From Rebecca billardiae RCC1528 (lineage: Eukaryota > Protista > Haptophyta), in NCBI GenBank assembly GCA_965240325.2, contig OZ251246.1, positions 496,001-560,000 on the forward strand: DNA of 64,000 bases, given 5' to 3'. The notes below the pieces were generated by a model. The model was not told where the DNA came from and did no database searches. It worked only from the letters and a program-made list of their open reading frames with translations. Every line of letters starts with the position of its first letter. Position 1 is the first letter of the stretch. Both the position numbers and the translations under genes were made by a program. Below, piece after piece: positions 1-64,000 of the stretch.

Positions 1-3000
1 GCAGTCCGGGCACGAGCACGTCTTGCACACCGTGTGCGGGCAGACCGCGCCCGACAGGCAACATTGCGCAATGCTGCCTGGGCCACATGCGCGCGGGTCG
101 CACGTGCCGCCGCCTTCGCACTGGGCGTAGGGCGATTCGGGCGGCGAGGGCAACGAGGGCGCGGGCGTGGGCGCGGCCCCGCTCGGAGCGCCGCCCGCCT
201 TGGGCTCGGGCCGGGCCGGGCGGAAGCGCATGCCGCCGCCGCCGCCGGATTTGCCGCCGCGGCGTCGCACGGGGCCGCGGCCGCCGGGCCCAGCGCCGCC
301 GTTCGCTAAGTCACGGCCGCCGCCCGGGCCCGCGCCGCCCGCGCCCGCCTCGCCGCCCGCGGGCGCGGGCGCGGCGCCGCCGCCGCTCTGCGTCGTCGTC
401 GCGAGCGAGGCCAGCCCGATCAGCAGGATCAGAAGGCCGAGGACCGCGACGCCCACGCGGCAGCGCCGACCGGCTGTCGACGGCGACTGTAGCAGCTCCC
501 ACCAGCGCAGCACGCGCTCGCGCGCGCGAGAGAAGACGGTGCGGGCGATCCCGGCGGCGCGCTCGGCGAGCACGCGCGCGCCCGCCGCGACGACGACCCA
601 CGCGGCGTGCACGCGCGCGCACACGGCACGCCAGCCGCGTGCGCACGCGGCGGCCGCGCGCCCCGCCCCGATTCGAATGCGCGCCCAACCGTCTGCGGCC
701 GCATGCGCGACAGAGTTGGGCACAGCGCGGCGCGCGGCCTTGCCCGCGCGCTTGGCCGCGCGGCCGACGGCTTTGCCGGCGAGCATCGCGCCGACGAGCA
801 CGGCGAGGACGGCCGTGGCCAGCCCGCCGCGGAACCCGCCCTTGCCCGCCGCCGCCTCCAGGCCGCGCGCCCAGTGCGGCTGCGCGACCTCCGCGCCGTC
901 CGCCACTCGCTCCGCGTCGTCCGAGGTCGAGCCGGAATCGGACTCGGAGGAGCCCCCGGACTGGCCGGCGGGGATGCGCTCGGCGGACTCCTGGTCTGGG
1001 CCCTCGCCCTCGGGCAGCAGCTTCGCGCTGTGCTCGGAGTGCGCCTCGGCCTTCTTCTTCTGCGCGCGAGACCAGTCGCTCACCTGCTGTGCCGCGGCCG
1101 GCGCGACCGAGATGAGCAGGACGACGCCGATCATGAAGGAGCCCGCGATCGTGGCCCAGAGGGCGGCGGAGCGGCCGCGGCCGCTGCGCCGCGGCGGCGG
1201 CGGCACGGTGCCGCCACCGCCCGCCGGGACGGCGGGCGGCAGCGGCGGCAGCGGCGGGAAGGGCACGGCGGGCGGCGCGGGCGCCACGCCGCCGCCGCCG
1301 CCGCCGCTCGGCATGCCGGGCGGCGAGGGCGAGGGCGAGGGCGGGAGCGGCGGGAATGGCGGCGGCGGCGGCGAGGGCGAGAGGATGCGCGGGCTGAGCG
1401 GCGGCGGCGGCGAGTACGGCGGTGGCGGCGAGAAGGGCGGCGGCGGCGACTCGTCGTGCGGCAGCAGCGCCGCTTCGCACTGCGCTTCCGGTGGCCAAAC
1501 GTCCGGGCTCCCGGACCCAGCGCCGGAGGACTTGCTCGCTTGGAGCTGCGGCCGGGTCGCGATCCAGTAGAGCGTCGCGGTGCGGCTGTTGCCGTTGCCT
1601 GCCGGCGCCTCGCCCGAGAAGACCGAGTCCGGGAGCGCGAGCGCCTCCTCCCACGCCTGCGGCGGCGGCGGCGGAGGGCGACGGGCGAGGGCGGCGCGCG
1701 CGCGGGCGCATCGCGATGAGCCCACGCTGCGCGCCCTCCTCGGGGCGGTGCGCGCGGGGCGCGCGCGCGGTGCGCGCTGCCGTGCGCCGCGCACCTTGGT
1801 CGGCTCGAGGATCGCGCGCTGCATGGTGAAGAGCGTCACCCAGCCGTCCTTCACGCACGCGCCCGACATGCCGCAGTCCTTCGCGCCGATCGGGTACGAC
1901 GCGTTCACGAAGCCCGGCTGCAGGTAGTACTCGGATGGCGGGATGAACGGCACCATTTGAATGCCGTGCACCATGTACGCCGAGCCGCCAAACCAGGTCT
2001 GATACTGCGCGAGGTTCTGCCAGAGGATGCCCATCAGCGTCTTCTCGTGCAGGATCGGCGGGTACACCGCCGAGCCGGGCGGGATCTGCCAGTACGTCTG
2101 CGCGGCCTTCACCTCGGCCGCGAGCGCCACACGCCCCCAATCTCGCATCGAGTGGTCGCCCAGTGCGTCGCCGAGCAGCTGAAGGCCGTAGTACGCGTTG
2201 ATCGACTCGGAGGTGGACTCCTGGTTGTGCCCGTTGCGGTACGGCTTGCCGCCGCCGAGCGCGATCCCGCTCGCCCAGCTCCACCCCGTGTACCAGTCCT
2301 TGTGCCGCCACACGGGGAAGTACGGGTCATCGGCCGACGGGTTCGCAATGTCGCGAGCATACAGAAGAAGTCGCTCCCGGTGCTCGGCCGCCCACTCGGG
2401 GTCGAGGCGCGCGGCGACGGCGGCGGCGAAGATGTGGTAGCCCCAGTGGAAGTGGTGGTCGTTGTAGTACGCGTTGCCTGCGCGCGGCGGGGCGCGCGGC
2501 ACGCCGAGCGCGCGCGGCCGCGTCGGCGCCGCGGGCAGGCGCTCTCTCGCGCACGCCCGCGCCGCCGCCCGCCCGCGCCGCGCCCGCGCCGCCGCCCGCC
2601 CGCGCCGCGCCCGCGCCGCCGCCCGCCCGCGCGCGCACCAAAGTCCATGCCTGGATCGGTGAAGGTCGGGCAGTCGTCGGGCGCGCCCGCGTTCTTGCAG
2701 TACGCCTGCGACGGCTCGCAGTGGCACTGGTCGGCGGGCAGCACATTAGGATTGCAACCCTTCGGCTCACAATCGTCGTAGAGACACCCACAGGAGATAT
2801 AGCCGCCCCAGCTGTGAGGGCGCGCGCGCGCGCGGCGGCGGCCGGGCGGGCGCGCGGGCGAGGAGGGTCACGCGGCGCGCGCGGGTGTGAGGGACGGGAT
2901 CCAATGCTCGCGGTGGCCGCCTCCGCGCGTCGCCGCCCCCCGCGCTCGCGCAGCTCACGACACAACCGCCACCGCGCGGCCCTCCAGGCGCCTCGCTCGC

Positions 3001-4472
3001 TCTGTCCCCCAGGCGCAGAGCCACGCCTTGCAGCAGCAGCACTAGTGGCGCACCGCGCCGCGCCGCAGCGCAGCGCACCGCGCGGCACCGCGCCGCAGCG
3101 AAGCGCAGCGCAGCGCAGCGCAACGCAGCGAACCGCGCCGCACCGCGCCGCACCGCGCCGCACCGCACTGCGCCGCGCCGCAGCGCGATCCCGCGGCGCA
3201 GCTCACCTCGCGTCATAAACAAACTCGTTGTGACCCTCGCCACGTGCGTACGTGCCGACGAGCGACGCGAGGTGCCGCCCGATCTGCCGCGCCGTCGAGT
3301 GCTCGCCGAGCTCCTCCGCGATCAGCGCGAGCTGCCCGATCCGCTGCAGCATCTTACCCGCATTATATGGGTCGCCCGCGCCGATAATATAATTCACGGG
3401 GACCTCCCACGATGCGTCGCCCTGCAGCGCGGCGAGCAGCGCCGGTTTGTACTTCTCGGCGATGCCGTGGCGCGAGAACCACGAGATCGGCAGCAGCGCG
3501 TACGGCAGCAGCCTGCGCGCACGCGCAGGGTGTAGCGCACATGCGGGTGGCGCCGAGGGCGGGCGAGCGCACGGGAGACGAAGTTGCCGGGAAGTTGCCG
3601 GGAAGTTGCCGGGAAGTGACCACGCGCACAAGCAGAGGGCGTGGCGTGGCACGGCGGCGCGCAGCGCGCAGGGGGGGCCGTGAGGGGCGTGTGGACGGGC
3701 GGGCGTCGTCGTCGGCGGGGGCACGTGCCCCACGCAGCTCCCGCGGCGCGCGCCGCGGCCGCCACACAACCCGAAGCCCAACCAACCCGAAAAAAACCCA
3801 AACAAATAAATATACACAATAAATAAACCCCCGGCCCGCTCCACCAGTTGACCGCCACGAGCCCTCGCCGTCCCGCGAGCGCGCGCGCCCGGCCGCGCAG
3901 CGCAGCCACGCACCACTCGTTGCCCACGACGAGGCTGAGGTTGCCGTTGAGGTTGCGGTGGAACACGTCGGTATGCGCGAGCGTCTGCCCGTCCCCCGAG
4001 CACAGCCCCATCTGCCGGTGGTGCTCCATCGCCGCCATCGCCACCGGCGCCTCTGGCACGCGCGGCTCCTTGCCGCCGCGCGCATACGGCATTCGCCTCG
4101 TGCGCCACCGGATGCGAAGCAGCGCCTCGTCGCCGCCCTTGGTGTTGAGGTCGATCTCCGCGCCGACGGGGTAGGTCTCGTGGTGCAGGTGCAGCGCCTC
4201 CTCGAACCGCGCCTTCTCCGGCTTCGCCGGCGGCGCTTTGGCGCAGTGGAACGCGGAGCGGCCGAGCGTGCAGTTGTTGGTGACGGCGGCGCGCACGACA
4301 CCCGTGATCGGGTGGCGGGCGGCGAGGATGCCGCCGTCCATCTGGCAGCCCACCTGCGGGCGGGTGCGGACGCGGGGAGGAGGGCGTGGCGGGCGCGCGG
4401 ACGCGGGCGGGGCCGTCAGGCGCCGCGCGGGGCCCCCGGGCGCGTCCGCGGCAGCGCGGTCACATTGACGCC

Positions 4473-4506
<34 letters not shown>

Positions 4507-5263
4507 GTGCCTGCATCGTGTGCGAGGACCAGATGGTCCAGGTCTCGTCGGACTGCACGAGCACGACCTCGAACTTGCGCCCCTCGAACCGCCCCGGGCA
4601 CTTGCCCACCACGCCGTCCACCGTCAGCCCGATGTTCGGGTCGAGCGACTGCGGTGTGTCGAAGACGGGGGTAGCGTTTCGGTACTCCATCGTTAAGTAG
4701 GGCGAGCCGCGCACGATGGGGGAGGAGGCGGAGGGCGAGGACGAGGGTGAGCCCCAGCCGAGCGTGACCGAGAGCGGGTCGTGCGACAGCACCTTGTGCC
4801 CCAGCGGCACGTCCTTCGCGCCGAGCGTCACGAAATTAATATTCGAGTCGAATCCGTTCTCAATCTGGTTCGCCTGCGCGAGCACGAACGGCGTGGCGGC
4901 GGAGAGGCCGCGCTTCGCCGCCCAGAGGATGAACGGGATGGCGAAGCCGTTCGCGTTCTCCATCTCCGACGGGCCCTGCCCGAGCACCATCATCGTCCAC
5001 CAGTTGTTCGTCGGGCGCGCGAACGAGCCGGTCGCGTCGCGCTCGCCCTCGGCCACGTCAAAGCGGTCCGGGTCCGGGGCCTCCTTCTCGCCGCGGCGGA
5101 TCGCCGTCACGCCCAGGTCGGCGGGGTTCATCGTCGAGTACGGCTGCGCGCTCGCGCCGTGCGCACCGACCGCGGCGAGCACCGAGGCCGCGAGCACGCC
5201 GAGTGCGCGGCGCGGCGCGGCGCACGCCGCGCGACGCGCCATCGGCACGCGCGAGCCCGCCAT
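1..5263 (-). CDS. Glycoside hydrolase family 81 endo-1,3-beta-glucanase with signal peptide, Pro-rich linker, about 3 TM segments and a Cys-rich tail; 3' end runs off the window
   Basis: Exons 5263-4511, 4353-3914, 3512-3207, 2811-2639, 2477-1795 and 1656-<1 join in frame. GH81 motifs: PTNNWW, RGSPYLT, DPYNAGK, FGNAYYNDHHFHWGY, HKDWYTGWSWASG, NQESTSES. First intron is GC-AG. Confidence 0.9.
3050..3186. repeat. Degenerate pentamer array (CGCAG/CGCAC/CGCGC)n in a GH81 intron
   Basis: Directly visible 5-bp periodicity. Confidence 0.8.
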
Positions 5264-6090
5264 CGGCGGGGTGGCGAGGATGCAGGCGCTCGCGCAGTCG
5301 TCGCCCGGTCGCGCCGCCGGGCTCGAGCCGCTGCCCTGCTGTCGCGCAGCTGCTCCCACTCCACTCGCGCTCGCACTCGACGCGCGCGCGCTTTGTCGCC
5401 GGAGGCGACGGTGCCGGTTGGGCTTGCTCAGGGGCAACGAGCGCGCGCGCCCACCGGTGCATCGCTCTGCATCCCGCCCGCCCCGCGGCGTGGGGAAAAC
5501 GCGGGTCGCGTGGACGCGGGCTTTCTTGGCAGAGCTTCCCCGTGACTTGTTCATCAAATATTCATCGAGCGCGCGACGTCAGCTGTGTTGAGTAAAACCA
5601 ATCGCATGCATCAAATCATTCGCGTGGCAACGTCGAGAACCGTCGAGATACATACATGAGATGCCTCATCACGCCTGTCCCCCTCATCGCCTGGTCCACC
5701 GATACTTACGCGATATTTTCTTTTCGCGCGCGAGTTTTCTTGCCGCGGTGCGGATGACCGTTGGTCATGGACACCGCGGCTCCCCGTGGAGCCGCTCGCG
5801 CCTACCCCGCCTGACGAATCTGGGGGCTTCCAGCTCATCGCCCGGGCGCGTGCGCCCAGCTCGGCTGAGCAGGCGCACCGTCCGTGCATCACACAGCTGC
5901 TCGTCCGCCGCCGCCGAGGCCGGGTTCGCCCACGGACCGTGCCCTGAGTAACGGAACAAACGCGGCTGGCCGACCCCGCCGCCGCCCGCCCTCGACCGAC
6001 TCCGCCGAAGTCGCACGCTGTGAGTGTGGGCGGCGCGTGGCTGCGCGCCCACCTTCCTTCCCAACTGCCTCGCGCTCGGTGCGCGCTCGC

Positions 6091-8249
6091 TCAGCTGATG
6101 AGCACGCCGCCAGCGGCCACCTTCTCCGCCTCGACGTCCACCTGCGCGCGCGCCCACTCGTCGATGCGCAGCAAATCCTCGAGCTGCGGCTCAGCCAGCC
6201 AGCCGTCCGCCTCGTGCGCCGCCATCGCCTGCTCGATCACCTTCGGGATCCCGAAGAAGTCGAATTTGCCCTGCCGGAACAGCTCGTTGGCGCGCTCGTT
6301 CGCCGCGTTGAGCACGCACGTCATGGTGCCGCCCTTCCGCCCAGCCTTGTACGCGAGCGGGATACATGGGTACTTCTCAAAGTCCGGCCCTTTGAACGTC
6401 ATCTGCGAGAGCTGCACCAGGTCGAACTTCTCGTCGATCCCGCGGCCGTAGTCGACGCGGATCCGGTGCGGCCACGACATCGCGTACAGGATCGGCAGGC
6501 GCATGTCCGGCCAGCCGAGCTGCGCGATCACCGAAGAGTCCGCCGTCTCAATCGCCGAGTGGATGATGGACTGCGGGTGGACGACAATGTCGATGTCGTC
6601 GTAGTCCACGCCGAAGAGATAGTGTGCCTCGATCACCTGGCCGCACAATGGCGGAATCGCATGAACGCAAGAAAGAAATAGGGGCGGGAGAGAGAGGGGC
6701 GCGCCGTGTGAGCACGCAGCGGCGGGGCGGTGCGCCGCGCGCGGGCGCGCACGCCGGCCGACGGCAGGGCACGCGGCAGCCTCGCGCGACCGACCCATCC
6801 ATCGCAGTCCGCGCCGCCCCCGGAGGGAGTGCCGGCCCGCATCCACGCCCGGCCCGCCACCCCGGCGCGTGCCGCCGCCTCCGACCCGACACACAGCCAG
6901 TGTCGCGCCGGCGACACACGGCGCCCGGCGCGCCCGGTGCCGGCTGGGGCGTGGGCGCGCGCCGGGCCGTGGGCGCCCCAACGCGAGGCGGAGCGAGCGG
7001 CAGCCGGCGCGCGCGCGCGCGCCCGCCGGCCCCGCGCAGCGCGCTCTCTCACCTCGAGCCCCTTGTTCATCATCGTGCTCGAGTCGACGGTGATTTTGGC
7101 GCCCATATCCCAATTTGGGTGCGTGCTCGCCTTCTTGCGGATGAACTCGGGGTCTGTGCGCGGCGGCGGGCCGCGCGGGCGGGCAGGGTGCGCCGGGCTC
7201 AGCTCGTGCCCGAGCCCCGACCGGTAGGGCGGCCAGCCGTGGCGGCGCGGCGGGTTGCGCCGTGGGTGGGGGACGCTACGGGAGCGCGCGCGCGCGCGCG
7301 CCACGGCGGACGCCGCAGCAGCCTCGCCCGCGCGCGCGCGGCCCTGCCCCAGACCGCTTCGCCCCGCCCCGCCCCGCCCCACACGGCGCGCAGCGCGCGA
7401 CCTCCTCGCACGCTCACATCCCCGCGGGCGGAGCTCGCCTTCGCACGGGACCACCCCGCCGGGCCGAAAGTGCATGCACGCACCCTCTGCGTTCTTCGCT
7501 CTGAGCTCCTCGGCGGAAAAGTCGCGGAACGCGCCGCCCGAGGCGGTGAGGATGACGCGGCGGAGCGCGCCCGGGGGCACGCCCTGGAGGCACTGGAAGA
7601 TGGCCGAGTGCTCCGAGTCCGCCGCCGTCATCTTCGCGCCGTGCTTCTCGAGCAGCGGCAGGATGATCGGCCCGCCCGAAATCAAAGTCTCCTTGTTGGC
7701 GAGCGCGATCGTGCGGCCGAGCTTGATCGCCTCGATGGTCGGGAGGAGGCCGGCGACGCCGACGACGCCGGTGACCACGGTGTCCGCGCCCGCCGCCGTC
7801 GCCACGGCCGTCTGCCCCTCTGGGCCCGTCACGATCGTCGGCGCGTCCGCGCCGAGCGCGGCGAGGCGCTCGCGCAGCTCGCCCTCCTTCTCCGTGGCGG
7901 CGAGGCCGACGACGGACGGTCGGAACTCGGCGATCTGCTTGGCGAGCAGCTCGACGTTGGCGCCGGCGGAGATCGCGACCACCTCGAACTGCTCGGGGTA
8001 CTCGCGGATGATGTCCAGCGTCTGCGTGCCGATCGATCCGGTCGAGCCGAGCAGCGCGACGTGCTTGCGCGGGTTGTCGTCGAGCGCGCGCTTCACGTAG
8101 TCGCGCATCGCGTCCGGCGTGCCAAAGGGCGCGGCGTGGCCGGCCATCCGCGGCTGGGCACGTGCACCGAGCGGCCGCCCGCGGCACGACGCCGCGCGCG
8201 ACGGCGCCGTCGCGCCGAGCAGCCCGAGCGTGGCGATCGCGAGCATCAT
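6091..8249 (-). CDS. dxr: 1-deoxy-D-xylulose 5-phosphate reductoisomerase (MEP pathway), plastid-targeted
   Basis: Exons 8249-7484, 7153-7053, 6636-6091. Motifs [71 protein letters not shown]. Hydrophobic signal followed by an Arg/Ala transit-like region. Confidence 0.97.
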
Positions 8250-8458
8250 GCCGTGGTGGTCCAGCCGCGGCCAGGCTAATGAGTGCGCGCCGTGGGCCGT
8301 GGCCGGCAAGTGGCGGCGGCCCCACACGGGCGGTCACGATGGCGTCGTCCCGTTTTTTGTTTTTTTTACTTTTTTTCAGGAAAGACTCTGCTCAGTGTCA
8401 TCAGCTCAGCCGATCGACGACGTCGACTCACTCGGGCCCGCTCTCACGGGCACGGCTC

Positions 8459-9829
8459 TCAAGGGCGCAGCAGCGCGCGCACGGCGCGGCTGCCGCGCCG
8501 CAGCGCGCGCGCGACGTCTTCGTAGTTGTGGATCTTCTCGCGGTGGCTCGACGGCGGGTGCCGCTTCCCCGCGTACGGCATCAACTCGCGCTCGATCAGG
8601 TGCAGCGGCACGCGCAGGCCCCAGCCCGCAAGCACCTCGGCAAACGCGAGTGCGGAGCGGCCGAGATTGGACACCGAGTACGTGTGCGCCGCCATGTCCT
8701 CGTACGTCACGACGTGCTTGTGCACGTGGATCCCCTTGTGCACGAAGCGCGACCGCTCCGCCGCGCCGCTCGCGCGCAGCTTGCGCTCGAGCCGCGTCGC
8801 CAGGTGCTCGGTGTTCACGTGAGCCATCACAGGCGTACTCAGGCCGCGCTCCTCGCGCCGGCGCCGCTCAAAGCAGAGTCGCGACTTGGAGCCGTTGGCG
8901 AAGACGGCGTGGCCGAGGTGCTTCTCCTTCGCGAGGTCGAAGCAGTCGAGGATCTGGCACACCATCTCGTCCAGCGCGTTCGCGCGCCACGCGAACACCG
9001 AGCGCACGCCCAGCCGATGGAACGTCTTTGCCATCGACGTCGTCAGCTCGAATGTATCCGCCTTGAAAATTAAGGTGTGGCCGAGCTCGGCGGCGTGCGC
9101 GTACGACTCCCTGAACGCGCGCGTGGTGGAGTGCGTCGCCGAGTAGTACTTGTTGAACTTGGGCCGGAGCAGCTCGAACGCCCCGCCCGCCACCTTCACC
9201 GCCGTCGTGTTGCCCACCAGCATCCGCAGCGTTCGGAGCGCGAAAGTGCTCCCGGAGCAGCCGTGCATGATAATGGCACGCGGCGCGAGGTCGGGCCTGC
9301 CGTGGACGAGGCCGATGCCCGAGGGGGACTGCTCGGCGGTGCCGGGCGCGCGTGCGTACGGCGCTTGCCGCCAGGGCGGGTGCCACTGCCCCTGCGCATC
9401 CGTGCGCACGCCGTCGCCGCCACCGCCGTCGTCACCGGTCGCCGATCGAATCAGGCTCCTCATGACTCGCCTCGCGCCCGCGGTGAGCCCGCGCAGGGGC
9501 TGTGGCGTGGGCAGCGGGCGCGCGTGCGGGGCAGCGTCCTCATCGGCGTCATCCTCCCCACCGTCGGCGCCGCCTTCCTCGTCGCCTTCGCCGCCATAGT
9601 CGTCGTCGGCCACGGCGAGCTCTGCAAGAACCTTCTCAACCTCGACCTGTGAAACGGCCGAACGGAGGCCAAGGGCGGCGTCGGGGGCACGCTGCGACGC
9701 GCTCGAGGCGAGCGTGACGATGGTGATTGCCACCGCGCACGCGAGCAGCCCCTTGGGCGACTTGAGGCCCGCGGCTGGTCGCGGCGACTGCATCATCGGA
9801 GGCGCCACCTGTTCGGTCGCGGCCGCCAT
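8459..9829 (-). CDS. Type II membrane sulfotransferase-like protein (Stf0/P-loop-like)
   Basis: Single ORF with N-terminal TM. Motifs GCSGST, WRANAL, VTYEDM and KIHNYEDVARAL resemble Stf0-type sulfotransferases. Confidence 0.55.
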   Translation of the reverse strand: MAAATEQVAPPMMQSPRPAAGLKSPKGLLACAVAITIVTLASSASQRAPDAALGLRSAVSQVEVEKVLAELAVADDDYGGEGDEEGGADGGEDDADEDAAPHARPLPTPQPLRGLTAGARRVMRSLIRSATGDDGGGGDGVRTDAQGQWHPPWRQAPYARAPGTAEQSPSGIGLVHGRPDLAPRAIIMHGCSGSTFALRTLRMLVGNTTAVKVAGGAFELLRPKFNKYYSATHSTTRAFRESYAHAAELGHTLIFKADTFELTTSMAKTFHRLGVRSVFAWRANALDEMVCQILDCFDLAKEKHLGHAVFANGSKSRLCFERRRREERGLSTPVMAHVNTEHLATRLERKLRASGAAERSRFVHKGIHVHKHVVTYEDMAAHTYSVSNLGRSALAFAEVLAGWGLRVPLHLIERELMPYAGKRHPPSSHREKIHNYEDVARALRRGSRAVRALLRP

Positions 9830-9955
9830 GCCATGATGATCCTCCGACTCGCTGCAGTCGCCAGTCGCCAGTCGCCACAGATCTGCAGGCTGACGGTGCC
9901 GCGTGGAATCTGGGTCTCTCCGGGCTGATGCGTGAGGCGGTCGGGTCGGCAAGCA

Positions 9956-11494
9956 ATGGCGCCGCCCAAGCCGATGGGGCGGCAGACATCATCCCTGCTG
10001 CTCGCGGTCATCGCGGCGGTGGTGTGCGACACGCCGCCCGGCGCCGCACCGGCCGGCAGCCACGCTCGCCGCCGAGCTCCCGCCGCCCTCTGCCCGCCAA
10101 GCGCCGACGCGTCGGCGCGGCTCGAGGCGGAGAATGCGCCGGACAAATCGCAGTTCAAGCGCGCGATCCAGGCACCGTCCCTGAACGGCACGTTTGTGCG
10201 CGGGCACTACGCGGCGGTGGTCGACGTGTCACAGCACACGGTGTCGCACCGTGTGGCGTGCACCGACGCGCTGTTCCGCACGCGCGCCGACGACGGCCCC
10301 GCCGATCCACCCGATGCGCTCGGAGCGATTGCGGAGGCGGCGGGCGTGCGCGCGCTCGCGCTCGCGTTCACCGCGCGCTTCAGCGGCGGCGGCGACTTCC
10401 ACCCGCCGTGGCGGTACGGACACGTGTGGTCGTACGTGCACGGCTTCTACTGCCGCCTCGCCGTGCCGCGCGCGCGCGCCCTCGAGGCGCGCCGCGTGGC
10501 CGCGCGCCCACCGCCGCCCCCGCTGCGGCTGTACCTGCCTGCGGGCGTGGCCGCGCATCCGCACGCGTTTGAGGAGATCGGCGCGCTGTTCAACGACTCG
10601 CGCGCGCTCGGGCTGGAGATTCGGCGCGCGTCGTGGGTCCCCTTCTGCGTGCGCGCGTGCTGCTACGCGCACGCGGGCGTGCCGCGCGCGCTGCGCGGCC
10701 GTGTCGCCCTTCTGCGATCATTGGTGCCTGGGCCGGATCGGATGGCTCCGCGCGCGTGCGCGCGGATGCGCGCGGACGCGCTGCGCGCGCTCGGCGCGGC
10801 GGAGGGGCCGCGCGACCAGGTGCTCTTCCTCTCCTCCGCGTCCTCCACCAACCGCCGCCGCTTCGCCGACGAGCGCGCGCTCGTGCGCGCGGCGCGCGCG
10901 TGGGCGCGCGCGCTCTCACCCCACCTGACATTTCAAAAGGTGAAGCTGTCGTCGTTGCGCTCGTACGCGGAGGAGGCGCGGCTGTTCGCGCGCGCGCGCG
11001 TGGTGATCGGCCTGTTTTCCTCCTCGCTGCACGGCTGCCGCTTCATGCGCCCGCCCGCGCTCGTCGTCGAGCTGCACGGCGCGCTCTACAATAACGCGCG
11101 CAACCACTTCCTGTACTATTCTTTGTGCGGGCTGCAGTACGGGCTGCTGCACGCGCCGCTCGCGGTGCCCGGCGCGCTGCCCGTGGCGGACGCGTCGACG
11201 GGCGAGCTGCGCTTCGAGGCGGACGCGGGGAACGTCGCCAACCTCTCCGCCGCCGAGCTGCGCGCGTTCCTTGAGCGCGTGCTCCCTGCCGAGCCGTCGG
11301 CCATCGTGGATTGGGAGGGAGTGCTGGGAGCATACGAGGCGGTGTTCGCCGCGCATCCGGACCCGCGCGTGCGCGGTGGGAGCGGCGGTCGGCGCCCGCC
11401 GGGCGACGGGCCCGCCGCGTCCGCGCACTACCGCGCCGCCTCGAAGCTGCCCGCGTGGCAAGTGCTCGGCCTCCATGACCGCCGCCATCGTTGA
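9956..11494 (+). CDS. Glycosyltransferase family 61-like protein
   Basis: Signal anchor. GT61 C-terminal pattern RRFADERAL...EEARLFARARVVIG...FMRPPALVVEL. Confidence 0.65.
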   Translation: MAPPKPMGRQTSSLLLAVIAAVVCDTPPGAAPAGSHARRRAPAALCPPSADASARLEAENAPDKSQFKRAIQAPSLNGTFVRGHYAAVVDVSQHTVSHRVACTDALFRTRADDGPADPPDALGAIAEAAGVRALALAFTARFSGGGDFHPPWRYGHVWSYVHGFYCRLAVPRARALEARRVAARPPPPPLRLYLPAGVAAHPHAFEEIGALFNDSRALGLEIRRASWVPFCVRACCYAHAGVPRALRGRVALLRSLVPGPDRMAPRACARMRADALRALGAAEGPRDQVLFLSSASSTNRRRFADERALVRAARAWARALSPHLTFQKVKLSSLRSYAEEARLFARARVVIGLFSSSLHGCRFMRPPALVVELHGALYNNARNHFLYYSLCGLQYGLLHAPLAVPGALPVADASTGELRFEADAGNVANLSAAELRAFLERVLPAEPSAIVDWEGVLGAYEAVFAAHPDPRVRGGSGGRRPPGDGPAASAHYRAASKLPAWQVLGLHDRRHR

Positions 11495-11711
11495 CCGGCG
11501 ATCGCCGTATCAAACCGTCAGATTCTGCCGTGCTGCCGATAGATGAGCGGCTTTTGCACCCACTTATGGCTGTACTATTAGTATTGAGTAGGCGCTTTCA
11601 ATCGATATGCGGGTACCTTCCGGTTTTCCCTTTTCTTTCTGCTCCTGTGGCGAAGACAGTGGCGAGCTCTCCTCCGCTGCCTGGGCGGGCGGCGTGCTAG
11701 GCCGGGCTGCC

Positions 11712-16093
<4,382 letters not shown>

Positions 16094-16408
16094 CTCCCGA
16101 GTGGCAGTCTGCCCACGGTCGCAATGCGCTGGCGCGCGTCCGGCTGCCCGCCGGAGGCGGCGGGTCCGCGCGTCGTGGTGACCAGGTGAGTCCACTGGTG
16201 CTGAGACTGCGCTGATCCTGGTGGCCCGTGGCCCCGTGCGGCCCGTGGCCCGTGGTGTGACCGGCGGTCCGATACCGCAGACCGATACTCGACGATACGG
16301 ATGGTCGATAGTGCGATTAGCGATTAGCGATACGCCCGCGTGATACGGTCATGGATTACGCCTTACGGTGTCCGAAGACCGAATAATAATAAATAAATAA
16401 TATATATA

Positions 16409-16420
16409 CATACCACGTCG

Positions 16421-16424
<4 letters not shown>
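16409..16424 (+). mobile_element. 16-nt extreme 3' stub of the ...CATACCACGTCGTTAA retroelement family
   Basis: CATACCACGTCGTTAA is identical to the ends of the copies at 55278-55338 and 26276-26689(-). TA repeats lie on both sides. Confidence 0.55.

Positions 16425-16468
<44 letters not shown>
16422..16468. repeat. (TA)n microsatellite
   Basis: Directly visible. Confidence 0.95.
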
Positions 16469-16472
<4 letters not shown>

Positions 16473-17457
16473 GTCTCGTCCGACTTAGTCTGCCTCACTG
16501 TGACTCACTGACAGTGAGTGAGTTAGACAGTATTCAGTAACTGCCGTCATTGATGCATTAATAAGGAGCAGGCAGGCAGCGCACTTCATCATCAGCCGAT
16601 GAGCAGTCTTATGACTTTCACTCTCACAGTCTCATCAGTCAGACCGTCTCACTGCTCCGTGGGCCAATGGCCGGCCGCCCGCGGTGACAGTGTCGTGGTG
16701 GCCACGAGGCACGCACCGTTGGCATTCGTGGCAACCGTTGCACTCGGAATGATCACTCAGATCAGTGCCGCACCCGCGCAACTACCGCGCTGCTGCTGCC
16801 TCCGCTGGGGCTGAAGCCAGATATCCAGCAGTCGTCGCCTGCCACGAGCAGCATCTGTGACTTCCGTCGCTGGCACTTGCTAGGCTCACCGCGACTGTCA
16901 TGTTTCTAGCCAAATCGAGCCTGCACCCGCAAGCCCCGGCCCAAGTTATGGCTCCCGCAATCGCTCGATCTGACGCTCCTGGATGATGCGCAGATGCGCG
17001 CCTCGTGGCGTCTCTACCGCGAGCGGTCGCGCATTGGGCGTCGCTCGTAAGCCACCGCCGCCGGTAGGCGTCGATCCCCCCACCACACCCTCGTCGACGT
17101 GCACGGCCCGAAGCATCATTCGATCCAGCGGTGCGCAGGCGCGCGCATTCACTCTTTCGCCGGGGCGCGGCAGCTGCCGAGCGGACTGACGTGGCACCGT
17201 GCGCGTGTGCGGTTGCCTGCTAAACGCACGCGCGAAGGACGGCACGTCCACGCCTCCTCGTGCGCTCCGTCGGTACGGGGCACGAGCCGGCGCGCAACAC
17301 GCGGCGCATCATGCAAGCGCGATCCTCGATCGCCGTCGCGCAAACACGGCCGCGTGGATTTGAGATGGGCGGAGCCGCCCGCGATAGGAGAGCGTCGCCC
17401 ACAATGTCCGAGTTCGCGCGTCCAGCGGTGACCCCCGTGCGCGCGCACACGGCGGGC

Positions 17458-17558
17458 AAGGTTCCAGGCCACGATACCTTTATCGCGCCTTTTACTCGAT
17501 CAAGCTGTGACTGGAATCTATGAAATCTTTATCCTATTTGTTGAACCCTCATGGGGAA
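17458..17558 (+). ncRNA. U5: U5 spliceosomal snRNA
   Basis: Invariant loop 1 GCCTTTTAC (17487-17495) is closed by an ATCG/CGAT stem. Outer stem AGGTTCCAG..CAC/GTG.CTGGAATCT. Sm-like site ATTTGTTG (17536-17543) and small 3' hairpin CCCTCATGGGG. Ends are approximate. Confidence 0.85.
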
Positions 17559-17760
17559 TAACTTGCGGAAAAGTGCCGTGGTGTCGACACGGAGGCGACG
17601 AGGCCGGTCCTGGTCCTGGAGGCTCGAGTCTGCAGCGGGCAGTGCCGGCAGAACGCCTTGAGGGTGGTGTCACTGAAGATACTATCAAACCGCCCAAGGT
17701 CGTAGCAGTAAGCAGGCAATCACTAATCAGCGTTGCCCGGATGTCGTCATCACCGCGTTT

Positions 17761-19107
17761 TCACAGTCCGATGCCGAGGGACAGCGTGGCCGCGGGCAGC
17801 GCGTCGCCCGACGGCAACGCCTCGTCAATGCGCTTCTGCAGCGCCGCCCACTGCTCGCGCAGGTCTCGCCAAAACCCCTCCGGCGTACCGGCGAGCGCCT
17901 CCTCGTCGAGCTCGGCGGCGCGTGCCTCGAGCTGCCGGAGCCATTCTGGCTCGGGCTCCGCGATGCGCCCGCCGGTGGCACCGGCGGCGGCAGCCTCCGC
18001 GTCGGCGCGGCCGCCGGTGCGGCAGGCGTCCGCGTACGCGCGCACGGCCTCGTACCCCGCGCGCACGAGCGACGCCTTCGTCCCCGCGCTGAGCCCGAAC
18101 TCGCCCGCGCCCACAAACGTTGTGTTGATGTCCACGACGTCAATCCGCGGCGCCGCTCCGCCGCCCGCGTCCGCGCGCGCGCCGACGAGCGCGCGCCACA
18201 GCCGCATCGCGCCGTCGTCGCCGGCGTCGGCGGCGTGCGCCGAGTGCGCCTGCCCGCGGTGGATCGAGTTCGCCGAGTCCGGCCCCCACATCATCGTGTC
18301 CACCACCTGCAGCGCAAACTCGCCGAGCGTGCGCACCTCGCGCTCGCCCGGCCGGCGCGCGAGCAGCAGGGCGAGCGTGCGGCCACCGTCGGGCGGCATG
18401 GCGGCGAACGCGTCGACGGGCAGGTTGCGCAGCAGCCCGCCGTCGACGTACAGCCGCCCGTCGATCTGGACGGGCGCGTAGAAGAAGGGCACCGCGGACG
18501 ACGCGCGCACCGCGCGCGCCACCGGCAGCGTCGGCGCACTCGTGTGGTCAAACCAAACCAGCGAGGCGTTTGTCACGCACGTTGCGGGGATGCGCAGCCG
18601 GATGCGCGTGAGGGCGTAGAGCTGGGCGAAGGTGACGTTGCGCACGCGCGCGCGCGCGGAGAGCAGCTCGTCGATCCGCGCCTCGAGCGCGTCCCCCTTG
18701 AAGAAGCCGAACCTCGTGAAGAGGCGCTCCAGATCCTTCACGCCGTTTCCGGAAGTGTCCGTGAGCTCTCCAAAGTCGATCGAGACGAGCGCGCCGATGA
18801 GCTCGCGGCCGGTGTACCCCGCCGCGAGGAGCGCGGCGACCTGCGAGCCCGCAGATGTGCCCGCGACGCCCGTGACCCCCGCGAGCTCGCCCGTCTCCTC
18901 GAGCGCCGCCGCCGCGCCGCCGTACGCCACGCCCTTCACGCCGCCGCCCTCAAAGACGAGTTTCGTCACGGGCGCGCAGCGCGCGGCGGCGGGCGTGGGC
19001 GAGGATGGGCCGCCGGGCGAGGAGAGGCGCAGATAGAGCCCGGCGCCGACGGCGAGCGCGAGCGCGAGCGCGCCGAGCGCGACGCGAGGGCCGCCCTGCG
19101 CGTCCAT
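17761..19107 (-). CDS. Patatin-like phospholipase with N-terminal membrane anchor
   Basis: GGGVKG, GTSAG (GxSxG) and DGG motifs. Intronless. Confidence 0.92.
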   Translation of the reverse strand: MDAQGGPRVALGALALALAVGAGLYLRLSSPGGPSSPTPAAARCAPVTKLVFEGGGVKGVAYGGAAAALEETGELAGVTGVAGTSAGSQVAALLAAGYTGRELIGALVSIDFGELTDTSGNGVKDLERLFTRFGFFKGDALEARIDELLSARARVRNVTFAQLYALTRIRLRIPATCVTNASLVWFDHTSAPTLPVARAVRASSAVPFFYAPVQIDGRLYVDGGLLRNLPVDAFAAMPPDGGRTLALLLARRPGEREVRTLGEFALQVVDTMMWGPDSANSIHRGQAHSAHAADAGDDGAMRLWRALVGARADAGGGAAPRIDVVDINTTFVGAGEFGLSAGTKASLVRAGYEAVRAYADACRTGGRADAEAAAAGATGGRIAEPEPEWLRQLEARAAELDEEALAGTPEGFWRDLREQWAALQKRIDEALPSGDALPAATLSLGIGL

Positions 19108-19286
19108 GCGCGCCGATCTACCGAACACGATCGAGACCGATGACCAGCAGGACTGACGGACTGTGCATCCGAGTGTCCCGAGAAAAGGACCATCTTGATG
19201 CTGGGCATTTGATGGTTCGACGACGATCAAAGATTCAAAGGACCATCAAATACCGCGGTCCTCTTCCGTCAGAACCAACGTACCAG

Positions 19287-19895
19287 TATGGAGCGCTCGT
19301 TGGAACTTGACGCCGGTTTGGCGCCCGCGCGGCGAGAGCGACGACGGGCGTACACGGGGCCCGCGGCGGCGGGAAGCGCGCGGGCGCGGCTGAGAACGGC
19401 ACGGTCCGGACGCCTCTCGCCAGCTGCGGACGCGCACCGCGCCTCCTCCTCGCACGCTGCTAACTTGATCCGGGTTAAACGGTGGTTTTGCTGCCGACCA
19501 GCTCAAGTTCCACGGCTGGTCAAGGTTCGGCTTGCGACCTCGCCGCTGGTGCTTGCAAGAAGGTACACGAGTTGGTCGAACTCCCGCGCACCCGCTCTGC
19601 GCTCGTCGACGCCCTCTGAAGGTGACTCGGGGTGCATGTGGGACAGTGGAATGCAGTGGTTCGGCGTTGCCTCTCAGCCGTACAGCGCGCAGGCCATGTA
19701 GCGCGGGTGTGGTGCGCGCATGGCCCGGTAATTCGGTCGCGGCATGTCTGTCTGGGCTGCCCAAGGCCTGCCGCACCGCGAAGCGAGCGCTCAGGAGCGT
19801 GTGCCGACCGTGCCAGCCCCGCCGAGATGGGGCACTTCGCTGGGAAATGCAGGGTCAAGTTCCACCCCCGCTCAAGTTCCAACGAGCGCTCCATA
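19287..19895. mobile_element. MITE, about 610 bp, with perfect 24-bp terminal inverted repeats
   Basis: TATGGAGCGCTCGTTGGAACTTGA (19287-19310) is the reverse complement of 19872-19895. TSD reads as TA or AGT. Internal TCAAGTTCCA copies at about 19503 and 19855. Confidence 0.85.
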
Positions 19896-20482
19896 GTTGG
19901 GGGCCCGCGGTGCAGCTGTGCCACCCGCTCCGTCACCGCCACGGCACGGCGTCACCCGTCGCATATGCCACCTCCGACCTCGCCATCGTCGCGCGGACTC
20001 GTCGCCGCTCGCAGATCAGCCTGTGGCTCTCGTGTCCGAGGCAGTCAGGCATCCGTCGTGCCCATCAGCGCCAGAGCTGGCTCTCAGTGGCACTGAGTGA
20101 GTGAGACTGACCGGCCGCTCACGGTCAGCGCGCGGTCCGAGCTCGCGCGCCAAACGCCCGCCCATGCGCCAGTGAAGCCGTCGAGACTCGAGACAGCTCG
20201 GATGCGGCGGACGCCGAGCAAAATCCATCACAGCTCGGCCATGGCGGCGCGAGCGAGGGCTTGGGCGAGCGAGATGGCCGGGGTGGCTGCTGGCATCCCC
20301 GGACAAAACGTCCAAGACTACCCGCTCACACCACGCCAACTGGATCAGGCGAAGTCTCCGCACTGCAGATCAGGCTCGGCGAGACTCGGCTGAACTAACG
20401 TCCTCGCGACTCCCCGCGCTTCAACACGCCGAGAATTCAGCTGCTCGGCGTGCGGGGTGGCGCGCGCGGGCGCGCGCATGGC

Positions 20483-20945
20483 CGGTCAGCTGGAAACACA
20501 GCGCGAGAAACTCGCCTCGCCCCCACGCGCCACGCGCACTTCGCACCCAGAATATCACACACGAGGAGCATCGTCCGATGAGTAAGCTACTCGGCAGCTT
20601 CACCGGTGAGTCAGCTCACGGCTGCGCAGTCAATAACATGATGAACTCGAGGGACACCCGATGCTGCTGTCGCCTGCAGAGTATGCCTGGATTCAGCACG
20701 CGTTAAGATGCCCCGCGGTCTCCTCCTCGTACCGTCGCCGACTGCTCTCCGCGCGCGGGCGTCGACGTCGATTCGTGTCCGCCGGTCGTGCTCGGTTGGA
20801 AACAGCACTGACAGGGCCGAAGAGGGATCGGCAGGGCGGGGGGCGGTCAGCGCTGGAAACAAAGTAGCGAGAAACGCGCCTATCTCGCTCCCACACGCCA
20901 TGCATGCGCTTTCGCACCCAGAATATCACCGGACACACGAGGAGC
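20483..20945. repeat. Degenerate about 90-100 bp direct repeat (20483-20569 and 20844-20945)
   Basis: Shared blocks CGGTCAG, CTGGAAACA, GCGAGAAAC, TTCGCACCCAGAATATCAC and ACACGAGGAGC occur in the same order. Confidence 0.8.
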
Positions 20946-21209
20946 CTGACTCGAGCGGTCGACAATGCGGAGCGTCTCACCTCACGTGCTCGGCCGAAGA
21001 GGCATCTGCAGGGCGCGGGTCGCGCGGGGGGACAGCAGGCACGACTGCAAGCGACGCCGACGACCGTCGGGATACCCGCCGCAGCCGCGCGCACGGCCGC
21101 GCACCTGCGCTGAGTCCGTCATCGGATTGAATGAACGATCATCGTGCGCTGCCGCTGCAGACACTATGACACTTATGACAGTCACAGTAGTGACAGTGAT
21201 AATATGTCG

Positions 21210-24050
21210 TTACGAATCGTCATCATCCGACGACAGATCCAAAGACCTGATTGTCCAATGGTCGTCGTCAGATTCAGCCGCAGTGTGACCTGTGTCGTCG
21301 CCGTGTGGTGGTACTGTTCGGAGGTCTGTGTCGTCGCAGTGTGGTGGTACTGTTCGGAGGTAACCTGCACCGTTGCATCTCTCGAGCAGCGGTCTCAAGA
21401 CCCCTGAGCTGCGACGCGCTTCTGAGCAGCCAGCATCGTCGACCAGGGCCCTGCTCGCCGTCACCACAGGCACGACCTGTGGCGGTTGCTGCCGTCCTGC
21501 ACCTGCTCCAGCCGCCATCGATGAGAATGGTAGTGCTGGCGCAACGGTGGTGTTGATGCCTGCTGGTAGTCCCTGGTCGTAGATGCCAGCCCAGCCAGGC
21601 GCAGCCCGGGTTGAGTCACCTGCATTGCCACACAGATGCTGCTCGCCCAGGGCCCAGGCACCACCATAACCATTGACCACCCAGTTGCCAACCGGATGGA
21701 TCGTGCCATATGGCGAGCGCCAGCGGACGGTGCTGACTGCGAGCAGTGGCATGCCGACTGCCACCAGTGGCGGCGGTGGCGATAGCAGCGGCGCGGCGTC
21801 CGGAACGGCGGCCATGTGGCCGCTGTGAGTGCGCCGTCGCTCCGCGGCGCGCCTGCGCTGGTCACCGGTGCCATGCTCCACTGCGACCAGCGGCGGCGGT
21901 GGCGATAGCAGCGGCGCGACGTCCACAACGGCGGCAATGTGGCTGCTGTGAGTGCGCCGTCGCTCCGCGGCGCGCCTGCGCTGGTCACATGTGCCATGCT
22001 CCACTGCGACCAGTGGCGGCGGTGGCGATAGCAGCGGCGCGGCGTCCGAAACCGCGGCAATGTGGCTGCTGTGAGTGTGCCGTCGCTCCGCTGCGCGCCT
22101 GCGCTGGTCACCGGTGCCATGCTCCACTGCGACCAGCGGCGGCGGTGGCGATAGCAGCGGCGCGGCGTCCACAACGGCGGCAATGTGGCTGCTGTGAGTG
22201 CGCCGTCGCTCCGCGGCGCGCCTGCGCTGGTCACCTGTGCCATGCTCCACTGCGACCAGCGGCGGCGGTGGCGATAGCAGCGGCGCGGCGTCCGAAACGG
22301 CGGCAATGTGGCTGCTGTGAGTGTGCCGTCGCTCAGCGGCGCGCCTGCGCTGGTCACCGGTGCCATGCTCCACTGCGACCAGTGGCGGCGGTGGCGATAG
22401 CAGCGGCGCGGCGTCCGAAACGGCGGCAATGTGGCCGCTGTGAGTGCGCCGTCGCTCAGCGGCGCGCCTGCGCTGGTCACCGGTGCCATGCTCCACTGCG
22501 ACCAGCGGCGGCGGTGGCGATAGCAGCGGCGCGGCGTCCGAAACCGCGGCAATGTGGCTGCTGAGAGTGCGCCGTCGCTTCGCGGCGCGCCTGCGCTGGT
22601 TAGCGGTGCCACGCTCCACTGCGACCACTGGCAGCAGTTGCGATAGCAGCTGCTCGACGTCCAAAACGGCGGCCATGTGGCTGCTGTGAGTGCGCCGTCG
22701 CTTCGCGGCGCGCGTGCCCTGGTCACCGGTGCCATGCTCCAGCCTGCGCCTGCGGACGCTCACCACGTTGACCATGCCGTCCAGCTTGTGCGTGGCGCAC
22801 CGGCTGGCGCGCGCATCGCCCGACATGCCAAAACAAGGCGCCTTGGTGCAGCCCACGTGATCACACTTGCGGTTCCGCACGTCGATCATGCCGGCCAGCT
22901 TGTGCGTAGCGCACCGGCTGGCGCGCTTCTCGCCCGGCATGCCGAACACAGGCTCCTTTGTGCAGCCCGCGTGATCACACTTGCGGCTCCTCACGTTGAC
23001 CATGCCGGCCAGCTTGTGCGTAGCGCACCGGCTGGCTCGCGCATCGCCCAACATGCCATAACACGGCGTCTTGAAGCAGCCCGCGTGATCGCACCTGCGG
23101 TGCTGCACGTTGACCATGCCGGCCAGCTTGTGCGTGGCGCACCGGCTGGCGCGCGCGTCGCCTGGCATGCCGAGTGAAGGATGCTTGGTGCAGCCCGCGT
23201 GATCGCACTTGCGGCTCACCACGTCGACCATGCCGGCCAGCTTGTGCGTAGCGCACCGGCTGGCGCGCGCGTCACCCGGCATGCCGAACACAGGCCCCTT
23301 GGTGCAGCCCGCGTCATAACACTTGCGGTACCTCACGTCCACCATGCCGGCCAGCTTGTGCGTAGCGCACCGGCTGGCGCGCGCTTCGCCCGGCATGCCG
23401 AACACAGGCCCCTCGGTGCAGCCCGCGTGATCACACTTGCGGCTCCTGACATCGATCATGCCGGCCAGCTTGTGCGTAGCGCACCGGCTGGCGCGCGCGT
23501 CGCCCGGCATGCCAAAACAAGGCGCCTTGGTGCAGCCCGCGTGATCACACTTGCGGCTCCTCACGTTGACCATGCCGGCCAGCTTGTGCGTAGCGCACCG
23601 GCTGGCGCGCTTCTCGCCCGGCATGCCGAACACAGGCCCCTTGGTGCAGCCCGCGTGATCACACTTGCGGCTCACCACGTTGACCATGCCGGCCAGCTTG
23701 TGCGTAGCGCACCGGCTGGCGCGCGCGTCGCCCGGCATGCCGAACACTTGCCCCTTGGTGCAGCCCGCGTGGCCACACTTGCGGTACCTCACGTCCACCA
23801 TGCCGGCCAGCTTGTGCGTAGCGCACCGGCTGGCGAGCGCTTCGCCCGGCATGCCGAACACAGGCCCCTCGGTGCAGCCCGCGTGATCACACTTGCGGCT
23901 CCTCACATCGATCATGCCGGCCAGCTTGTGCGTAGCGCACCGGCTGGCGCGCGCGTCGCCCGGCGGCGTAGCCCGGGTGGGCGGGTGGAAAAGACGAGCT
24001 CGAGCCCCGCGCGAGCCGCGACTCGAAGGCCCGACCCCCCCAACACTCAA
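21210..24050 (-). CDS. EsV-1-7-type cysteine-rich repeat protein plus a second 40-aa repeat array; start codon uncertain
   Basis: About 10.5 copies of the 38-aa unit RKCDHAGCTKxPxFGMPGDARASRCATHKLAGMVNV match the EsV-1-7 motif (C-x4-C...C-x2-H). The track start is not an ATG; the first ATG is near 23914. Confidence 0.75.
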   Translation of the reverse strand: MSVGGVGPSSRGSRGARARLFHPPTRATPPGDARASRCATHKLAGMIDVRSRKCDHAGCTEGPVFGMPGEALASRCATHKLAGMVDVRYRKCGHAGCTKGQVFGMPGDARASRCATHKLAGMVNVVSRKCDHAGCTKGPVFGMPGEKRASRCATHKLAGMVNVRSRKCDHAGCTKAPCFGMPGDARASRCATHKLAGMIDVRSRKCDHAGCTEGPVFGMPGEARASRCATHKLAGMVDVRYRKCYDAGCTKGPVFGMPGDARASRCATHKLAGMVDVVSRKCDHAGCTKHPSLGMPGDARASRCATHKLAGMVNVQHRRCDHAGCFKTPCYGMLGDARASRCATHKLAGMVNVRSRKCDHAGCTKEPVFGMPGEKRASRCATHKLAGMIDVRNRKCDHVGCTKAPCFGMSGDARASRCATHKLDGMVNVVSVRRRRLEHGTGDQGTRAAKRRRTHSSHMAAVLDVEQLLSQLLPVVAVERGTANQRRRAAKRRRTLSSHIAAVSDAAPLLSPPPPLVAVEHGTGDQRRRAAERRRTHSGHIAAVSDAAPLLSPPPPLVAVEHGTGDQRRRAAERRHTHSSHIAAVSDAAPLLSPPPPLVAVEHGTGDQRRRAAERRRTHSSHIAAVVDAAPLLSPPPPLVAVEHGTGDQRRRAAERRHTHSSHIAAVSDAAPLLSPPPPLVAVEHGTCDQRRRAAERRRTHSSHIAAVVDVAPLLSPPPPLVAVEHGTGDQRRRAAERRRTHSGHMAAVPDAAPLLSPPPPLVAVGMPLLAVSTVRWRSPYGTIHPVGNWVVNGYGGAWALGEQHLCGNAGDSTRAAPGWAGIYDQGLPAGINTTVAPALPFSSMAAGAGAGRQQPPQVVPVVTASRALVDDAGCSEARRSSGVLRPLLERCNGAGYLRTVPPHCDDTDLRTVPPHGDDTGHTAAESDDDHWTIRSLDLSSDDDDS
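21755..22740. repeat. 120-bp tandem repeat, 8 units (EHGTGDQRRRAAERRRTHSSHIAAVSDAAPLLSPPPPLVAV)
   Basis: Directly visible, near-identical units. Confidence 0.95.
22760..23962. repeat. 114-bp tandem repeat, about 10.5 units (EsV-1-7 motif)
   Basis: Directly visible. Confidence 0.95.
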
Positions 24051-24324
24051 CAGTGATTCTTAATTGGCGGCCGAATTCCTCTCCGAATGGTTCAATCACG
24101 GTTCAGGCTATGCTCTGCCACCAGCGCCGACTTCGTGTCGACGATCGGGCACTGCCGACGACGAATCAGGAGACCTGCGCCGTCCTACCTGTGTCGTTAA
24201 ATCATAGAATGAGTTTAGAGACGCACACACTCAGGCAAGCGACCCCACCCAAGGGCCGTCCCCACCGTCGTCCACAAAACGTCGTCGTCCGAACCGTCTC
24301 CCGGACTGGCCTGAGTGACTGGGC

Positions 24325-26054
24325 TAGGGGGGCCAAAGTGGCACTGTGACGTGACTGTCACTGACGGCTACGAGCGCTGGTCCTAGCGAGTGTTTAGCGC
24401 TGAATTGGGGCTGGATCATATGGGATATGCCCTCTGGAGGGGTCTGGGCCAGCCAAGTAAAAAAACCAGGTGCACATACCCTGAATATAGGGCGTAACGG
24501 CTAGCATATTTACTTATTAGATTGAGCCTGAACTTATTGGAAACGGCATGTAACGGCTGTCTTATATGTGACATATAGACCATGTCGACTTCACTTTGAT
24601 AGAGCATCTCGGCGAGATCGTTCTGAGTCCCCAGCAGCAGCAGGTCCCAACATGCGATATAGGCTGTGTACTGGCAGGCTGTCAAACACGTAGTTTCCCG
24701 GAAGCCACTGGTCGTTACATACCCACCGTGTATATAGACGCCATGCTGATGAATACAGTCTCGTCTGATCTCGAGCCGCGAGATACGTTTTCAGACTGTG
24801 TATACGGCCATGCGTACGGCGTATTGCAGACATAGTAGACCCAAAGCACCGGCCCCATGTCCTCAGCCCGGGAGTACTCTCGGTCATAATCAAGGTTTAA
24901 AGTCACTCGAGCCAACCGTCACCGCTCCATGGCCGAGACCTACGAGGCAGGTCAAATCTGTCGTCGTCGCAGTGCGGCACAGTGCCGAGCATGCGATTCG
25001 GCAGCAAACGCCTGCTCCAGGTGGTGGCTGGCGTCTCTGCACCAAACCAGGCCGGATGGGATCGGTCCATATATGTACGCCCTACCCTGTTCCGCGCTAT
25101 TCCTGGGCGTTGGGGCGGATATTCGGCCTACAGAGGCTGATCCGGCGCTGTTCGGCGCTCCTGTCTGGCTGCGCGGAGCCCAATGGCAAGCGCCGGCGTG
25201 TGCAAGGTGTCAAGATTGAGACGGTCTCTGACGCTCCCGCCGGTCTTAGGCGCACCACGGTGCATTGAGGCCCATCTGCGTCTGTTTCTGCAGGCATGCG
25301 CGTCACAGGGGCGCGCTTGTAGGCACGGTCGAGTGCACGTCGGACCTGTCGAATGAGCCATCCGCTGCCTGCGAGCACGTCCGCGACGTCCTGAGAGGCG
25401 AATGGGAGGCGCCCCGACGCCATCTGGGGGCACGCGTGACCCATACCCAACGTGCTGACCATCGCAAGTGCCACGGCAGGTGCAAACACGGGCCCTACGA
25501 GCGGAACATGACAGTTGCGGGCTCCGCGGAGGTGTTGCGCGCGAGCTCGCGCCGGTCTGCTGACGGCGATTCCGGCGCAGCAGGGCAGGTTAGGCGAGCT
25601 GGGCATCCACGGATACACATGAACACTTGGGGCGAGCATCGATCTGGCCGGGGCGAGTTGATCTTGAGCCACAAGGAGGGGTAGCGTGACGGGCGTACGC
25701 AGCGCAGCAATTCAAGCCGGCCGACGCGCGCCGCGCACGGCGCGAGGTGGCCAAGAACCGGGTGGTGAGCCGCTGGTGGCGCAAAGACAAGGGTCAGAAG
25801 CGCCCACCAGGGTCACGCGCGCGCGCTCCCGAGACCATCTCGGCGTATCATGGGACGCGAGCGCGCGGCGGTCCACTGCCTCCGGCCGCTCGTGCTCGAG
25901 CGGAACCGAGCTCTGAGCGCCCGAACGCGTCGGAGCTCGATTTTCGAGCGGGGTCCGAGAAAAAGGCTCCGCGCCACCCTAAAAGGCCGAGGGAGGAGCG
26001 AAAATGCGCCGCGGCTTTCATTTTCTTTTTTAAATGAGCGGTTTGGCCCCCCTA
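24325..26054. mobile_element. Non-autonomous DNA transposon (hAT-like TAGGG termini), 1730 bp
   Basis: TIR TAGGGGGGCCAAA (24325-24337) pairs with TTTGGCCCCCCTA (26042-26054). Direct repeat ACTGGGC lies immediately outside both ends. Interior is lower-GC with no intact transposase. Confidence 0.8.
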
Positions 26055-26275
26055 ACTGGGCGCCGATACGACAGCGCGCCGAGAGGACGAGGATGTACGC
26101 TAGATACGTAGTATGAAAGTGTGGAGCCCCGCTGTCGGTTGGGGAAGCTGTGAATCAAGCGCGGCATGTCGCATGATTGGGGTACAACTACTCAAGGGCG
26201 TACGTTCCTGGGTTCCTGCCACACGCGGCCTGTAAAAAGTGAAAAGCAAATATATATTCAAAATATGCACGTATA

Positions 26276-26689
26276 TTAACGACGTGGTATGCAACGGGCA
26301 GGCGTCAAAGTCAGCAAGCTGTAGCAGCATCAGATCGAGCAGCAGAGACAAACACCAGGATCAGCGCTCCTCGCCGTCGTCCCCCCCCCCCCCTCCCTCG
26401 TAGTCGCCCATCACTCCCGATCGCCGAGCGGAAGCTCGACGCACCGTCTGGCGTCGACGCGCGCGTGCCACCGCGGTGGTCGCGGTGCCACGCGTCGTCA
26501 GCCGTCGTCTCGAAGTAGTCGTCGTATGCAGCGCCCCCGCGTGCGCGTGCCCCCGGGCGCACGTGCGCCATGCGCGCGCGGGCGATGAGCATCTTGGCCT
26601 GGCCACGCAGGCAGCGCATGCCCAGCTCGCGCCGCATGGTGCCGAGCAGCGCGCGCTCGGCGGCGGGGCGCGAGGGCGCGCTGAGGCGC
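26276..26689 (-). mobile_element. 5'-truncated non-LTR retroelement fragment (RLE/CRE-like C-terminus)
   Basis: The last about 60 nt match 55278-55338. TA runs flank it. It encodes RRELGMRCLRGQAKML, resembling the terminal 'RLSxxLQRGNA' helix of RLE-type ORFs. Confidence 0.55.
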
Positions 26690-26705
26690 ATATATATATA
26701 TAAGA

Positions 26706-26903
26706 TAGGCGCTCGGCCGCGGCGGCATCTGCCGTCGCCGCCGCGTGCCCCAGGCCGAGGCGGTGCTCCATCCCGGCCCCGCTCCCGTAGGGGGGCAGGG
26801 CTGCGGGTGGCGCACTGTCTGACCTGGACGGAAGGCGCGGACGCATTCTATGTGTCTGTTGCACTCTGAGCCTGACGCTTGTCCGATGCTGCCACGTCGT
26901 TAA
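26706..26903 (+). mobile_element. Second, diverged 3' fragment of the same retroelement family, head-to-head with the first
   Basis: Ends CTGACGCTTGTCCGATGCTGCCACGTCGTTAA, versus CTGACGCCTGCCCGTTGCATACCACGTCGTTAA in the other copies. Starts at the TA run 26690-26702. Confidence 0.5.
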
Positions 26904-27272
26904 ATATAAGTCATAAGACCTACCTTATAGCCTGGGGGTTCTTTGCCTTTGTTCGTATTGATATTCATCATTAATGTACCCGCTTCAGTAAATGGAGGAA
27001 GCCGCGCCCGTTTCAATAATATTGGAAGACGACGGTTCGATTTATAATTATTGGCGTAGCGCTATATCAGACGGATAGTGTAATCGCCAATCTGGCACTG
27101 ACTGTCACTGACAGTGACTGAGTGGCAGCGGCGAGACGGCGCAACGGTGACAGCAGTCAGCCGATGACAGTGCTCGTGCGGTCGTGGAGAGCGGCGAGAC
27201 ACCAGGCCGCTGCCCTGACGGCCTCACTGGGCGACGCTACCCAGCAGCAGCCAGGCTCCCTCTGCGTGGGCC

Positions 27273-27860
27273 TCAGTCGTAGTAGTCGCCTTTCATCGTC
27301 GCGGCGACGACACCATAGACGACTGTGTATGCCTCCTGCGCCTCCGGCGTGAACTTCTCGCCCAGCGCGGCGCCGAGCGTGCCGATGAGCGCCACGGCGA
27401 CGGCATCGTAGTCACCGGCCTGCGTGCCGTAGAACTTCGCGTGCCGCCGCCCCAGCGCGTCGAGGGACGCGGTGAGCTGATCCAGGTCCGTCGAGAGGAG
27501 GCCGATCGTCTTTTCGATCATCGCCATCACGCTCGAGCAATGCGACTTGTACGCGGCGCTGGCACGGTAGTCCGGGAGGTCACCGAAGGCGGGGAAGCGC
27601 TGCACGAGCTCGGGGTGCGCATCGAAGAGCTTGTTGAAGAGCAAGACGCCCGCGGGCTCCATCCCGATGCCCTGGACCGTTTTCCACGTCGACTGCACGA
27701 GCTCGACCTGATCGGCCGACGGCAGCGGCGCCGACCCGGCGGCGAGCACGCGCGAGCGGCAGAGCGCGCCGACAAGCCGCGTGCGCGCCGAGATGGCGGC
27801 GTGTGGCGCGTGCATGGCCGCGCCGGCCACGAGGACGAGCGTCGCGATCATCGTCGGCAT
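27273..27860 (-). CDS. Single-domain 3/3 globin with N-terminal signal + transit-like leader
   Basis: Motifs LVQSTW (A helix), LFDAHPELVQRF (CD1 Phe), KSHC (distal His), LGRRH (proximal His), GEKFTPEAQEAY. Confidence 0.92.
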   Translation of the reverse strand: MPTMIATLVLVAGAAMHAPHAAISARTRLVGALCRSRVLAAGSAPLPSADQVELVQSTWKTVQGIGMEPAGVLLFNKLFDAHPELVQRFPAFGDLPDYRASAAYKSHCSSVMAMIEKTIGLLSTDLDQLTASLDALGRRHAKFYGTQAGDYDAVAVALIGTLGAALGEKFTPEAQEAYTVVYGVVAATMKGDYYD

Positions 27861-28107
27861 ATTCGGCGACTCACGGCGTGAACGGGAGCGGCGATCAAAA
27901 AATTAACATCCGGCATGCAAATCGCGTCGGCCGTTACACGGTCCTGGCTGGAGTTACAGTTTACTAAGAATAAGAGACGCACACAGCTCAGGCAGGCGAG
28001 ATTGACGCCCGCCAACTGTCACCGCCCATGAAGCCGTCGCCGATGGTAGCGCCAACGGTAGCGCCGCCGGAACAGTACAGGCCAGGTCTGGAGTCGGCAC
28101 GACTCAG

Positions 28108-30806
28108 TCAGGCCGAATCCTCCGCCCGTCGCCGCTTGTGCACACGCGAGGCGCCGCCCTCTGCGCGCGGCGCGCCCTCGGCACGGGGCTGCGCGCGCGA
28201 CGGCGCCACGCCCGCCGGCCTGCGCCACATGACGTGCAGCGTGCACGCGCCGCCGGCAAAGTCCGGATGCAGCGCGTCCGTCGGCACCTGCGCCATAAAA
28301 AAGTGCGGAGCCAGCATCGCTCGGAAGCGCGGCTCGCACGCGTCCGCCGCCACCGCGGCGTAGCGCTGCACCTGCGCCTGCACCACGAGCGTGTGAGGTG
28401 CGCTCAGCTGCAGCATCGAGTCCAGCAGTGCGCGCCACGTCTGCGCGGGCGCGCACGCACGCGAGCGCGCGCGCGGGCGAGGCGTCGGGAGGAGGAGGCG
28501 GAGGGCGCGCGGGCAGACGCGCGCGTGTGCCAGTGAGCGACGGAGCGGAGAGAGGAGTGCGGAGGACGGCGTGGCGCGCGCGCGCTGGGCGCGGATTGCG
28601 TGCGGGCAGTGCAGGGCCTCGCGCCACGCAGCCGCGCGCGCCCTCCGCCCCGCGCGGCCGCGCATGCGCGCGCGCGGCGCGCGCGGCGCACACGGCGCGC
28701 GCAGCAGCAGCTGCTGGCACGCACCGCCTCGCTCGAGCCGTAGACGACGTCGGCGGCCAGGAGCAGCTCCGGCGCGCGGCGCAGGCCGCAGTGCGCGAGC
28801 GCGCCCGGCGTGCCCCACGGCAGCTTTGCCACGCGCACCGCCGAGCCCGGCGGCGCCGGCGCGTTCTGTGCCGCGTTCTCACGGAGGAGCTCCAGGGTGG
28901 GCTCGTCGCTGTCGGTCGCGAGCACGCGCGCGCAGCCGCGGTGCGCGGCGACGATGGCGGGGAGGCCGAGGCCGGCGCCCAGCTCGAGCGCGCTCACGTG
29001 CGCCCAGCTCGCGCCGAGCAGCTCGGCCGGGGCCAGCCCCGACGCGGCGGCGACGCTCGCCGCGGCGCGCGGGGACGGCTGGCGCGAAAGCCACTCAGCC
29101 AGAACGAGCGCCGCTTCCCACGGAGCGACGCCGGTGTGGCGCAGGTGGCGGCCGGGCGCGCGCGCGCGGAGCTGGACGACGAGCGCGGCGCCGCGGCGCC
29201 GCGGGCCCTCCTCGTCCGAGTCGAGCCCCGCCGCCGCGTCGTCCTCGCTCAGCCTGTCCGCCGCCACGTCGCCCGCCGCCGCCGCGTCTGCGCCCGCCGC
29301 AGCGCCGCGCGCCGCGTCCGCGCCCGCCGCGCCGCGCGCGCCGCCGCCGCCGCCCAGCGCAGGGAAGGAATAGTCGAGCGTGCGCGCGCCGCGCAGCGCC
29401 GCGGCCAGCCGGCGGTCGCGCCCTCCCGCGCGCGCGTGCGCGCCGCACAGCTTGAGCAGCTCCTGCGCGTTGAACTCGGAGAGGCGCGACACCGCGGCGC
29501 GCGCGAGCGTGCGCAGCAGCCGCGGCCTAGCGATGTCGGCGCGCGCGGCGCGCAGCTCTGAAAACGCCCACACGAGACTTGACAAGTCTCGCGCGTTGAG
29601 CGCCGCGCGGCGCGCGCGCGCGGCGTGCGCGAGCGAGCGCACGAGCCTGCGCTCAGCTCGGCTCAGCGTGGCCGCGCGGCCGCTCGCGCCGCCGTCGGCC
29701 GACGCGTCGCGCGCGCCGCCCGCGCCCACCAGCCTAGCCAGTGCCCATGCCACCGTTGCCACCTGCTGCGGTGCGGCGGCGCCGGCGCGCACGAGCGCGC
29801 GCGAGCGTCGCGCGAGCGCGGCGCGCGCGCGCGCCGAGACGCTCGCGTGCAGCTCCAGCCGGGCTGCTGCCCACCACAGGTGCGCGCAGTCTCGGGCTGA
29901 GAGCGAGGCGGCGCCGCGCCGCGCCGCGCGCGCGAGCGCGCGCATCGGCGCGTGCGCGCGCGCGCCCAACCTAGCGAATGCCCATGCCAGCGCGGCCGCT
30001 TGAGTGCCGCTGAGCGCGCGCGCGCGCGCGAGCGCTCGCGCGCCGCGCGCGAGCGCGCGCGCCACCGCCCGCGCCTCGTCGTCCGCCGGGGCCGCGCCGC
30101 CGTCCGCGCGCTCGTCGGAGCCGGGCGCCGCCGCGGCGCGCGCCACGCCCGCCGCAGCCGTTACATAGACCCACGCAATCGCGCACAGCTCCGTGCCGGG
30201 ATAGCTACTCAGGCGCGGGGCGAGGCGCGCCACGCAGCGCCGCACGCGCGCCGAGCCGCCGTCGACGCCGCCGGCGCCACGCGCGCGCGCCGCCGCGTGC
30301 AGCCGTGCCGCGCCCCACAACGCATTGGCTGCCTGCTGGGGACTGAAGCTGGCCACGCCGCCGCCACCGCCGCCGCCACCGCCGCCGCCACCGCCGCCGC
30401 GGCCGCCGCCGCCACCGCCGCCGCGGCCGCCGCCGCCACCGCCGCCGCGGCCGCCGCCGCCACCGCCGCCGCGGCCGCCGCCGCGGCCGCCGCCGCTGCC
30501 GCCACCGTTGCCCTGCTCCGCGCCCTCGAGAGCGCACAGCGCCGCGTCGGCCAGCTGCGCGTACGCCTCGCCCGCGCCGCGCCGCGCCGCGCCGTGATCG
30601 CAATCTCCCGGCGCGGCAAGCAACTTGGCCACCGCCCATGCCGAGATTGCAATCTCCTGAGGCTGGAAGGCGGCGCGGCGCGCGCTCGCCGCGCGCGCGA
30701 CGGCGGGGAGCGAGAGTCCGGCGGCGGCGAGCGCGGCGGGCGTGAGCGCCACGGCGCCACCGTTGTCGCCGCCGCCACCGCCGCCACCACCGCCGCCACC
30801 GCCGCC

Positions 30807-30837
<31 letters not shown>

Positions 30838-31397
30838 ACGCCCGTGTCCGCCGCACGCATCGTGGCCAGCGCCCACACAACGTTCGCTATGGCCTGCGGG
30901 GCCGCCTGGTCGAGCACGGCGGCGAGGGCGCCGACGAGCTCGAGCATCAGGTCGGACTCGCACCCACCCAGGTGCGCCAGCGCCCACGCCACGTTCGACA
31001 GCTCCTGCGGCTTGAATTCTGCGAGCCGGCCGCGCGCGGCGCGCACGCATGCGGCGCGCAGGCGCGGCGCATGCGTGCCGAGCTTCGCCGTGGCCCAGAG
31101 GAGGTTGGCGAGGTTGCGAGGCGGGGCACGCTCCGGCGCCGCCTCAATCAACTCGACCGCGCGTGCCGCGACCCGCTCCGGCAGCGTGAACTCGCCGCCT
31201 CCGCCACGTCCGCCGCCGCCGCCGCCGCCGCCGCCGCTGCCGCCGCCGCCGCGCGCCAGCACAGCGAGCCTGTGGGCGCACGTCGAGCAGTTGATCAGGT
31301 TGAACTCGGAGGCGCGCGCGTCCGCGATGGCGAGCACCGTGTGCGCGGTTGGCGCGCGCAGAAGCTCCGCGTTGAGCGCCTTGGCCGCCTCCGTCAT
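28108..31397 (-). CDS. OPR/FAST-like helical-repeat protein fused to a METTL21/Methyltransf_16-type methyltransferase
   Basis: Exons 31397-28725 and 28440-28108. Repeats PRNLANLLWA, PQELSNVAWA, PQAIANVVWA, PQEIAISAWA, ARDLSSLVWA. C-terminal motifs TGVAPWEAALVL, LELGAGLG, LATD, LPWG, LLAADVVY. Confidence 0.8.
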
Positions 31398-31711
31398 GCC
31401 GGCAGGACGAGGCGCGTGCACGTCGCCTCAGACCGCCATGCTTCCCTTGGGCAAAAGCACGAGCCCGGCGCCGCGCCCGGCCCAGGCCGGAGGGGGGGCG
31501 GGCGCAAGGGGACTCCCCTGGCGGGCGCGGGGGGAACCAACGAAAGGGCCGCCATCACAGGCAACGTGTTGTCATGTCATTGGCCCTTGGTCATGCACTC
31601 AATGACTCATGCCGCATGCGCGCACAATGTTCATTCAGCAGGAGATGTCTGAAGGGACATGTACAATGTAGCTAGGTGACATGTCCGTAATTGCGCCTTG
31701 GCGACGCATGC

Positions 31712-31717
31712 TATAAG
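31712..31717 (+). promoter_or_regulatory. TATA-like element upstream of the permuted tRNA
   Basis: TATAAG lies about 25 nt before the leader helix. Confidence 0.45.
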
Positions 31718-31741
31718 TGCCACCACTTGAGTGAGCTTGAG

Positions 31742-31862
31742 CAGCTGGCTTGCAGCAACAACACTTTCGCAATTGGGGCGAGGTGTCGTCGGTTCGAATC
31801 CGGCCATGGCCCACCTGGCCATGTGGTGCAGTGGCAGCATACCTTACTAAAAAGGCCAGCTG
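31742..31862 (+). tRNA. Circularly permuted tRNA-Pro (AGG or TGG) gene
   Basis: 3' half (T)GGGG-CGAGG-TGTC-GTCGG-TTCGAAT-CCGGC-CATGGCC-C at about 31774-31812, then spacer ACCT, then 5' half GGCCATG-TG-GTGC-AGTGGCA-GCAT-A-CCTTA-CT(A) at 31817-31849. Leader CAGCTGGCTT pairs with trailer AGGCCAGCTG. Confidence 0.75.
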
Positions 31863-31866
31863 AGAC

Positions 31867-31884
31867 TTTTCTTCAGTTTTTTTT
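31867..31884 (+). terminator. Pol III T-run terminators
   Basis: TTTT (31867-31870) and T8 (31877-31884) directly follow the trailer. Confidence 0.65.
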
Positions 31885-32568
31885 GAGTCGTATTATTCGC
31901 ATATATTCAGCGCAGTATAGTTATCGTGATGCTGCCGATGTTGCGCACATGAACGACAGCCAGTGCTGATCACTCAATCAGTTTGGGGGACGAGGCGACA
32001 CTTATCCGTGTCTGGTCTTATTTGAGTTTGACGTCGCGGCAACACGGTCACGCGCGGCATCTGCTTCATTAGTATTACGCAGAGTACTGACTGGTCGCAG
32101 CTAGCAGCATAACTCACTGCAATACCCTTGGCTCACCTGCTGGAATTATATCCCAGGGGCCAGAAGGGACTCGATGATCGGCTGACGGCTGCATAGTCCG
32201 CTTGGTTCATGGTTGACTTCAGGAGTTCGGCCCTCGACCTCATCTCGGAGTCAGGCAGCAAGTCGGCCTGGGCCAATAAGACGTTCTAGCGCTTAACTCA
32301 TCACTGACGTGCACTTTCTTAACGACATCAAATAATAAAAGTTGCTAGACAATAGCGGAGCTCAGGGGGTCTGGCAGAGTCAATCTGCGCGCGCTGAAGA
32401 ACAGCAGGAGCTGACGGAGCAAAGCAGTTATTATTGCACTTATTTCAACGCAGCACTGCTTTAAATACTCGGTGCAGCTAATCAGCAACTCATCGGTAAC
32501 TGCACCAAATGGCAGGAGCCAGCTGAGGCGCCCTCGCGCCTGTGTCATTATGTAATCAGCATATAGAA

Positions 32569-33783
32569 TTAGTCCCAACTGGGAGGTGGCTCGTAGTCGT
32601 ACGTGTTCGCGTCAGACTTCACGCGCTCGAGGTACGAGGTCGGCAGGAAGCTGCGGCGCACGAGCCACTCGATGCAGTTCATGTCCTCATACATGGTCGC
32701 GCGCAGCAGCTCGACGCCGGCCTGGCTGAGCCGGACGCGGCGCTGACCGCTGGACGACGAGTGGGTGTGCGGCGGCATCTGCAGCAACGAGGCGTCTTGC
32801 GCGAGGCTCACCTTCCCCGGTGCGTACCCGAGCCTCTGCGCCATCGCGACCGCCAGCCCGCGGAACGACTCCTCCATCGTCTCGGTCGTGCCGACGAACA
32901 GCAGCTGCGATCCCAGGGAGGCGAGCCCCGCGGTTCCGCCCCAGTAGAAGCCGATGCCCGCCGTCATGTGCCCCACGCGCAGGAACACCTGCTGCGCCAG
33001 CGCCACCGGATCCGGCTGCGCGAGGATGGCGGCCGTCACGCGGCCGAGGTCCAGCGCCTCGTTCTGGTGGGGCAAGCCGAGCGCAGGCTTCGCGGCGGTG
33101 CGCACGAACTGCTGCTTGGCGCTGCGCATCAGCGGCAGCCCGTCCGGGCCGAATGCCGTCGCGTTCTGAACGCGCTGTGCCGCCACCCAGCCACGCAGCG
33201 CGCTCATGTCGTATGTGAGCATAAAGTTCCAGCAGGCGACAGCGCGACCGACCGGGTCGCGCGCCCAGAGCACGACGGGCAGCTTGCGAGCGAGGGCGCC
33301 GAGCCGATCGGGCCTCGAGAGCACGGCCTCCTTGACCGCGTCGAACTGCCCGAGTCGCCGGATGGTCATCTTCTGCTTTCTTCCTGGCGGTGCGAGCTCG
33401 ACGGTGCGCAGACCGCAGTGTTGGCGGAACGAGTTGTTGTGCGACGCGACGAGCGGACCGTGTACGGTGATGAGCCGGCCGCCACGCTGGACGTTTGCAC
33501 CCCCTATCCGTACGCACTCGTGAAGGTCGACCCGAAAGTCACACAGCCCGACGCGCTCGCACAGGTCGAGCAGGCCGAAGTGCACGGCATCGCCGCCCGT
33601 CTTTCCGACGTGCACAGAGATGACCCCGCGGCAGCTTCCACCAGGCAGCCTTGCGCAGACGTCCGCTCTTGGCGGCAGGTTCTGGTCGAACGGGGTAGGC
33701 GCCGCTGCTGTGCCTACGTGAGGCCACGCCGCGAGGGCGAGGCCGGCAGCCGCCGCCATGGCGCGCGCGGCGCCTGCGTGCAT
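32569..33783 (-). CDS. Sulfotransferase family (Sulfotransfer_2-like) secretory-pathway protein
   Basis: Motifs VHVGKTGG (5'-PSB), WARDPVGRAVACWNF (3'-PB), FVGTTETMEES, MYEDM. Signal-like N-terminus. Confidence 0.75.
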   Translation of the reverse strand: MHAGAARAMAAAAGLALAAWPHVGTAAAPTPFDQNLPPRADVCARLPGGSCRGVISVHVGKTGGDAVHFGLLDLCERVGLCDFRVDLHECVRIGGANVQRGGRLITVHGPLVASHNNSFRQHCGLRTVELAPPGRKQKMTIRRLGQFDAVKEAVLSRPDRLGALARKLPVVLWARDPVGRAVACWNFMLTYDMSALRGWVAAQRVQNATAFGPDGLPLMRSAKQQFVRTAAKPALGLPHQNEALDLGRVTAAILAQPDPVALAQQVFLRVGHMTAGIGFYWGGTAGLASLGSQLLFVGTTETMEESFRGLAVAMAQRLGYAPGKVSLAQDASLLQMPPHTHSSSSGQRRVRLSQAGVELLRATMYEDMNCIEWLVRRSFLPTSYLERVKSDANTYDYEPPPSWD

Positions 33784-33990
33784 CGGGTTGGAAGAACTCG
33801 GCGTCCGCGCTGCAAATGGACGGAGGTGCTGCCGCAGCCAACGGCCCTGGTCCAGACCTTCCACTTGTCCAGCCAGGGTCGCACCCGGACACCGCGAGAA
33901 CACCGGCCGGACGCGGGCGGTTGGGCCAGCAAGCTCGCCCGTCGAGACGCTCGCGCACCCGCCAACGGGCGCGACCACACGCGCGCGGCG

Positions 33991-36423
33991 ATGAACATCC
34001 ACCTGAGTGACGGCACGGCGGCGGGCGGCGCGGATGAGCTCGGCGATGCGGGCCCGCTCGTCGCGCCCGAGGCCGAGCACCTCGTCGAGGCGCTCTCGCG
34101 CTTCGCCGTCGCGGACATTGGCTCGGACCGTTGGCTTACGCAGCACGGCTGGCTCGAGCGGCTGAACATGCAGGCGCACGTGAACGCGGCGCAGATGCGC
34201 GACGAGTTCGTGATGGAGGCGCTCGTGCTGCACGAGAAGCTCCCCGTGCTCGTGCACGACCTCATCGCCACCGAGCTCTGGCGCGCGCGCGTGCTCCCGC
34301 AGCTGCGCGAGGAAGCGCACAAGCGCGACGGCGTCCGCCTCTACCAGTGCTGCTACCACGAGGCGGTGGTGGCGAACCTGCTCGAGGCGGTGCTGTACCA
34401 CCGGCAGGCGTGTGAGGCCGTCGCCGACGCGCTCGTCGACCTCGCCGACTACTGCCAGCGCCGCCTCGTCTGGCTGCTCGAGCGCGCGCGCCCGCCCGCG
34501 GACGTGACAGCCACGAGCTCGGAGGAGCTGCGTGCCGCGCTCGTCGGCGGCGGCTCGGGCGCGGAGCTGCAGCGGCAGCTCGACGCGATCGAGATGGGCG
34601 CGGCGCTCTCGGCGATCTCCATCCTCCGCTTCCTCACCGACCACGCCGACGTCCTCCCCGCCGGCGTGCTCGGGCGGCTGGTCGATACTCACGACGTACT
34701 CATGACGCTAGCGCCGCTGCTTGAGAAACGGCCGTGGCGCGCCAAGCGCGGGCTCGACGGGCGCGAGGTGCGCTTCGAGGGCGGGCAGTGGATGCCGGTG
34801 GCCGAGGCCGACGCGCACCGCATGCCCAAGCCCGAGGCGCAGCTCTGGCTCGCCGTCCTCGGCCTGTGCACCGACCCGCTCGTGCGGCGCCGGTACGCTT
34901 TTACGGACTTTCGAAAGGCGACGGTTGTGCGGCTTCGGAAATATCTGCATGAAGGCGTGGTGGATCAGATCCCGCCGTTGGTCGGGCTGCAGCGCGCGAT
35001 CGACGAGCTCTCGCTCTCGGAGACGCCCGCCGTCGAGCACAAGCCCGCCTACGTGCTCGAGCAGCTGCCCGAGATCCGCGACGCGCTCGCGCGCGCCCAG
35101 GTGCGCGCGGCCCGTGACCGCCCCTGACGCGCACGGCGCGCGCGCGCGCGGGCGCACGCGGCCGGGCTGCTAGGGGCGATGCGCTGATCCCGCGCGCGCG
35201 CGCTGCCGCCCGTCCGCGGCGCAGGACTGGGAGGCCATCGCCGAGGCGCAGCTCGAGGGCTGCTTCAACACCTCCGCCGAGGCCAAGCGCGCGCACGCCG
35301 AGCAGCTCGCCGAGCTCTATGCCACGCCGGCGGTGGAGCGTCTCCTTGCCGGGCCGACGGGCGCGGCCGGCGCGGGCGCGGCCGGCGGCGCGGCGGGCGG
35401 CGGCGCGGACGTGGCGAGTGCAGAGCACGTGCTCGAGCTGACGTTCTGGGAGGCGAGCGCGGACGACGACGCCGCCGATGACGAGGCGACGCGCCCGCCG
35501 CGCGCCGTCGTGCACGCGACGTGCGCGCGCGCGCCCTCTGTGCAGACCCCCTTCACACCGGACCCGGCAGCCGGACTGCTTTCGTCCAAGGTGAACCGCG
35601 TGCAGGCGGCGCTGTACGCGCGCGCGCCCGGCGACGGGAAGATCGGCGCGGAGGCGCTCGCGCGCGTGGGCCCGGTGGAGCTCGCGCTCGACGCGCGGAA
35701 GCAGAAGCAGTGGTGCCAGCTCGGCCACGACCCGACCGCGCTGCGCGTGCAGCTGCTCGTCGCGCGCACGCCGGACGGGCGCGTGCGTGCGGGCGCGGTG
35801 CGCGTGACGGCGCCAGAGCGGCACGTCTGCCGGCTGGAGTTCGTGCCCGAGCGCGCGGCGGCGGAGCACACCGCCGTGGTGATCGCCGAGGGCTGCGCCG
35901 CCGGCGCGCAGTCGCAGTTCCGGCCGACGGGCGGCACGGCCACAGTCGCCGTGCCGCCCAGCTGCCGGGTGCGTGCGGAGGTGCGCGCCGGCGAGCGCGT
36001 GTGGCGCGCGGCGGAGACTCGCCTTGAGCTGGACGCGAGCAAGGCGCTGCAGTGGGCGCAGCTCGGCGGGCGGGGCAAGTCGGGGCTGCGCGTGCAGCTG
36101 CGCATCCGCTCGGCGGTGCACGGCGGCGCGGCAGGTGCGGCGCGCACGCGCGCGCGAAATCCCTGCACCCCGCGCGCATGCCAGCTCTCGCTTGCCACCC
36201 GCCGCTCACGGGTGACGTACTTCCGCACGCGCCGCGCGCATGCCGCTGTGTCCGCCCGCGCCCCCTGCCGACAGCCCTCGAGGTGGCGTCCGTGTACGTC
36301 ACCGCGCCGGAGGACGCCGCCGGCGCTGACGCCGAGCAGGCTGCCGACGCGGCGCGCGCGACGGCCGCGCCGGACACGAGCACTGCCAACGCCGCTCGGC
36401 CCAAGGTGGAAGTCATCGGTTGA
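33991..36423 (+). CDS. ZMYND10: ZMYND10 (BLU)-like dynein assembly factor lacking the MYND finger
   Basis: Exons 33991-35100, 35225-36134, 36275-36423. Motifs IGSDRWLTQH..LERLNMQA, EKLPVLVHDLIATELW, YHEAVVANLLEAVLYH, DLADYC, ISILRFLTD, DQIPPL. Confidence 0.8.
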
Positions 36424-37516
36424 GCTGTTGATTGAGCTCATGAGAGCTTTGCGACTGGCATCCCTGCGTCATGGACTCGACGCCAGCTTGACGGCCGACG
36501 ACTTCAGCCTCCGCGGCGGATCCCGAGCAGCTGCAGAGGACCATGCTGCTGTTCTCTCAACTCTCTGCCTGCCGAGAATGCCGAGCCATGCAGAACAGTA
36601 GAACACGGGCCGTGAACAGATGAGCACTGCCCCAAGGTGGCGAGCAGATGATGCTCCGCGGCGCTGCGAGCCTCAGCTGCTGCGCCCGTATGGCGGCCGC
36701 CGCGTCGTAATCGTATTCGTAAGCAGCTCTGAGAGTCTGAGAACCGCCGCCGGTCCGGGTGTCGGGCCGGGCTCACATTGAGTGCGGCCGGCTGGACGAT
36801 CGGGACCGACGATGACGAGTACGACGGGCGCGGGCACGGCGCTGCACAAGTCACTAAGTGCACTAGCTCATAGCTGTGCAGTAAGACTAAGTGTCCGTGA
36901 TGCACAATTGCACAACCAGCGCCGCCGCTGCATGACACTCCCGCCGGGTCTGCCCGGGAGAGTGACCGTAGTTCAGCACGCTGACCAGCCCGCCAGGGCC
37001 AGGGCCCAGGGTGGCGCCCGTGCCGCCGGTGCCGCGGCGCCGCGGTGGCCATCGCCGATCGCGGACTGCGTCACCGGGCCCAAGCCGCGGAAGCCGCCGG
37101 GCGCCGCTGGGATCATCCGCGCCGCCGATTGTCCGCCGGCCGCGGCGGGCGGCCCGCCCCGGGCCCGGGCCGCCTGCGGCGGCGCCGCCGGGCGGCCGGC
37201 CCGGCGGCCCGCGGCCCCCGGGGCGCCCGGGCGCGGGCGGGCGACGGCGCCGTCGGCAGGCTCGTCACAGCTGCGTCAGGCCGCGCCCGCGTGGCCGAGA
37301 CGCCGCGAGGCGCGACGCGGCGACGCCGTCCGACGCGCCTCACCGACGTTAGCAGTGTGATCGGGTGACGGCCGGCGAACACAACAATGCCGATGACAAA
37401 CAACGGTGAAAGGTCGAACGGCCAAGCGGACGACTACTCCTATCAAGAGCAACAGGCACGCGCTGGTGCGCGCATTCTTCATATACCCTTTTTTCACCCA
37501 ATCTGTTAGTGTATCC

Positions 37517-37588
37517 ATCGGCGTGGCGCAGTGGAAGCGCGTTGGGCTCATAACCCATAGGTCGTCAGATCGAAACTGACCGCCGATA
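37517..37588 (+). tRNA. Initiator tRNA-Met (CAT)
   Basis: Cloverleaf with A1:T72, three G-C pairs in the anticodon stem, T-loop ATCGAAA (A54, A60) and TTTT downstream. Confidence 0.97.
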
Positions 37589-38366
37589 CAACGCCTTTTG
37601 CCCTTTTGCTCTTTCTTTCTCTCTTGTGCTCGAGCACATTCGCGCGCCCGCGCGTGGTCGACCCTGCTGCAGACGCCTCCGCGCTTCAGCCCTGTCTCAC
37701 CGCTCCCAGCGGGCTGTCCTACCTGAACCCATGAGCCCGCAGCGCACAAGCTGCAGCGCACGCATCGCGTGTGGCGCATCCCGCTTGGGAGTCATGCGTG
37801 TAATAATGTATATGAGTGGCGTTGTCGGAGCTGCTAGTGCTGGGTTACGAACGAGTTACACGTCGTCGACCAGCACGGCTGTGGGGCCGGCTATGGTGCG
37901 ATTAGGCGATTACCAGGTGGGCACGGCTGCCAGATGGGAGTCAGAGCGGCTAAGCGGTGCTGTGATCGCCCACTATGTGGTCAGGGAGAGCGCGGAAGCA
38001 CCCGAACGCTTCAAGCTGAGGTAGCTACTGATGAGAGTTGGAGTCTCTGCCGGCCAAGCCCAGTTTGCTAACGCCTAACCGCCCGGCGCGTGCTGGGGCG
38101 AACACGCGGTCCAGCGCCCGGCGACTTGACCAGAGGTGTGCACGCTCGGCGACGCAGTGTGAAGATGTGATGTGTGTCACGGACTTGTTCACTGCCCACG
38201 CGCACGGCCGCCATTGTAATTGCGGCGGAGCCTTAAGCCTTTCCAGCCGAGTTGCTTGCGCCCGAAAAAATCGCCGTGGCGCCCGGCGCGAGATCGATCG
38301 CCGAGGCGGGACACGAAGTGGCCCAAGCCGCCCCAAGACCACCCTCGCTCCCGACTCCCGTGTACC

Positions 38367-39083
38367 ATGCCGCTCGAGATCCCGGACGGGTACGGCGCCG
38401 TGATCGCCACGACGGGCGTGATCGGCCTGGCGCAGTTCATCATTGGCGCGAAGGTGATGACCGCACGCGGCAAGTGCTTCAAGTCTGACGAATTCCTGAA
38501 CTCGCCCGAGACGAAGGCAATGAAGGACGAGCACAAGAAGGTGAGGAGCGCAAGCGCGCGCGAGCGCATCCACGCCGCGCGGGGCGCTGGCTCGGGATGT
38601 TTTACGCTGGCGTGTATCGCATGCCACTCTTCGCGCGCAGGCCTTCGGCAGCGAGATGAACAACATGGGGTACCCTGGTGCGTGCGCGTGCAGTGCGCTG
38701 CAGCGCGCGTGACCCGAGCGCTGCGCGCGCACATGAGCCCTCCTTCCGCGCGCGTGCGCGCCGCAGACATGGGAAGTGGGCGCTACGCGGCGCAGTTGCC
38801 GTACCCGCTCTGGGTCGAGCTGAACAACGCGCAGCGCGCGCACGGCAACATGATCGAGAGCTCAGGCCCTGTGCTCGCCTGCATGCTGGTCTCCGGTCTC
38901 ACGGCACCCAAGGCAGCGGCAGCTCTGGGCCTCACGTACGCGGCGGGGCGCTGGATGTACGCGCGCGGATACACGTCGTCGAAGGGCGCCGACGGCCGCG
39001 TGCCTGGCGCGATGATGGGCGCGCTGTCCACGCTCGGCCTCTTCGGCATGGCCATCTTCACTGGCGTGCGCGCCTCTCTGTAA
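38367..39083 (+). CDS. MAPEG family microsomal glutathione S-transferase 3-like
   Basis: Exons 38367-38540, 38641-38677, 38767-39083 give GYPDMGSGRY, NNAQRAHGNMIE and GRWMYARGY. Confidence 0.92.
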   Translation: MPLEIPDGYGAVIATTGVIGLAQFIIGAKVMTARGKCFKSDEFLNSPETKAMKDEHKKVRSASARERIHAARGAGSGCFTLACIACHSSRAGLRQRDEQHGVPWCVRVQCAAARVTRALRAHMSPPSARVRAADMGSGRYAAQLPYPLWVELNNAQRAHGNMIESSGPVLACMLVSGLTAPKAAAALGLTYAAGRWMYARGYTSSKGADGRVPGAMMGALSTLGLFGMAIFTGVRASL

Positions 39084-39903
39084 GTAGGACTGGTGGGCAT
39101 CACTCTACTTCGGGGTCTGGCGTGCACACTCGGCTCGGGCAACACCCCGCCCTTCTGGAAAGACCGCGCGCCTCTGCATCGTCTGGGACCCACTTCCGCT
39201 TCAAGGGTTGCCATCAACGGTGTGCGCAAGTGCGCGGGATGGCGCCAATTCGTTAAGACAGCAGCCAGTCAGACTGTGTTGCTCGGGCTTACTCGATGCA
39301 CGTCTTGTTGTGTGCACACCACACGGTACTAGCTACTCGGCGGGTGACTAGTTACAGTACTGGCGCAGCCGTCGCCGCGCAGCGCGCGCCGGCGCGGCGG
39401 TCAGACGGCGGCGCTAGTATCGCGGCGGCCGTCAGACGAGACGGCAGAGCCAACCGCAAGCCGGGTCGCGCGGACGGCAGGCAGCGTGCAGCGGCCGCCG
39501 CGCCGGGCGCGGCGCGGCGCGGGCGCGGCCTGCGCGGCTGCGCAGGCTGCAGCCCGGTCCCGGGTCGCGCGGGCCTCGCGCGAGCGACCGGAGAGCGTCG
39601 GATGACGACGTCGATGACGACGACGAATTTACAACAATAATAATTAGTTATTATTATAATATATATATTATTTAGTTAATAATAACGCCCCTCGTCGCCT
39701 CGTCGCCACGAGTAACGCGGCTACTGTAACTGACGACCGGCCCGAGGACCGTCAGATGACACTGGTTGATGACGATAGCAAATAATAAGCAGCAATATGA
39801 TATGACTCTAAGCTACTGATGCAGCGAACGTCTCAGCGCAGCATGTTCATTCATTCATATATCATCATTGCGCTGCACTTCGGCAGATGACGATGTGTCG
39901 TCG

Positions 39904-41250
39904 TCACCCACGCGCACAATCCTCGTGCTGCACGCCGCACAGCCGGCCGGCGAAGCGGTAGTGCTCTCCCGTCGGCTCGTCAAGCCCCGTGCCGTTCGCA
40001 GCGTCGACGCTCTTGGGCAGCCGGCCACCGCTGATGCACAGGTCGAGCAGCTCGCTCGCGCGGTCGAAGGGCGTGCCGCGCCGGCCGCAGCGCGCGAAGA
40101 GGATGCCTCGTTCGACGAGCGCGGCGCGGATCAGCTCAACCATCGCGTCGTCGGAGAGTCCGGCGCGGCGCGGCGCCGACGCCCACGTGAAAATGTTTTC
40201 AAATGCCGCGTTGCCGTGCGACTGCCGCCGCACGCTCTCCCACGCATCTGGGCCGACCACGCCGGCCGCGACGTCGGTCACATTGACAAACGTGAGGCCG
40301 AGCCTGAGCGCGTGCGGCCGCGCCCAGTGGTAGAAGCACTCCTCGAGGTAGAAGGTGGAGCGGCCGTGCTCGCGCACGAGCTCGAGGGGCGCGCTCGGCA
40401 GCCCGCGCCGCACGTACTCGCTCACCTCCTGCACGCGCCACAGCCAGTGATACGCCTCCATCGCATAGAAGGACGGCCGCGCGGGCTTGGCCTTGCGGCG
40501 TGCGCCGCGCGCCTGCGCGAGCAGCCGCTCGCACGTGCCGAGCGAGCGGCGGTGCCGCGTGACGGTGTGCCCCTTTGCCGGGTACGGCGAGTAGAGCACC
40601 GTCCGGCCGGCCGCCTCGTACCGCGTCGCCGCGTGGCACACGCCGCGCCGCAGGACGACGCCTTCGGAGTCCGTGACGAAACAAGTGCCCTCTCTCGCGC
40701 TCAGGCAGCCGTACAGCTTCTTCGCGCCCTGCAGCCAGAAGAACCACGCGCCGTCGAAGTGCGCGAGCGTGCCGTTCGCCGGTGGCGCGACGCCCGCCTC
40801 GAGCAGCACCTCGTGCAGCGTGCGCACACGGAAGCGCGCGAGCAGAGGGAGCGCCGCTCCGCGCGGCGCCGGTGCGACACAGCCGGCGGGCACCGCGGCG
40901 CGGCGGTGGATGCCCCAGGCCTCGCCGGCGCCGATGCGCGCGAGCGCGGCTGCGAATTCACGCTGCTCCTCCACGCTGCTCACGACCGTGAGGTACGTCA
41001 CGCAGCTGTACGCGCAGCCGGACGGCTCCTCGGGCAGCGACTTCACGATGGAGCGCATGAAGCGAAGCCATTCGCGCAGGTGGCCGGCGTAGCTCGGCAC
41101 GACGACCGTGAGGCGGCCGAGGTCGGCAGGGGGGCTTTGGGCGAGCGCGAATGCGCAGACGCCGTCTTCGCCGCCCAGCCGCGCACCGAGGAGCAGCAGC
41201 GTCGCGAACGGCAAGGCCTTGCCGTTCGCGCGGCCGTCGGCGGCGGCCAT
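39904..41250 (-). CDS. Glycosyltransferase-like protein (DUF6492-like)
   Basis: Intronless ORF with VVVPSYAGH, WLQGAKKL and FVTDSE. Family call is tentative. Confidence 0.5.
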   Translation of the reverse strand: MAAADGRANGKALPFATLLLLGARLGGEDGVCAFALAQSPPADLGRLTVVVPSYAGHLREWLRFMRSIVKSLPEEPSGCAYSCVTYLTVVSSVEEQREFAAALARIGAGEAWGIHRRAAVPAGCVAPAPRGAALPLLARFRVRTLHEVLLEAGVAPPANGTLAHFDGAWFFWLQGAKKLYGCLSAREGTCFVTDSEGVVLRRGVCHAATRYEAAGRTVLYSPYPAKGHTVTRHRRSLGTCERLLAQARGARRKAKPARPSFYAMEAYHWLWRVQEVSEYVRRGLPSAPLELVREHGRSTFYLEECFYHWARPHALRLGLTFVNVTDVAAGVVGPDAWESVRRQSHGNAAFENIFTWASAPRRAGLSDDAMVELIRAALVERGILFARCGRRGTPFDRASELLDLCISGGRLPKSVDAANGTGLDEPTGEHYRFAGRLCGVQHEDCARG

Positions 41251-42852
41251 TGTTCTATCTCGCCTGCTGGGCCAGCACGTCTTGTTCACCAGCAAGCTCT
41301 CCCCACTGGGGACACGGCACCCAGCGGCAGGGTCGGAGAAATCAGAAAATCGGCGCGCTTTTTATTTCCGCCTTGCATTTATTCAGCCGCGCGCTGCGCG
41401 GCGGACGCGCGCGTCTCGGGCGAGCGGGCGACGGCGCCGCGCTCCCGTGCGTGTGGACGATCCCGCGAGCGCAGAGCCGGCGAGCTAGGCTGGGCAGTCG
41501 TGCTGAAGTGCCATTCGCCGCTTCGCGCCGCGCATCGCATTCGGCTGTACTTGCCTCGGGCCAGCACTTGTCTGTGCACACCGCCACACGGCCAGCCTCG
41601 CCCGCGTGCGCCATGCGAGGCGAGACACATACGGAGCATGCGCTTCCGCGCGGCGAGGCCTACGCTGTACGCACTGCGCTACCTTGCGCCGCCGCGCATG
41701 AGCGCGGGTCCGAACAGCTGCGTTCAGGTGTGCTGATTGCATCATTCATACGAGCCGATTGGTCGAACAAGCGCTCTGGCCCGACGATGACGTTGCAGCG
41801 CACGCCATGCTGATATGCGGTGACGCGGAGCATGTGCGCTCGCGCGGAGTGGCCACACACGTGACCGCTGTCCAGCTCTGCCCCGGCATTGAACTCCCTG
41901 ACTCGTGCTCCGACGTCAATCTTGGCCCGAGCTAGTACGTGCATGCATGCGTGCTGATGCAGAACATACCTGAACGAGGCCCATGATGGCCTGCGTGTAT
42001 GTGCCTCCTCGGATGACACGGCGCGTGTATGAATGTGTGTATACTACCTTGTCAAGCAGTAGCTCACGTTTGGACGTTCGTGTCGAACTTGACGGTGCGC
42101 ATCGTGCACACACGGTCAGCCTTGATAGACGCACCCGTGCAGCCGGAAGGCAGCATCAGCCTGCCTAAGACGTGAGCATCCAGCCCCGACGCCGCTTCCG
42201 GTGCCTGAATGGCGCGCGCTCCTTTCACGCGGGAATGTGCTCACTACATCACTATCCAGAAGGGCGCATGTCAGTGCTTTGCATGCTCACACGACCCTCG
42301 CCGTAGGTCGATGCCAACCGCTGCGTGATGCTCGATCATGCCTTTTGACGGCTGTGTGACCCGTGCAGATGCGTATGCCAGGCAGCGTACTGTGACGAGC
42401 GATGCCGCGTGCATAAACTACCTGGACATTGCCCAGTGCAACCAAGTGCCGGAAGCCGACGCCGCTGCTCGCGGCACGCGTGCAGTCAGCCGAGGAATGC
42501 ACACAACTTCCTTGTTGGTGCGGCGCACGCGATGGCCTGAGGCGCGGCGGATGCAGTGATTCCGAACGGCGAGCGGTGGAACGACGCAAATGGCTGCTCT
42601 TCAGCCGCGCTCAACCACGCGCACCGCCTTCGCGGGCACGCAACTACCGCAGGAGGGCGCGCAGTCGGCGCCCATCTCGCCCCTCCAGCGCCGCCCAGCG
42701 CGCTTCAGCGCAGCCGCCAGCGGCAGAGGTTGGTGGTGCTCTGACGGCATCACCAACATATTCGGAAAAGAAAATCCCCACCCGAAATTCCTGCGCCCAG
42801 TGGCCGACGCTGGAGCCCGCGCCCGTCAGCTCGAGTGCTTCCGCGCGTCTGG

Positions 42853-43491
42853 ATGTCATCGCCGTTCGCCGAGAAGGTCGCGGTGGGCGGACCGCCGCTG
42901 CCCGCAGCGCCGCTGGGATCGGCGTTCGGCGCGACGGACGGCCCGGAGATTGAGCTCTTCCTCGACCTCGCCTGCCCATTCTCGCGCAAGCTCTTCATGT
43001 CAGCGTATGGCGATGAGACGGTGCGCGCATCGGGTGCGCGCTTTGTCATGCACCAGGTGCCGCAGCCGTGGCACTGGCAGTCGGCGGTGATGCACGAGGC
43101 CGCGCTGGCCGTGCGGCAGCTCCGTCGCGACGCCTACTTCCCCTTCGTCGCCGCAGTCTTTGCCGCGCAGGAGTCGTATGTCGACTCCGCCGTCGCCGCC
43201 GAGACGCGCGAGGCGGTCGCCACCCGCCTCGCAGCGCTGGCAGAGGCGGCGTGCGGCGTGCCGGCGGCAGAGGTGCGCGGGCTGCTTGCAACCGGCGAGG
43301 GCAACTCCGGCACCGCCGTCACGCAGCAGGTCAAGTGGGCGGTCAAGCACCACCGCGCGCGGGGCGTGCACGTGACCCCGACAGTCTTCGTGCACGGGAT
43401 CGAGGCGCCACAAGTGTCCTCGTCCTACTCCAAGGAGCAGTGGCTCGAGCTCGTCGGAGAGCTGCGCGTGAAGGGCGGCTGGGCAGCGTGA
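42853..43491 (+). CDS. Thioredoxin-fold DsbA-like protein (CxxS)
   Basis: Motifs ELFLDLACPFS, QVPQPWH, RARGVHVTPTVFVHG. Confidence 0.85.
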   Translation: MSSPFAEKVAVGGPPLPAAPLGSAFGATDGPEIELFLDLACPFSRKLFMSAYGDETVRASGARFVMHQVPQPWHWQSAVMHEAALAVRQLRRDAYFPFVAAVFAAQESYVDSAVAAETREAVATRLAALAEAACGVPAAEVRGLLATGEGNSGTAVTQQVKWAVKHHRARGVHVTPTVFVHGIEAPQVSSSYSKEQWLELVGELRVKGGWAA

Positions 43492-43685
43492 GGAGCGCAG
43501 CGGCGTGCGGTTCGCCGAGACTCGCGATGACAGTAGCAGCACAGGCTCCATCACAGGCTGCCGGACTCGAGCTTGCTCGGGTTGGGCTCACGCCCACGGC
43601 TATGCATCGGCCCATTATTATTGGCCATTGGTCATCATATATATATATCATTGGCCATCATTGCATGCCCTGCTGGCCGCCCGCC

Positions 43686-43688
<3 letters not shown>

Positions 43689-43776
<88 letters not shown>
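43689..43776. repeat. (GA)44 microsatellite
   Basis: Directly visible. Confidence 0.95.
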
Positions 43777-43783
<7 letters not shown>

Positions 43784-44179
43784 CTTAGCAAGCGCCTAAC
43801 GGCGCCAGCATACCGCCGCCCGTATATATAGCAGTCGTATAGTACGTATAGTAGTGGCGGGCGATACTTGACGGGACCCGCGCGGCCCGTCGGCGGACCG
43901 CGACGGAGCAGCCGATTAATGCGCAGACTACGATGCTGATAGATGCGATTTATTAAAAGCGCTACTATTATTATCATCGATTATTATTATATTTATAATA
44001 ACGCTATACTGCAGATGAGACTTGAGAGGCAGAGTCAGTCATCCGCCGGTGTCACGCAGAGACTATACCCATCCGTCCTGGGGCCATCGGCGGAGTGCGT
44101 CCATCCGAATCCATCCAGTGTCGACAGGCGCGCGTCGGGTGGCGCCGTCGTCGTCCATGCTGCGCCGGGCTGGCACATA

Positions 44180-45247
44180 TCAGCACGGCCCTTCGCGTGC
44201 ATCGGCATTGCTGCCAGCACTTGCACCGGTCGCCGCATTCGCCCCTCCCAGCGCGCCCCACCTGCGCAGCAGCTCGTACACGGCTGCGCTCGCGGCAGTC
44301 GCGACGTTGAGCGAGTTCTTGGCGCCAAAGGTGGGCAGGTGGACGACCGCGTCCACCTCGTCGAGCACGCGCGCGTCGACGCCGGCGATCTCATTCCCGA
44401 GCACCAGCGCGAGCGGCGGGCGCAGCGCCTCCGTGGCGCGCGCCGAGCCGTCAAACAGGCTCAGCCCTCCCTCGGTTGTCTCAGCCGCGCACACGCGCAC
44501 ACCGCTCGCGCGCAGCTCGCGCACAGCGGCGAGCGCGCTGGGCGCGTGCGCGTGCACGACGAGCTCGGCGGTTCCCATCGCCGTCTTGAGCAGCCGCGGG
44601 TGCGGTGGCGCGGGCGTGATCCCCGCCGTCACCACGCGCTCCAGCCCGGCGCACTCGGCGAGCCGAAAAATATTCCCGACATTCTCGGCGGAGCGGATAT
44701 TGTCTAGGACGAGTGTGAGCGCGTGTGCGGGCGGCGGGCGGGCAGCGAGCGCGGCGTCGTGGTTGCGGAGCCACTCGGCGCGCTGCGCGCGGTACTCGCG
44801 TGCGAGGAACGCGATTTGGTCCGCGATCACGCGCGCGCGCGACGGGTGGTCGCTCGCCTCGAGCGCGCCCGCCGTGCGCGGGAACACAAACGCGTTGTAC
44901 GTGCGCAGCGCGGCGGAGCCCTTGAACGACGGGTCGTCGAGGAAGTCGAGCGCGTCTGCACCGTGCGCGAGCGTCAGCGCGGCGTGGAGACGCGCACGCC
45001 GCTCGGCGACGCCCGGGAAGCGCGAGTCCTGCTGCTCGACCGTGCACGTCGATCGCGTGTGATTCCTCGTACTGGTGGCATCGGCGGCACCGGGCGGACC
45101 AGCGTCAGCACCATCGTACGCGCACGCCCGTATGATGTAAGGCCTAGATCGCGGCGGCGGCGAGGGAAGCGGACGTCGCACGCCGCCCATGGCCGTCGCC
45201 AATACTGCTGCAAGCAGCGGACGACACGCGACGATCGCGGCCGACAT
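44180..45247 (-). CDS. SpoU/TrmH family RNA methyltransferase, probably organelle-targeted
   Basis: Motifs LVLDNIRSAENVGNIFR, LVLGNEIAGV, KNSLNVATA. Signal-like N-terminus. Confidence 0.92.
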   Translation of the reverse strand: MSAAIVACRPLLAAVLATAMGGVRRPLPSPPPRSRPYIIRACAYDGADAGPPGAADATSTRNHTRSTCTVEQQDSRFPGVAERRARLHAALTLAHGADALDFLDDPSFKGSAALRTYNAFVFPRTAGALEASDHPSRARVIADQIAFLAREYRAQRAEWLRNHDAALAARPPPAHALTLVLDNIRSAENVGNIFRLAECAGLERVVTAGITPAPPHPRLLKTAMGTAELVVHAHAPSALAAVRELRASGVRVCAAETTEGGLSLFDGSARATEALRPPLALVLGNEIAGVDARVLDEVDAVVHLPTFGAKNSLNVATAASAAVYELLRRWGALGGANAATGASAGSNADAREGPC

Positions 45248-45710
45248 GCTTCCTCCTTTTTAGAACATGCATGCAGGTGTGTGACGGTGAAAGTAGTATT
45301 ATAAGTCATCCAGCATCTAGTTAGGACCCCCATAGTAGACGGTTACTACTATCAGATATCATCGGCACTACTAGTAGCTATATTGCATCGTCATCATTCA
45401 CTGAGTCTACTGATGGCCCAGTATGATGGGGATCATATATGCCGATCAGATGCAGCGTGGTGCCGCGCGAGTCGCGCGAGTCGCGCGAGTCAGCGCTCCG
45501 AGTGCCTGCTCACACTCACAGCTCAGCCGGCTGCCTGCTGGCTCTGAGGCCACTGAGCCATCCGTGAGGCTCCGTTCAGGCCACCATTGCATTAGGCGGG
45601 CAATGCTTGAGCCCGGCGGTGCCAAAGCGTCACATGTGCCGCGCGGGGGCGGCATGTCTGGGCATGAGACCGCTCGCGAGCAGTCCCCCGGCTCGCGACG
45701 GCCCACTCAC

Positions 45711-47698
45711 TCAGCATGTCCTCTTGACACCGATCTTCTCGAGGAAGCTCCGCTTCGAGCCCACCGCGAGCTGGTGCAGCAGCTTGCTCGCGTTCGGGCC
45801 CGTGCGCCACGCGGTCATGATCGCGTCGACCTCGCTGAACTCCGGCCGCAGGTTTGGGTCGTGGTTCCAGCACGCCTCGACGAGCGCGACGACTTCCGGC
45901 GGCCACGCCTCGGGGATTTTAGGACGGTGCCTGCGCGCCGCGTTGCGCGCCACCTGCGACGCGTGCAGCCGGAGCTGCTCCTCCGCGTGCTGCCGCAGGA
46001 AGAGCTCGAACATGATCATGCCTGCGGCGCCATGGTTCCGCCGCGCGATGAGGCGCGAGTGTCGCGCGCCGCACGTTGCAAGCAGAGTCGGTGCGCGGGG
46101 CCGCGCGGGGGAGGCAGGGAGGGGGAGGGTCAGCGGCGTGCGTGCGCGGGCGTGCGCGCGGCGTGCGATTGCGCGCACCGAAGGAGTACACGTCCACCTT
46201 GTGCGTGTAGTCGTCACCGCGGAAGTTCTCAGGCGCCTGCGCGCGCGTCACACGCACGCGTCACGCGCGCGCGCGTCGGCACGGCCGGGCGCGGTGGCGC
46301 GCGCAGGCGCGTCGGCACTCGAGCTTCTCAGGCGCGGGCGCGCGCGTGCGCAGGGCGCGCGCGTGCGCAGGGCGCGCGCACGCGCCGCGCACCATGTATC
46401 GCAACGAGCCGACGGCCGCGGTCATGTGGAAGCTCTCCCAGTTCGGCTCGGGCAGCGGCGGCGGCTTGCGCAGCTGCCAGGGCAGCCCGCCGCCGTGCGC
46501 GTTCAGCTCGGCCTCCGCCTCCGCCTCCGCCGCCATCCGGTCGCCCTCCTCGCGCATACGCTGTCGCTCGCGCCTCTCCATCGCCTGCCGCGCGGCGTTG
46601 ATGTGCGTCTCGCGCGCGGCGTTTTTTCTGCGCTCGATCTCGAAGGACGCGAGCCCAAAGTCGCACACCTGGCGCGACCGCCACCGTGCGTGCAGTCAGC
46701 GGCCGGCAGCAAGTGTGCGCGTGCGCAGGAGTGAGCGCGGCAGTGTGGGAGGCGGCGGCGCACGCCGCGTGGTGGCGCGTGGCGGGCGCGGGGAGTGCGG
46801 CGCGGGGCAGCCGGAGGACACGCGAGCTGCGCGCGGCGCACCTTGGCCACCTTCGCCGTGCCGCAGATCAGCACGTTCGCCGGCTTGAGGTCGCGGTGGC
46901 AGATCGTCGGCGTCGAGGTGTGCAAAAAGGCCATCCCTGAAGCAATTTCATTGGCCCACTTCATGCCCTCCGTCTCGGTGAAGTGGCGGGCGAGCTGGCC
47001 CTGGTGCACCTCGAGCAAGGCCTCGAGCGAGCCTGCACGGAGGGGGCGGCGCGCGGCGCGTGAGGGCGGGCTCGGTGCTCCACCGAGCCACCGCGCGGCG
47101 TGCCGCTGGCCCAGGCGGCGCGACTGCCTGGCACGGGCGTGCGCGGCGCGGCGCCTGGCAGCGGCGCGGCGCGCGCACCGTGCGCTGCGTATTCCAGGAC
47201 GAGCGCGAGCTCCTCGTCCCCGTCCGCGTCCGCGAACACGCCACAGCCGATGTAACCGATCACGTTCGGGTGTATCAGCTTGCGCAGCACGAGCACCTCG
47301 TGCACAAAGTCGTCGAACGCGAACGCGCGCGCTGTCGTGAGCGAATCCTCGTCGTCCCCCGGGCCGCGCGCGCCGTACTTCTCGAGACGGTCGCGCAGCA
47401 TCTGCTGGCGCGTCTTGAGATGCTTCACCGCCACTAGGCCCCCATTCTCCGACACCAGCTCGGCTCGTCGCGTGCCCGGCGGCGCCGAGTACCGGCACTT
47501 GTACACGCAGCCAAACCCGCCACGGCCGAGCAGCGACATGAACTCGAGCTCGTCGGCCGTGATGACGTGCTCCGAGCTGACCAAGCCGCGGTTGAGCTTC
47601 GTGTAGGCTTCGCTCGACCCGTTCAGCAGCGGCACGAGGTCGCGCAGGTCGGCCCCGTGCACCTCCTCCGCGAGCGCGTCTACCTCCCGCGCCGTCAT
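45711..47698 (-). CDS. Tyrosine-kinase-like (TKL) protein kinase
   Basis: Exons 47698-47179, 47032-46842, 46668-46393, 46236-46179, 46021-45711. Motifs GRGGFG, VAVK, HRDLKPAN, DFG, YMAPE, DVYSFG, CW..RP. Confidence 0.92.
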
Positions 47699-48333
47699 GA
47701 TGGCAGCTTCCTACGCTTGCTGCTCCCCTTCACACCGGTCTCGTCGACGCACATGCCGCGCGAGGTCAAGCCCACCGCTGACGACAAGCGCCCAGCTCTG
47801 AAACCATGGGCCAATAGCTAAACCGCTACCACGGCAGCCAATCGCAGGCATCCGCACACCGACATACACTGTAGAGTACGGACACGGACGTACCATACAA
47901 TACATACCCCTCCAGCACCTGCAACGAACGGTTCGCCACGATCGACAGGTCCTTTCCGGAGTTGGGACGGTCACGGTAGAGCTGCCGCGCCGCCCCGCGT
48001 GCTCGTCCGTCGTTCCGCGACTCCACCAGGCGCGTGGCGGGTTGCGGGCCCGGTGGCACTCCTTATTCACGGCTAGGCCCAAGCTAAACTTGAAACCGAT
48101 GCTGCCAGGTAGTAGCGGCAATTCTCGCTGTCGCCGAAAGCCGCGCGGCCGCGCGCCGACGAGTGATACACGTGTGCCAATTGAATCACGCGGACCGCAC
48201 CGGAACGCCGCCGACAGATGGCTCATGCCGCACGCGAGCCGCGATGCCCTCCAAGGGCATCCCTGTGCCCACGCGCCCCTCCAGTCGCAGCCAGCCACGC
48301 GTATCCCAGGTCTGCCCGGCGCCAGCGATGCAC

Positions 48334-50035
48334 TCAGGTCTGCTTGCCTGTGTTTGGGCGCGGGCAGCAGCTGGGCACACGAAACCCCTGCCGGATGCCG
48401 CTGAGCACGGACGGGTCGCGCTCCGCCGAGGCGCGCACGCTGGCGATCCCATCGACCACGACGGACATCTCCGGCCGTGCGCGCGCGTCGTCCTGCCAGC
48501 AGCCTTCGAGCAAATCCCGCAGGTCCTCGGGCCAGCTCCTCGGCAGGTGCGGACGCAGGCCAGAGATCGCGACGTGCTGGGCGACCTGCTCGCCCGTGAA
48601 GTAGAGGTCGGCGTACGCGCGGCTCTGGGAGAGCACCTCCCACGCGAGCACGCCGAAGGAGAAGGTGTCGACGCGATGCGAGTACGGCAGATTCTTCCAA
48701 TTCTCCGGCGCCTGCCGGGCGCGGCGGGCGGGCGGGGGCGCGGGCGCCACCGTGCGCCGCCGTGCAGTAGTGAGTTGTGTGCTGCCGCGCACCGGCGATG
48801 CACGCACGTACCGAGCCGCGGCGGCGCGCAGCCGGCGCGCCGGGCCGCGCCAAAACCGCCCGTGCGCGAGCCACCGGCGGGTCTCTCCGCGTCCGCCGCG
48901 CACACGGCGCGCATGAGAGCGCGCACCATGTACCGGACTGAGCCGGTGCGCCCGGTGACGATGGCGTGCCGGATGGATCTGGGGGCCATCCAGCTCGTGT
49001 GGTTTGCGAACGAGTGGGACACGGTGAAGGGCGGCGCGCCTTCGGGGACGTCCTCGTCGTCGTACCCCTGCGGCGCGGCGCCCAGCGCGAGCACGGGCGC
49101 TCCCCTGCGGTTCGAGCTGCCGCCGTCCGCCCAGCGCTCTGGCGGCTGGATGCGAAAGAGCGAGTAATCGGCGAGCTTGGCGCGCCCGTCCGAAGTGAGG
49201 AGAATGTTCTCAGGCTTCATGTCCCGGTGTGCAACGTGCCTGCGCGGTGTACGGGGCGGCGCGGGGCGCGCGCGCGCTCGGCTCAGCCACCGCGCCACCG
49301 CGCCTGACCCCTGGGTCAGGCGGAGCGACGACGACGGGCGGTGCGGCGCGCCGCGCCGTGCCGCGCAGCGCGCGCACACCCGCACTCGGCAGAGTGCAAA
49401 TGTGCAAGCGCTCTCGCCACGTCATGCAGCCAGCGCAGGCCGTCGGCCGGGTTGTAGTCGCGCATTTCGATGCGCTCCTTCAGCGTGCCACCCTCCGCGA
49501 ACTCCTGCACGATCGCGAACCGCTCCGGCTCGTTACTGCCGTCGGCGGACGGGTACGCGAAAGCTCCATGGTAGCGCACGACGCACTCGTGATTGATGGC
49601 CTTGAGGAGGACGGCCTCGGCGAGGAAGTTGACGCTCTCGTGCGCGGGCATCGGCACGATGCGCCGCTCGCCCGGCGCCTGCGGGTGCGGCTCCGCGATC
49701 ATGTGCGTCTTCGCCATCTTCACGGCGACGAGCTCGCGCGGCGGCTCCTCGCCAGACTTGGCGATGCGCGCGCGCGCGTCGGCCGAGAGCTCGCACAGGT
49801 CCACGCGGGCAAAGGCACCCTCGCCGAGATGGCGGATGGAACGCACATCGTCGAATGCGATGGGCGAGCCATTGAGCGCGAGCGTGCGCAGCTCTGCCGC
49901 GGGGCCCTCCGTCACCTTGTCCACACGGAACTCGGATGCGTTGACGATCCGCGCGAGCTCGCGCAGATGCGCCTTGCCGTCGCGATGCTTGGTCGAAGTG
50001 CTGCTGGCAGAGCTCATCCCAAGGGCGTGCAACAT
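48334..50035 (-). CDS. TKL protein kinase with DYS in place of DFG
   Basis: Exons 50035-49386, 49239-48927, 48711-48334. Motifs GEGAFA, VAVK, HRDMKPEN, ADYSL, YMAPE, DTFSFG. Confidence 0.88.
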
Positions 50036-50801
50036 TATGCGACCCGGGCGCGCGAACGCAGTCGCGCCGTCGATCGACGAGTGCGCGCTGTGTGTGAGCC
50101 CGTCGTGCGGAGACGACGGACCACCCGCGAGGCTTGATGGCGCAATTGCGCGCCCGACTGTGGTCTCCGATTTGCGGCGTTTACGTACCCACCGAATCTT
50201 GAGAGGCGATGCGATGTTCCGCGCGCGCCCAACTGACGACGCTTCTCCGCCCCGGGCGGCTATGATATGATACTATTTGGGCCCTTACTCATTCTATGAT
50301 ATTATTGGGTGCGTCCACAGTTCAACAATAGTTTCGGGCGCAATCTCATTTGATTATTGCTGAGCTTCGCATTAACCACATGATATTAAAGTGAGAGCCG
50401 AGTAATGTTTCGAGCGTGTGCGGGACGAACCAGATGCTTGATAAGCCGTTGGGTCTCCTCCAATGAGCATCGACGATCTCGCTCGAATCCCGTTCGTTCG
50501 TGCTTCGAACTTTCATTCACTAAATTACAGAGAACCCATTCCGGGTATCTTGATCGGACAGAGTCAGACTACGGTGCCTTCACGGTAGCGTCACTTATGA
50601 TCGATAGGACTTCGCAGGACCGTCCGTCCTGCCGACTCGTCATGCGGGCCGGGACGGGGCCAGGCCCAGCAGGCTAGTGGTAGTGCTGAGTGCGGCAGCG
50701 GCACCGTGCGCGCGCTGGCCGCTGCACGCCCACGGACTCTGCAGGCGGCCTCTGACGTGGCCGCTACGGAGTACGGGGCGCCACTGCGCGATGGCATCTC
50801 G

Positions 50802-51872
50802 TCACCGGCAGCACGGGCACGTGGGCTGCGGGAACGCCGCCGGAGCCGCCCCGCCGACGTGCACGATGCACGTGTGCAGTCGCAGCATTCGTGTTGTCGT
50901 TTCACCTGACGACGGCGGTAGCGATGACTCAGACGCGGTGCGCACGCCTGCGGCCGAGATCGAGCATCCCGGTGGCAACACGCCCGCTCCGCCTTCGGGC
51001 TGCCCATCGTCCACCGCGGCAAGTGATGTCCGCACGTGCTGCACGACAACGTGCCTGGCACGCTCCAGCCCACGCGAGGGAGGGGGGCCGTGCTCGGCCG
51101 ATCGGGCTTGTTGCCCGCCCACCACGGCTCGGAGGGCTTGCGGGGACAGCGAAGGGCAGGGCACTGTGCCCCCAGCCGGCTGTGACGTCCGAGCGGGCTC
51201 CGTGCCGCTCGCGAGCGCTGGCGCATCGGAGGAGAGGACGAGGACGCGCCCGCCGCTCGGGGGGAGCAGCGCGAGCATCGCATCCAAGTAGGCTGCGCGC
51301 GCGTCCGCCGGGCGCGCGCTGAGCGCCCCCGCGTCGGCTGCGCGCTCAAAGCTGCCGATCGAGTGCGCGCCGACGGCGGCGCTGCAGACGCTCACGTCCG
51401 GGCAGACCAGCACGCGCGGGCCCGCGTCATCCGCCGCGAGACGCGCCTCGAGCGCCTCGATCGGCTCGAGGAGGTGCGCAACCGTGGATCGGGACACATA
51501 CCACGGAGGCTCGTAGGCCAACGTGCGCGGCCGCCACTGCGCGCGCGCGAGGCGTGGCTGCGCGTCGCACGCGGCCCGCCATGTCGACGACGGCAGGAGC
51601 ATGACGAGCTCGCAGCTCGCGCCGAGCCCGTCGTGGATACGCGTAATCAGCGCTCCGGTGCGCTCACCGTCCGACGCTTCTGCGCAGACGAGCACACGGC
51701 ACGCGTGGGGTGGTGGGTCTAGAGGCTGCGCGCCGCGCAAGGGGCCGGCACGCGGTGGCGAAGCGCTCAACCACTCCGCTAGCGCAGGGGCGGTGACGTT
51801 TGCCAGCCGAACTGCGGCCTCGTGCGCGGGCACGATCGCGTCAGCGGCAGGCGCCTTGATAGAGGCCGCCAT
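50802..51872 (-). CDS. Hypothetical protein, possibly a degenerate class I methyltransferase fold
   Basis: Long ORF with coding-like codon use. RAAYLDAMLALLPPSGGRVLVL resembles TPMT-like C-terminal strands. Confidence 0.45.
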   Translation of the reverse strand: MAASIKAPAADAIVPAHEAAVRLANVTAPALAEWLSASPPRAGPLRGAQPLDPPPHACRVLVCAEASDGERTGALITRIHDGLGASCELVMLLPSSTWRAACDAQPRLARAQWRPRTLAYEPPWYVSRSTVAHLLEPIEALEARLAADDAGPRVLVCPDVSVCSAAVGAHSIGSFERAADAGALSARPADARAAYLDAMLALLPPSGGRVLVLSSDAPALASGTEPARTSQPAGGTVPCPSLSPQALRAVVGGQQARSAEHGPPPSRGLERARHVVVQHVRTSLAAVDDGQPEGGAGVLPPGCSISAAGVRTASESSLPPSSGETTTRMLRLHTCIVHVGGAAPAAFPQPTCPCCR

Positions 51873-52038
51873 GTTTGGGCCTGCGCCTCTGATGAAGTGA
51901 TGAGCGACTGGGCCCATGCAGGGGCTGCCATGCTTGTTCAGGATTAATTAATCTGGTAGTAGTCCGGTAAGCGCACTTGATTCTGAGATTCGCCGAATCA
52001 GCGCATCGTGCATCACGATTGTGGCCCATCGACGAACG

Positions 52039-53433
52039 ATGGCGATCTGGCTGCTGATAGCGCGGGCCGCCAACCGCCCGTGGCAGCGGCGCCACGCCTC
52101 TTCCTTCTCCTTCCGAGACCTGGGCGCGTGGACCCCAGGCATAGACGTGGCAGCCGTCATAGCTATTCCCGTGGCGTGCGGCTGCCTCCTCCTAGAAGCA
52201 GCCATGCGCACGCAGCACGAGGACGCAGAGGCCGCAGCCGAGTGCGCGTGCGCCGCCACGGACGGCGTGGTGACGAGCGCTCACGTGCGCGTGCTGGAGC
52301 GCGATGGCATAGTCGTCATCGACTCGGTGCTCACCGTTGCGGAGCTCGAGCGCGCGCGCGTGGACGCGCGCGCCGTCGAACGCGAGGGTCGCCTGGACGC
52401 ATCTGGCAACGCAGCAGACGTGCGACAGGACAGCATCGCGATGCTGCGCACGGCGGACGGCACGCCCGCGGCCGCGTGCGCGGCTGATCGCGCCCACGCG
52501 CCCCTGGGACCCGGGCTGCTCCACGCGCTCGCCGTACTGCGCGGTGTGGCGAGCGCGCTCGAGGCTCGAGACTACGATGGCGGCGCGCGGACGGCTGCGG
52601 CCGACTCTGGAATTCACGAGGAGTCACAGGGCGAGCAGCGCGGGGCGGCGCCTGGGCGGGTGAGGAGGCTCGTGCCCAGGCAGCTCCAGCTGAGCCGCTA
52701 CGCCGCGGGCGAGAGCTACGCGTGCCACCTGGACGCGTGCACCGGCTCTGTCGCCGAGCTGGGCCTTCTCGAGTGGCTGCGGCTGAGTGACTACAGGGAG
52801 CGCGCCCTCACCGCCATCCTGTACCTCAACTCACCGCTCTGGGGGCAGCCGGGCGACGACGGCTCAGGGGGCTCCCTGCGCTGCCGCCGCCCTCGCGGCT
52901 GCCCAGACGCGCGCGCGGAGAACACCCACGACGGCGCCCGCGCCACCGGCGGTGGACGCGCCTCTCCCGCAACTGCATCGGAGGCATCAGCAGGCGCGCC
53001 GTCGCGAGCGGCTGCTCCAGATGGGTTGGCATCGAGATCACCATCTCGAGCGGCTGCTCCAGATGGGTTGGCATCGAGATCACCATCTCGAGCGGCTGCT
53101 CCAGATGGGTTGGCATCGAGATCACCATCTCGAGCGGCTGCTCCAGATGGGGATCTCGATGCCAGCACTGGTGTGAGCACGCGCCGATGCGGACCGGCAG
53201 CCTCGACAGCGCCTGGTGGCAGCGGCTGCAGCGCGATTGCGGGGCGGCTGCGTGAGGAGATGGAGGGGCCTGCGGCGAGTTCGCATTCGCATTCGTCAGA
53301 GTACATGGAGATTGCGCCCACCGGTGGCACGCTCGTCATCTTCGACTCGAGGGCGGTGGAGCACGAGGTCCTCCGAGTGAGCGACAACTCAGCGCACCGC
53401 TTTGCACTCACCTCGTGGATCATCGAGCGCTAG
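52039..53433 (+). CDS. 2OG-Fe(II) oxygenase (EGLN/prolyl-hydroxylase-like)
   Basis: Motifs RY..YACHLD (HxD), LTAILYLN, GGSLR, PTGGTLVIFDS, HEV, RFALTSW. Confidence 0.88.
   Translation: MAIWLLIARAANRPWQRRHASSFSFRDLGAWTPGIDVAAVIAIPVACGCLLLEAAMRTQHEDAEAAAECACAATDGVVTSAHVRVLERDGIVVIDSVLTVAELERARVDARAVEREGRLDASGNAADVRQDSIAMLRTADGTPAAACAADRAHAPLGPGLLHALAVLRGVASALEARDYDGGARTAAADSGIHEESQGEQRGAAPGRVRRLVPRQLQLSRYAAGESYACHLDACTGSVAELGLLEWLRLSDYRERALTAILYLNSPLWGQPGDDGSGGSLRCRRPRGCPDARAENTHDGARATGGGRASPATASEASAGAPSRAAAPDGLASRSPSRAAAPDGLASRSPSRAAAPDGLASRSPSRAAAPDGDLDASTGVSTRRCGPAASTAPGGSGCSAIAGRLREEMEGPAASSHSHSSEYMEIAPTGGTLVIFDSRAVEHEVLRVSDNSAHRFALTSWIIER
53002..53151. repeat. 42-bp tandem repeat (about 3.5 units) within the oxygenase
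   Basis: Units TCTCGAGCGGCTGCTCCAGATGGGTTGGCATCGAGATCACCA. Confidence 0.9.
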
Positions 53434-53864
53434 CCGCACGCGCCGGAAGGGGCCGGTGCCGACCTGCTGCCAGCCGTGCGCCGCGTGTCGCGTGCGCACA
53501 TCTCATCTGCCAGGGCCAGGGGGTCCGAGACGTGACTCCGACGTCCCTGGCCGACGAGCAGCGCCCAGCTGCATTCAGACGGACCACTTACTACTCACGC
53601 CGAGTAAGCTAGTGTATCCTGCTGGTCACCGTCACTGACGATCAGACTGCTGGGGGCTGTGTCGTACTGTCGTTGCATGCAGCATGTGTGATAATGTGCT
53701 GCTGTTCGGTGTTCCTCGTGTGTCCGCCCGACTGTAACCCGCCCCTCCTTTCCATCGTATCCGGTACAATACTGCGCACGACTGAAGTACAGTCTGTACA
53801 CGAGTGCCTTATTCCGGTTTATTTGGCCGCCTGCCCGCCTCGGCCCTCGGGCGAATCGGCGCTC

Positions 53865-54929
53865 ATGCGCACGGTCGTCGTGTCGCTGCTCGTCGCGCTG
53901 GGCGCCAGCGTGGGCGACGCGTACCGGGTCCTCGTCGTCGGCAGCTCGGGGAAGCTGGGCAAGCACGTCGTGCACCAGCTGCGCGCGCAGGGCATCGCGC
54001 ACCGCGTGCTTGTGCGCACGCCGCCCAGCGTGCCGGCCGCGTCGCCTCTCACGGAGGTAGCGGTTGGCTCGCTCGCGGATCAGGCGAGCTTGGACGCGGC
54101 GCTCGAGGGGTGCGACGCGTGCATCGCCGTGAGCGGCGCCACGCGCTTCACGCGCGTGCGCGACGTCCTCACCGGCCGCCTCTTCCGCACGCACCCGCCA
54201 CCGGACGAGCCGGAGCACCCGGCGTGTGTCAACTATGAGGGCATTCGAAATCTGGCGCGCGCAGCGGGCGAGAGCGCAGCGTGCACGAAGCTCGTGCGCG
54301 TGACGGGGCTGACGCTCGGCCTCTCCGCGTTCTCGCCCGTCTCGCTGCTCTTCAACACCCTGCTCTCGCTCTCGGGCCGCTGGCACGCGCTCGGCGAGGC
54401 CGCGATCCGAGACGCGGGCGTCGACTACTCAATCGTTCGGCCGGGCGGGCTGATGGGCGGTGAGCCCGGCGAGCCCGGGCCGCTCCGGGAAGGGCGGGCG
54501 CGGCTGCTCGGCCCGCGCCTCGCGCCGCCCGGCCGCATCTCGCGCGAGGACGTCGCGTCGCTCTGCGTCCAGTGCCTCACGCACCCGGGCGCGTCGAACG
54601 CAACATTCTCGTGCGCGTGGTCGAAACAAAAGCCGGCGGGCGGCAATAAGCAAAAAAGGGCGGCGGCAGGGGCGGCCGCGGTGGAGGAGGCGACGGGGGC
54701 GTGGTCGCTGCTGCTCGCGGGCACGCGCCCCGACGCGAGAGGCGCGTGGCCCGCCCCGCGCCACCGCCTCGCCGTCGCCTCCCTCCTCGCGGCCGCGCTC
54801 GCCGCGTGCCTCACCGTGGTTGCCAAGGCGGCGTCGGCGCTGCTCGGCGTTGCGCTCACCACCGCCATGCGATTTCTCCCCGCGATTCCGCTCGGTCTCT
54901 TCATCGCCTCGCGCACGATCGGCGACTGA
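53865..54929 (+). CDS. NAD(P)-binding Rossmann-fold protein (atypical SDR, NAD_binding_10-like)
   Basis: Motifs VLVVGSSGKLG, VNYEGIRNL, YSIVRPGGL, ISREDVA. Signal peptide and C-terminal hydrophobic segments. Confidence 0.85.
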   Translation: MRTVVVSLLVALGASVGDAYRVLVVGSSGKLGKHVVHQLRAQGIAHRVLVRTPPSVPAASPLTEVAVGSLADQASLDAALEGCDACIAVSGATRFTRVRDVLTGRLFRTHPPPDEPEHPACVNYEGIRNLARAAGESAACTKLVRVTGLTLGLSAFSPVSLLFNTLLSLSGRWHALGEAAIRDAGVDYSIVRPGGLMGGEPGEPGPLREGRARLLGPRLAPPGRISREDVASLCVQCLTHPGASNATFSCAWSKQKPAGGNKQKRAAAGAAAVEEATGAWSLLLAGTRPDARGAWPAPRHRLAVASLLAAALAACLTVVAKAASALLGVALTTAMRFLPAIPLGLFIASRTIGD

Positions 54930-55277
54930 CGCGCGCGGGGCGCACCGAATGGGGCGGGGCGCATGGGAGGGCGAAGGCCCGACGCACGCAATCGTCGCGC
55001 GATCTGAGGGGCGCCGCCGCGAGATGTTGCCTCAGGGGCGGTGCCGGCGTGCGCAGAGGGCGATGCCGAGCCCGATGTCGACGCGTCACTGATGAGACTC
55101 TATCTTGCTAACTGAATTACCGCGATCAGCACTTGACGACAGTCACAGCAATATCATCGAATACCATCATATGACTGACTAGTATATCGATATATCAACG
55201 TATTAATGTATTATTAGTTTAATAATAATATATATATAATTGATAATATTAATTTAATATATATCGTATATATATAT

Positions 55278-55338
55278 CTCGATCTGCCGCTACAGCTTGC
55301 TGACTCTGACGCCTGCCCGTTGCATACCACGTCGTTAA
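55278..55338 (+). mobile_element. 61-nt 3' fragment of the ...CCACGTCGTTAA retroelement family
   Basis: Nearly identical to the reverse complement of 26276-26339. Begins directly after a TA run. Confidence 0.65.
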
Positions 55339-55396
55339 TGATACGCGACGACTAGTAACTAGTACGTGGCGCGATCGATGATTTATTATAATATTA

Positions 55397-56248
55397 GACC
55401 AGTTGCACGCGTGAGCGCCGAAAAAACGACACTTTGGCAGTGATAGTCACCGTCGCCGCCTCGGGCATGCCGCTGCCGCCGGCAGCAGCGGCAGCGGGAG
55501 CGTGGCAGCGGATCTACCACCTTCTGCGTTACACGCTGCGTCGTGCGCGCCAGGTGGCAGGTGTCCCCTGTCTGCCGCGCGGAAGGCAGCGGTCGGCGAG
55601 CGCAGAGGTGAGAAGGAAGGCGCGCACGGCATCGTGAGAGCTTCAGCAGCTTGCCCACGCGCTTCACGTAGGCGGTGTGGTTGCGTGCGCACGCCTTCTG
55701 TACCCGTACACGCGATCGCAGCGTGAGCCACTTCAGCCTGCCTGCGCATCGCGGGCCGAGCCGCCGGCGCCTCGTCTCCTGAATCCTCGTTCACGAGGAC
55801 AGCACGTGTATGTATCCGTGGCGCGCTCGCTGCCGATGGCGGCTCCCCGTGTCGAGGGCGTTTGGCTGGAGCCGCATCCAGGGCATATATCGCCACGGTC
55901 CCACCCGATGCTGACGCTGAGGTGGCGCGCTTGCCGAAGGCAGCAGCATTGGCTGATGCCTTCTGCATTGGCCACCTCTCCTCTGCGCGACCGCGCGTTC
56001 ACGCTGCCGGCGCGCGGGCGGCGTCGCTTGGTGGGCACCTGCCTTGGGTTTTGTCGTTCGTTCTCAGCGACGGTTGGGTCGATTGACATGCCGATTGGAT
56101 TGGGGCATTGCGAATCGGCTTCGCAATGCCCCATTCCGCTCGGATCGGCGCGGGCGTCAGCCATGCGGCAGCGCGAGTGACAAAACCGACATTTCATACG
56201 CATGTCGTTTTTTCATACGCTCACGGTTACTCACCCGTGCAACGGGTC
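55397..56248. mobile_element. Non-autonomous TIR element, 852 bp, with 4-bp ATTA TSD
   Basis: Left end GACCAGTTGCACGCGTGAG..GAAAAAACGACA. Right end (reverse complement) GACCCGTTGCACGGGTGAG..GAAAAAACGACA. ATTA lies on both outer sides. Confidence 0.8.
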
Positions 56249-56379
56249 ATTAGCATCAGCAGCAAGCCGTATAGCGGCGGTAGTGGCCCTGCGCCCGCTG
56301 CGGCCTGGGCCCTGGCGCAGCGCAACGTAATAAGGTCATCTGCCATCACGACGCGGGCGCCCAATCATCAAGGAACCAG

Positions 56380-58640
56380 TCAGTCGAGCGACGCCATGAC
56401 TGAGAGCGACACGGGCGTCCTCGCCGTGAGCAGCGAGTACGCCGAGCGGAAGATGCCCTGCAGCATTTGCGTCGAGGTGACGACATGCGTCACATTCACC
56501 ACCGTCCCATCCTCAGGTGCCTCTGCGAGCGGGTCCTGCGACCGATCGATCGATGCGCGGCGCGGGCGCACGCGCCGTGGTGAGGCGTGAGTGTCGCGAG
56601 CGCGAGAGCGTGCCTCAGCACGCGCACGGGCCGCGCGCAACGCGCACGCCGGCCGGCACGGCCCGCCGCCTCCTCCTGCTGCTGCTGCCTCGCCGCCTCG
56701 TCCTTCCGCCCCTCTCCGCCCAACACACACACGCGCACACAGACACGCGCACACGCCTCGTGCAGGCGTGCGCGCACACACGCGCACGCGCTCTCGCGCG
56801 CTCCGCATACCTCGACGAGCAGCGGCGCTGCAAAGTCGCCCAGGTTGAGCCGGTCGAAGAACTCGCCGCGCTTGAGCGAGATGCCGTACTTTGCGTAGTC
56901 GAACTCGAAGCCGAAGACGAAGAGGAACTCGCAGAGCAGAACCGACAGCGGCGTCGCGTGCAAGGCGTCAGAGCCAGATTCAATCTCCCGGACTCGCAGC
57001 ATGGTGCCCACCATCATGACGAGGCCGTGCGAGGAGAGCCCGCCGATGAACGGCTCGTGGTAGTGCGCGCGGCGCAGCAGCGCCTTCAGGATGAGCACGA
57101 GCGGGCGGAGCGGCGCGTACTGCCCGATCAGGTCCCGAACGTACGCTGAAGCGATTTCGCCAGAGTGCTGCAGCGGCGCCGAGCCGGGCCGGTGCAGCAG
57201 CGCCGGCCCGGCGGTGATGTCCGCCGTGAGGCCGCTCGCGTGGTCGACGAACGTGCAGCGCGGGATGAGCGCGTCGATGAACTTGATCTCTGCGGGGAGT
57301 CCGGGGGAGTCCGGGTGGCGCGCCGCCACACGCACACGTCAGCCACATGAGCGGTGGGTGTGTGGGAGGATTCACAGGGCACGCGCGCGCAGAGGGGCGG
57401 CGGGGCGGCGGGGCGTGCGGGGCGGCGGGGCGAGGGCGTGCACGCGGGCACGCGCGTGCGCACGCACCCGGGTGGTCCACGCGCAGCAGCTCGACCAGCC
57501 TCATGATCACCGCGCGCGCGCCGCCCGCGCGCTGCTCCGCCTCCGTCAGTTCGCCCTGCAGCACGAGATCGACATCTGAGGATGCGAGTGAGAGGCGCGT
57601 CGCCCTCGAGCCGAAGAGCACGACCTGCCCGGAGGTGAGCAGCGCGCCCTCGGCGCTCGGCTCGTCGCCCTCGCCGCCCTCCGCCGCGCGCGGTCCCCTC
57701 AGGTGCTTGTTCACCTGCGGCCGCGCCGAAGCGGGGCGCGGCGCGGCGCGCGCGGCCGTCAGCGCGCGATGTGACGGCCGTGGCGGCGCCGCGCGCCGCG
57801 CGCGCCAAGTGCACGCACACGCGCGCACGCGCGCGCGCGCACGCGCGGCGCGTGCGCGCACGCGGCGCACGCCGCCATGCCGCGCGCGCGCAGCACGCCG
57901 CGCCGCACCTTGTCGATGAGCGCCTGCACGGGCTCGTGTTGCCTCTCGCACGCGCTCGACTGCTCCGCGACAAAGGCGAGCACGTCGCTGTCGAGCGCGT
58001 CGGTGCCGGCGGCGGCGCGCTCGGCGATGGCGCGGACCATCGTGTCGTGCTTGTCGCGCAGCTTCTGCACGTGCTCGCGCATGTACTGCCGCTGCCGGTC
58101 CGTGTTGCGCGTCGGGTGGTCACGCTCAGCCAGAAGCTTCTCGAGCTGCAGCCTCAGCCGCTGCGCGTCGGCTGTCGCCTGCCGCAGCTTGAAGGCCTGC
58201 TGGCGCTCGACCTGCTCGCGGCGCGCGCCCTCCTGCTCGAGGGTGTACAGCTCCGCCGTGAGCGTCAGGTGCTCCACCGACCGCGCCGTCGGCGGCAGCG
58301 CGCCGTTCAGCTTGCCCGCGTACGACGGAACGCGCGCGAGCCGCTGATAGCGCGAGCCGCGCGGCTCCTGCGTCGCGAGCGCGGAGACGTCGATCCCGCT
58401 GCCGAGGAGCGCGTTCGAGCCCATCCCCTTCTTGCCGATGAGGTCGTTCAGCCCCATCGAGAGCTTCACCTCCACCGGCTCGGCGAGGAAGGGCGAGGGC
58501 GTCGGGTGCGTGATCGATCGCCGGCCGGAGACAGCCGAGCCGTTCTGCGGCTGGCCGCGGCCGGCGCGCGGCAGCTGGCGGGGGAAGCCGAACGCCGCGT
58601 CGCCCATGTCGTCCCATACCGCCGCGTGCCGCATGGTCAT
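56380..58640 (-). CDS. TRF4/PAPD5-like non-canonical poly(A) polymerase / terminal nucleotidyltransferase
   Basis: Exons 58640-57909, 57714-57468, 57289-56811, 56535-56380. Motifs FGS...SSDVDL, ADIT, LRPLVLILK, GGLSSH, FGFEFDY, VEDP. Confidence 0.88.
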
Positions 58641-58885
58641 CGCCGGCCCGCTCTCGCGCGCGTGTGCCCCGCTGCGTCGGCGCGGGAGCAGATCCCACCG
58701 CGTGAGCCCACCGGCGCCGCGCTTGCCTCTGCACGTGCTCGGCCTGGTCGATCGGCGCGCTTGTGGCGGATCCAAGCCTTTTTTAATTGCGGATTGGCCG
58801 CCCCTTTTTCGGAGCTCGCATTTTCCGCCCGAAATCGAAACTCGCCGGCCGCCGAGCGCCTCCCCGCGGGAAGGGGCCGACGACG

Positions 58886-61800
58886 ATGCGCCGCGGGCGC
58901 GCCGCGTCGCTGGCAGCCGCGGTGGTACTGGCGAGCGTGGTCGCGGTGGACGGGAGCTGCGCCTCTTCCTCGCTCACCTTCGCCGTGCGCATCGGCGCGC
59001 ACCTGCCTGGCGCGGCCGAGGCCGCACACGTTCGGCTCTCGCGCACGCTCGCGCAAGCGCGCGACCTGCTGGGCAGCGCAGCGCTGATCGTCGCGGACCA
59101 GAGCGCGAACGTCACCGCGTCCGCGGCGATCAAGATCGCCGCCGAGACCTACATCGCCACCGTCCTCCCGATCCCGCCCAGCCACACCGACGCGCGCGTG
59201 CTCAACTCGCTCGTCTCTCACTCCAGCACCGAGCTCATCCTCTTCACCGAGGACTCGGACGAGCTCGACGCGCTGACGGACGTGCGCGCGATGTGCGCGG
59301 CGTTCCGCGACGACCCGGACCTCGACGTGCTCGGCGGCTCGTACCGCGACGCCGCGCAACAGTGCGCGCGCGCGCGCGCGCGCGCGCCCCGCGCACCCGC
59401 GCGTGTGCTGGCCGCACGCGCGCGGTGCCGCCCCCTGAGCCGCCATGCTGATTTTGTCCGGCGCGGCCCGGCGCGCGCCCCCCGCGGCCGGCGCGTCGGC
59501 GCAGGCCGATCGATCCGCTCGCCTGGCGCTACGTCGAGCCGCGCGGCCAGGCGGGCGTGCTCGAGGCGGTGCCGATCGCGCGCGCGCGCGCCGCGCTGCG
59601 CGCGCGCGGCTCGATTGCGTGTGACCGCACCCCGCCTTTCCTGATGGCCCGGCTGCGCGCGCTGCGTGCGCACCCGTTCGACGAGCGCACGCGCGGGCTG
59701 AACGTGCACGAGGCGTTCTTCCTGCAGCTGCGCATGCACGGCCGGCGCGTGCGCATGAGCAACGTGACCATCGGCAGCGCGCGCGCGCATGCGCGCTCGC
59801 CATTGCCGCGGTCGTCGCAGCAGCAGCTGCAGCCGCGACAGCCGCCGCCGCAGCCGCAGCAGCCCGGGTCGAGCGCAGTGGCGCTGGACAGGGGGTCCCC
59901 GCCCGCGTGGCACCCGCTCTCGCTGAGCCCGTTCTCGCGCCTCGCGCGGCTGCTCAACGCGACGGCCGCCACGATGCAGTACGTGTGCAAGGACTTCCCC
60001 CGACTGCGTGAGCTGCGGACGCCATTTTGCCGTTACGACTGTTACGCCGAGGGCATGTGCGCGCCGACGCCGCGCGCCGTCACGGCGTGGACGGCGCTGC
60101 ACCACGCGGCCGCGGAGGGGGACGGGCGCGCGCGCGCGATCGCGCTCGAGCGCGTGCGCGAGCAGCACGGCGCCGATCCCGCCCCCGCCGATCCCGACGG
60201 CGCGGACGCGCCGCCGCTGCCGCTGGGGTTTGGACCGTCTGCGCTCCGGTGTGGACGCATGCAGTGGAGCAGGGACGACACCTCGCACGCGCCGCGCGGG
60301 CTCGGCACGCTCGGGCGCAGCCCGGCGAAGGCGGCGGCGTCCGAGCACGCGCCGCCGCCGCGCGTGCCCCTCCTCGTCCTCGCGACCACCGCGCTCGACT
60401 CGACCAGCGGCCGGCAGCACCGGTCCGCACTCCGCCACTCGTGGCTCTCCATGGGTTGGTGTGACGCTCGAGGCGCGCCGATTGGCTGGGAGGCGTTGTT
60501 CGTCACGACGATCGACGAGCGAGTGACCGCGGCCGCGCTCGGCTCGGCGGGCGGCAAGGGTGGCGAGGCCGCCGGGCCGGCGCCGCGCCGCCGCGCGCTG
60601 CGCTGGGCCGCCGCGCCGTCGGAGGACGACGACCGCGACGGCGGCGGCGGCGGCGGCGCGGCGGCCGTGCCGTCAGCATGGCCGCCGCGCGCGGCCGCCG
60701 AGCTTGCCAGCAGGCAGTGGGCGTTGTACGGCGACCTGCTCTACCTGCACGCGCGCGAGGACGACGAGGCGGGCGCGGCGCGTGGCTCGAGCACGCGCTC
60801 GGGCGGCGGCGGCGGCGCGTACGCCTCAGATCGCTCCAGCTCGGGCGGCACGGAGGGGGCCGACCCGCGCGCCGCGCTGCGTGCCCTGCGCTGGGCGGCG
60901 CGGCACGTGGGATTTGATTATCTGCTGCGCACCTTCGACTCGTCCTTCGTCGACGTGTCTCGGATGTGGCGCTACGCGACGGTGGCCGCGCCGGTGGTGG
61001 CGGAGGGCGCCGAGCTCGCGCTGCTGTACGCCGGCGCGATCGCGCACGGCGTGCAGCCCGCGCGCTCCGCGCGTGAGGCCTCGGAAGGCGCCGGTGCCGA
61101 CGACGACGGCTCCGCCCCGCGGCCAATCGTCTCGCGGCGCGCCTTTTCCGAGCCCGTGCTCCCGGACTTTGCCAAAGGGTCCGGGTACCTCCTCTCGGCC
61201 CCCGCCGCGCGCGCGCTGCTGGGCGCGCACGACACGGACGAGCGGCCGATGGTCCGGTACGAGGACGTCTACGTCGGTGCGTGTGTGTGCGTGTGTGTGC
61301 GTGTGCGTGCGCGTGTTGCGTGTGCACGTGTGTGCGTGTGTGCGTGTGTGTGTGCACGTGTGTGCGTGTGTGCGTGTGTGTGTGCACGTGTGTGCGTGTG
61401 CACGTGTGTGCGTGTGTGCGTGTGTGCGTGTGCGCGTGCGCGGCAGGCTGCCGCGCTGCCGCCGCTTGCGCCACCTTAGCGGCGCCGGACGCGGCCCTTC
61501 TCTGGGGCCCTATCTCCGGCCGGACTTTCTTCCGGCCGGACTTTCGTCCTGCCTCCGGACCGCAGGCGCGCATCGGCGTCTCCGGCGCGTGCTGACGCGG
61601 CGCGCCGCCTGCGTCACTCCACCGCCGTGCGCGCGCGCGCGCCGTGCCCGCCGCACCGGCAGGCCTCCTGGCGGCGACAGCGGGCGTGCCGGCGCGTCAG
61701 ATGCCCGGACTGATCGCGCTGCCCGCGCGCTCCAAGCTGTCCGGATTCTCGGCGTCCGGCTGGGAGGCCATGGTGCACAGGCTGCCGGCGCACAAGCTGC

Positions 61801-61892
61801 CAATCTCTCACGCGGACGACGCGTGTGCTCCGGCTGCGCTGCCCGGCGCAGTGGAGCTTTCATCTGGCGAGGGCCGGGACCCCGTCGGCTGA
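58886..61892 (+). CDS. Two-domain glycosyltransferase: GT2/GT12-like N-terminal domain plus GT31 (galactosyltransferase) domain
   Basis: Exons 58886-59361, 59505-61276, 61663-61892. GT31 motifs [35 protein letters not shown]. Confidence 0.75.
61277..61440. repeat. (GT/GC)n alternating purine-pyrimidine microsatellite in an intron
   Basis: Directly visible. Confidence 0.9.
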
Positions 61893-62140
61893 CTCGGTCA
61901 TGCACGCAGCACACAGTACAATAGCCAATAGGCGGTGCCACAGACCGGCGCCATGCAGTCTGACTGTCAAAAGGAAGCCATGCAGGCTTCACAGCGTCAG
62001 CGGTCTCGATCTCATGAGTTAGCGGGCCCGGACCAGCCGGAGCGGGGCGGCGGATAGCCGGACACTTTACCAGGTGGCGTCCGGAATGAAATCGGTCCGG
62101 GAGCCCTGTCCGCGTAGCCAAGGCGTGCTGCTCGGGAGCG

Positions 62141-63720
62141 ATGTCGCACCGGTGCGTACCCGCGACGCGTGGACTCGCGCGGGCGCGGAGGGCCGCGTCG
62201 CCGACGGAGCCCGCGCTGATCCGAGCCTTGCACGGGCTGCGCCGTGACCCGCTCCCCCCCACCCCTCCCGCGCGCAGCAAGTTCGAGCACCCGCGCTGCG
62301 GATCGCTCGGCTTCCTGCCGAAGAAGCGCGCGCGCCGGCAGCGCGGCCGCATCAAGAAGTTCCCGAAGGATGACTCGGCGAAGCCGCCGCACCTGACGGC
62401 GTTCCTGGGGTACAAGGCGGGCATGACGCACATCATGCGCGAGGTCGACAAGCCGGGCTCGAAGCTCCACAAGAAGGAGGTCGTCGAGGCCGTCTCGATC
62501 ATCGAGACGCCGCCGATGGTGGTCGTCGGCCTCGTCGGCTACGTGCGCACCGCGCAGGGCCTGCGCTGCCTCACGACGGTGTGGGCGCAGCACCTCTCGG
62601 AGGAGTGCAAGCGGCGCTTCTACAAGAACTGGTACCAGGCCAAGAAGAAGGCCTTCACCAAGTACGCCAAGAAGGCGGCGGAGGACCCGAAGGTGCGGCG
62701 CGCGCGCGCGACGGCGCGCACCGCCGCCGCCGCGGCGACGCCTCGCGCTGCCCTGCGCCGCGGCGACCGCCGCCGCGTTGGGGCGCGCTCGGTTCTGACG
62801 CGTGTCGCGCCGCTTGCCCCCGCGCGCCGCGCGCCGTGCCGCAGATCATGGAGACCGAGCTCGAGCGCATCCGCAACTACTGCGAGGTCGTGCGCGTGAT
62901 CACGCACACGCAGATCCGCAAGGTGAAGCTGCAGCAGAAGAAGGCGCACATCGCGGAGATCCAGGTGAACGGCGGCTCGGTGGCGGACAAGGTGGACTTC
63001 GGCGTGAAGCTGCTCGAGAAGTCGGTGCCGGTGGACTCGGTCTTCGCGCAGGTGCGTGCCGCCGCGCGGAGCGCGCGCCGCGCCGCTGCCGCGCGGCGCG
63101 CGCCAACGCGCACCAACGCGCATGTGAGACTCTCACCCCTGCCCGCCCCGCCGCGCGCCCGCACCGCTCGTCCGCTCGGCGCGCAGAACGAGATGATCGA
63201 CGTGATCGGCGTCTCGAAGGGCCACGGCTTCGAGGGCGTGGTCACGCGCTGGGGCGTCACGCGCCTCCCGCGCAAGACGCACCGCGGGCTGCGCAAGGTG
63301 GCGTGCATCGGCGCGTGGCACCCGGCCAAGGTGCAGTGGTCGGTCGCGCGCGCCGGCCAGCACGGCTACCACCACCGCACCGAGCTGAACAAGAAGGTGT
63401 ACCGCATCGGCAAGAGCGACGACCCGAACAACGCGACGACCGACTTCGACCTGACCGAGAAGTCGATCACGCCCGTCGGCGCCTTCCCGCACTACGGTCA
63501 GGTCAACGAGGACTTCGTCATGGTGAAGGGGTGCGTCGTCGGCCCGCGCAAGCGCGTGCTCACGCTGCGCAAGTCGCTGCTCGAGCAGACCTCGCGCGCG
63601 GCGCTCGAGGAGGTCAAGCTCAAGTTCATCGACACCTCGTCCAAGTTTGGGCACGGGCGCTTCCAGACGATCGACGAGAAGACCAAGTTCATGGGCATGC
63701 GCAAGCGCAAGATCGCCTAA
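62141..63720 (+). CDS. RPL3: 60S ribosomal protein L3 (uL3)
   Basis: Exons 62141-62151, 62278-62692, 62845-63051, 63187-63720. Motifs [51 protein letters not shown]. Confidence 0.99.
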
Positions 63721-64000
63721 GCGGTTGCCAGGCCCGACCCCGCCCGGTCTGCGGCCATGCGAGCCGCCACGCCGCCGCCACGCACGGGGCCCGCCCGTGG
63801 GCGTCTCAGTGATCTCAGTCTGGCACGGGCGGCTCCGGACCCGGCGGCACCCGCGCGGCGTGAGTTGCGAGTCCGCGCTGGGCTGCCCCGACGTAAATAG
63901 CCGCCTGTCACCAATTAACTATTAAGAACTATATTTATAATAAATTAATATACTTTTTAAAAAAGACAATTATGATTCTCGGACTTGCCGCGAGAGTGAA

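Follow-up and report, generated by a model that had tools for sequence, protein, structure and literature searches.

The window analysed here, a 64-kb stretch of DNA from the haptophyte Rebecca billardiae with a G+C content of about 70%, carries a compact plus-strand unit (31712-31884) in a 1.1-kb spacer that adjoins a methyltransferase gene. The unit opens with a TATA-like box, TATAAG (31712-31717), followed after 30 nt by the leader strand CAGCTGGCTT (31742-31751) of a 10-bp leader/trailer helix, at which the predicted transcript has its 5' end, and then by a leader linker of 14 nt (31752-31765) that is unpaired on folding. Next come a complete anticodon-type arm (31766-31782), with the stem TTCGC/GCGAG (31766-31770/31778-31782) and the loop AATTGGG, which lacks U33; a variable loop, GTGTC (31783-31787), in canonical register and including G46 and C48; a T arm, GTCGG/TTCGAAT/CCGGC (31788-31804), with the full B-box consensus GGTTCGAATCC as well as G53:C61, T54, T55, C56 and A58; and a 3' acceptor strand, CATGGCC, with the discriminator C73 (31805-31812), CCA being unencoded. 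The intervening ACCT (31813-31816) forms, together with C73, a hairpin loop that closes the acceptor stem, and leads into a 5' piece (31817-31841) composed of the 5' acceptor strand GGCCATG (31817-31823), U8 and G9, a D arm, GTGC/AGTGGCA/GCAT (31826-31840; A box, with A14, G15, G18, G19 and A21), and A26. This piece is followed by CCTTA-CT (31842-31848), an A-rich trailer linker, AAAA (31849-31852), the trailer strand AGGCCAGCTG (31853-31862) of the 10-bp helix, and a Pol III-type terminator (31867-31884) with runs of four (31867-31870) and eight (31877-31884) T residues.

The permuted, tRNA-Pro-like arrangement of this unit is genuine: tRNA positions 27-73 (31766-31812) precede ACCT and positions 1-26 (31817-31841), and the two acceptor strands pair at 7/7 positions. 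When the pieces are rejoined between positions 26 and 27, all 21 stem pairs (21/21) are intact, and the D- and T-arm nucleotides (A14, G18, G19, A21, G53:C61, T54, T55, C56 and A58) are present together with U8, the G15:C48 pair, and C13:G22 with G46. An initial annotation of this DNA had listed the TATAAG, leader, T arm, acceptor strand, ACCT, D arm, trailer and T-runs, and each of these lies where it had been placed. Its description of a 3' half encoded before a 5' half was right as to the permuted order but not as to the word half, as the upstream piece has a complete 5-bp anticodon-type stem of its own. A reading on the minus strand was considered and rejected; TTCGAA is palindromic, yet only the plus strand accommodates the TATA box and the T-runs as well as G18G19 and the T-loop TTC.

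The flanks of the unit resemble those of a Pol III gene. TATAAG lies 30 nt ahead of the leader helix and the T8 run 15 nt past the trailer helix, a Pol III-like spacing, and both signals are scarce in the window, with five TATAA[AG] and two T8 matches on the plus strand; no internal run of four or more T residues occurs inside the unit. The flank features reported for eukaryotic permuted tRNA genes, i.e., a TATA-like box, a T-stretch, a spacer free of promoter and terminator, and unencoded CCA (PMC3978253), are all present, although the distance from TATAAG to position 27, at 54 nt, slightly exceeds the "within 50 bp" given in the same review (PMC3978253). These signals suggest that the unit is probably still transcribed by Pol III. 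The 10-bp helix noted between leader and trailer can form, with nine Watson-Crick pairs and one G.U pair, and it appears in both the minimum free energy and the centroid fold of the 121-nt unit (z = -1.92), but its rarity is moderate, as a helix of equal strength was found in 149/5000 shuffles (3%) and at 270/3000 random genomic placements (9%); the CAGCTG that it contains is a palindrome with 39 occurrences in the window. Most TATA[AT]A matches in the window stem from a short microsatellite of the TATATA type (16401-16470). The window also holds a canonical tRNA-Met(CAT) gene (37517-37589, plus strand; 61 bits with Rfam) that carries the initiator hallmarks A1:U72, a GGG/CCC anticodon stem and the T loop ATCGAAA (A54, A60), and it is flanked in the same manner as the permuted unit: the TATA-like CATATAC precedes it and T-runs lie downstream. 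In several of the known lineages the initiator gene is permuted, but here it is ordinary.

The combination of G1:C72 and C73, which the initial annotation had taken as a eukaryotic tRNA-Pro signature, is indeed the state reported for eukaryotic tRNA-Pro (PMC2377447), and it is present in the permuted unit. Human tRNA-Pro-UGG (PMC12217144) and the Arabidopsis tRNA-Pro family (PMC2863065) have the anticodon arm CTCGC-TTTGGGT-GCGAG followed by a variable loop of 5 nt; in the unit, the upstream piece, TTCGC-AATTGGG-GCGAG-GTGTC, agrees with these in register and in all lengths, and its stem is identical to theirs at 9/10 positions. Judged by its sequence, the unit is thus derived from a eukaryotic-type tRNA-Pro. 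Because the upstream piece carries a full Pro-type anticodon stem in canonical register, the break falls at 26/27. A 26/27 join gives a molecule of 72 nt with the architecture of human and plant tRNA-Pro, in which the loop AAUUGGG has A in place of U33 and UGG is displaced by one, such that the formal anticodon is UUG.

The initial annotation had instead placed the junction in the anticodon loop, giving a cloverleaf of 71 nt. A join at 32/33-33/34 does yield a 71-nt tRNA-Pro(UGG) with the canonical loop CUUGGGG, in which U33 is present, and G35, G36 and G37 are obtained with the 33/34 join only. In this model, CCTTA-CT provides C32 and U33 as well as another 5' strand for the anticodon stem, and TGGGG and CGAGG (31774-31783) are the sole part of the upstream arm that is used. 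The proper Pro loop speaks for the earlier proposal, but it comes at a cost: CCTTA pairs with CGAGG at only 4/5 positions, with an A31.C39 mismatch, the variable loop is reduced to 4 nt, the stem is one base off that of canonical tRNA-Pro, and the local anticodon hairpin of the primary transcript is 4.3 kcal/mol better than the stem between the two halves. The anticodon arm is hence abnormal in either register. Scoring of the swapped halves, which had been proposed as a check, gave a result that cuts both ways; ARAGORN accepts the rejoined molecule as a tRNA, but it does so for nearly every join (giving Pro-UGG, Pro-AGG, Gln-UUG or Phe-AAA), and it cannot choose the junction because none of these joins drops out at a lower threshold setting than the real tRNA-Met does. 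A type II junction (37/38) was rejected, as the anticodon would be AAA.

The initial annotation had further proposed that the transcript is processed by the splicing endonuclease, the substrate of which in the known cases is a motif known as bulge-helix-bulge (BHB). BHB candidates of the form h-B-H-B-h' were enumerated between the strand formed by the 5' piece and trailer and the strand formed by the leader and 3' piece, with bulges of 2-4 nt, with H of at least 3/4, and with G.U pairs and one mismatch allowed in H. This exhaustive enumeration found no sensible BHB, strict or relaxed, at 26/27, 32/33, 33/34, 34/35 or 37/38, and constrained folds were likewise without one; processing by the splicing endonuclease is thus not borne out at any plausible junction. 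The linkers between the leader/trailer helix and the tRNA body measure 14 and 11 nt with the 26/27 join and 22 and 4 nt with the 33/34 join. The single high-scoring BHB-like motif, in which 31733-31743 pairs with 31861-31870 (a 4-bp H with two G.U pairs; bulges AGCA and ACT), is situated where the leader/trailer helix has its outer end, upstream of the predicted transcript start, and is probably spurious. The broader proposal that this lineage has a processing system for permuted tRNAs has a single locus as its basis.

Our tentative preference, which we hold as a serious possibility short of probable, is that the unit may be a circularly permuted gene from which a tRNA is still made, by a maturation route that does not depend on a BHB. 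A transcript of about 125-140 nt would fold into a tRNA-shaped body. A 5-nt loop would close its acceptor stem, and its gap near the anticodon arm would be clamped by the 10-bp helix of leader and trailer, an arrangement shared with known permuted pre-tRNAs. Removal of the ends and their joining at either of two sites, 32/33-33/34 or 26/27, would give a circle, in which the acceptor loop would next be cut by RNase P and tRNase Z before addition of CCA. Because the BHB is absent, the joining of the ends would need to differ from every case described so far, and this step is the weakest link of the explanation. If the unit does yield a tRNA in this manner, the 33/34 join would be slightly favoured over 26/27, because only the 33/34 join gives a usable anticodon loop. 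The more specific proposition of an expressed, working tRNA-Pro, either joined or held in two pieces by the 10-bp clamp, made without a BHB and with a novel junction (26/27 or 33/34), seems unlikely to us.

Permuted tRNA genes have been described in Cyanidioschyzon merolae, in Ostreococcus and Micromonas, in the nucleomorph of Bigelowiella natans and in Thermofilum pendens (Soma 2007; Maruyama 2010; Chan 2011; PMC3978253), and also in Auxenochlorella (PMC12633428). The list of lineages given in the initial annotation was therefore incomplete, with Auxenochlorella missing (PMC12633428); its further remark that none is known in haptophytes agrees with the literature that we searched, in which no haptophyte permuted tRNA was found. 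The known spread is thus confined to a few groups: a red alga, prasinophytes, a trebouxiophyte, a green-algal nucleomorph and one archaeon. The present unit shares with the Soma-type genes the leading position of the 3' part, the TATA-like box, the T-stretch, the unencoded CCA and a leader and trailer that can pair. Of the eukaryotic tRNA consensus nucleotides it keeps U8, R15:Y48, G18G19 and U54U55C56, whether U33 is kept depending on the join. Its 4-nt spacer compares with 5 nt in B. natans and 1-7 nt in T. pendens, and the intervening sequences of known permuted genes span 1-74 nt (PMC3978253).

Other properties set the unit apart. The junctions described to date are 15/16, 20/21, 37/38, 50/51 and 59/60, and neither 26/27 nor 32/33-33/34 is among these; the Soma-type junctions have a BHB in the 34 reviewed cases, whereas the unit has none and shows an abnormal anticodon arm. 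tRNA-Pro is absent from those 34 cases, whereas the unit is tRNA-Pro-like and lies in a member of the Haptophyta, and it seems to be a single gene, in contrast to the sets of 2-11 genes in known lineages. Because the BHB is missing and the anticodon arm is abnormal, we do not classify the unit as a plain new member of this family. The split tRNA genes of Nanoarchaeum equitans provide a further parallel, in that there, too, a GC-rich helix joins the sequence after the 5' piece with that before the 3' piece; they are, however, separate genes, the products of which are joined in trans at a BHB, whereas the unit would give one transcript and has no BHB.

The idea that it was the splicing endonuclease that allowed permuted genes to exist is founded on the BHB at the reviewed junctions. 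If the unit is functional, it would widen the distribution of permuted tRNA genes to a haptophyte and challenge the requirement for a BHB, and it would mean that scanner-based tRNA inventories of haptophyte genomes can be incomplete. A unit that works without a BHB would show that such genes are not confined to Archaea and to genomes derived from Archaeplastida, and would imply that tRNAs can mature by an end-joining or two-piece route not yet described.

Among the alternatives, the one that survives best is that the unit is a dead relic, i.e., a rearranged tRNA-Pro gene and young pseudogene that matures into nothing useful, which we regard as a real, if somewhat doubtful, possibility. In the usual model of their origin, permuted tRNA genes arise when a gene is duplicated in tandem and the outer parts are then lost. 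A relic could have come about by this route, by duplication of only part of the gene, or when a copy of a circularised pre-tRNA was reinserted; its TATA box would have come from the parent gene, and its helix and T-run would be fortuitous in an AT-richer spacer. The absence of a BHB fits such a history, as do the lack of U33 in the anticodon loop in the register indicated by homology and the mismatched stem of the 33/34 model. The helix is not rare in this GC-rich genome, being equalled at 9% of placements and including a palindrome found 39 times in the window, and TATAAG lies 28 nt ahead of position 1 of a hypothetical full-length upstream copy and is thus possibly inherited. A retro-copy of a CCA-tailed tRNA was rejected as an origin, as C73 is followed by ACCT and not by CCA.

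Several observations are difficult to reconcile with a relic. The constrained positions outside the anticodon loop are all intact, the differences from canonical tRNA-Pro that matter are confined to one 7-nt loop, and 57 constrained positions would not have come through neutral decay unharmed; moreover, TATAAG, end-pairing and T8 are unlikely to occur jointly at the right distances by chance. The halves that would have been lost, by contrast, are unrecognisable by local alignment, which gave no significant match to the missing halves in the flanks (p 0.26, 0.93 and 0.55), and are at best about 48% identical in the registers expected from a duplication of 76-77 bp: at an offset of 76, the leader matches positions 1-25 at 12/25 sites (p 0.01), and at an offset of 77, the trailer matches the upstream anticodon arm at 10/21 sites (p 0.008). 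The statistic for duplication of the whole unit, 28/76, is average, being reached at 1194/3000 random places in the genome. An origin by tandem duplication is plausible on these in-register similarities, and, if this was the origin, retained parts that are flawless next to outer parts that are nearly erased would point to long-term selection. Should the unit nevertheless be a relic, it would be a rare snapshot of the birth or death of a permuted gene, and a warning against calling such genes from the order of their arms alone.

A second alternative, which we consider quite unlikely, is that the locus encodes an expressed tRNA-like RNA that does not decode, or a tRNA in two pieces. In the two-piece version, the acceptor loop would be cut by RNase P and tRNase Z while the gap at 26/27 would stay unsealed, the pieces being held together by the acceptor stem and the 10-bp helix, like a two-piece permuted tmRNA; if left uncut, the RNA could be a Y-RNA-like or tRNA-mimic scaffold. 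A break at 26/27 leaves each tRNA arm whole on one piece, the two ends pair to form a closing stem, a U-tail follows on the 3' side, no BHB is present, and a loop without U33 suits a non-decoding role. Permuted rRNA and tmRNA in two pieces provide established precedents, and two-piece permuted tmRNA occurs in alpha-proteobacteria, cyanobacteria and jakobid mitochondria. Like the unit, two-piece tmRNA has a T arm and 3' acceptor strand, an intervening piece and a 5' acceptor strand in this order, and its precursor is cut at the acceptor into pieces that remain base-paired without ligation, which is the point of likeness to a two-piece product of the unit; unlike the unit, it is bacterial or organellar and contains a tag reading frame or a remnant of one, and the Rfam tmRNA models gave no match to the unit.

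The only Rfam match of the unit was to the permuted tRNA-like module of YrlA (RF02553), a bacterial Y-RNA-like family in which T arm, acceptor-like hairpin and D arm are likewise in permuted order and the ends pair. The match, which with 24 bits (E 0.013) falls far short of the gathering score (69), spans the tRNA-like core only, and the Ro-binding stem of YrlA is absent here, as is any other recognisable module; the unit is hence not assigned to this family, and the match reflects mere likeness to a tRNA. We know of no eukaryotic nuclear RNA of the two-piece or non-decoding tRNA-like type and, to our knowledge, an extra helix at the hinge between D and anticodon arms is without precedent in a translating tRNA; both points argue against this alternative.

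That unrelated tRNA-like fragments came to lie side by side by chance, or that the assembly is in error here, is highly improbable, as the acceptor strands are complementary at all seven positions, the full cloverleaf set (T arm 5/5, acceptor 7/7 with a gap of at most 20, and D-arm signature) occurs at exactly one site in the 64-kb window and in 0 of 200 first-order Markov windows searched on both strands, where nine simulated matches lacked the D signature, and no further copy of either piece is found in the window. The expectation that standard scanners would miss the locus proved right, the sole detection in the window by ARAGORN and by Rfam at the gathering score being the tRNA-Met gene at 37517-37589.

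Relatives of the unit were sought in several ways. A metagenome scan for the permuted pattern returned 0 matches; a 21-mer from the 3' part had two chance matches in bacterial coding sequence, and an 18-mer from the 5' piece had two chance matches in viral contigs, without tRNAs. For the methyltransferase gene that adjoins the unit, the first match was in Diacronema lutheri, with a homologue of 41% identity, and the D. lutheri locus of this homologue contains no tRNA-like element. Exact-protein look-ups of the open reading frames that overlap or adjoin the locus gave no match. The haptophyte setting is also seen in a SpoU-type methyltransferase gene (44183-45247), the best named relatives of which are from D. 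lutheri (69%) and Prymnesium parvum (52%), followed by Gephyrocapsa. By these matches the host is a haptophyte close to D. lutheri, most likely of the Pavlovophyceae. A gene located 12 kb from the locus is present in Logan assembly ERR14847148.

Beside the unit, a long open reading frame on the plus strand (32542-35127) competes with one on the minus strand (32569-34692); the former shows low GC3 in its first approximately 480 codons and has no homologues, and the real gene here probably lies on the opposite strand or is a shorter one. Elsewhere in the window, a minus-strand open reading frame of 946 aa (21210-24050) contains 11 EsV-1-7 cysteine-rich repeats (Pfam PF19114, E 5.6e-133), and another (17761-19230, minus strand) encodes a patatin-like phospholipase (Pfam E 2.9e-33), for which the nearest ESM Atlas cluster consists mostly of Nucleocytoviricota, so that a link to giant viruses is possible.
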